Positions 1 to 31,307 of a stretch of 31,307 nucleotides of DNA are shown piece by piece. The first letter of the stretch is position 1, and every line of letters begins with the position of its first letter. The DNA lies in contig CAZMWZ010000010.1 in NCBI GenBank assembly GCA_964570045.1, positions 1 through 31,307 on the forward strand, read 5' to 3'. A model generated the notes under the pieces. That model had not been told where the DNA came from. It did no database searches and worked only from the letters and a program-made list of their open reading frames with translations. Source of the stretch: an uncultured Spirochaetaceae bacterium (GTDB taxonomy: Bacteria; Spirochaetota; Spirochaetia; SZUA-6; DRHE01). Made by a program: the position numbers and the translations under genes.

Positions 1-98
1 GCCGTGCAGCTGAGCTGCAACCCCTACGTCGGCGCCCCCTACGTGCTGAACTTGGTGGCGGCGGTCGTGGTGGGGGCACGGCTCTCACCGGGGGGGGT
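1..98 (+). pseudogene. 3' fragment of a sugar ABC transporter permease (RbsC-like), frameshifted and truncated
   Basis: Frame 1 reads AVQLSCNPYVGAPYVLNLVAAVVVG. Adding one G in the G-run at 72-76 continues GTALTGG, matching the RbsC-family C-terminal motif (G..Y.L..IAAVV.GGT.L.GG). No hydrophobic tail follows because the AKR gene begins at 104. The 5' part lies outside the window. Confidence 0.45.
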
Positions 99-103
99 GA
101 GCT

Positions 104-1129
104 TTGGAATACCGTTATCTGGGCACGACCGGGCTTAAAATTTCCGCCATCTCCCTCGGCGCGCAGACGTTCGGCTGGAACACCGGCAAGGAGGAGGCCT
201 GGGCCATCCTCGACCGCTACCGCGAGAGCGGCGGCAACTACATCGACGTCGCCGACTCCTACAACGACGGGGAGTCGGAGCGGATCGTCGGCGCCTGGAT
301 GCAGGAGCGGGGCGCCCGCCGGGAGATGCTGGTTGGGACCAAGGTGTTTTTCCCGACGGGGGCCGGCCCGAACGACTCGGGCCTGAGCCGCCGGCACATC
401 CTCGACTCGGTCGACGAGAGCCTGAAACGGCTGCGCACGGACTGGATCGACCTGTACCAGCTCCACTGCTTCGACCGCATGACCCCCCTGGAGGACACCC
501 TGCGGACGCTGGACCGCCTTGTCGGCAGCGGCCGGGTGCGCTACGCCGGCACCTCGAACTTCACCCCTTCCCAACTGCAGAAGGGGCTGATGATCTGCCG
601 TCGGGATGGGCTGGTGGGCTTCTCGACGCTGCAGCTGGAGTACAGCCTGCTCGTGCGCAGCCCCGAGTGGGAGCTGCTCCCGCTGTGCCGGGAGGAGGGG
701 GTGGGCACGCTGGCCTGGTCGCCGCTGGCCGGCGGCTGGCTCACCGGCAAATACCACCGTGGGGCGGAGCTGCCTGCCGACAGCCGGGCAGGGCGTGGGG
801 ACCGCTGGGACGATGCGGCCGAACAGCGCGGCGGGGAGGGGACCTGGCGGATCGTCGAGGAGCTGGCCCGCATCGCCGGGGAGAGCGACCGGCGTCCCGC
901 GCAGGTGGCGCTCAACTGGCTGCTGCACAGGGGCGAGGTCAGCTGCCTCATCACCGGCGCCCGGACGGTGGGGCAGCTGCAGGAGAACCTGGGTTCACTC
1001 GGTTGGGCGCTATCAGCTGAGGAGCTTGAACGGCTGGACCGGGTGAGCGCCGTGGAGGAGCCGTACCCCTACAGCTTCATCAACCGTTATACGCGCCGGG
1101 CCGCGGCCCGAAAAAAGGAGCTATCATGA
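104..1129 (+). CDS. aldo/keto reductase (NADP-dependent, Tas/YajO-like)
   Basis: N-terminal YRYLGTTGLKISAISLG, catalytic D..Y (DVADSY), K (GTKV), DLYQLH, AWSPLAGGWLTGKY. TTG start. Confidence 0.93.
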   Translation: MEYRYLGTTGLKISAISLGAQTFGWNTGKEEAWAILDRYRESGGNYIDVADSYNDGESERIVGAWMQERGARREMLVGTKVFFPTGAGPNDSGLSRRHILDSVDESLKRLRTDWIDLYQLHCFDRMTPLEDTLRTLDRLVGSGRVRYAGTSNFTPSQLQKGLMICRRDGLVGFSTLQLEYSLLVRSPEWELLPLCREEGVGTLAWSPLAGGWLTGKYHRGAELPADSRAGRGDRWDDAAEQRGGEGTWRIVEELARIAGESDRRPAQVALNWLLHRGEVSCLITGARTVGQLQENLGSLGWALSAEELERLDRVSAVEEPYPYSFINRYTRRAAARKKELS

Positions 1130-1617
1130 CCACGATCCGCACGAGCGCATGGGATCCAGCCGGCGGCGAGTACGCCCGGCTGATCCTCCCATCCGGGTGC
1201 CCGAAACCGGAAGCCGGCGGGCAGGACTACAGCTACCATCAAGTGCTCGGCCCCCGGGAGCTGGGGGAAGCAGGCATCATGGCCGAGCTGATCTGCCGGA
1301 AGCGGCCCCTCGTCCTCGGCACGCTAGAAAGGCACCTCGCCACCCCCGAAGTCCTAGCCGCGCTGGACGGGGACGTGATCGTCTGCGCGGCAGCGCCGGG
1401 GGTCGACCCCGCCCGCTGCAGGCCCTCGGACATCCGCGCGCTCCCGCTGCGGCGGGGACAGGCCTTGTGGCTGGACAAGGGCGCCTGGCACTGGCTTCCC
1501 TTCCCGACCCGGACAGCGCAGGTCACCCTGCTGCTCATCTTCCGCGAGGGGACGGGCGACCGCGACATCGAGTTCCGGGAGCTAGCGCAGCCCGTCGGCA
1601 TCGAAGCCGCCGGCTGA
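1126..1617 (+). CDS. ureidoglycolate lyase-like cupin protein
   Basis: LERH and GAWH motifs of the AllA/ureidoglycolate lyase family. ATGA overlap with the AKR stop and AAGGAG SD. Confidence 0.7.
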   Translation: MTTIRTSAWDPAGGEYARLILPSGCPKPEAGGQDYSYHQVLGPRELGEAGIMAELICRKRPLVLGTLERHLATPEVLAALDGDVIVCAAAPGVDPARCRPSDIRALPLRRGQALWLDKGAWHWLPFPTRTAQVTLLLIFREGTGDRDIEFRELAQPVGIEAAG

Positions 1618-1708
1618 CGGAAGCGATTCGGCCGCGCTGATCGCGCCGCCAGGCCTCGCGCCGGCTCCGCTACTGCGGCAGCGAGGCGCTTCGGCATCCC
1701 TGCCTTGA

Positions 1709-1737
1709 TTGACCCGAAGGGATGCCGGCACTACACT
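1709..1737 (+). promoter_or_regulatory. sigma70-type promoter of nagA (TTGACC-N17-TACACT), leaderless geometry
   Basis: -35 at 1709-1714, -10 at 1732-1737, ATG 1744 six nt downstream, no SD. Confidence 0.65.
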
Positions 1738-1743
1738 CCCGGT

Positions 1744-2922
1744 ATGCCCGACCGCCTGCGCATCACCCGCTGCCGGATCCTCACCCCCTTCGTGGACTTC
1801 CCTGACGGCGAGGTGGTGTTCGAGGAGGACCGGATCAGCGGGGTGGGCCCGGCGGGGGAGGGAGAGGCGGCGGCCGCGACGACCCTCGACGCCGAGGGGC
1901 GGGTAGCCATCCCCGGCCTGATCGACGTGCACCTGCAGGGCGCCGGCGGCTGCGACGTGCTGGACGGCACGCCGCAGGCCATGGACACCATCGCCCGCAC
2001 CTGCGCCGGGCACGGGGTCACCGGCTTCCTGGCGACCACCGTGTACCGGCCGGGGGGCGACAACCGCCACCTGCCGGTCGCCGCCGCGGCCTGCCGACCG
2101 GAGCGGCAGCCCCCGGATGGTGCGGACTGCCTGGGCATCCATCTGGAGGGCCCGTTCATCGCCCCCGAAAAGCGGGGTATGATCCAACCGGATTGCCTGG
2201 GCCCGGTGCGGGAGGAGGCGCTGACCGAGCTCCTGCGCCTGTGCGGCGGGGCGCTGCGCATGATGACCCTCGCCCCGGAGCTTCCCGGCGCCCTGGAGAT
2301 GGTCCGCCGCCTGGCGGCGCAGCGCGTCGTGGCCTCCTTCGGGCATTCCGCGGCGAATTATGTGCAGACCGTGGCGGGCCTGAAGGCGGGCATCCGCCAC
2401 GCCACGCATCTCTGGAACGCCATGTCCCCCCTGCACCACCGGGAGCCGGGTCCCGTGCCCGCGCTGCTGGAGCGCCGCGACGTCACGCTGCAGGTCATCC
2501 CCGACGGCGTGCACCTGCACCCTGCCATCCTGCGCCTGCTGGCCGGGCTTCTGGGCCCGGAGCGGGTCGTGCTGATCACCGACGGCCTGCAGGCCCTGGG
2601 ACTGGAAGACGGCCGCTATACCTACAACCGCCAGCCCATCGTGGTGAGCGGCGGCACGGCGCGCTCCCTGGACGGGACGCTGGTCGGCACCACCCTCAGC
2701 ATGAACCGGCTCATCCAGCGCTACCAGGGCTTCACCGGCTGCGCGCTGGCCGCGGCGGTGCGGGCCGCCTCCTTCAACCCGGCCTGCGTGCTGGGCATCC
2801 AGAAGCGCACGGGCAGCCTGGAGAGCGGCAAGAGCGCGGACCTGGCGCTGCTCAACCCCGATTTCACGGTCTGGAAGACCTGGAAGAAGGGGCGCCTGAT
2901 CTACGAGCAGCCCGCGGCGTGA
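1744..2922 (+). CDS. nagA: N-acetylglucosamine-6-phosphate deacetylase family amidohydrolase
   Basis: PGLIDVHLQG, HLEGPF, GHS, THLWNAM, LITDG, G..GS motifs. Start placed at ATG 1744 (MPDRLRIT) from the promoter geometry rather than TTG 1705. Confidence 0.88.
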   Translation: MPDRLRITRCRILTPFVDFPDGEVVFEEDRISGVGPAGEGEAAAATTLDAEGRVAIPGLIDVHLQGAGGCDVLDGTPQAMDTIARTCAGHGVTGFLATTVYRPGGDNRHLPVAAAACRPERQPPDGADCLGIHLEGPFIAPEKRGMIQPDCLGPVREEALTELLRLCGGALRMMTLAPELPGALEMVRRLAAQRVVASFGHSAANYVQTVAGLKAGIRHATHLWNAMSPLHHREPGPVPALLERRDVTLQVIPDGVHLHPAILRLLAGLLGPERVVLITDGLQALGLEDGRYTYNRQPIVVSGGTARSLDGTLVGTTLSMNRLIQRYQGFTGCALAAAVRAASFNPACVLGIQKRTGSLESGKSADLALLNPDFTVWKTWKKGRLIYEQPAA

Positions 2923-3944
2923 AACCCCTGCTGCTGGCCGGCGGCCTGCCCCTGCGGGGCGAGCGCCCGACCTCCTTCCAGCGGCAGCTCCTGCTGCTGG
3001 CCGGGGCTTGGCGGGCTGCGGGGCGAGAGGTGGAGGTCAGCGGCCCGCAGACCTCCGGCCTGCGGCGGGTGGCAGCCGGCATCCTGCTGGGCTACCCGGA
3101 CCAGTTCCCCGCCCTGGCCGACCCGCCGCCGGGCGTCCCGCTGTACCTGTGGGCCCAGTGCTCCCGCCCGCCGGATCCGCGCGGCTTCGCCTCGGTCACG
3201 GCGGTGCCCCTCACTCCCGCCACCGCGGGCTTCCTGCAGCGGGCCGGGGTGGGGCGCATCGGGCCGGTCATCCCCCACGCGGTGGACACGGACTTCTTCC
3301 GCCCGCCCACCGGCGGGCAGCGCGCGCGGGCCCGACGGGCGCTTGGCGTGGGGGAGCGCTTCGCGGTGGGGGCGGTGGGGGCGCACACCTATCGCAAGCG
3401 CTTCGACCTTCTACTGCGGGCGTTCGCGCTCTTCCGGGTGAGCTGCCCGGACTCGGTGCTGGTCCTGCACAGCGACAGGGGGGTCAGCGCCGAGGGGGCC
3501 GACCTGGCGGGCCTGGCCGGGGCGCTGGGCCTGGGGGTCGGCCTGCTGCTCTCCAGCCGGGAGCTTTCCGCCTCCGGCCTGCGGGAGCTGTACCGGGCGC
3601 TGGACGTGTTCGTGAACCTCTCCGAGTGGGAAGGCTTCGGCCTGCCGGCCGCCGAGGCCATGGCCTGCGGCCTGCCGCTGGTCACCCACGGCGCGCAGGG
3701 TCCCGCGGAGCTCGTCCCCTACCGGGAGCTCGCGGCCGCGGACAGCACAGTCCGAGAGGAGGGCGGCAGCCTGTTGCTGGAGGCGCGCCCCGAGACCGCG
3801 GCCGCTTTGCTCCTGCGCGCCGCCCGGGAGCCGGAGCTGCGCCGGAGGCTGGGGGAGGAAGGAAGGGCGGCCGTGGAGCGGGCGTGCGCCGTGCCGCGCA
3901 TAATCAGGAGCTGGGAAAAGCTGCTTACAGAATGTACGGGATGA
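2919..3944 (+). CDS. glycosyltransferase family 4 (GT-B, retaining)
   Basis: IPHAVDTDFF, RKRFDLLLRAF, EGFGLPAAEAMACGLP. GTGA overlap with the nagA stop. This is the 3' part of ORF 2193..3944. Confidence 0.85.
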   Translation: MKPLLLAGGLPLRGERPTSFQRQLLLLAGAWRAAGREVEVSGPQTSGLRRVAAGILLGYPDQFPALADPPPGVPLYLWAQCSRPPDPRGFASVTAVPLTPATAGFLQRAGVGRIGPVIPHAVDTDFFRPPTGGQRARARRALGVGERFAVGAVGAHTYRKRFDLLLRAFALFRVSCPDSVLVLHSDRGVSAEGADLAGLAGALGLGVGLLLSSRELSASGLRELYRALDVFVNLSEWEGFGLPAAEAMACGLPLVTHGAQGPAELVPYRELAAADSTVREEGGSLLLEARPETAAALLLRAAREPELRRRLGEEGRAAVERACAVPRIIRSWEKLLTECTG

Positions 3945-4686
3945 TCGCCTTGCGGCGCGCAGGGTAGTCGGGGAACGTGCGGCGGTACCACTCGTGGTGG
4001 GCGCGGGCGCGGGGGACCAGGTTGGCGGCCGTCCACAGGGCGAAAGTGAGCCCGGCCAGTGACCAGGTCAGCACCGCCCAGCCGACCCATTCCAGGATCT
4101 CCCCGAAATAGTTGGCGCAGGAGACCAGCTCGAACATTCCGCCGCGGGGAATCTTATACCCCGAATCTTCCCCCTCCCGCAGCCGGCGGAGGATGCCGTC
4201 GGAGCGGAGATTGATGAGCATGCCGGTGAAAAAAACGGCAGCCCCGAACAGGAAGCGCGGGTCTACCAGCCAGGAGGCGGAATAGCGGTCCCCGAACGCG
4301 GCGAGGTACCGTCCGTTCAGGTAGCCGTTGACCAGGTTGAACAGGGCGGCCAGGGCCACCAGGGAAAAGGGCATCGGCCGAGTGCCGTTTCTCATGCGCA
4401 GGGGGTACAGGAAGGCGCGGTTCACGTAGTGCCCCACCCACAGCAGCACGAACAGGAGGGTCGTGGGGTTGAACGCCTCCAGCCCCGCGAAGTACGACAG
4501 GCACAGGAACAGCGGCGAGGCGGTCTCCATGACCACCCAACCCACGCGGGCCTCGATGAGCGGCCCCCAGCCGCAGCGCGTGTGGCGGCCGTACGGCGCG
4601 GTGATGAAGAACAGGGCGAGGAAGGTGAGGGCCCCGACCCCGATCCAACCCCACTGCAGCCAGTGGAAGAAGTCAAAACCCCCCAT
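3925..4686 (-). CDS. steroid 5-alpha-reductase family membrane protein (SRD5A/DET2/TECR-like)
   Basis: APYGRH, WVVME, HYVNRAFLYP, NGYLN, NYFGEILEWVGWA, LVPRARAHHEWY; multiple hydrophobic segments. Start at ATG 4686 (MGGFDF). Confidence 0.88.
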   Translation of the reverse strand: MGGFDFFHWLQWGWIGVGALTFLALFFITAPYGRHTRCGWGPLIEARVGWVVMETASPLFLCLSYFAGLEAFNPTTLLFVLLWVGHYVNRAFLYPLRMRNGTRPMPFSLVALAALFNLVNGYLNGRYLAAFGDRYSASWLVDPRFLFGAAVFFTGMLINLRSDGILRRLREGEDSGYKIPRGGMFELVSCANYFGEILEWVGWAVLTWSLAGLTFALWTAANLVPRARAHHEWYRRTFPDYPARRKAIIPYIL

Positions 4687-4696
4687 ACCTGGCGGC

Positions 4697-4726
4697 AATG
4701 TACCGCATGGCTGCCTCGGCTGGCAA
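4697..4726 (-). promoter_or_regulatory. sigma70-type promoter of the 5-alpha-reductase homolog (TTGCCA-N18-TACATT)
   Basis: -10 lies 10 nt upstream of ATG 4686; divergent from the DAG-kinase promoter. Confidence 0.45.
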
Positions 4727-4778
4727 GGTGTCCCGCACAGTTCTGTATGTCGCCCCGCAACCCGCCGTTCCCGCAAAC

Positions 4779-4807
4779 TTGCCTTCCGGGCGAAAACAGG
4801 CTACTGT
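4779..4807 (+). promoter_or_regulatory. sigma70-type promoter of the DAG-kinase gene (TTGCCT-N17-TACTGT)
   Basis: -35 at 4779-4784, -10 at 4802-4807, ATG 4816 eight nt downstream. Confidence 0.55.
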
Positions 4808-4815
4808 AGGGTCCC

Positions 4816-5745
4816 ATGTCCGAACGCCACCTGGTCATCCTCAACCCCGCCGCCGGCCGCTGGGCCGCGGGCCGGCGCGCTGCCGAGATCCAGCGGCTGC
4901 TCGCCGCCCACGGGATCCGCTATGAGCTGGTGCGCACCGAACGTCCGCTGCACGCCGTCGAGCTGGCCGCCGCCGCCGAGGGCTATGATGTGGTCGTAGC
5001 CGCGGGGGGGGACGGCACGGGCAACGAGGTGCTAAACGGCCTGCTGGCCGCGGGGGAGCGCGGCCGCAGGGTCCCGGCCCTGGGCCTGCTGTGCGTGGGC
5101 CGGGGCAACGACTTCGCCTTCGGGGCGGGCGTGCCTGCGAGCCTGGAAGAGGGCTGCGCGGTGCTGGCCCGAGGCTACCGCCGGCCCATGGACGTCGGCC
5201 GGGTGACGGGGCCGCAGCTTCCGGGGGGCCGCTACTTCGGCAATGGGATCGGGGTCGGCTTCGACACCATCGTGACCCTGGAAGCCGGCAAGATGAAGCG
5301 GGTGCACGGTTTCCTGGGCTACGTGGCCGGCGCCCTGAAGACCATGTTTCTGTACTACCGGGCCCCGCGCGTGTCCATCACCTGGGGAGGGACCAGGGTG
5401 GAGCAGAAATCGCTCCAGATCTCGGCCATGAACGGCACGAGGATGGGCGGCACCTTCTTCATGACTCCGGAGTCCCGCAACGATGATGGGGAGCTGGACT
5501 TGTGCATCGCCGGGGAGCCGCGGCGTCTGGCCATGCTGGGGATCATCCTCCGCTACATGCGGGGCACCCAGGCCGCCAGCCGGCACATCACCATGGGCCG
5601 CGCGCCGCGGGTGGAAATCCGCGCCCTGGACGGCGGGGAGCTGGCGGTGCACGCCGACGGGGAGGTGCTCGGCACCAGCCTTAGCGAGCTTTCAGTGGAG
5701 TGCCTGCCTCACCAAATCCAGGTGGTCACCCGGGTTCCGGCATGA
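4816..5745 (+). CDS. diacylglycerol/lipid kinase family protein (YegS/DgkB-like)
   Basis: ILNPAAG, AAGGDGTGNEVLNG, GRGNDFA, GIGVGFD, HADGE motifs. Confidence 0.92.
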   Translation: MSERHLVILNPAAGRWAAGRRAAEIQRLLAAHGIRYELVRTERPLHAVELAAAAEGYDVVVAAGGDGTGNEVLNGLLAAGERGRRVPALGLLCVGRGNDFAFGAGVPASLEEGCAVLARGYRRPMDVGRVTGPQLPGGRYFGNGIGVGFDTIVTLEAGKMKRVHGFLGYVAGALKTMFLYYRAPRVSITWGGTRVEQKSLQISAMNGTRMGGTFFMTPESRNDDGELDLCIAGEPRRLAMLGIILRYMRGTQAASRHITMGRAPRVEIRALDGGELAVHADGEVLGTSLSELSVECLPHQIQVVTRVPA

Positions 5746-6380
5746 TCCACGTTTTCGACGTGGATTACACGCTGCTGCGGGGGTCCTCGGCGCGCCATTT
5801 CTTGCTCGCCGGGATACGGCGCCGGCTGTTCCCCCTGGCTAGCCTGCTGTTCATGCCCCGCCTCTACCTGCGCTTCTGGCTGGGGCGGTTGGAGGCCGAC
5901 TCGCCCGTGTGGGAGTTCCCGCTGCTGCGCGGACTGCCCCGGCGCAGGCTGGAGGAGCTGGCCGAGGAGAGCTTTGCGGCGATGCGGCGCGACCTGCGCC
6001 CTCAAGCGGTGGCGCTGCTGGGCCGGCTGCAGGCCGAAGGCCGCCTCGTGGCCTTCGCTACCACCTCCCTGGACCTGATCGTCGCGCCACTGGCGCGTCA
6101 CCTGGGGGTCGTGGAAGTGGTGGCCAGCCGGCTGGAGTTCGCGGATGGGGTGGCCACGGGCCGTTTCGAGGGGCTGCCGTTGCTGAAGGAGGAGAAGAAG
6201 CGCAGGGTCCTGGAGTTCCTGCGCGCGCGGGGGGCCGGCCCCGAGACCTGCTCCTTTTACACCGACAGCATCCTCGACCTGCCGCTGTTGGAAGCGGTGG
6301 GCGGGCCGGTGGCCGTGAACCCGGACGCGCTGCTGGCGCGCACGGCCCGCAAACGGGGCTGGAGAATCTTGCGGTTCTAG
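5742..6380 (+). CDS. HAD-IB family hydrolase (SerB-like)
   Basis: DVDYTL (DxDxT), YTDSILDLPLLEAVGGPVAVNPD. ATGA overlap with the DAG-kinase stop; start 5742. Confidence 0.9.
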   Translation: MIHVFDVDYTLLRGSSARHFLLAGIRRRLFPLASLLFMPRLYLRFWLGRLEADSPVWEFPLLRGLPRRRLEELAEESFAAMRRDLRPQAVALLGRLQAEGRLVAFATTSLDLIVAPLARHLGVVEVVASRLEFADGVATGRFEGLPLLKEEKKRRVLEFLRARGAGPETCSFYTDSILDLPLLEAVGGPVAVNPDALLARTARKRGWRILRF

Positions 6381-6398
6381 GTCTATTATCTATACCGT

Positions 6399-7874
6399 AT
6401 GCTTTCCACCGCCCCGGAGCTCAAGCTGTTCTGTCACCTCAGCGAGAAGATGGCGGGGCGGGAAATCCGTACCTTCTCGGGGCTAGTGGAATACGTGCGC
6501 GCCCTGAACCCGGGCTTCGACTCAGGCCCGACGCTCCTGCAGTCCTTCCAGCTGCTCAAGGAGATGAACTGGGGCTTCCTGCGCGAGTTGAGCCGCTCGG
6601 AGTACCCCAAGCTCTGGAAAGAGCTGGTGCTGCCGCACCCGGACTTCCCCTCGGCGGGGGACCTGAAGCGCAACATCTCCATCGCCAACATCTACATCGC
6701 CATGCTGGACATCCACGGCTACACCCGCTTCTGCCAGGACAGCAAGTCCAACCTGTCGCGCCTGCGCAAGCTGGACGAGTTCCTGCACGAGGGCATCCGC
6801 AAGATCGCCCGCACCAACGCCTGCCTGGCCAACCGGGAGCGGGGCGATGAGATCGTGGTGTTGGCCGCAGGGGCGACCGATTTATTGAAGACAGCGCTAG
6901 AGATCATCAACACCTTCTCCAAGAAAGCGGTGATCAAGGACCAGGCCGTGGGGCGCAACCGCAGCGACTACAGCATCGTGCTGCCGGAGTTCAAGGTGAC
7001 CGTGGGGGCGGCCGGCGGGAACCTGACTACCCCTCTGATCATCACCGAGAGCGGCCTGGTATCCGGGTTCCTGCTCAACACCGCGGCCAGGCTGCAGAAC
7101 CTGGCCAACGAGCTTTCGCCCCGGGAGTCCAAGGTGATGGTCAGTGGCGCGGTGTACGGCAGCTACCTGAAGGAGAATAAGATCGTCAAGAGCGACCTGT
7201 ACTCCAAGAACCTGGTCCAGCTCTTCAACATCGGCCCGGTCAGCTTCAAGGGCACGAAGGTCAACTGCTTCGAAGTGATCTACGCCGCCGGCGAGAAGTA
7301 CCGCATGGGATACGTGGAGTCGCTGGAGCGGCTGTTCGAGTCCATCCGCCAGGAGCTGTGGAAGGGACGGGTGCTGGAGGACCTGCTGGAGGTGGTGGTG
7401 CAGGTCGGGGCCAAATCCCCTCCCATCAGCATCCCGGCCAACGGATCCGGGCGCGCAGTGACCACCGCCTCGCTCATCCAGCTCTGCCAGCGGATCGGGA
7501 AGCTGTACCGGCAGGAGGACTTCCTGGCCGCCGTGAGCGCGCTGGGCGACCTGCGGGGTGAGCTGGAAAGGGTGCCGGAATTCGACCGGCTGGTCGTCAA
7601 GTACGTGGCCGAAGTCCACGGGAAGTACGCCCTGGTGGCCGAGGAGTACCGCAAGCGGCTGGAGAGCGAGATCAGGCAGAAGGTGGACGTGATCTTCCCG
7701 CCCCAGTACAAGCAGGCCTACCAGAGCTCCCAGAAGTACTTCGACACCTACGAGAAGCTCAAGGACTACGCCATGCGCAGCAAGCAGATCGCCAACCGTA
7801 AAGGCAGCTGGAACGCACTCATGGAGGAGAAGAAGGAAGCCCTGACGCTGGAGATCTACGTCGGCAAGCAGTAG
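6399..7874 (+). CDS. class III nucleotide cyclase-domain protein with unknown N- and C-terminal regions
   Basis: AMLDIHGYTRF (first metal Asp), RERGDEI (second metal Asp), LLNTAARLQ (transition-state N/R). Confidence 0.75.
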   Translation: MLSTAPELKLFCHLSEKMAGREIRTFSGLVEYVRALNPGFDSGPTLLQSFQLLKEMNWGFLRELSRSEYPKLWKELVLPHPDFPSAGDLKRNISIANIYIAMLDIHGYTRFCQDSKSNLSRLRKLDEFLHEGIRKIARTNACLANRERGDEIVVLAAGATDLLKTALEIINTFSKKAVIKDQAVGRNRSDYSIVLPEFKVTVGAAGGNLTTPLIITESGLVSGFLLNTAARLQNLANELSPRESKVMVSGAVYGSYLKENKIVKSDLYSKNLVQLFNIGPVSFKGTKVNCFEVIYAAGEKYRMGYVESLERLFESIRQELWKGRVLEDLLEVVVQVGAKSPPISIPANGSGRAVTTASLIQLCQRIGKLYRQEDFLAAVSALGDLRGELERVPEFDRLVVKYVAEVHGKYALVAEEYRKRLESEIRQKVDVIFPPQYKQAYQSSQKYFDTYEKLKDYAMRSKQIANRKGSWNALMEEKKEALTLEIYVGKQ

Positions 7875-8544
7875 CCTCGCCGAGGATGAACTCCCGGAAT
7901 GACCCAACCGACTCGAAGTAAGCCAGGCAGCTGGACTCCATGTACTCCCGGATCTGCGGGATGCGGTGCGCCCAGCCCGCCCCGGCCACGGCCACCCCCG
8001 CAGCCCGGGCCATGAGCACGCCGGGCTTCAGGTCGTCCAAAATCAACACCTGTTCGGCGGGCTGCGCAAGCCGTCGCAAGGTCTCCCGCACCGGCCAGGG
8101 GTTGGGCTTGCGTTTGGCTTCGTCGGTTTCCCAACCGAACACCAGGTCCGGCAGCAGGGGCTCGTGGCCGGCGTCCCGGTAGTGTTTCAATATCACGTCC
8201 GGCTCGGAGTGGGAAATCACCGCGATCTTCCCGCCCAGGCGGCGGTACTCGCGCAAGGTCTCCAGGATGCCGGGGAAGAAGGAGGGGGTGTGGCGGGTGG
8301 TGAAGGAGCGCCAGATTTCGTACTCCGTCGCCAGCTCCTGCGGGTCCAGGCCCAGCTCCTTCTCCAGATACGGCATGACCCCGGGGTGGAAGTTCTTCAG
8401 GAACCAGCCTTCCAGGTCCACGGGCTGGAGCCCCGGGCGCAGCACCCGCATGGCTTCCACATGCGCGGGGTAATGCACCGTGGCCGTGCTGTCGACGGCG
8501 GTGTCGTCGTGGTCCAGGATCAGGCAGGCGTAGCGCAGGCTCAT
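7819..8544 (-). CDS. HAD-IA family phosphatase
   Basis: LDHDDTAVDS, ISHS, KRKPNP, DDLKPG motifs. Start 8544 is favoured over 8550 by promoter spacing. The 3' end overlaps the convergent cyclase by 56 nt. Confidence 0.85.
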   Translation of the reverse strand: MSLRYACLILDHDDTAVDSTATVHYPAHVEAMRVLRPGLQPVDLEGWFLKNFHPGVMPYLEKELGLDPQELATEYEIWRSFTTRHTPSFFPGILETLREYRRLGGKIAVISHSEPDVILKHYRDAGHEPLLPDLVFGWETDEAKRKPNPWPVRETLRRLAQPAEQVLILDDLKPGVLMARAAGVAVAGAGWAHRIPQIREYMESSCLAYFESVGSFREFILGEATACRRRSPASGLPSSPP

Positions 8545-8552
8545 GGACATCG

Positions 8553-8581
8553 ACCCTATTGATTCACGGGAGGAAAGTCAA
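8553..8581 (-). promoter_or_regulatory. sigma70-type promoter of the HAD-IA gene (TTGACT-N17-TAGGGT)
   Basis: -35 at 8581-8576, -10 at 8558-8553, ATG 8544 eight nt downstream. Confidence 0.55.
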
Positions 8582-8605
8582 CAGAATCGCTGCCGGGAGG
8601 AAGAA

Positions 8606-8986
8606 ATGCGAAAACTCATCCACACCGACCGGGCCCCCAAGGCCGTGGGCCCCTACGCCCCGGGCGTCGTGAGCGGCGACCTGCTGTTCGTGTCCGGGCA
8701 GATCCCCCTGGACCCGGCCAGCGGCGTCCTGGTGGGCGGGGACATCAAGGCCCAGACCCGCCGGGCGCTGGAAAATGTGGCCGCGGTGATCGAGGCGGCC
8801 GGCTTCAAACTGGCCGACACGGTGAAGTGCAGCTGTTTTCTGGCCGACCTCGGCCATTTCGCGGATTTCAACGCCGTGTACGCCGAGTTCTTCGGGGAGG
8901 TCCTACCGGCGCGTGAGACCGTTCAGGTGGGCCGCCTGCCCCGCGACGCGCTGGTGGAGGTGTCCGCCGTCTGCCGTAAGGGTTGA
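8606..8986 (+). CDS. ridA: RidA/YjgF/YER057c family enamine deaminase
   Basis: APKAVGPY, LFVSGQIPLDP, FNAVYAEFF, PARETV, LVEV. GGAGGAAG SD before ATG 8606. Confidence 0.92.
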   Translation: MRKLIHTDRAPKAVGPYAPGVVSGDLLFVSGQIPLDPASGVLVGGDIKAQTRRALENVAAVIEAAGFKLADTVKCSCFLADLGHFADFNAVYAEFFGEVLPARETVQVGRLPRDALVEVSAVCRKG

Positions 8987-9011
8987 ACGGGCACCCGGCT
9001 TCTGGTAATAT
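8983..9011 (+). promoter_or_regulatory. sigma70-type promoter (TTGAAC-N17-TAATAT) for the Moco oxidoreductase gene
   Basis: Canonical spacing with an extended -10 TGG; overlaps the ridA stop. Confidence 0.5.
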
Positions 9012-9045
9012 GAGCTATCTTATCAAGTAATTGCCAGGAGTCGTT

Positions 9046-9642
9046 GTGCCAAACCTGACCCGGTACCTGATCCCGAGTTTCCTTTCCCTCGTCGTGCTCC
9101 TGCTGGCCGGCTGCGCCGGCCGGCAAGCGGGCGGCCGCACCGTCGGCCGTGCGGTCGGCGCCAGCGGCGACCCCCCGACCTCCCTGTACCTGCAGCTGGT
9201 GGACGGTCTGCACGTCACCGGGACCCCGGTGGCTGTGGACAGCGAGAGCTTCCGCCTGCGGGTCGGGGGAGCCGTGGAACGGCCGCTGTCGCTGAGCCTC
9301 GCGCAGCTGCGCGGGATGCCGGCCGTGCGCGCAGACATCACCCTCGTGTGCCCCGGATTTTTCACGGACCGCGGAGTCTGGACCGGGGTGCCGGTGCGCG
9401 ACCTGCTGGCGCTGGCCGGGGTGCGCCCCGGGGCCGACCGGGTCGTGTTCACCAGCCTGAGCCAGGGTTACACCTCGGCTCTGTCCCTGGCGGACCTGGA
9501 GCGCGACGGGGTCCTGGTGGCCTATGAGTTCGACGGCAAGCCTTTCCCCGTGGTGCACGGGTACCCGCTGCGCCTGACGGCCAAGGACCACGAGGGCAAC
9601 GTCTGGGTCAAGTGGCTGGGGGAGATCCAGGTAAGCGAGTAG
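9046..9642 (+). CDS. molybdopterin-dependent oxidoreductase (sulfite-oxidase/MsrP catalytic domain), predicted lipoprotein
   Basis: Mo-ligand Cys in TLVCPG, WTGVPVRDLL, VAYEFDGKP...HGYPLRL, WVKWL. N-terminal hydrophobic stretch ends in lipobox LAGC. AGGAG SD before GTG 9046. Confidence 0.85.
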   Translation: MPNLTRYLIPSFLSLVVLLLAGCAGRQAGGRTVGRAVGASGDPPTSLYLQLVDGLHVTGTPVAVDSESFRLRVGGAVERPLSLSLAQLRGMPAVRADITLVCPGFFTDRGVWTGVPVRDLLALAGVRPGADRVVFTSLSQGYTSALSLADLERDGVLVAYEFDGKPFPVVHGYPLRLTAKDHEGNVWVKWLGEIQVSE

Positions 9643-9719
9643 CCCGCCGGCGCGTTAGCCCGGCATTACGGCGCGCCTTGAGCTTCCAATAATCCGTAGC
9701 TCCGGGGTATCATGGCCCC

Positions 9720-11267
9720 ATGCCGAAAGTTCGCTTCATCGGCGCCGAGGAAGCGGCGGCGATGATCCCGGACGGCGCGACGGTGGCCAGCGGCGGTTTC
9801 GTGGGCTGCGCCCACCCCGAGGAGCTCACCCTGGCCGTGGAGCAACGCTTCCTGGCCACCGGGCGGCCGCGGGACCTGACCGTGGTGTACCCCGCCGGCC
9901 AGGGCGACGGGAAGAGCCGCGGCATGAACCACCTGGCCCACGAGGGGCTGGTGCGCCGGGTGATCGGGGGGCACTGGAACCTGGCCCCCCGGCTGGGCCG
10001 GCTCGCGTTGGACAACAAGATCGAGGCCTACTGCTTTCCCCAGGGAGTCATCTCGCGTCTGTTCCGCGACATCGCCGCGGGCAACCCAGGCACCATCACC
10101 CACATCGGGCTGGAGACCTTCGTGGACCCGCGTCGGGACGGGGGCAGGCTCAACGAGCGTTCCCGCGAAGCCCTGGTGGAGCTGGTCGAGCTGGGGGGGC
10201 GCAGCTGGCTGTGGTACAAGGCCTTCCCGATCAACGTGGCCCTGCTGCGGGGGACCGCCAGCGACTCCTACGGGAACATCTCCTTCGAGAACGAGGTGAT
10301 GACCGCCGAGGCCTTGTCCATCGCCCAGGCTGCCCGCAACAGCGGCGGGAAGGTCATCGTGCAGGTGGAACGGCTGGCCGAGGACTTCAGCCGGGACCCG
10401 AAGGGGATCCGCGTGCCCGGCATCTTCGTGGATGCCGTGGTGCAGGCGCGGGCGGAGAACCACATGCAGACCTTCGCCGAGGCCTTCAACCCGGACTACG
10501 TCCGCCAGGGGGACATCGAGAGCATCGCCCTCGCGCCGCTGGAGGACGGGGTGCGGCGCATCATCGCCTGCCGTTCCTTCCTGGAGATCCGGGAAGGCGA
10601 CGTGGTCAACCTGGGCATCGGCATGCCCGAGGGTATCGCCCGCATCGCCCGGGAGCGGCGCCTGCTGGACAGGATGACCCTGACCGTGGAGGCGGGGCCG
10701 ATCGGCGGGGTGCCCGCCGGGGGCTTGAGCTTCGGGGCGAGCCTCCTGCCGCAGGCCATCATCGACCAGCCCTATATGTTCGACTTCTACGACGGCGGCG
10801 GGCTGGACGTCGCCTTCCTGGGCATGGCCGAGTGCGACGGGGAGGGCAACGTCAACGTCAGCAGGTTCAGCGGGAGGTTGGCCGGCATCGGAGGATTCAT
10901 GAACATCACCCAGACCGCACGCAAGGTGGTCTTCACGGGAACCTTCACGGCGGACGGGCTGGCCGTCGAGGTGCGCGACGGCCGCCTGCGCATCCTGTCG
11001 GAGGGCAGGGTGCGCAAGCTGGTGCCCGCGGTCCAGCAGGTCACCTTCAGCGGGCCGTACGCCCGCCGGAAGGACCAGGAGGTGCTGTACGTCACCGAGC
11101 GGGCCGTCTTCCGCCTGACCGGCGACGGGCTGGAGTTGGCGGAGGCGGCCCCCGGGGTGGACGTCCAGCGGGAGGTCCGCGGCCGGATGGGCTTCCCGCT
11201 GCGCGTCAGCAGGGACTTCCGCCTCATGCCGGCGGAGGTGTTCCTCCCGGCGGGGGTATCGTCGTGA
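9720..11267 (+). CDS. acyl-CoA:acetate/3-ketoacid CoA-transferase (fused family I, YdiF/Pct-like)
   Basis: [18 protein letters not shown], catalytic Glu in [33 protein letters not shown] -10 lies 6 nt upstream of the ATG. Confidence 0.93.
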
Positions 11268-12133
11268 GCGGGGAGTTCCAGCGCATCGGGATCGCCGGCG
11301 CCGGCCTGATGGGCGGCGGCATCGCCCAGTTTTTCGCCCAGCAAGGCAGGACCGTGAGCCTGTGGGACGCCGTCCCGGGGGCGGCAGAGCGAGCGCTGGC
11401 GGCCATCCGCGCCCGCCTGGAGGCGAGCGCCGCCAAGGGCCGCCTGCCGGCCTGCGAGGTCGCGTCCGTGCTCGGGCGCATCGCGGCGGCGCGGGAGCTG
11501 GGGGAGCTCGCCGGCTGCCAGCTGGCGGTGGAGGCGATCAGCGAGGAGCTGCGGGCCAAGCGCAGGCTGCTGGCCGCCCTGAGCGCCGCGGTGGCCCCGC
11601 CGGCGCCGATCGGCACCAACACCAGCTCCCTGAGCGTGCGCGCGCTGGCCAGATCAGTGCGCGGCCCGGAGCGTTTCCTGGGCATGCACTTTTTCAACCC
11701 GCCGACCAAGCTCCAACTCGTGGAGCTGGTGCCCGTCCCCGTCACCTCTGGCCAGACGCTCCGCCGGGTGCGGGAGCTCCTGGAGGCCTGCGGCAAGCAC
11801 CCGGTCACGGTACGGGACTCGCCCGGCTTCATCGTCAACCGCCTGCTCCTGCTGATGATCAACGAGGCGGCGAGGATGGTGGACCAAGGAGTGGCGTCGC
11901 CGGAGGACATCGACACGGCCATGCGCCTGGGGGCGCTTCACCCGGCGGGACCCCTGGCCGTGGCCGACCTGATCGGCCTGGACACCTGCCGCAGCATTCT
12001 GGCCAGCCTGCGGCGCGGCCTCGGCAACCCGGCCTTCGGGGCCGCGCGGGGCCTGGCCCGGCGGGTGGCGGCGGGCAAGCTGGGGCGCAAGAGCGGAGAG
12101 GGCTTCTTCCGCGGGGAGGCAGGCGGGCGATGA
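11264..12133 (+). CDS. 3-hydroxyacyl-CoA dehydrogenase (3-hydroxybutyryl-CoA dehydrogenase-like)
   Basis: [63 protein letters not shown] overlap with the CoA-transferase stop. Confidence 0.92.
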
Positions 12134-12190
12134 AGGTCGAGGTGCGCGGTCACCTGGGGCCAGATCCTGCGCTGGCTGTGAGGCCCGCCC

Positions 12191-12817
12191 TCAGGCTGAC
12201 GGGCCGGCCGCCTCCAGCAGGCGCAGCCCCAGGCAGTGGACCAGGGCCAGCGCCACGTCCAAGGGCAGGTGCTGGCTCAAGGAGCGGTCGAACAGCAGGT
12301 TGACCCGGGCCGGGAACTCCTCGTCTGCCGCCCACAGCACGCAGGCGGCAGGGATGCGCGGCAGCGCTGTGAAGCCGTAGGCGGCATCCCCGTAGGGCAG
12401 CGCCCGTCCGCCCAGACCTTCGGCCGCGCGCCGGAAGGCCGGCAGATCGCCCCCGAACCTGGCCAGCAGCGGCTGGACCGGCAGGGCATGGGGCCCGCGG
12501 AAGAAAAGGCTTCCGCCCGGCAGGTCCTTCTCCGAGATCCAGGCCCCCTCGATCGGCGTGTCGCGCGCCTGCGCAAGATAGGTCAGTAGCAGCAGCTCGA
12601 ACTCAGCGTCCGACAACAACGGGTCGGCCTGGGGCCCCCCGATCCTGCCGGCCTCCGGCTCCACCCGGTATTGCCTGTCCAGGAAGCTCACGCTGTAGCC
12701 GGCTGCGCCCCCCGCGGCCTCCACGGCCAGGGAGCGGCGGCACACCTCCGTCCCCTTCTGGCCGGCGAGGGTCTGCCACAGCCGCCCCCGCCCGGAGGTG
12801 AACTCGGACCAGTACAT
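12191..12817 (-). CDS. DUF3786 domain protein
   Basis: LLLTYL, ISEKDLPGG..FF, ALPRIP..VLWAADEEFPARVNLLFD pattern recalled for DUF3786. Confidence 0.72.
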   Translation of the reverse strand: MYWSEFTSGRGRLWQTLAGQKGTEVCRRSLAVEAAGGAAGYSVSFLDRQYRVEPEAGRIGGPQADPLLSDAEFELLLLTYLAQARDTPIEGAWISEKDLPGGSLFFRGPHALPVQPLLARFGGDLPAFRRAAEGLGGRALPYGDAAYGFTALPRIPAACVLWAADEEFPARVNLLFDRSLSQHLPLDVALALVHCLGLRLLEAAGPSA

Positions 12818-12823
12818 GGGCCC

Positions 12824-12852
12824 ACTATACCCGAATAGCTTGATTTTTCTAA
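12824..12852 (-). promoter_or_regulatory. promoter of the DUF3786 gene (TTAGAA-N17-TATAGT), leaderless geometry
   Basis: -10 at 12829-12824, ATG 12817 six nt downstream, no SD. Confidence 0.55.
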
Positions 12853-12883
12853 TGGGGTATAGGACAATACCCGGGAACCCGGT

Positions 12884-13105
12884 ATGAGGACGAAGAAGAG
12901 TAACAGCCCGAGGATCGGGGAGACTCTGGTGCGGGTCGGGGCTATGACGGAAGCCCAGGTCAGGGAAGTGCTCTACATCCAGCGGGAAAAATACAACTTC
13001 GAGAAGATGTTCGGCGAGATCGCCCTCGAGCTCCAGCTAGTGGACCAGGAAACCATCGAGAAGATCCTCTCCGGGACGTACTCCCCGCCGAAAAGCTCCG
13101 CCTAG
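12884..13105 (+). CDS. stand-alone MshEN-type (c-di-GMP-binding motif) small protein, 73 aa
   Basis: RIGETLVRVGAMTEAQVREVLYIQ matches RLGxxLvxxGlIxxeqLxxaLxxQ. A degenerate second repeat reads KMFGEIALELQLVDQETIEKIL. Confidence 0.75.
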   Translation: MRTKKSNSPRIGETLVRVGAMTEAQVREVLYIQREKYNFEKMFGEIALELQLVDQETIEKILSGTYSPPKSSA

Positions 13106-14340
13106 AGCAGAAACCCCAGCACCTCGTCAATGCGGCTCAGCTCGGCGCGCAGGCGCCTGGCCAGGGCCGCGGGCAGCCGCTGGCGGGACCGCCCGAGAGC
13201 CGCGAGGCGGGCGTGGATGGCGTCCACCGCCTTGCCCACCGACAGGTCCGCATCCAGGTTGCCCTCGAAGTCCTCGCGCAGGGCCCCGATCTGGGCCTGG
13301 ACTCGCCGGGCCTCGGCGTCCGGCAGGCTGGGGCCCCCACCGGCCGTGAGCAGAGCGGCCAGGGAGCGCAGGGCATCCAGGCGGGAGGCCGCCTTGCGGA
13401 GGTTTTCGCGCGTCAGGTTCAGACGGCGGCGGTAGTGCTTGTAGAGCAGGAAGAAGCGCAGGTGGTGCGGCTCCAGTCCTCCCCCCAGCAGGTCCTCCGC
13501 GTAGCGGATGTTCCCCCGGCTCTTGGACATCGGCTTGCCCTCCACGATCAGGTGGGCGCCGTGCAGGTAGTAGTTGGCGTAGCTCTTCCCGGACAGGGAT
13601 TCGAGGATGGCGATGTTGTAGTCGTGGTGCCGGTAGATGTTGTCGATCCCGCCGCAGTTGATGTCCACCTGGAAACCGAGGTGCTCCGTGATCATGGCCG
13701 GGTCCTGGATGTTCCAGGAAGGGCGCCCGCGCCCGATCGCCGTGTCCCACACGCTTAAGTCGCCGTTCCTCTGCCCATGCCACAGGATGAAGTCGCCCAG
13801 GTTCCAGCGCTGCCCGTGGTAGGTGTCCTTCCTGAAGCGCACCTTGGTTTTCGGCCAGCGGCTCAAGTCCAGGCGGTACAGCTTGCCGAAATCCTTGTAC
13901 TTCAGGGGCTCGAAGAACACGTCGCCTTCGTGCCAGTAGGCCAGGCCTTTGGCCAGGAGGCGCCGGATCAGGCTCACGGCCTGGGGAACGCTGGTCGAAG
14001 CCCTGGCGATGGTGCGCGGCAGGCGGATCTTCAGCAGCCTGGCCTCGCTGAAGAAGCGCTCCGCGACCTCGGCGGCGATGGCCCGGGGTTTTCTGCCCTC
14101 CCGGACCGCCTCTTCCAGCATCTTGTCCTCGACGTCCGTGAAGTTGATCACCCGCTGGACCTCCAGGCCGCGGTAGGCCAGGTAGCGCACCAGGATGTCC
14201 TCATAGAGGAAAGTCCGGTAGTTGCCCACGTGCGGGCGCCGGTAGGTGGAAGGACCGCAGGTGAAGATCTTGACTCGGCCCTTCACCCGCGGGCGGAACT
14301 CTTCCTCGGTGCGGCTCATGGTGTTGTACAGCTTCAGCAT
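13102..14340 (-). CDS. cysteinyl-tRNA-synthetase paralog, non-canonical active site, lacking the anticodon-binding domain (412 aa)
   Basis: MLKLYNTM, CGPSTY..PHVGN, NFTDVEDK, DFILW, MSKSRGN, then a DALR-like helix ending at VLGFLL. WHIECSAM is replaced by WNIQDPAM and PHHENE by RHHDYN. Confidence 0.85.
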   Translation of the reverse strand: MLKLYNTMSRTEEEFRPRVKGRVKIFTCGPSTYRRPHVGNYRTFLYEDILVRYLAYRGLEVQRVINFTDVEDKMLEEAVREGRKPRAIAAEVAERFFSEARLLKIRLPRTIARASTSVPQAVSLIRRLLAKGLAYWHEGDVFFEPLKYKDFGKLYRLDLSRWPKTKVRFRKDTYHGQRWNLGDFILWHGQRNGDLSVWDTAIGRGRPSWNIQDPAMITEHLGFQVDINCGGIDNIYRHHDYNIAILESLSGKSYANYYLHGAHLIVEGKPMSKSRGNIRYAEDLLGGGLEPHHLRFFLLYKHYRRRLNLTRENLRKAASRLDALRSLAALLTAGGGPSLPDAEARRVQAQIGALREDFEGNLDADLSVGKAVDAIHARLAALGRSRQRLPAALARRLRAELSRIDEVLGFLL

Positions 14341-14346
14341 GCGGGT

Positions 14347-14375
14347 AAAATACTGCGCCTGCCCCCGCAAAGCAA
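14347..14375 (-). promoter_or_regulatory. promoter of the CysRS paralog (TTGCTT-N17-TATTTT), leaderless geometry
   Basis: -10 at 14352-14347, ATG 14340 six nt downstream, no SD. Confidence 0.55.
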
Positions 14376-14377
14376 GC

Positions 14378-14406
14378 TTGCCGTGCGCGGGCTTTTCCAC
14401 TATTGT
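14378..14406 (+). promoter_or_regulatory. divergent promoter of the DHOD-like gene (TTGCCG-N17-TATTGT)
   Basis: Back-to-back with the CysRS-paralog promoter; followed by AGGAGG and ATG 14417. Confidence 0.45.
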
Positions 14407-14416
14407 AGGAGGTACT

Positions 14417-15412
14417 ATGGCAGACCTGAGCACCACGTACCTGGGGCTATCCCTGTGCAGCCCGTTCATCGCCGGGGCCAGCGGCTATACGGCCAATGTG
14501 GAGCGAAGCAAGCAGCTACAGGAGGCCGGGGCCGCAGCCCTGGTGACCGCCTCCCTGTTCGAGGAGCAGATCCAGTACGAGAGCTACCGCCTGGAGGAGG
14601 ACCTGTCGCGCTTCGACAACCTGTCCCAGGAGGTGGTCGACGTGTTCCCGCAGATCAAGCACGGCGGGGCCAAGGAGCACCTGATGTGGATCCGGCGCAC
14701 CCGGGAAGCGGTGCGCATCCCGGTGATCGCCAGCCTGAACGCGGTCAGCCGCGACACCTGGGTGCGCTACTCCCAGGAGCTGGAGGGCGCGGGGGCGGAT
14801 GCCCTGGAGCTCAACTTCTACGCCACCCCCAGCGACGCGGAGTCCGGGGCCGCCGAGATCGAGAAGGAGCAGCTGGCCGCCATCCGCGCCGTGGTGAAAA
14901 AGGTGAAGATCCCGGTCAGCGTGAAGCTCAGCGCCTTCTACACCAACCCCCTGCACTTCCTCACGGCACTGGACCAGGAGGGGGTGCGCGGCTTCGTGCT
15001 GTTCAATCGCCTGTTCCAGCCGGACCTGGACCCCGAGCGCGAGGCCAACCGCTACAACCACACCCTCAGCGCGGAGGGCGAGCACCTGGCAGCTTTGCGC
15101 TTCACGGCCCTGGCCTATGGGAATCTGGGAGGGGACCTGTGCGCCAACGGGGGGATTTTCACGGCGGCCGACGCGGCCAAGCTGCTGCTGGCCGGCGCCG
15201 CCTGCGTGCAGGTGGTCAGCACGCTGTACCGCAACAAGATCGCCTACCTGGCCACCCTGGTCCGGGAGCTGGACGCCTGGATGCAGGCCAAAGGTTACCG
15301 CGACCTCGCGGCCTTCCGCGGCAGGCTCAGCGCCCGGAAGAACAGCGACCCGGGTTTCTACCGCCGGGCCCAGTACGTCAAGAACCTGCTGCGCGCCGAC
15401 TACTCGGACTGA
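14417..15412 (+). CDS. dihydroorotate dehydrogenase-like flavoprotein (DHOD_like family)
   Basis: LSTTYLGLSL.SPFIAGAS, SLFEEQI, PVIASLN, ALELN, VSVKLS, VLFNR, GGIFT, VQVVSTLY. AGGAGG SD. Confidence 0.9.
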   Translation: MADLSTTYLGLSLCSPFIAGASGYTANVERSKQLQEAGAAALVTASLFEEQIQYESYRLEEDLSRFDNLSQEVVDVFPQIKHGGAKEHLMWIRRTREAVRIPVIASLNAVSRDTWVRYSQELEGAGADALELNFYATPSDAESGAAEIEKEQLAAIRAVVKKVKIPVSVKLSAFYTNPLHFLTALDQEGVRGFVLFNRLFQPDLDPEREANRYNHTLSAEGEHLAALRFTALAYGNLGGDLCANGGIFTAADAAKLLLAGAACVQVVSTLYRNKIAYLATLVRELDAWMQAKGYRDLAAFRGRLSARKNSDPGFYRRAQYVKNLLRADYSD

Positions 15413-15723
15413 AGCAGGGCCTGAAGTTCGCGGTACGCCTCTTCCCGCTGCTCGACCTTGGTCTCCCGGATCGCCTTGCGCAGGACGTTCTCCCACTGGC
15501 TTTCGGGGAGGTGCTGCTTCATGTCGGCGAAAAGCCCCTTGATCTGCTCGTTGCCCTTGAGGTTGTAGATCTTTTTCTGGTCGTGGAACAGCAAGGTGCC
15601 CAGCTTCTTGAGATAGTCGCCGACCGAGCCACCGCGGCCCTCCAGGCGCTTCTCGATGAGCTCCTGCTTCTTCTTGGCCTGTTTCAGGTCGCGGTCGATC
15701 CTGTTGATGTCCGTGCTTTTCAT
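15400..15723 (-). CDS. hypothetical protein, 107 aa, charged and helical
   Basis: MKSTDINRIDRDLKQAKKKQE...; GAGGT SD; TTGTTT-N18-TATAGT promoter at 15775-15746; gene-like codon usage. Confidence 0.7.
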   Translation of the reverse strand: MKSTDINRIDRDLKQAKKKQELIEKRLEGRGGSVGDYLKKLGTLLFHDQKKIYNLKGNEQIKGLFADMKQHLPESQWENVLRKAIRETKVEQREEAYRELQALLQSE

Positions 15724-15814
15724 GGGAATACCTCGTATTGCAGCTACTATATCGCGAACCAAGCTCCTGAAACAAGCCACCTGCATGTTCATGCAGGTGG
15801 CGCATGATTTTTGA

Positions 15815-15843
15815 TTGACAACCACCGGGGGCAGTGGTAGTCT
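15815..15843 (+). promoter_or_regulatory. sigma70 promoter of the acyl-CoA ligase operon (TTGACA-N17-TAGTCT, extended -10)
   Basis: Perfect -35 at 15815-15820, TGG before the -10 at 15838-15843. Confidence 0.65.
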
Positions 15844-15875
15844 GCGCTAAAACCGCTTGCGGGGAGGAGCGAATC

Positions 15876-17786
15876 ATGGCCGACACGATCGCCAAGTTGG
15901 TGCGGGATTTCGTCACCAAACAGCCGGACCTGACGGTTCAGTGGGTCAAGGACCGGGGCGGGGAATTCCGCCCCGTGAGCTGGAAGGCTCTGTACCGGGA
16001 CGTGAGTTCCTTCGCCGCCGGCTTGAGCGGCGTGGGGGTGGAGCGGGGGGACCACGTCGGCATCATCTCCGACAACATGCCCGAGTGGCTGGTGGCCGAC
16101 CTGGCCATGCAGTGCATCGGGGCGGCCGACGTGCCCCGCGGCTCGGACTCGACGGCCATGGAGTTAGAGTACATCCTGGACCACGCCGAGTGCGCCGTCA
16201 GCCTGGCCGAAAACCAGGCGCAGCTGGAAAAAATCCTCTCGGTAAAAAAGTCGCTGAAAAAATTAAAAACCCTGATCGTCATGGATCCGGCTTTCAGCAA
16301 GGGCTCCCCCCGCAAGGACGGGGTGGGGATCTTAAGCTTCCGCGAGGTGCTGGATAAGGGTGGGGAGCTGCTCGCCCGCCAGCCGGACTTCGTGGAGAAG
16401 CAGATCGAGCGGAGCAAGCCGGAGGAGCTGGCGACGATCATCTACACCTCCGGGACAACGGGCGAGCCCAAGGGGGTGATGCTCTCCAACCGCAACTACA
16501 TGCACCAGATCCGCGCGCCGCACACCCCGCTGGAGATCACCTCGGATGACATCTTCCTATCCGTGCTGCCGGTCTGGCACTCCTACGAGCGGGCCATCGA
16601 GTACGTGGCGATCTTCGCCGGCTGCTCGATCGCCTATTCCAAGCTGGTGAGCCAGATCCTGATCGAGGACATGGCCAAGATCCGACCGACGATCTTCCCC
16701 TCGGTGCCGCGGATCTGGGAGGCGATCAAGCGCGGAATCCTGCGCAACATCGATTCCGAGGGCGGGCTCAAGTCCGCCCTGGCCCATTTCTTCATCGCGG
16801 TGGGCGCCGCTCATGCGAAGATGAGCACCCTGTTCCGGGGGCTAGCCCCCCGCTTCCGGCGACGGTCGGGTTTCCTGGACGCCCTGGCCTCCTGCCTGCC
16901 GCTGCTGCTGCTCACCCCGCTGAACATGCTGGGGCAGGCGCTGGTGTTCAGCAAGATCAAGCATCGCCTGGGCGGGCGTTTCCGCTTCGGGGTCTCGGGA
17001 GCCGGAGCCCTGCCGCGGCACGTGGACTCCTTTTTCGCGGCCGCGGGCGTGCTGCTGCTGGAGGGCTACGGCCTCACCGAGTCCGCCCCCATCGTCTCGG
17101 TGCGCGACTGCCGCCGGCCCGTTCCGGGGACGGTGGGCATCCCCGTGCCGGAGGTCGAGGTGAAGGTGCTCGACGAGCAGGGGCGGGAGCTTGAGCCGGG
17201 CCAGAAAGGAGTCCTGTATCTGCGCGGGCCCAACGTGATGATGGGCTATTACAAGAAGCCCGAGCTCACCGCCCAGACCGTTGACCGCGACGGCTGGCTC
17301 AACACCGGCGACCTGGTCGTGCTGACCCACAACCGCGAGATCCGCATCGTGGGCCGCGCCAAGGAGACCGTGGTGCTGCTGGGAGGGGAGAACGTGGAGC
17401 CCAGCCCGATCGAGGACGTGATCGGGGAGTCGGAGTACGTGGAACAGGTCATGGTGGTGGGCCAGGACCAGAAGTTCCTGGCGGCGCTGGTGGTGCCCAA
17501 CCTGGACACCGTCACGAAGTACGCGCAGGCCAACGGCGTCTCCTTCGCCGGCACCGCGGACCTGGTGGGCTGCGAGCCCATCAACAACCTCATCATGGAT
17601 GAGATCAACGAACGGGTCTCGCTCAAGCGGGGGTTCAAGCTCTTCGAGCGCGTGAACAAGGTGAAGCTCCTGGAGCGTCCCTTCGAGCGCGGCAAGGAGA
17701 TTACCCACACCCTGAAGCTCAAGCGCGACGTGATCAGCGAGCTGTACAAGAAGGAGATCGCGGAGCTGTTCAGGGAGCGGCGTTGA
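15876..17786 (+). CDS. long-chain-fatty-acid--CoA ligase (AMP-binding, FadD15/ACSL-like)
   Basis: IYTSGTTGEPKGVML, SVPRIWE, EGYGLTE, GWLNTGD, GGENVEP, TLKLKR. GGAGGAG SD before ATG 15876. Confidence 0.94.
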   Translation: MADTIAKLVRDFVTKQPDLTVQWVKDRGGEFRPVSWKALYRDVSSFAAGLSGVGVERGDHVGIISDNMPEWLVADLAMQCIGAADVPRGSDSTAMELEYILDHAECAVSLAENQAQLEKILSVKKSLKKLKTLIVMDPAFSKGSPRKDGVGILSFREVLDKGGELLARQPDFVEKQIERSKPEELATIIYTSGTTGEPKGVMLSNRNYMHQIRAPHTPLEITSDDIFLSVLPVWHSYERAIEYVAIFAGCSIAYSKLVSQILIEDMAKIRPTIFPSVPRIWEAIKRGILRNIDSEGGLKSALAHFFIAVGAAHAKMSTLFRGLAPRFRRRSGFLDALASCLPLLLLTPLNMLGQALVFSKIKHRLGGRFRFGVSGAGALPRHVDSFFAAAGVLLLEGYGLTESAPIVSVRDCRRPVPGTVGIPVPEVEVKVLDEQGRELEPGQKGVLYLRGPNVMMGYYKKPELTAQTVDRDGWLNTGDLVVLTHNREIRIVGRAKETVVLLGGENVEPSPIEDVIGESEYVEQVMVVGQDQKFLAALVVPNLDTVTKYAQANGVSFAGTADLVGCEPINNLIMDEINERVSLKRGFKLFERVNKVKLLERPFERGKEITHTLKLKRDVISELYKKEIAELFRERR

Positions 17787-17793
17787 GAAAGCC

Positions 17794-18186
17794 GTGAAGT
17801 CCCTCATCATCGACGATGAGCTCACCAGCCGCGAGCTGTTGAGCCTGATCCTGAAGCCGTACGGGCCCGTGGAGACGGCCAGCGACGGCCTGGAAGGCCT
17901 GAAGGCCTACAACCTGGCCCTGGGCCGGGAACCCTACGATTTGATCATGCTGGACATCATGCTGCCCAAGATGGACGGACAGCAGGTGCTGAAGTCCATC
18001 CGGCGCATCGAGCAGGAGCGCGGGGTGGTGGGCCCGGAGCAGGTGAGGATCGTGATGATCTCGGCGCTGGGGGATTTTTCCAACGTGAGCCAGGCCTTCG
18101 CCTCCGCCTGCACGAGTTACCTCACCAAGCCGATTCTGCCGGAGAAGGTCCGGGCCGAGCTGGCCAAACTCGGGTTCAGTGTATAA
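17794..18186 (+). CDS. single-domain response regulator (CheY-like)
   Basis: IIDDE, LDIMLPKMDG (phospho-Asp), ISA, YLTKP. Confidence 0.92.
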   Translation: MKSLIIDDELTSRELLSLILKPYGPVETASDGLEGLKAYNLALGREPYDLIMLDIMLPKMDGQQVLKSIRRIEQERGVVGPEQVRIVMISALGDFSNVSQAFASACTSYLTKPILPEKVRAELAKLGFSV

Positions 18187-18835
18187 GCTGCTGCTCGTCC
18201 CCGCCGCCTACCTGTACGCCTCGATCAACTGGGCCATGCTGATCACCCGCTGGGTGGCGGGGAAAGACATCCGCCTGCTGGGCACCGGCAACCCGGGAAC
18301 CGCGAACGTCGGCCGGCACCTAGGCAAGGGGTGGGGCGCCCTGGTCTACTTCCTGGACATCTCTAAAAGCCTCCTCCCGCTGGCCGCCGGGAGACTCTGG
18401 CTTTTCCCCGCCGCCGGGCCCTGGGACTACGCGGCCCTGGCCTTCACTGGGATCGCGGCCATCGCGGGCCACTGCCGCTCGCTGTTCCTCGGCTTTCGCG
18501 GCGGCGGCGGCATCGCCACCTCCATGGGGGTGTTCCTTTTTTTCATCCCGGTGGAGTTCCTCGCCGCGGTACTCCTTAGTTTCGCCGCGGTCCTGGTGTT
18601 CCGCCGCCGCGTTCGCTACCCCCTGGGGCAGTGGACGCCCATCCTTTTCGTCTCCCTCACCCCCTTCCTGACCCTGGCGCTGAACTGGGCGGTCCAAGTA
18701 CCCCTGCGGGGGCGGGTCCGCCTCGGGGCTCACCCCTGGTGGGAGGTGGCGGGGACGTTCGCTTTTTCGTTCTTCGTCCTGGCCATGAACTGGCGCTTAC
18801 TGGCCCGCAAGCTTGACGGGAGCGAAGGAATATAG
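18179..18835 (+). CDS. plsY: glycerol-3-phosphate acyltransferase PlsY
   Basis: DIRLLGTGNPGTANVGR, LDISK, GHC...F.GGGGIATSMG; hydrophobic. The C-terminal His motif of PlsY was not clearly seen. Confidence 0.82.
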   Translation: MYKLLLVPAAYLYASINWAMLITRWVAGKDIRLLGTGNPGTANVGRHLGKGWGALVYFLDISKSLLPLAAGRLWLFPAAGPWDYAALAFTGIAAIAGHCRSLFLGFRGGGGIATSMGVFLFFIPVEFLAAVLLSFAAVLVFRRRVRYPLGQWTPILFVSLTPFLTLALNWAVQVPLRGRVRLGAHPWWEVAGTFAFSFFVLAMNWRLLARKLDGSEGI

Positions 18836-18866
18836 TAGAATCGCTATATTAAATATTTTGATTCTA
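18813..18866 (+). promoter_or_regulatory. sigma70 promoter (TTGACG-N17-TAGAAT) overlapped by dyad-symmetry elements
   Basis: -35 at 18813-18818, -10 at 18836-18841. Inverted repeats AATATAG(18829-35)/CTATATT(18844-50) and TAGAATC(18836-42)/GATTCTA(18860-66). Confidence 0.65.
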
Positions 18867-18881
18867 ACTGAGGAGGGCAAG

Positions 18882-19166
18882 GTGCGCTTCACCCAGAAGG
18901 CGCAAGCCGAGATCGTCGAGGTGCTCAAGGAGAACAGCGGCAAAGTCCTACGCGTGCTGTTCAAGGGCTATGGGTGAGGGGGGCCCAAGTTGGGCCTGGC
19001 TCTGGAAGAGCCAAACGACCAGGACGAGAGCCTAAGCATCGGCGGTATCGAGGTCCGCGTGGAAAAGCGAGCCGCCGGCTTCGCGGCGCAGAGCGTCGTG
19101 GACTACGTCGACTCCGTGTGGGGCAAGGGTTTCACCATCCGCCCCGCCCAGGCAGACTGCTGCTAG
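18882..19166 (+). CDS. HesB/IscA-like selenoprotein (in-frame UGA at codon 32), 94 aa
   Basis: GAGGAGG SD, GTG start: MRFTQKAQAEIVEVLKENSGKVLRVLFKGYG-U-GGPKLGLALEEPNDQDESLSIGGIEVRVEKRAAGFAAQSVVDYVDSVWGKGFTIRPAQADCC*. TGA at 18975-18977 sits in the G-U-GGP motif. Absent from the ORF track. Confidence 0.9.
18982..19012 (+). promoter_or_regulatory. candidate bacterial SECIS element
   Basis: Hairpins GGCCCA-AGT-TGGGCC (18982-18996) and GGCTCT-GGA-AGAGCC (18998-19012). The second has a G-starting apical loop 26 nt after the UGA. Confidence 0.65.
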
Positions 19167-20029
19167 ATTCGCGCGCGGCCGCCGGGGGTATACCGCTGCA
19201 GGAAGTCCAGGACCTGCTCCCGGTGGCCGCTTCTGCCCTGCGCCTGCCATTTCGCTAGAAACGAGGCGTAGCCGTGCTTCAGCAGGCTGCGCATGCTGTT
19301 CTGGGTGGGCTCCGGGAGGTCCCAGTCCCGAAACAGCCGGTCGATGAAATCCTCCACCACCTCCTGATCGTATTGCGGGAATAGGGCCGTCAGCAGGAAC
19401 AGGGTGGGGGCCACGTCGAGGATGGAGTGCTGCTTGACCAGCAGGACCGCTTCCGTGATTCTCACGGCCTCCGCTCTCACCACCGCGAACATCCGTTCGA
19501 ACTCCGCCCCTTGCCGCCTGTGGCGGCGCAGGATGCGGGCGGCGCTCAAGTGGTTGTAGCAGATCAGCAGGATGTGCAGGCTGGGGATGCAGTGCAGGTG
19601 CGGGTCCAGCAGGTAGATGACCGCGAAGTACGGGCGCATGGGCAGCGGGGCCCGCGTGGTCGTGGTCGACTGGCAGCGCCGGTAGATCGCCCCCGCCTCC
19701 CGGTACAACAGGCAAACCTCCTCCATGGACTCCCGGATGTCGGGAAGGCAGCCCCGGCCGATCTGGTCGTAGCAGAAGCGCAGGGTCTTGAACCAGAAGG
19801 TGATGTAGCCCAGGTAGGTGAACACCTCCTGGGGGCGGAAGGGGATGTCCCGGTCCAGCGGATGCGAAAGACTGGCCACCGGGCGCAGCCAGGGCATGAG
19901 CAGGCTCTGGAACTGGGGCAGGAAGAAGTGGTCCAGCGCGTGCCACAGGAGGGACAAGCTGCGTTTCAGCAGGCGCCAATCGCCGAGGAGCATACGGGCC
20001 GCTTGCGAGGAAGGGATGTCGTGGATCAT
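19163..20029 (-). CDS. uncharacterised protein with PAP2-superfamily-like catalytic motifs, 288 aa
   Basis: 3' part of ORF 19163..21130, starting MIHDIPSS by TGATG coupling. Motifs HCIPSLHI and LLVKQHSILDV resemble the PAP2 C2/C3 motifs. Confidence 0.65.
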   Translation of the reverse strand: MIHDIPSSQAARMLLGDWRLLKRSLSLLWHALDHFFLPQFQSLLMPWLRPVASLSHPLDRDIPFRPQEVFTYLGYITFWFKTLRFCYDQIGRGCLPDIRESMEEVCLLYREAGAIYRRCQSTTTTRAPLPMRPYFAVIYLLDPHLHCIPSLHILLICYNHLSAARILRRHRRQGAEFERMFAVVRAEAVRITEAVLLVKQHSILDVAPTLFLLTALFPQYDQEVVEDFIDRLFRDWDLPEPTQNSMRSLLKHGYASFLAKWQAQGRSGHREQVLDFLQRYTPGGRARI

Positions 20030-21762
20030 CAGTCGCCGGCGAGGCTCGCTTGCAGTCGCTCGGCCCCCTGGCGGAAGGCCGCCGCCGCATTGCGGTAGGG
20101 GAAACCGACGACGACGCTCAGGCCCCCGTACGCCGTGTCGTGCAGAAAGCTGGTCAGCAGTTTGACATAGGCATCGCGCAACGGTCCGCCGGAGGAATCG
20201 CGGAACAGCAGCCGCTCCAGGTGCAAGGCCCGGACCACCATGGAGATCTGGCGGAAGACCACCGGCGCCAGCAGGCGCACCAGCTTGAGGTAGCGCGCCC
20301 GGTAGGCGGGGTCCTTCTCCAGCAGGCTGCGGATCTGGCGGCGCCGGTCGCGTACCGGCTGGCCGCGGGAGTTGCGGCGCCGCGGCACCAGCCCGGCGAC
20401 CAGGCGCACCACCGTGTCGGAGCGCAACAGCTTGTACAGGGCGAAGTAGAACAACAGCACCCCGCCGGGGTTGACCAAGGCGCGCTCGCGGGAGGCCAGT
20501 CGGTTCAGGGCCACCAGCAGCCGCCCCAGCTCGTGGTCCAGCGACCGGTCCGCGGGTCCGCCCGTCAGCCCCTGGGGCAGCCCCCGATGCTGCAGTGCGT
20601 CCTCCAGGAGGCGTATGACCTTGACCAGGGCCAGGCGCAGAGGGTCCCTGCGGGCCCGTTCGATCAGCTGCAGGCAGGCCTGGCGCTCCGACGGGCTGAA
20701 GGCGGGGGCGGGCGGTTCTCCGGGGGATTCCCGGTCCTCCGCCGGCCGGCCGACCAGGGTGGCCAGGTACTCGCCGAGGCGCTCCAGGTATTCCTGCGGG
20801 TCCTGCACGCGCCGGTGCCGGCACAGGTAACCCACCAGCAGCGGGGGCAGGGCGCGGGGCAGGGGCAGGTCGGCGGCAAGCCGGCTGAGGTGGCTCTCCA
20901 GCAGGTACTGCAGGGAGTCCAGCAGGAAGCGCTGGGCGTTCCTGCGCGCGGAGGGCTCGCCCCGCAGCAGGTTGAGCGCCGGGTCCTCGGGCACGAAGGC
21001 CAGGTCCGCAACCCGGGCGGTCTGGACAGGGTCTAGGCGCAGTTCCTCGGGCACGTTGCGGTTGTAGTTGCCGGCCACGTCCGTGGGATTGAACCCCGGC
21101 GGGGCCTCCGGCACGAAGCGGTTGTGCCACAGCTGCACGTCCCGGCCGGGGTACAGCGCGAACAGGCGGCGCAGGTAGGCCCCGGCGGCGGCGTGTGCCG
21201 TGGGTTCCGGGTTGGTCACCAGGACCAGGGTCTTCATGAACGGCAGGAAGGCGAGGTTCTCCTCATAGCCGGAACCGGCCGGCAGGTCGAAGATGACCAG
21301 GTCGTAGCTCTGCGCCAGCTCGGAGGCGAAGCGGCGGTAGATCAGCTCCAACAGCAGCAGGCTTTCGCCTTTGCCCAGCTTTGGGGCCGGGAACAGCAGG
21401 TCCAGGTGCCCGAAGATGTTGAGGGTGAAATCCGCCAAGCGCTTGCCGTCAGCCGAAAGACGCTCGGCGCCCAGGGCGGACTCGGACTCGGCCAGGTCCA
21501 GGAGGCTGGCCACGTCGGAGAGAGGGTCAAGATCCACCAGGGCGACGCGCAGGCCGCGTTGGCAGTAGTAGAGAGCCAGGTTCACGGCGGTGATGGTCTT
21601 GCCCACGCCGCCCTTCCCGGAGGCGATGGCCACCGAGCGGGCCGCCAGCCTCTGGAGACCGCCCTGCTGCCGCGCCTCCCGCAGCAGGCTTTCCACCTTC
21701 CTGCGGGATTCCTCGGGTACGGCTTCCAATTCGAGGATCTCTTCCGGTGCCATGGCTGCCAT
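20029..21762 (-). CDS. FlhG/MinD/ParA-family P-loop ATPase with a long C-terminal extension
   Basis: SVAIASGKGGVGKT, VDLD, FDLPAG, VTNPEPTA. AAGGAG SD, which may favour the alternative ATG at 21753. Confidence 0.82.
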   Translation of the reverse strand: MAAMAPEEILELEAVPEESRRKVESLLREARQQGGLQRLAARSVAIASGKGGVGKTITAVNLALYYCQRGLRVALVDLDPLSDVASLLDLAESESALGAERLSADGKRLADFTLNIFGHLDLLFPAPKLGKGESLLLLELIYRRFASELAQSYDLVIFDLPAGSGYEENLAFLPFMKTLVLVTNPEPTAHAAAGAYLRRLFALYPGRDVQLWHNRFVPEAPPGFNPTDVAGNYNRNVPEELRLDPVQTARVADLAFVPEDPALNLLRGEPSARRNAQRFLLDSLQYLLESHLSRLAADLPLPRALPPLLVGYLCRHRRVQDPQEYLERLGEYLATLVGRPAEDRESPGEPPAPAFSPSERQACLQLIERARRDPLRLALVKVIRLLEDALQHRGLPQGLTGGPADRSLDHELGRLLVALNRLASRERALVNPGGVLLFYFALYKLLRSDTVVRLVAGLVPRRRNSRGQPVRDRRRQIRSLLEKDPAYRARYLKLVRLLAPVVFRQISMVVRALHLERLLFRDSSGGPLRDAYVKLLTSFLHDTAYGGLSVVVGFPYRNAAAAFRQGAERLQASLAGD

Positions 21763-21813
21763 TACTCCTTATATCGGCGGTTGTGGTCAAGAGTGAATCC
21801 GGTTCTATCGACA

Positions 21814-23814
21814 ATGACCAATGAGAGCATGACGACCGAGAATCAAGAGCCCAACCAGGACAGGAACCGCATCCTGATCGTGGACGATGAGGCGCGCATG
21901 TGCCAGAGCGTTCGCGAGCTGCTGGCCGGCCAGGGCTGCCAGCTGGAAACCGCCGGGAGCGGGCGGGAGGCCCTGCGCCGGCTGGCGGAGCACAGCTACG
22001 ACCTGGTCCTGCTGGACCTGGTGTTGCCCGACGTGAGCGGGCAGGACGTGCTTTCCTTCATCCGGGAGCACTACCCGCAGCTGCTCACGATCGTGATCTC
22101 GGGGGTGGCCTCCATTGACGCCGCGGTGGCGGCCCTGCACTGCGGCGCCTACGACTACATCCGCAAGCCGGTGGAGGGGGAGGAGCTGCGCAAGCGGGTA
22201 GCCAACGCCCTGGAGCAGAAGCGCCTCATCCGGGAGAAGGCGGCCATCAACTGGGAGCTGGAGCAATCCCAGCGCAAGTACCGCTACCTGGTGGAGAACT
22301 CGCCGGACCTGATCTACACCCTGGACGAGCGCGGGCGCTTCACCTTCATCAACGACGCCTTCGAGCGCCTGCTGGGCTACCGGCGCGAGGAGGTGATCGG
22401 CCGGCACTACTCGGACATCGTGCTGCCCCAGGACGTGGAGAAGTCGCGGTTCGTGTTCAACGAGCGCCGCACGGGGGGCAGGGCCGCGGCCGGCCTGGAG
22501 CTGCGGCTGCTGCACGGGCCTTCGCCGCTGGAACCCCCGGACTTCCCGGTGGAGGTCAAGGCCCAGGGCATCTACGACCGGGAGACGGACCGCGAGGACA
22601 AGAACTTCCTGGGGACCTACGGCGTGGCCCGCGACCTGCGCGAGCGCAAGGCCCTGGAGAACCACCAGCAGCAGGTGGAGAAGATGGAAGCGGTGGGGAG
22701 GCTGGCGGGAGGGATCGCCCACGACTTCAACAACTTCCTGGCGGCCATCGTGGGCAACATCGCCCTGGCCAAGATGCACGCCCAGAGCGACCAGGAGATC
22801 CACTCGCGCCTGGAGCAGATGGAGAAGGCCACGATGCGGGCCCGGGATCTGACCCGCCAGCTCATTACCTTCGCCCAGGGCGGGCTGCCGATGAAGAAGG
22901 CCGGCCGGCTGGCGGAGCTGATCCGGGAAGCGGCCACCTTCGTGCTGCGGGGCTCCAACGTGCGCTGCCGGTACTTTTTCCCGGAGGATCTTTGGGCCGG
23001 GGAGTTCGATCCGGGGCAGATCACCCAGGTGGTTCAAAACCTGATCATCAACGCCAACCAGGCCATGCAGGAAGGCGGGATCATCAACGTGCGGGGGGAG
23101 AACGTCACGGTCGCGGAAAGCTACCCCCTGCCCCTGAAGCCGGGCCGCTACGTGCGGATCACCGTCGAGGACCACGGCTGCGGCATCCCGCAGGAGAACC
23201 TCTCCAAGATTTTCGACCCCTTCTTTTCGACCAAGAAGAACGGGCTGGGTTTCGGGCTGGCCACCTCCTACTCGATCATCAAGAGCCACGACGGGTACCT
23301 GACCGTGGAGTCCAGCGTGGGGGAGGGCACCCGCTTCTATTTCTTCCTGCCCGCCGCCGCCGCCGAGCTGCCGCCGCCCGAAGAGGGGACCAGGGAGAGG
23401 CTGTACCGCGGGCGGGGCCGCATCCTGGTCATGGATGACGACCGCTTCCTGCAGGACGTGTACAAGCGCCTTCTGGAGCGGTTGGGCTACTCGCCGGTGG
23501 TCGTGCCCGACGGAGAGCGGGCGCTGGCCAGCTACCGCCAGGCCCGGCAGGAGGGCCGGCCCTTCGCCGCCGTGATCATGGACCTGACCATCCCCGGCGG
23601 CATGGGCGGCAAGGAGGCGATCAAGCACCTGCTGGCCCTGGACCCGGACGCGGTGGCGATCATCGCCAGCGGCTACTCCAAGGACCCGGTGATGGGCCAC
23701 TACCGCGAGCACGGGTTCAAGGACCTGATCGAGAAGCCGTTCAGCAACCAGCGCCTGAGCGAGGTGCTCTGGAAAGCGGTGCGGGGCGGGGAGCCCCGCG
23801 GAACGCGCGCCTAA
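21814..23814 (+). CDS. hybrid sensor histidine kinase (REC-PAS-HisKA-HATPase-REC)
   Basis: ILIVDDE...LLDLVLP, PAS (YLVENSPDLIYTLD), H-box GIAHDFNN, N-box NLIINA, G-boxes DHGCGI/FDPFFSTK/GFGL, C-terminal MDDD...MDLTIP. Start 21814 or 21829. Confidence 0.93.
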   Translation: MTNESMTTENQEPNQDRNRILIVDDEARMCQSVRELLAGQGCQLETAGSGREALRRLAEHSYDLVLLDLVLPDVSGQDVLSFIREHYPQLLTIVISGVASIDAAVAALHCGAYDYIRKPVEGEELRKRVANALEQKRLIREKAAINWELEQSQRKYRYLVENSPDLIYTLDERGRFTFINDAFERLLGYRREEVIGRHYSDIVLPQDVEKSRFVFNERRTGGRAAAGLELRLLHGPSPLEPPDFPVEVKAQGIYDRETDREDKNFLGTYGVARDLRERKALENHQQQVEKMEAVGRLAGGIAHDFNNFLAAIVGNIALAKMHAQSDQEIHSRLEQMEKATMRARDLTRQLITFAQGGLPMKKAGRLAELIREAATFVLRGSNVRCRYFFPEDLWAGEFDPGQITQVVQNLIINANQAMQEGGIINVRGENVTVAESYPLPLKPGRYVRITVEDHGCGIPQENLSKIFDPFFSTKKNGLGFGLATSYSIIKSHDGYLTVESSVGEGTRFYFFLPAAAAELPPPEEGTRERLYRGRGRILVMDDDRFLQDVYKRLLERLGYSPVVVPDGERALASYRQARQEGRPFAAVIMDLTIPGGMGGKEAIKHLLALDPDAVAIIASGYSKDPVMGHYREHGFKDLIEKPFSNQRLSEVLWKAVRGGEPRGTRA

Positions 23815-24854
23815 GGGTAGCGCAGCACCAGGCTTTCCAGCTCCGCGCCGCATGGGGCGCCTCCCGCCAGCACGCGGTGGAGCGTAGAAAAAACCGGCAG
23901 CCTTTCCTCCCAGCCCGGGTAGCGGGATTTCAGATACTGCGACCCCAGCCGGACGGCCGGATAGCCCTCCGCGATCTCCCCGCCTGCGCACATCCGCTCG
24001 TAGGCGGTAGCGGGGTCTTCGCCCCGCCCGACCCGCACCCGGTAGCGACGGTTGCGCCCGGACTGGGCGGTCACGTACAGGTCCCCCGCCCCCGGCAGGT
24101 CGAAGGCGGTGCGCGCCTGTCCCCCCGCGGCCTCAACGATCCGGGCCATCTCCTCCAGGGCCTTGGCCAGCAGGAAGGCCTTGAGGTTGTCGTACAGCCG
24201 TCCCTCCGCGTTCCCGAACAACCCGTCGCAGATCCCGAGCAGAATGGCGTAGGCGTTCTTCAGGGTCGCGCACAGCTCCAGCCCGACCAGGTCCGAGCCG
24301 GCGTGCACCCGATAGAAGGGAGTGCGGAAGGAGGGCAGGAAGCTCTCCAGGCTGCGGTCCGCCAGGGCGTAGACGCTGGCCGTCGGCACGCCCTGGGCCA
24401 GCTCGACCGCCTTCACGGGGCCGCCGATCGAGGCCCAGCGCAGCGGCCGCCCAGGAAAGCGCTCGGAGTGCATCGCCTCGGCGCACTCGCCGGCCCGCAG
24501 CGCGGCGCCGCGCCACGGGATGAAGCCCTTGGTCAGGGAGAAGATCGGCAGGTCCGGGCGGAAGGCGGGGCAGGGCAGGAGGCGCTCCAGGACCGGCACG
24601 AAGCCTTCGGAGCTGATGCCGAAGAACAGGGCATCGGCCCCGGCCAGGGCTGGCTCCAGCTCGTCGGCCCCGAACAGACGAACGGCGGGAGGAAGGCTCA
24701 GGTGCAGCCGGGGGTGCGGCCCCCGCCGGCAGGCCTCCAGGAGCGGGTCGTCGAGCCAGGTGCCCCAGAGGCGCACCTCGTGGCCGACTGCAGCCAGGGG
24801 GAAGGTGACCGCGGCGCCCATAAATCCTGCGCCCAGCACGGTGATGACGGACAT
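23811..24854 (-). CDS. gpsA: NAD(P)H-dependent glycerol-3-phosphate dehydrogenase family (divergent GpsA)
   Basis: GAGFMG, TKG, GGP, ELCATLKNAYAI, GDLYVTAQSGRNRR, AEGY. Confidence 0.75.
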   Translation of the reverse strand: MSVITVLGAGFMGAAVTFPLAAVGHEVRLWGTWLDDPLLEACRRGPHPRLHLSLPPAVRLFGADELEPALAGADALFFGISSEGFVPVLERLLPCPAFRPDLPIFSLTKGFIPWRGAALRAGECAEAMHSERFPGRPLRWASIGGPVKAVELAQGVPTASVYALADRSLESFLPSFRTPFYRVHAGSDLVGLELCATLKNAYAILLGICDGLFGNAEGRLYDNLKAFLLAKALEEMARIVEAAGGQARTAFDLPGAGDLYVTAQSGRNRRYRVRVGRGEDPATAYERMCAGGEIAEGYPAVRLGSQYLKSRYPGWEERLPVFSTLHRVLAGGAPCGAELESLVLRYP

Positions 24855-24870
24855 GGGTCCTTGATCCCGC

Positions 24871-26046
24871 TCAGGAAACAGGCCGGAAGCTGCTGGCCAG
24901 GATATCCCGCAGCCGGCCTAGGAACCGGGCGGCCTCGTCGCCGCTCACCGCGCGATGATCGCAGGCCAGGGTCAGGGTCATCTGCCGCCGCACGCCCAGC
25001 AGGCCGCCGACGGCCGCCGGTCGCGCCTGGGCCGCGCCGACGCCTAGAATCGCCGCCTCGGGCGGGTTGATGATCGGCAGGAAGCTCTGGGTGCCGAACA
25101 TGCCCAGGGAGGTGATCGTGAAGCTGCCCCTGGCGCTCGGGTCCAGGCGTCCCCTGCGGGCTTGCTCGGCCTTGGCCTTGATTTCCGCCGAAAGGGCCCG
25201 GATGTCCTTGGTGTCCGCCTCCGGGATCACCGGGACCATGAGGCCGTCCTCCGTGGCGGTGGCCACACCGATGTTGATCGCGCCTTTGACTGTAAGGCCC
25301 CGGTCGTCCACGTGGGCGTTCAGGCGCGGGAACTCGGCCAGTGCCAGCGCTGCGGCCTGCACCACCATGTCGGTGATCGTCACCTGGCAGCCGTTGCGGC
25401 GGTTGTACAGCTCCCGCCGCTCGAGCGCCTCCTCCATGTCCACGTCCTGGAAAAGATAGAAATGGGGGATCGTGGATTTGCTCAAGCTGAGCCGCTGCGC
25501 GATGAGCTGGCGCATCCGGGAGTGCGGGATGACGGTGTCCCCGCGCCTTCCCGCCGGCTGCTGCACGGCGGCCAGCACGTCCTTTTTCACGACGCGGCCC
25601 CCCGGGCCGCTGCCGGCGATGCGCCCGACATCCACACCAAGATCCCGGGCGATCCGGCGGGCGGAAGGCGAGGAGAAGCGCTTGGCCCCGCGCACCTGGC
25701 CGGCCGCGGGGGCGGAGATAAAGGTTCCGGGAGTGGCGGGGACCGCGGCAGGGGCGGAGGTCTCGGCGGAGACGGCCGGGCCGCGCACCGGCGCCGAGCC
25801 CGAATTCTCGCCGGGCTCGCCGATGAAGCCCACCGGCTCCAGGACCTTGCCTTCCTGGCCCTGCGCCACGACGATCTCGAGCAGCACGCCGCCAGCCTCC
25901 GCTTCGATGTCGAAGGTGGCCTTGTCGCCTTCCACCGAGGCGAGCACCTCGCCTTTTTTCACGCTTTCCCCGACTTGCTTGTTCCAGCGGGTGATGACCC
26001 CGGTTTCGACGTCCTGGCCGATCTGCGGCATGATCACGGGTATCAT
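24871..26046 (-). CDS. 2-oxo-acid/acetoin dehydrogenase E2 (dihydrolipoamide acyltransferase), one lipoyl domain
   Basis: Lipoyl EGDKA, E3-binding SPSARRIA...GSGPGGRV, IPHFY, PIINPPEAAILG, DHRAVSG. Confidence 0.92.
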   Translation of the reverse strand: MIPVIMPQIGQDVETGVITRWNKQVGESVKKGEVLASVEGDKATFDIEAEAGGVLLEIVVAQGQEGKVLEPVGFIGEPGENSGSAPVRGPAVSAETSAPAAVPATPGTFISAPAAGQVRGAKRFSSPSARRIARDLGVDVGRIAGSGPGGRVVKKDVLAAVQQPAGRRGDTVIPHSRMRQLIAQRLSLSKSTIPHFYLFQDVDMEEALERRELYNRRNGCQVTITDMVVQAAALALAEFPRLNAHVDDRGLTVKGAINIGVATATEDGLMVPVIPEADTKDIRALSAEIKAKAEQARRGRLDPSARGSFTITSLGMFGTQSFLPIINPPEAAILGVGAAQARPAAVGGLLGVRRQMTLTLACDHRAVSGDEAARFLGRLRDILASSFRPVS

Positions 26047-26056
26047 GGCTTCTGCC

Positions 26057-27052
26057 TTAGAGCAGCTGCCTGACCGCAGCGACGATGTCCTGTTCCTGCG
26101 GCACGCAATGCTTTTCCAGGTTGAGGTTGAAAGGGATCGGGCTGTTCAGGCCGGCGAGGATACGCACGGGGGCGTCCAGGAAATCGAAGGCTTCCTCCAT
26201 GATGATCGAGGCGATGTCCGAGGCCACCCCGCCGCGGCGCACGGCTTCCTGCACGATGAGCACATGTTCGGTTTTACGCACCGACTCCAGGATCAACTCC
26301 CGGTCCAGGGGCACCAGCGAGCGGGGGTCGACGACCTCCACCTCAATGCCCTCTTTGGCCAACTGGTCGGCTGCCGCCAGCGCGCGCGGGACCATGTTCG
26401 ACCAGGCGATCACCGTGGCGTGCCGGCCCGCGCGCTTGATGTCGCCTTTGCCCAGCGGGACCAGGTACTCCCCCTCAGGCACCTCGCCCTTGGTCAGGTA
26501 CAGCAGCTTGTGCTCGAGAAAAATCACCGGGTCGTCGTCGCGGATGGCGCTCTTCAACAACCCCTTGGCGTCGTAGGGGGTGGAGGGCATGACCAGTTTC
26601 AGACCCGGGGTGTGGTAGAACAAGGCCTCCAGGCTCTGGGAGTGCTGCGCGGCCAGCCCGTTGCCGCAGCCGCCCTGGGTGCGCAGTACCAGGGGCACCT
26701 TGCCGCGGCCGCCGGTCATGAAGTTGTACTTGGCCGCCTGGTTGATGATCTGGTCCAGGATCAGCATGGTGAAGTCCACGAACAGGATTTCCACCACCGG
26801 GCGCATGCCGGTGATGGCCGCCCCGACGCCCGCGCCGGTGAAGCTGGCTTCGGCGATCGGGGTGTCCAGGATGCGCTTGGGCCCGAACTCCTGTAGAATG
26901 CCCTGGGTGACCTTGTACGATCCGCCGCGCTCCGCGATGTTGCAGCCGAGGGTGAAGACGGTCGGGTCGCGACGCATTTCCTCCACGAGCGCTTCGTGCA
27001 AAGCGTCCCGGTACATGATGGTCCGCAGCTGGGTGTCCGTGGCAGTGCTCAT
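26057..27052 (-). CDS. 2-oxo-acid/acetoin dehydrogenase E1 beta subunit
   Basis: RILDTPIAEA, MRPVVEI, AQHSQSLE, AKGLLKSAIRDDDPVIFLEHK, DFLDAPV. Start 27052 (MSTATDT). Confidence 0.93.
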   Translation of the reverse strand: MSTATDTQLRTIMYRDALHEALVEEMRRDPTVFTLGCNIAERGGSYKVTQGILQEFGPKRILDTPIAEASFTGAGVGAAITGMRPVVEILFVDFTMLILDQIINQAAKYNFMTGGRGKVPLVLRTQGGCGNGLAAQHSQSLEALFYHTPGLKLVMPSTPYDAKGLLKSAIRDDDPVIFLEHKLLYLTKGEVPEGEYLVPLGKGDIKRAGRHATVIAWSNMVPRALAAADQLAKEGIEVEVVDPRSLVPLDRELILESVRKTEHVLIVQEAVRRGGVASDIASIIMEEAFDFLDAPVRILAGLNSPIPFNLNLEKHCVPQEQDIVAAVRQLL

Positions 27053-27063
27053 GTCTATCCCTC

Positions 27064-28026
27064 TCAGTTGTACTTCTGCGCGACTTCGGCCAGGAACTCC
27101 TGCAGGTCCGGCTCGGGGCTGGACTGGGCGAAGGCCACCGCCTTCTCCATCTCGAGCAGTACCTCCTGCTCGATGGCCTTGACCTCCTCCTCCGCGGCCT
27201 TTTCCCGCAGGTATTTTCGGGCGATGTCCAGCGGATCGTGCTGCCTTTTGAAGTAATCCAGTTTCTCCTTGGGCATGTAGTCGCCGGGGTCGTTCACGTG
27301 ATGCCCCTGGTGGCGGTAAGTCCTGCACTCGATGAGCACCGGTCCCTTGCCGGCGCTGCACTGCTTGACCGCTTTTTCGGCTTCCTGGTAGACGGCCATC
27401 ACGTCATTGCCGTCTACCAGGGAAGCGGTCACGCAATAGGCGGCAGCCCGCTTGTAAAGATCGCAGTCGCGGCTGGTCCTCTCGATTGGGGTGGAGGCCG
27501 CGAACTGGTTGTTCTCGATCACGAAGATCACCGGCAGGTTCCAGATGGCCGCCAGGTTGAGGTTCTCGCCGAAAACGCCGTTGTTGCTCGCCCCGTCGGA
27601 AAAAAAGATCGCAGTGACCCGGTCCTCGCCGCGGATGCTGGCCCCGAGGGCCGAGCCCACGCCCATGGCCATGCCGCCGCCGACGATGCCGTTGGCGCCC
27701 AGGTTGCCGGTCTGCACATCGGCGATATGCATGGAGCCGCCCATGCCCCGGCAGTAGCCGGTCGACTTGGCCAGCATTTCGGCGACCATCTTGTCAAGCG
27801 AGGCCCCGCGTGCGATGCAGTGACCATGCCCGCGGTGGGTGCTGACGATGTAGTCCTGCTTCCGCAGCGCCTCGCACACTCCCACCGCAATCGCTTCTTC
27901 GCCCAAGTAGGGATGGAAGTACCCGCGTATGGCTCCGCTGCGGTAGAGCTTGATGCATTGAGTTTCGAATGTGCGGATTGTATAGATTAGGCGATACATT
28001 CTGGTGAGCAACTCTTTGGATACCAT
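27064..28026 (-). CDS. 2-oxo-acid/acetoin dehydrogenase E1 alpha subunit
   Basis: GYFHPYLGEEA, STHRGHGH, GMGGSMH, SDGA...ENLNLA (ThDP motif), ENNQFA, TYRHQGH. Start 28026 (MVSKELL). Confidence 0.93.
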   Translation of the reverse strand: MVSKELLTRMYRLIYTIRTFETQCIKLYRSGAIRGYFHPYLGEEAIAVGVCEALRKQDYIVSTHRGHGHCIARGASLDKMVAEMLAKSTGYCRGMGGSMHIADVQTGNLGANGIVGGGMAMGVGSALGASIRGEDRVTAIFFSDGASNNGVFGENLNLAAIWNLPVIFVIENNQFAASTPIERTSRDCDLYKRAAAYCVTASLVDGNDVMAVYQEAEKAVKQCSAGKGPVLIECRTYRHQGHHVNDPGDYMPKEKLDYFKRQHDPLDIARKYLREKAAEEEVKAIEQEVLLEMEKAVAFAQSSPEPDLQEFLAEVAQKYN

Positions 28027-28055
28027 CTGCGCGCTCTCCCTCCGAGACGTGCTAA

Positions 28056-28096
28056 CTTGACGCACTAAGATAAGACAAACAGTTTCTGACTGTCAA
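28056..28096 (-). promoter_or_regulatory. promoter TTGACA-N18-TATCTT with overlapping operator CTTGACGCACTAAG (28056-28069)
   Basis: Perfect -35. ACGCACTAAGATA and ACTGTCAAT are shared verbatim with the gntR upstream region. Confidence 0.75.
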
Positions 28097-28166
28097 TAGG
28101 CGATTTTGGCGATGCCTCCGAGAGCCAGGGTGCAGCAAGCCGCGGGGACGGCGCATGAGTATCGTA

Positions 28167-28895
28167 TTACCCGTAAGGCCTGGCGCGGACGGCGAAGCTG
28201 TATCTGTCGCCGCGATAGATCGATTTTTCCATCTCGAGAATGATTTCCCTGCCGCAGAAGGTAACCCCGTCCACCAGGATGCCGGGGATGGACTGCTGCA
28301 GGTTGAAAAACTCACCTACCCCTGAGTCGATCATGAATGTCGAAAGCATCTGGTGGACTTCCTTCAGCGCCAGTCCGTACTTCTGGTTGTAGATCTCGTA
28401 GAGGGATCCGGAGAGTTCCTCGTCGATGATTCCCGGGCAGAGCTCCATGGAGATATAGCGTACCTCGAGCATCATCGGGATCTCGTCGGCGAATCGCAAG
28501 CGGTGGACCTTGTAAACAGGCCCCTTCATCGTGTATTTGCGGCCATTAATCGAGGCCGCATACCCCTCCTCGAGAATCCCTTTAAACAACAGTTGTGTCG
28601 AAGGAGAGTAGCCGAGCTCCAGCATGTTGTCGGTAAAGCTGAGGATGCGATCCACCGAGCGAACGACGCTCTGTTTCCGGACGTAGGTACCTTTCCCCTT
28701 GATTTTCGTGGCCCAGCCGCCGTTGTCGATCTCCTGCAATGCCTTGCGGGCCGTGGTATTGCTCACCTTGTACTGTTGAATGATTTCATTCTCTGAAGGC
28801 ACCTGCATGCCCGGCAGGAGCTCCCCCTCCCTGATTTTCTCGATGATGTCCCGCGCGATCGTGTAATATTTGGGAAAGCGAGTGCCTTCGGTCAT
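28167..28895 (-). CDS. GntR family transcriptional regulator (HutC/UTRA subfamily)
   Basis: wHTH PKYYTI...PSENE...VSNTTARKAL...KGKGTYV; UTRA domain with RLRFADEIPMMLE, SLYEI, YRGDRY. Confidence 0.94.
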   Translation of the reverse strand: MTEGTRFPKYYTIARDIIEKIREGELLPGMQVPSENEIIQQYKVSNTTARKALQEIDNGGWATKIKGKGTYVRKQSVVRSVDRILSFTDNMLELGYSPSTQLLFKGILEEGYAASINGRKYTMKGPVYKVHRLRFADEIPMMLEVRYISMELCPGIIDEELSGSLYEIYNQKYGLALKEVHQMLSTFMIDSGVGEFFNLQQSIPGILVDGVTFCGREIILEMEKSIYRGDRYSFAVRARPYG

Positions 28896-28910
28896 GTCTG
28901 CTGCGCTGTT

Positions 28911-28950
28911 CTTTACGCACTAAGATACAGAGTTTGTTTTTAACTGTCAA
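28911..28950 (-). promoter_or_regulatory. gntR promoter TTGACA-N17-TATCTT with overlapping operator CTTTACGCACTAAG (28911-28924)
   Basis: Same architecture as 28056-28096; suggests autoregulation. Confidence 0.75.
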
Positions 28951-28976
28951 TGCTGCCGCAGCAGCCTGCCGTCCCC

Positions 28977-30956
28977 CTACAGCAGCTTCCGCATCCGTTC
29001 GGCGACCGCCGACGCGGTGATCCCGAAGTGTTCGGCCAGCTTGGCGTATGGCCCGGACTCGCCGAAGCGCTCGATCGAGACCGCCTCCACCCCCTCCTCG
29101 AACAGCCCGATCCAGCCCTGGTGCACGCCGGCCTCGAAGGCCAGCTTGCGCGCGGCGGGCGGAGCCAGCTTTCGGCGCCACTCCGCGGGCTGCCGCGCGA
29201 ACTCCTCGCGGCAGAGCACCGACAGGACGCGGATGCGGCGGTCCTTGAGCTGTTCGGCGGCGGCCACGGCCACGTGTACCTCGCTGCCCGATGCCGCCAC
29301 CACCAGTTCCGGTTCCCCGGCACAGTCCCGGGCCACATAGGCGCCCCGGCGCACGGTGCTCCGCCAGGCGCCGTCGGCCTTGGCGAGAACCGGCAGGTTC
29401 TGGCGCGTGAGGATCAGCGCGGTCGGACCCTCCAGCCGCTCGTAGGCCATCCGCCAGGCCTCAGCGGTCTCCTCGGCGTCGGCGGGGCGCAGCACCAGGA
29501 GATTGGGGATGCAGCGCAGCGCCGCCAGGTGCTCGACAGGCTCGTGCGTCGGGCCGTCCTCGCCGACGAAGATCGAGTCGTGGGTGAACACGTAGATTGC
29601 GGGCAGCTTGGCGATCGCCGCCACGCGGATGGCGGGGCGCATGTAGTCCGAGAACACCAGGAAGGTGCCGCAGTAGGGGCGCAGCCCGCCGTGGTAGAGG
29701 ATGCCATTGCAGATCGCCCCCATGCCGTGCTCGCGGATGCCGAAGTGGAGGTTGCGGCCCAGGCGGTTGGCGCGGTTGAAGTCGCCGGCCTCCTTGACGT
29801 AGGTGTTGTTGGAAGGCGCCAGGTCCGCGCTGCCGCCGATGAGGTTGCCCACCGCATTGGACAGGGCGGCCAGGGCCTTGCCGGAAGCCACGCGCGTGGC
29901 CAGGGATTCCCCTGTTTTGTACTCCGGCATCGCCGCGCCGCTCAGGGCCACCTTTGGGGCCTGCCAGCGGTCCCACTCGCGTGCGAGCTCCGGGTTGGCC
30001 GCCTTCCAAGCGGTCAGTTCCGCCTCCCAGGCTCGGTGCGCGGCGGCCCATGCCTTCTGTTTGGCCGCGAAGTACTCGCGCACGCCGGGGAAGATGTGGA
30101 ACATGGCTTCCTCGGGGATGCCGAGGGCCTGTTTTACGCGCTTGCACTCCTCCGCCCCCAGAGGCGTGCCGTGCACCGCATGTTTGCCCTCCATGGTCGG
30201 CGCCCCCTTGCCGATCACCGACTCCAGGCGGATCACGGTGGGCCGCTCGGCGTTCTGCTTGGCTTGCGCCACCATGGCGGCGATCGCGGGCAGGTCGTAG
30301 GCGCTGGCCTGCATGGCGCGCCAGCCGTAGCTTTCGAAACGCTTCAGCACGTCCTCGCTGAAGGCCAGTTCGGTGCTGCCCTCGATCGTGATGCGGTTCG
30401 AATCGTAGAAGACGATGAGCTTGCCCAGGCCCAGGTGGCCGGCCAGGCTGGCCGCCTCGCTGGCCACCCCCTCCATCATGTCCCCGTCGCTGGCGATGAC
30501 GTAGGTATAATGGTCGACGATCTTATGCCTGCCCGCGTTGAACTTGGCGGCCAGCATGGTTTCGGCGATGGCCATGCCCACGGCGTTGGCCAGACCCTGC
30601 CCCAGAGGCCCGCCGGTCACCTCCACCCCGGGGGTCACCCCGAACTCGGGATGGCCGGGGGTCTTGGAGCCCAGCTGCCGAAACTGCTTGATATCCTCCA
30701 GGCTCAGAGCATAACCGCTCAGGTGCAACAGGGAGTACAGCAGCATCGAACCGTGGCCGGCCGACAGAACCAGGCGGTCGCGGTTCGGCCATTTCGGCTC
30801 CGCCGGGTGATGCTTCAGGATCTCGCCGTACAGCAGGGCGCCCAGCTCAGCCAGGCCCATGGGCAAACCCGGGTGACCGGATTTCGCCTTCTCCACCGCG
30901 TCCATAGACAGGGTGCGCACCGAGTTGGCCACGGCCTGTAAAGCCTGCAATTCCAT
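28977..30956 (-). CDS. tkt: transketolase
   Basis: [76 protein letters not shown] before ATG 30956. Confidence 0.96.
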
Positions 30957-30999
30957 GGTTTCCTCCGTTTTTTCTATTCTATCAGTATTGTCAGTATTA

Positions 31000-31013
31000 C
31001 TTAGTGCACTAGG
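31000..31013. promoter_or_regulatory. candidate GntR operator upstream of tkt (CTTAGTGCACTAGG)
   Basis: 13/14 match to the palindrome CTTAGTGCACTAAG, 44 nt upstream of the tkt ATG. Confidence 0.65.
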
Positions 31014-31276
31014 TATTGTTAAGTCGCCATTCTGCAAGGAGTATAGCCTTTCCGGGTATTTAGGGGAAGGCCGAGGAAGGGGCTCCGCGGCTGGGCCGGC
31101 CTGAATATTTTATTCTTTATGAGGTATTAGTTTAGATTGTACTGCTGCAATTTTATCCACAACAAGGACGTCCTTGCAGGTGCTCGTAAAGGGTGCCTCC
31201 AATTTCACCCGCAGCCTCGACCGGGCAACCGGGCGGAAACCGATTCATCCGATATAGGATAGGGACATGGATCTGA

Positions 31277-31293
31277 TATGATAGTGCGTTAAC
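31277..31293 (+). promoter_or_regulatory. candidate -10 (TATGAT) plus fourth operator copy for a divergent gene beyond the window
   Basis: TATGAT-AGTGCGT mirrors TATCTT-AGTGCGT of the two GntR-block promoters; 9/14 match to the palindrome; no good -35 seen. Confidence 0.45.
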
Positions 31294-31307
31294 CAATCCC
31301 CCGAAAA

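Follow-up and report, generated by a model that had tools for sequence, protein, structure and literature searches.

The window analyzed here is a 31,307-nt stretch of DNA from an uncultured Spirochaetaceae bacterium. On its reverse strand lies a gene for a protein with the cysteinyl-tRNA synthetase (CysRS) fold (Table 1). Motif coordinates were verified base by base, and pocket changes were read from an alignment to E. coli CysS (b0526). A longer alternative frame opens at ATG 14469, but position 14340 is the supported start, because homologues begin MLKLYN. No Shine–Dalgarno element is present before ATG 14340, only a TATTTT hexamer. The leaderless-type start proposed from this hexamer in the preliminary description is plausible on sequence grounds; a consensus promoter scan called no promoter there. 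The depth of metatranscriptome contigs falls at the hexamer. RNA-library contigs over the gene showed even coverage of genes on both strands, so DNA carry-over is possible.

Table 1. Position of the gene and of its motifs, in window coordinates
Feature	Coordinates	Strand	Details
CysRS-fold paralogue P0001	13102..14340	-	412 aa + TAG stop; PF01406 238 bits; TIGR00435 278.6 bits
TATTTT, -10-like hexamer	14347..14352	-	6 nt upstream of ATG; no Shine–Dalgarno between
CGPS	14248..14259	-	C28 and G29 kept (100% in family); canonical Thr31 replaced by Ser
HVGN, HIGH-type ATP motif	14221..14232	-	
TDVEDK	14122..14139	-	T68, D69 kept; T68, D69, D72, K73 invariant in family and canonical CysRS
CP1 segment WPKTKVRFRKDTYHGQRWN, Lys/Arg-rich, family-specific	13801..13857	-	Inserted W162-P163 and G176
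WNIQD in place of WHIEC	13702..13716	-	H206N, E208Q, C209D; 100% conserved, 122 family members
GGIDNIYRHHDYN in place of GGxDLxFPHHENE	13615..13653	-	P233R, E236D, N237Y, E238N; H234, H235 kept
PMSKS, KMSKS loop	13519..13533	-	Catalytic second Lys K273 invariant; first position K/T/P
DALR-2-like motif of helical bundle, FEGNLDADLSVGKA	13228..13269	-	F358..DADLSVGKA; helices at 311-408

The preliminary description had taken the gene for a paralogue, and a canonical cysS is indeed present elsewhere in the genome, on contig C56. It scores 460 bits against TIGR00435 (cut-off 340) versus 278.6 bits for the gene in the window, which is therefore the paralogue. Canonical CysRS was also found in five of five other carriers, and hence in all six carrier genomes examined.

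The HVGN, PMSKS and CGP motifs are intact at the base level, as first described. HVGN is not degenerate, since HIGN is the commonest form in canonical CysRS as well (86% in the alignment). The SC-fold motif R295...H302-Y303-R304 is also present. Compared with E. coli CysS, residues C28, G29, T68, W205, H234/H235 and K269 are kept. In CysRS, C28 is the first zinc ligand, and T68 and D69 contact the substrate through its alpha-amino group. The residues that differ are H206N, E208Q, C209D, S210P, H224N, P233R, E236D, N237Y and E238N. According to Newberry et al. (2002), CysRS reportedly binds zinc through Cys28, Cys209, His234 and Glu238; in the family these positions are invariantly C, D, H and N. 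Thus, alignment upheld two further claims: that WNIQD replaces the universal CysRS segment, turning Cys209 into Asp, and that RHHDYN replaces PHHENE, with His234 kept and Glu238 changed to Asn. In CysRS, it is the zinc–thiolate interaction that discriminates cysteine (PMC7373986). Where CysRS has its Cys2-His-Glu zinc site the family has a rebuilt one, which presumably reflects a change of substrate or of metal. Every ATP and alpha-amino-acid backbone contact is kept (HIGN, GGxD, K273, G29, T68/D69 and W205). The paralogue would still form an aminoacyl-adenylate, whose side chain may be read by C28, D213, H238/239 and N242 together with the new residues R237, Y241, N210 and Q212.

At the C-terminus, residue 407 of the paralogue pairs with residue 390 of 461 in E. 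coli CysRS and the alignment ends at about residue 395, so about 66 residues are absent. The match to the TIGR00435 model ends at position 398 of 466. An earlier claim that there is no anticodon domain holds for the terminal alpha/beta anticodon-reading domain, but not for the DALR-like helical bundle, which is kept. An AF2 model of the protein (pLDDT 91.7) has its confidence minimum at residues 175–178, within the CP1 segment. In Foldseek searches, this model matched CysRS with TM 0.89 (8qhp) and 0.85, and MshC with TM 0.81–0.82. Domain fusions were also considered and rejected, the long ORFs being upstream in-frame read-through only. The rebuilt cysteine/zinc pocket and the lack of an anticodon reader suggest that the product of the paralogue probably differs from that of CysRS.

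The gene belongs to a family of >120 homologues at >=54% identity in which the altered motifs are invariant or nearly so, with relatives in up to 542 species genomes, chiefly of Spirochaetota and Desulfobacterota. We defined the family by TCGPSxY, GRP[SA]WN[IV]QDP, GGIDNxxRHHDY[NT] and MSKS, by a length of about 400–440 aa, and by clade membership. The tree was built from the family, canonical CysRS and short archaeal paralogues. The collected WNIQD-motif homologues form a monophyletic clade with 100* support, and the paralogue, which carries the WN[IV]QD/RHHDYN motifs, falls inside it. The family is itself nested in a 99*-supported clade with CysRS paralogues from small archaea (Micrarchaeota and others) that are short and have an intact zinc site. 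Selection on the family is purifying rather than relaxed (dN/dS 0.17–0.27). Frames are unbroken in the homologues listed, except for the apparently frame-shifted P0126. The literature searched holds no description of the WNIQD/RHHDYN clade, in keeping with its presentation as a candidate for an undescribed system in the preliminary description. The gene is thus intact and belongs to a monophyletic, uncharacterised family that derives from CysRS and evolves under purifying selection. In metagenome records, members of the family routinely carry the wrong label of cysteinyl-tRNA synthetase, which can distort inferences drawn from aminoacyl-tRNA synthetase copy number.

Could the paralogue be a regulatory pseudo-enzyme or a relic? 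Its sub-threshold cysS score, taken alone, would fit a non-catalytic or decaying copy. Yet neither the ATP motifs nor K273 vary in the family, dN/dS is about 0.2, and the homologues listed, bar P0126, have unbroken frames. These conservation data contradict decay or loss of catalysis, which we consider scarcely conceivable. The unbroken frame had already been cited as an argument against decay, and the dN/dS values and invariant motifs bear that argument out.

A metal site of Cys28, Asp and His might yet coordinate zinc and a thiolate, in which case cysteine may remain the substrate. The protein, with its Cys-Asp-His metal site, would then serve as a CysRS for back-up or stress, or would ligate cysteine in making a low-molecular-weight thiol. 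Consistent with this, C28 and H234 never vary in the family, Asp is able to ligate zinc, and full-length CysRS with Asp at 209 (WHIED) occur inside canonical clades. Moreover, the sister clade has an intact zinc site and an adjoining thioredoxin gene, and in 14 Desulfobacterota loci a hydrolase–OsmC fusion gene lies upstream of the paralogue. Nonetheless, nine positions of the pocket were altered jointly and have stayed fixed since, including E238N, the second-shell H206N, E208Q and H224N, and the new Arg and Tyr. The score lies under the cysS cut-off, and the anticodon reader required for GCA recognition is missing. On balance, continued specificity for cysteine seems improbable.

Another alternative is an RNA-directed enzyme, which like GluQRS (YadB) or the proposed CysRS* would dock on an acceptor arm or a different RNA site without anticodon reading. 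Its target for aminoacylation would be either a modified nucleoside or some special tRNA. Its basic charge, unlike that of canonical CysRS, fits such a role: the median pI is 8.96 for the family versus 5.83 for canonical CysRS, and in the source genome the values are 10.0 and 5.86. CysRS uses its CP1 region to read the first acceptor-stem pair (PMC5389517); the basic CP1 of the family is invariant there, with W162, P163, F169, T173, Y174, G176, R178, W179 and N180 the invariant residues in the family alignment. Retention of the SC-fold motif and the helical bundle points the same way. So do some genomic contexts, namely HPF-CSD, ClpS and ribosome-binding GTPases near family genes, and EF-G and SerRS genes beside those of the archaeal sisters. 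Yet no tRNA gene lies in the window or adjoins the paralogue in 34 of 36 scanned loci, and the remaining two have ordinary tRNA-Met and tRNA-Leu genes nearby. ARAGORN found only ordinary tRNAs, tRNA-Sec and tRNA-Pyl in the source genome, and the distribution of the family follows neither Sec nor Pyl. Set against the core, the bundle shows no more conservation than its counterpart in canonical CysRS, though the equal ratio makes differential conservation uninformative as a test of tRNA binding. We regard an RNA-directed enzyme as somewhat unlikely.

Links to noncanonical amino acids were also considered and rejected. For selenocysteine, of 61 genomes from one spirochaete family, 56 have selB and only 15 the paralogue; no selB was seen among clustered or tallied neighbours. 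The source genome has a Pyl system, but PylS is found in 0/61 genomes of that same spirochaete family, carriers included. A phosphoserine route was set aside, as the source genome (95% complete) has no SepCysS or SepRS. The selB distribution also bears on CysRS* (cysS*) of Desulfobacterales, which is encoded in a selC*-selB*-cysS* operon and thought to charge cysteine (Mukai et al. 2017, PMC5389517). An enzyme of this kind would be dedicated to selC* tRNA-Cys(UCA) and UGA recoding. The paralogue shares the loss of the anticodon-binding end and the altered CP1, but these traits are not specific to CysRS*; the family does occur in Desulfobacterota, and the source genome uses selenocysteine (tRNA-Sec). 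Identity with CysRS* was rejected, since no selC*/selB* context was found in the window, the 36 scanned loci or the tallied neighbours. No selB or tRNA-Sec-like gene flanks the paralogue at any locus examined, and a cysteine-charging enzyme should retain the zinc site. These observations make a CysRS* very improbable.

Gene neighbourhoods of the family vary by lineage. We found no conserved partner gene; the commonest immediate neighbour family, ABC_tran, accounts for 12 of 143 neighbours, and neither glycosyltransferase nor PIG-L is among the 25 commonest families of these neighbours. No glycosyltransferase, deacetylase, carrier protein or tRNA gene recurs near family genes among the loci surveyed. 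A search of the vicinity for small conserved ORFs or carrier proteins yielded just a clade-specific MshEN-like gene. The neighbours put forward as conserved in the preliminary description (DHOD-like, DUF3786 and MshEN) do not extend beyond the window's own clade. As a partner, the DHOD-like gene was rejected: in the other spirochaete family it is present in 0/15 carriers, yet in 14 non-carriers, and it is adjacent only in the window's clade. In one spirochaete clade, the paralogue and an ABC-2 exporter pair are coupled, at spacings of -4 to +67 nt. Other clades have apparent operons with glmS-rpe, or the paralogue beside fba. The archaeal short paralogues adjoin thioredoxin and ABC-2 exporter genes, but orthology between the ABC-2 pairs beside the bacterial and archaeal short forms was rejected, their identity of 30–34% being generic.

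Weighing these data, we tentatively favour, at rather less than even confidence, a ligase that forms an adenylate, has an altered substrate or metal site and carries out MshC-type, tRNA-independent ligation. The activated group would pass to an acceptor chosen without an anticodon, such as an amine on a small molecule or envelope precursor that is phosphorylated or otherwise anionic; an aminosugar phosphate is one example. We lean toward a non-tRNA acceptor given the MshC-like truncation, the archaeal nesting, the thioredoxin/ABC-2 contexts, the exporter coupling and the glmS-rpe and fba contexts. The basic pI and the conserved Lys/Arg-rich CP1 segment are evidence for an anionic acceptor. An anticodon-blind RNA acceptor ranks a close second to a small molecule. 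Against the favoured ligase, the basic surface and conserved CP1 loop fit RNA binding equally, and the gene neighbourhood, scattered and housekeeping-like, would suit translation-linked and metabolic enzymes equally well. It is possible, if doubtful, that the family is a new class I ligase that uses a substrate other than cysteine (e.g. a small polar or anionic amino acid, bound via the new Arg/Tyr/Asn/Asp) and an undescribed acceptor, either an exported aminosugar phosphate or envelope precursor or an RNA site.

Synthetase paralogues that do not read tRNA have repeatedly proved to be makers of important molecules and modifications; known products are mycothiol (MshC), glutamyl-queuosine (GluQRS) and lysylated EF-P (EpmA). 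The present family is widespread in anoxic sediments, and its pocket was rebuilt once and has been fixed since. If it is a new ligase, a new metabolite or RNA modification would exist in anaerobic spirochaetes and sulfate reducers. Carriers in culture include Desulfoferrobacter suflitae and Salinispira pacifica, which makes the family testable.

Among known systems, canonical CysS (TIGR00435; E. coli 1LI5/1U0B, 8QHP) shares the fold (TM 0.85–0.89) at about 30% identity. Both have HIGN, GGxD, MSKS, C28, G29, T68, W205 and H234/H235, the SC-fold HYR motif and a DALR-like helical bundle. Of the four zinc ligands, two differ in the family, as do seven nearby pocket residues; its proteins have no terminal alpha/beta domain, are basic where CysS is acidic, and have a remodelled CP1. 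The paralogue scores below the TIGR00435 cut-off, and the family gene is a second copy in all carriers examined. MshC (TIGR03447; 3C8Z, 8HFM) is the adenylate-forming L-cysteine:GlcN-Ins ligase of mycothiol synthesis. It resembles the family in length, in truncation at the anticodon end and in its CysRS-derived fold, but keeps WHIEC and the zinc site. The family instead has the WNIQD/HHDYN pocket and carriers outside Actinomycetota, and MshA/B/D-like genes are absent from the annotated flanking genes of its loci. The paralogue scores 192.3 bits against TIGR03447, for which the cut-off is 485, and so is distinct from MshC, as had been supposed.

The nearest relatives in the tree are the archaeal short paralogues (P0137, P0139 and P0141). 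They too are about 405–413 aa long, have a pI near 10 and CGPS rather than CGPT, and coexist with canonical CysRS. Unlike the family, they keep WHIEC/HHENE; they are also uncharacterised. CysRS* is likewise a second CysRS copy without the anticodon-binding domain, with an altered CP1, from anaerobic Desulfobacterota (PMC5389517). Unlike CysRS*, family genes have no selC*/selB* neighbours; their pocket is rebuilt and they occur across a broader range of taxa. GluQRS (YadB) is a stand-alone GluRS paralogue that has lost the anticodon-binding part and has no dedicated operon (see the review PMC9437257). It and the family are thus both stand-alone class I paralogues with neither an anticodon reader nor a dedicated operon. 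They derive from different parent synthetases, and GluQRS retains the amino acid of its parent.

The window's CysRS-fold gene is a selected, catalytically equipped paralogue of CysRS; its pocket has been rebuilt and the terminal anticodon reader is missing. Its status as a paralogue, proposed in the preliminary description, is borne out by its own genome (381 contigs, 95% complete), where a canonical cysS lies on contig C56 (460 bits; WHIEC, HHTNE and KMAKS). A canonical CysRS (470–569 bits) also accompanies the paralogue (265–337 bits) in each of five further carriers, among them Desulfoferrobacter suflitae and three complete chromosomes. A Desulfoferrobacter/Syntrophobacter pair has a third CysRS-like region. 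Comparison with orthologues at 97% to 67% identity gave dN/dS of 0.17–0.27.

An alternative, longer frame opens at 14469 on the minus strand; homologues begin at MLKLYN, which supports the start at 14340. The Pfam catalytic domain PF01406 matches residues 16–318 (238 bits). The NCBIfam cysS equivalog covers model positions 1–398 of 466 and scores 278.6 bits, below its 340-bit cut-off, and the model for MshC, the CysRS-derived ligase of mycothiol synthesis, scores 192 bits, below its cut-off of 485. TATTTT stands 6 nt upstream of the ATG, without a Shine–Dalgarno sequence, consistent with the leaderless transcript suggested earlier; a consensus promoter scan called nothing at this TATTTT. In two sediment metatranscriptome runs, contigs at 95–99% identity span most of the gene, and depth falls at the divergent intergenic region beside it. 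Coverage is similarly even across flanking genes of both strands, so DNA carry-over is a possible source of these contigs.

Locations of the paralogue, its neighbours and related features (window coordinates unless a contig or locus is named)
Feature	Location	Strand	Remarks
CysRS-fold paralogue	13102–14340	-	Unbroken frame, 412 codons, TAG stop
Stand-alone 73-aa protein, NF053729 (MshE-related c-di-GMP-binding motif)	12884–13102	+	47 bits, cut-off 38
Dihydroorotate dehydrogenase-like (DHOD-like) protein, NF005741	14450–15409	+	325 bits; divergent neighbour; no true PyrD
LB_289 family protein, NF047642	15403–15825	-	Next after DHOD-like gene
Pyrrolysine system, own genome	C97 (L095) 5234–10558		Outside window; MttB-like (TIGR02369), MtbB-like (TIGR02368), corrinoid protein, tRNA-Pyl(CUA), PylS C-terminal-type start
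tRNA-Pyl(CUA)	C97 9485–9556		
tRNA-Sec(UCA), own genome	C275 567–659	-	
Short archaeal CysRS paralogue	L087 6001–7242		~405–413 aa, very basic, intact zinc site
Short archaeal CysRS paralogue	L089 6001–7227		As above
Short archaeal CysRS paralogues	L088, L092, L093		As above; small archaeal genomes
YdjM/YbcI-family membrane protein (PF04307)	L038 13275–14285		Downstream of paralogue–ABC-2 block
E. coli locus with ybcI (PF04307)	L090 3533–4001		ybcI after cysS
Third CysRS-like region	G001:C53:233096–234484		Within ~800-aa open frame; 238–261 bits range
Third CysRS-like region	G002:C1:5026267–5027652		Within ~800-aa open frame; 238–261 bits range

A 90%-clustered protein collection holds >120 full-length relatives at at least 54% identity, all with the changed motifs; an exhaustive search of 50% clusters gave only a handful of family representatives before canonical CysRS begins. 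Scanning one genome per species with two patterns returned 542 loci, an upper bound because one pattern may also match short archaeal forms. The best 80 of the 542 belong to Spirochaetota, Leptospirales MAGs, Syntrophobacteraceae, Desulfobacteraceae, Desulfarculales and one Acidobacteriota MAG. The paralogue occurs in 18/301 genomes of an even sample of the phylum, and in 15/61 genomes and 3/25 genera of another spirochaete family used for contrast. This patchy distribution was probably shaped by transfer.

To map the pocket, 122 family members were aligned with 98 canonical CysRS and E. coli CysS (b0526). The motifs quoted in the preliminary description all proved to be where it had placed them. 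Invariant in the family (E. coli numbering) are C28, G29, H37, G39, N40, T68, D69, D72, K73, W205 (query W209), GGxD, H234/H235, M-S-K-S including the second Lys, R290, H297-Y298-R299 and, in the helical bundle, the DALR-like F...DL...A motif. The first KMSKS position varies (K/T/P), and HVGN is no defect, HIGN being common in canonical CysRS. H206N, E208Q, C209D, S210P, P233R, E236D, N237Y and E238N are fixed at 99–100%, and H224N at 93%. CP1 is remodelled and Lys/Arg-rich, with inserted W162-P163 and G176. By these residues, the ATP site and α-amino contacts match those of a functional class I enzyme, and the side-chain and metal site has been redesigned as one unit. E238, E208, H206 and H224 were lost in concert and R237 and Y241 were gained, a pattern that points to a changed substrate side chain or metal. 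Alternatively, C28, Asp and His may retain the ability to bind a thiolate, a reading favored by the existence of full-length CysRS with WHIED.

AlphaFold2, given a 19-row family alignment, predicted a Rossmann core, CP insertion, stem-contact fold and four-helix bundle at residues 311–408 (pLDDT 91.7, pTM 0.91). CysRS was the top Foldseek match (8qhp, TM 0.89; 1u0b, a tRNA complex, TM 0.85), ahead of MshC (TM 0.81–0.82). The query ends near residue 395 of 461 in E. coli CysS. Thus the earlier claim of a missing anticodon domain holds for the terminal α/β reader but not for the remaining anticodon-binding region, whose helical bundle is present. The family has a median pI of 8.96 (net +7) versus 5.83 (net -10) for canonical CysRS; this gap is not a high-GC effect, since within the own genome the values are 10.0 and 5.86.

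In a 71-row tree (IQ-TREE quick search, LG+C20; MshC and CysRS* sequences left out), the family forms a single clade (support 100) on a long stem, nested in a clade (support 99) with P0137, P0139 and P0141, which are short (405–413 aa), very basic, zinc-intact CysRS-like proteins. Relatives of P0137 carry a Micrarchaeota label. P0139 and P0141 each come from a ~1-Mb genome that also has canonical CysRS, so these are paralogues too; the two genomes checked are those of loci L087 and L089. These archaeal genes, which adjoin thioredoxin and/or an ABC-2 exporter pair, are the family's nearest relatives and appear uncharacterised. WHIED replaces WHIEC in other CysRS-like proteins (P0175, P0235, P0236 and P0255, 399–462 aa range; P0142, 858 aa), some with Cys shifted into HHECE. 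The tree places the four WHIED proteins it includes within canonical clades, so a CysRS with Asp at 209 may still function.

We clustered ORFs of 81 loci, annotated recurrent neighbours, and tallied Pfam families without bias over 143 immediate neighbours. No family exceeds 12/143 (ABC_tran 12, DHO_dh 9, CNNM 8, GFO/IDH/MocA 7, Rpe 5, PRAI 5, FBA 4); arrangements are lineage-specific. In the window's clade the DHOD-like gene is divergent, and downstream come the MshEN-like small gene and DUF3786. In one spirochaete clade a patatin gene is divergent and the paralogue is coupled, at spacings of -4 to +67 nt, to genes for an ABC-2 ATPase and its permease, followed by a PF04307 gene; that E. coli cysS has the same family beside it is probably coincidence. 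A Leptospirales-type clade has glmS–rpe–paralogue (6–8 nt after rpe), and another spirochaete clade aldo-keto reductase–paralogue–fba. In Desulfobacterota, a hydrolase–OsmC fusion, HPF-CSD and CorC lie upstream and trpF downstream. The 73-aa gene, convergent with the paralogue and overlapping its stop codon by 4 nt, is conserved only within the window's clade (9 loci). Neither the DHOD-like nor the LB_289 gene tracks the paralogue beyond it, and the DHOD-like gene, proposed as a conserved neighbour, was rejected as a partner, since 14 non-carriers of the contrast family have it and none of its carriers do. Across the window and scanned loci, no tRNA gene adjoins the paralogue except ordinary tRNA-Met and tRNA-Leu at two loci, and neither a conserved carrier-protein-sized ORF nor a domain fusion was found.

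Several specific links were rejected. For selenocysteine, selB is in 56/61 contrast-family genomes versus 15 with the paralogue. For pyrrolysine, the own genome has the system but PylS is in 0/61. On its contig, the MttB-like and MtbB-like genes, each split by one in-frame stop where the models continue, precede the corrinoid protein and then tRNA-Pyl; the PylS gene extends past the contig edge. For a phosphoserine route, neither SepCysS nor SepRS was found in the own genome. A missing tRNA means little in this fragmented assembly, since ARAGORN found no tRNA-Cys, tRNA-Ile or tRNA-Trp there either.

We infer that the paralogue would form an adenylate with an α-amino acid and transfer the activated group to an acceptor selected without an anticodon. 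By analogy with MshC, this acceptor is possibly, at somewhat below even chances, a small molecule or envelope precursor, given the MshC-like truncation, the thioredoxin/ABC-2 links of the sister clade, the coupling to ABC-2 genes and the hint of sugar phosphates from the glmS/rpe/fba operons. An RNA acceptor is rated slightly less likely; in its favor are the protein's basic charge, a conserved basic CP1 where the acceptor stem would be read, and the housekeeping gene context.

Public records label the family 'cysteinyl-tRNA synthetase', 'class I tRNA ligase family protein' or 'hypothetical', and our literature searches found nothing on its clade. Identity with CysRS*, the second CysRS copy of Desulfobacterales (Mukai et al.), was rejected, as the selC*-selB*-cysS* operon that defines it (PMC5389517) is absent from the loci examined. 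CysRS* and MshC are the only CysRS paralogues in a 2022 review (PMC9437257).

Follow-up and report, generated by a model that had tools for sequence, protein, structure and literature searches.

A short-tail HesB/IscA-like selenoprotein gene, predicted from an in-frame UGA and a downstream hairpin, in an uncultured sediment Spirochaetota bacterium

Selenoproteins of the HesB-like type have been recognised since about 2004, and the family is reportedly included in the catalogues of Kryukov and Gladyshev and of Zhang et al. Its members, represented by the models NF038090 and TIGR01911, are small, single-domain proteins of about 95-100 residues, which carry selenocysteine (Sec) at the conserved Cys of the HesB domain. 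A survey of 2006 counted 11 HesB-like selenoproteins (PMC1794560), and in a survey of 2016 they were found in 86 organisms, which made them the sixth most common family (PMC5029168). The Sec motif of the family is UxGP (PMC13188914). In Methanococcus maripaludis, the HesB-like member has been confirmed by 75Se labelling; the function of these proteins is stated as unknown (PMC11097638), and a M. maripaludis disruption mutant showed no defect in nitrogen fixation (unpublished observation cited in PMC11097638). The one spirochaete selenoproteome given in the literature consulted, that of Treponema denticola, is without a HesB-like protein (PMC1794560), and no report of such a protein in Spirochaetota was found in the literature, of which our coverage was incomplete. 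Bacterial SECIS elements, which direct the insertion of Sec, are hairpins located in the coding region a short distance 3' of the UGA, with a G in a small apical loop (PMC1088965, PMC1794560).

Here, we examine a locus in a stretch of 31,307 nucleotides (the window) from an uncultured sediment Spirochaetota bacterium. The locus at 18882-19166 is, with a probability of roughly 93%, one functional gene for a 94-residue HesB/IscA-fold selenoprotein, in which the UGA at codon 32 is read as Sec by means of a downstream hairpin. It is a real but ordinary selenoprotein of a known kind, and no new kind of system. The protein has its Sec at the same place as the HesB-like selenoproteins and is likewise small and of a single domain, and its motif, U-G-G-P, conforms to UxGP. 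With IscA, SufA and ErpA it shares the predicted fold, the position of the first ligand, a conserved Asp and a flexible, Cys-bearing C-terminal tail. It differs from these carriers in having Sec for Cys at the first ligand, and in the reduction of the C-G-C of the tail to one conserved Cys.

Reading frame, neighbouring genes and family

The frame starts with GTG at 18882 and stops with TAG at 19164-19166 (Table 1). It has 94 sense codons, counting one in-frame TGA that is its sole interruption; the residues around this codon are GYG-U-GGPKLGLALEEP, and the C-terminus is DCC. An earlier note, made from the letters of the sequence, had described this frame and its C-terminus, a promoter and a Shine-Dalgarno sequence upstream of it, and a hairpin GGCUCU-GGA-AGAGCC with its loop 26 nt past the UGA. 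All of these are present, the promoter as a predicted site. The promoter-like sequence matches the consensus at 10 of 12 positions, one site having been found against 0.0 expected in shuffled sequences, and it sits in an AT-rich island at the 3' end of plsY.

Table 1. Coordinates of the gene and of the signals in and around it
Feature	Position	Strand	Remarks
HesB/IscA-like selenoprotein gene	18882-19166	+	94 residues including Sec32; single domain across the TGA; orthologs collinear over all 94 codons
UGA Sec codon	18975-18977	+	codon 32; conserved TGA; TGC in Cys forms; aligns with the IscA Cys
SECIS core hairpin	18998-19012	+	stem GGCUC(U)/(A)GAGCC, apical loop (U)GGA(A); within the L-A-L-E-E-P codons
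First hairpin, GGCCCA-AGU-UGGGCC	18981-18997	+	probably no conserved element
Cys93-Cys94 codons, TGC TGC	19158-19163	+	only Cys94 conserved in the family
Shine-Dalgarno sequence, GGAGG	18872-18876	+	5 nt before the GTG; congeners have a purine-rich GGAGG/GGGGG at the same place
Sigma-70-type promoter-like site, TTGACG-17 nt-TAGAAT	18813-18841	+	consensus match only (predicted)

The neighbours of the gene are an acyl-CoA synthetase-like gene, a response regulator, plsY and a ParA-like ATPase. None of the adjacent genes is an Fe-S or selenium gene, and there is no isc, suf or nif operon at the locus; the gene stands outside such operons. The ParA-like neighbour was considered as an Mrp/ApbC carrier and rejected, since its 'NUBPL iron-transfer' Pfam match covers the P-loop only (4-43 of 246). 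In the metagenome contigs that carry homologs, the order is acyl-CoA synthetase-like gene, response regulator, plsY and selenoprotein gene, followed by convergent genes. The convergent gene in the window is a 296-aa ORF with no Pfam match, which is conserved in relatives; its stop and the TAG of the selenoprotein gene share the letters CTAG (19163-19166), and relatives show an overlap of as much as 29 nt between the two genes. Two overlapping terminator-like sites (a GC stem and a T-run) lie on the minus strand inside the selenoprotein coding sequence, at 19071-19088. They are probably due to chance in GC-rich DNA, and no gene ends there.

In model searches, where U was scored as C, the best NCBIfam matches of the protein were the two Sec-containing HesB subfamilies, NF038090 (5.4e-16) and TIGR01911 (1.4e-10), followed by general models of A-type carriers. 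The scores lie under the curated cut-offs (58.7 vs 85 for NF038090; 41.6 vs 66.35 for TIGR01911), and the Pfam model PF01521 (Fe-S_biosyn) gave 24.3 bits, below its gathering threshold of 26.3. The ortholog profile matches solved IscA-type proteins across the TGA (1nwb, 7.5e-12; also 2apn, 1s98, 1r94, 1x0g and 2d2a), with U32 aligned to the Cys of their GGCSG. An AlphaFold model has a mean pLDDT of 85.4, with the tail residues 92-94 disordered (pLDDT < 50). Its top structural matches are SufA (2d2a), IscA (1r94, 1s98 and 1x0g), HI1723 and Aq_1857, with TM scores of 0.66-0.74, and these proteins account for all of the top eight PDB matches, each with a probability of 1.00. The predicted fold is that of the A-type Fe-S carriers SufA and IscA. 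Since the domain models, the profile and the fold all extend across the TGA, one domain spans the stop codon. The HesB/IscA-like identity that had been proposed for the gene is thus upheld by the subfamily models and by the predicted fold, and so is the placement of Sec at the Cys position of A-type carriers, where it aligns with the invariant first Cys ligand.

In its SECIS and its LGLALD/EEP peptide, the window's gene does not differ from relatives that score above the NF038090 cut-off (L098, L081 and L073, with 109.7, 92.6 and 88.0 bits, respectively). Compared with the long-tail members of the HesB-like family, which end in C-x-x-C(-x-x-C), the tail is short and has one conserved Cys. The long-tail relatives with C-x-x-C-x-x-C reach 88-110 bits with NF038090 and pass, while members of the short-tail clade fall below the cut-off: 58.7 bits for the window, 71.6 for a sister genus and 68.7 for Geobacter. 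Because it scores below the curated cut-offs and is without the multi-Cys tail, the protein is filed here as a short-tail sister branch and not within NF038090 or TIGR01911. The family tree, which comes from a quick search over 101 columns and has many unresolved forks, is to be read only as a coarse grouping into short-tail, long-tail and Cys forms.

Conservation of the UGA codon and of the hairpin

TGA occupies codon 32 in all 20 Spirochaetota orthologs, the same codon in six metagenome loci (by alignment of the DNA), and the Sec position in 62 of 62 distinct Sec forms from many phyla. Among the genomes of 40 relatives, 13 from three genera have an ortholog with exactly one TGA, at identities down to 48%. 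Alignment with Cys-containing homologs, a check proposed in the earlier note, places TGC in the column of the Sec codon in the Cys forms (11 distinct sequences). In the six metagenome relatives, most changes in the 31 codons upstream of the TGA are synonymous, and synonymous changes are frequent in the 62 downstream codons, so both parts evolve as coding sequence. Where the window has its TAG, just past the final Cys codon, this gene ends in TGA in five of the six relatives whose alignment covers the stop. TGA is therefore an ordinary stop in this clade, and an internal TGA needs special decoding.

At 18975-18977, the DNA contigs of two independent studies contain no alternative letter (at the level of contigs, from which rare alleles may escape). 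Two metatranscriptome contigs, which are contigs and not proof of transcription, span the UGA unchanged, from 18884 to 19167 and from 18884 to 19063. The presence of the unchanged UGA in independent contigs removes sequencing error as a reading of this codon. A TGC or TGT in the reads had been named as something to look for, and neither occurs in any read-derived contig of two DNA and two RNA-library runs. The UGA is conserved, and selection maintains it. The assembly contigs of two DNA runs break at 18951-19004, and the summed depth rises from about 20 to about 62; such a tripling would be expected if the frozen Sec/SECIS segment were identical in several co-occurring sediment strains or species.

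The family was scanned in one genome per prokaryotic species with degenerate peptide patterns, which gave 79 loci. The hosts are Spirochaetota, Geobacter and other Desulfuromonadales, Bacillaceae, Deferribacterota, Ignavibacteriota, Zixiibacteriota and Myxococcota-labelled MAGs; among the carriers of a short-tail form are isolates of Geobacter/Desulfuromonas, Tepidibacillus and Neobacillus. Since the pattern was degenerate, the codons of L-A-L-D/E-E-P were not imposed by the search. In the 62 distinct Sec forms, these codons read xTG GCT CTG GAn GAG CC (in 62, 62, 62 and 61 sequences). The 11 distinct Cys forms, which come from three lineages (Desulfovibrionaceae/Mailhella, Desulfocapsaceae and Acidobacteriota), encode the same GLALDEP peptide with GCC/GCG, CTT/CTC and mostly GAA, by which the stem is destroyed. 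As the codons are frozen in the Sec forms and relaxed in the Cys forms, the hairpin that the earlier note had called SECIS-like is the SECIS of this family, and it is under RNA-level selection only in Sec forms. The contrast amounts to a clean natural experiment, with the LALD/EEP peptide and the SECIS superimposed on the same 15 nt.

A similar pattern is found within the 20 Spirochaetota orthologs, where synonymous sites are saturated across the gene. The codons CCC35, TTG37, GCT40, CTG41 and GAG43 are frozen, that is, five of the ten conserved degenerate codons among the first 12 after the UGA, against 0 of 34 elsewhere in the gene. The gene in the window has nine Ala codons, and GCT is used for Ala40 alone. 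The isolated 23-nt hairpin has a folding energy of -10 kcal/mol (z = -2.6), while segments of 59-71 nt are not more stable than shuffled sequences in their GC-rich context (z of -0.4 to -1.2). The folding energy of the longer segments being unremarkable, the significance of the hairpin rests on comparison and not on thermodynamics. No Rfam family matched at its gathering threshold, and relaxing E to 10 added only one chance match, to a lncRNA.

The conserved element is a 5-bp stem GGCUC/GAGCC whose apical loop, UGGAN, contains G. The window's genus has Glu in place of Asp42 (with the codon GAA in the window), so that a sixth pair, U-A, and a GGA triloop become possible; this is the form that had been noticed at the outset. 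The hairpin begins 20 nt past the UGA and its loop starts 25-26 nt after it, which falls inside the range of 16-37 nt published for bacterial SECIS elements. With SECIS elements of the Escherichia coli fdhF type it shares the position within the coding sequence, 3' of the UGA, and the G in a small loop; in contrast to them, its stem is very short (5-6 bp), and the overlap with a conserved peptide makes its sequence near-invariant across phyla. The hairpin is also unlike the SECIS-like structure in selD of the same genome, which has a longer stem and begins right after the UGA.

The first hairpin in Table 1 was rejected as a part of the SECIS, as its outer pairs can form in only some of the orthologs. 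All that the orthologs share is a CCC/GGG core, which the Pro and Gly codons dictate; CCC encodes this Pro in 45 of the 62 Sec forms, so that the codon is not frozen family-wide. The contigs of X2, X15 and X16 have C>T plus A>G at 19012-19013, which at face value would change Pro44 to Leu and the last pair of the stem to G-U. No relative retrieved for comparison has this variant, which may be a quirk of reporting or alignment.

Selenocysteine machinery and the decoding of the UGA

The assembly that contains the window (G000) is 95% complete, in 381 contigs. It has a tRNA-Sec (68 bits, above the Rfam cut-off; anticodon tca according to ARAGORN), which is directly adjoined by the 5' end of selA (residues 2-176), cut by the contig end; the two are found at G000:C275:1-659. 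SelB is represented by the winged-helix domains SelB-wing_2/3, with the N-terminus missing at a contig edge. SelD scores above the cut-off and carries Sec in its own active site, ACG-U-GAK (selD is on G000:C150, L010 about 1060-2097, minus strand). Given a Sec-containing SelD and the full machinery, UGA is decoded as Sec in at least one other gene of this organism. The earlier note had inferred such machinery from the gene and proposed a search of the genome for selA, selB, selC and selD; all four are recognisable in the assembly, with selA and selB truncated by contig ends. SelA is above the cut-off in nine of the 13 relatives that carry the TGA form, and the remaining four (68-94% complete) have a SelA fragment, a weak match or none. 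In four genomes of the same order (family f2), where the nearest homologs are of a Cys-type, ErpA-like kind, SelA was not found. In a search for GrdA, the controls gave no match.

Two other accounts of the TGA have to be weighed against its decoding as Sec. If it were a nonsense mutation, or an error of sequencing or assembly, the locus would be a pseudogene or two unrelated small ORFs; gene callers do give ORFs of 31 aa and 58 aa here, and the scores stay below the curated family cut-offs. However, the identity of the TGA across 62 distinct sequences, which represent many phyla, and across independent runs, the predominance of synonymous changes before it and their frequency after it, a single A-type carrier domain running across it and the TGC of the Cys forms at the same place already contradict this account, to which we assign a vanishingly small probability. 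Hardly more credible is the reading of the UGA as another amino acid, either Trp or Gly by a reassigned code, or Cys or Trp by near-cognate read-through. Some public predictions do have W at the site, but this is most simply explained as an artefact of gene calling with code 4. A reassignment is also hard to reconcile with the TGA that serves as the terminal stop of the same gene in five of six relatives, aligned with the TAG of the window, with the set of Sec genes and the UGA at the canonical Sec/Cys site of SelD, and with a hairpin that is kept only in TGA forms. The reading of UGA32 as Sec is therefore retained here.

For this reading, the following sequence of events would apply. Transcription would probably start from the gene's own predicted promoter. 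At UGA32, the hairpin GGCUC-UGGAN-GAGCC would recruit SelB with Sec-tRNA(Sec) to the ribosome, and Sec would be inserted in place of termination.

Standard ORF calling had been expected to miss or split the gene, and public predictions do split it. In a collection of 5.8 billion proteins, the close homologs are all fragments of about 54-74 aa, mostly of 58 aa; in the homolog contigs, a 31-aa ORF is followed by a 58-aa ORF in the same frame, and the 58-aa ORF carries the JGI label 'IscA'. Many database homologs of apparent full length (P0022, P0024, P0025, P0026 and others) read W at the Sec position, in GFGWGGP. These W residues most likely come from the translation of TGA by genetic code 4 during gene calling, and the entries would then be further hidden selenoproteins. 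Homologs are thus filed as 31- or 58-aa fragments, as 'IscA' fragments or as Trp-bearing proteins, and the selenoproteomes of sediment spirochaetes and of other hosts are under-counted as a consequence. The main practical value of the locus lies in annotation. The 14-nt codon-frozen SECIS, which is common to at least eight phyla, could be used as a family-specific tag to recover mis-called members, with the pattern TGA-N20-GGCTCTGGAYGAGCC.

Ligands and possible function

The ligands of the protein differ from those of canonical carriers at both ends. Nearly invariant in an alignment of 60 sequences are only C94 (in at least 90% of them) and R24, G29, G31, G34, P35, L41, D48 and D74. In the window's genus the protein ends in DCC or GCC, in the next one in GAC or GSC, in a third in GC, and in the Geobacter relatives in SSCC, AAC, SCS or SCA, so that position 93 is C, A, S or G in the sister genera. 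A ligand set of 'U...CC' had been put forward in the earlier note. The U and the last Cys are conserved as this would have it, but Cys93 is not (tails GAC, GSC and GC); what remains of the set is therefore 'U...C', to which Cys93 adds a dispensable thiol. Counted from the conserved Pro, C94 would sit at the first Cys of the C-G-C of IscA, and the second Cys has no counterpart. The three invariant Cys ligands of IscA (C ... C-G-C) are thus not found, the first being Sec and a C-x-C being absent, and in the absence of the second Cys of CGC the classical three-Cys cluster site cannot form.

The genome of the window was searched for other A-type carriers with TIGR00049, NF038090 and the protein itself as queries (PF01521 had missed even the window's gene, and was dropped as insensitive), and no other homolog was found. 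A search with TIGR00049 likewise gave no second homolog in four relatives, G020 (a single contig), G017, G013 and G007. SufB was not found in the window's genome, which has two genes of the NifU_N/IscU type. That the selenoprotein is the sole A-type-carrier homolog found in these five genomes suggests that it covers the carrier role.

The most likely role of the protein is a function like that of A-type carriers with Sec as a ligand. Sec32 would take the place of the first invariant cluster-ligand Cys of IscA and SufA, and Cys94, the only other conserved thiol, would lie on the flexible tail, roughly at the first Cys of the canonical CGC. A dimer, if the protein forms one, could then present two Sec and two Cys, by which iron or a [2Fe-2S]-type cluster might be bound or handed on.

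A serious rival to this carrier-like role, which we regard as possible but unlikely, is that the selenoprotein is no Fe-S carrier, and that Sec32 and Cys94 form a redox-active selenenylsulfide pair or act as a persulfide or selenide relay. Conservation extends to just two chalcogen residues, there is no canonical CGC motif, and the modelled flexible tail could bring Cys94 within reach of Sec. The IscA-fold protein DsrR (2k4z), which to our knowledge is not known as a cluster carrier, is among the structural matches. A review of 2026 considers most uncharacterised selenoproteins to be probably redox-functional (PMC13188914), which also counts for the rival. On the other hand, long-tail relatives that share the Sec motif and the SECIS have retained C-x-x-C-x-x-C or C-G-x-C tails, which resemble those of cluster-binding A-type carriers, the conserved Asp74 fits the D-x-x pattern of the family, and this protein is the only A-type-carrier homolog found in the five genomes named above.

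It is tempting to take the carrier-like role further. The short-tail Sec protein, being the only homolog found in the window's genome and in the single-contig genome G020, with no SufB and no other IscA/ErpA found in the former, might be the only A-type carrier of its lineage, with selenolate-ligated clusters and a selenium-dependent Fe-S maturation; or else it might have left Fe-S metabolism for Sec-Cys redox chemistry or a chalcogen relay. We hold this pair of proposals to be improbable as it stands. If the former were true, a sole A-type carrier homolog bearing Sec in several genomes would link the supply of selenium to Fe-S metabolism.

One congener, G002, has an additional, canonical Cys-type A-type carrier (G002:C69:14782-15099; 93.4 bits with TIGR00049) in a genome that is 83% complete with 4% contamination. 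The extra carrier may reflect a genuine difference between the genomes, an assembly gap or contamination.
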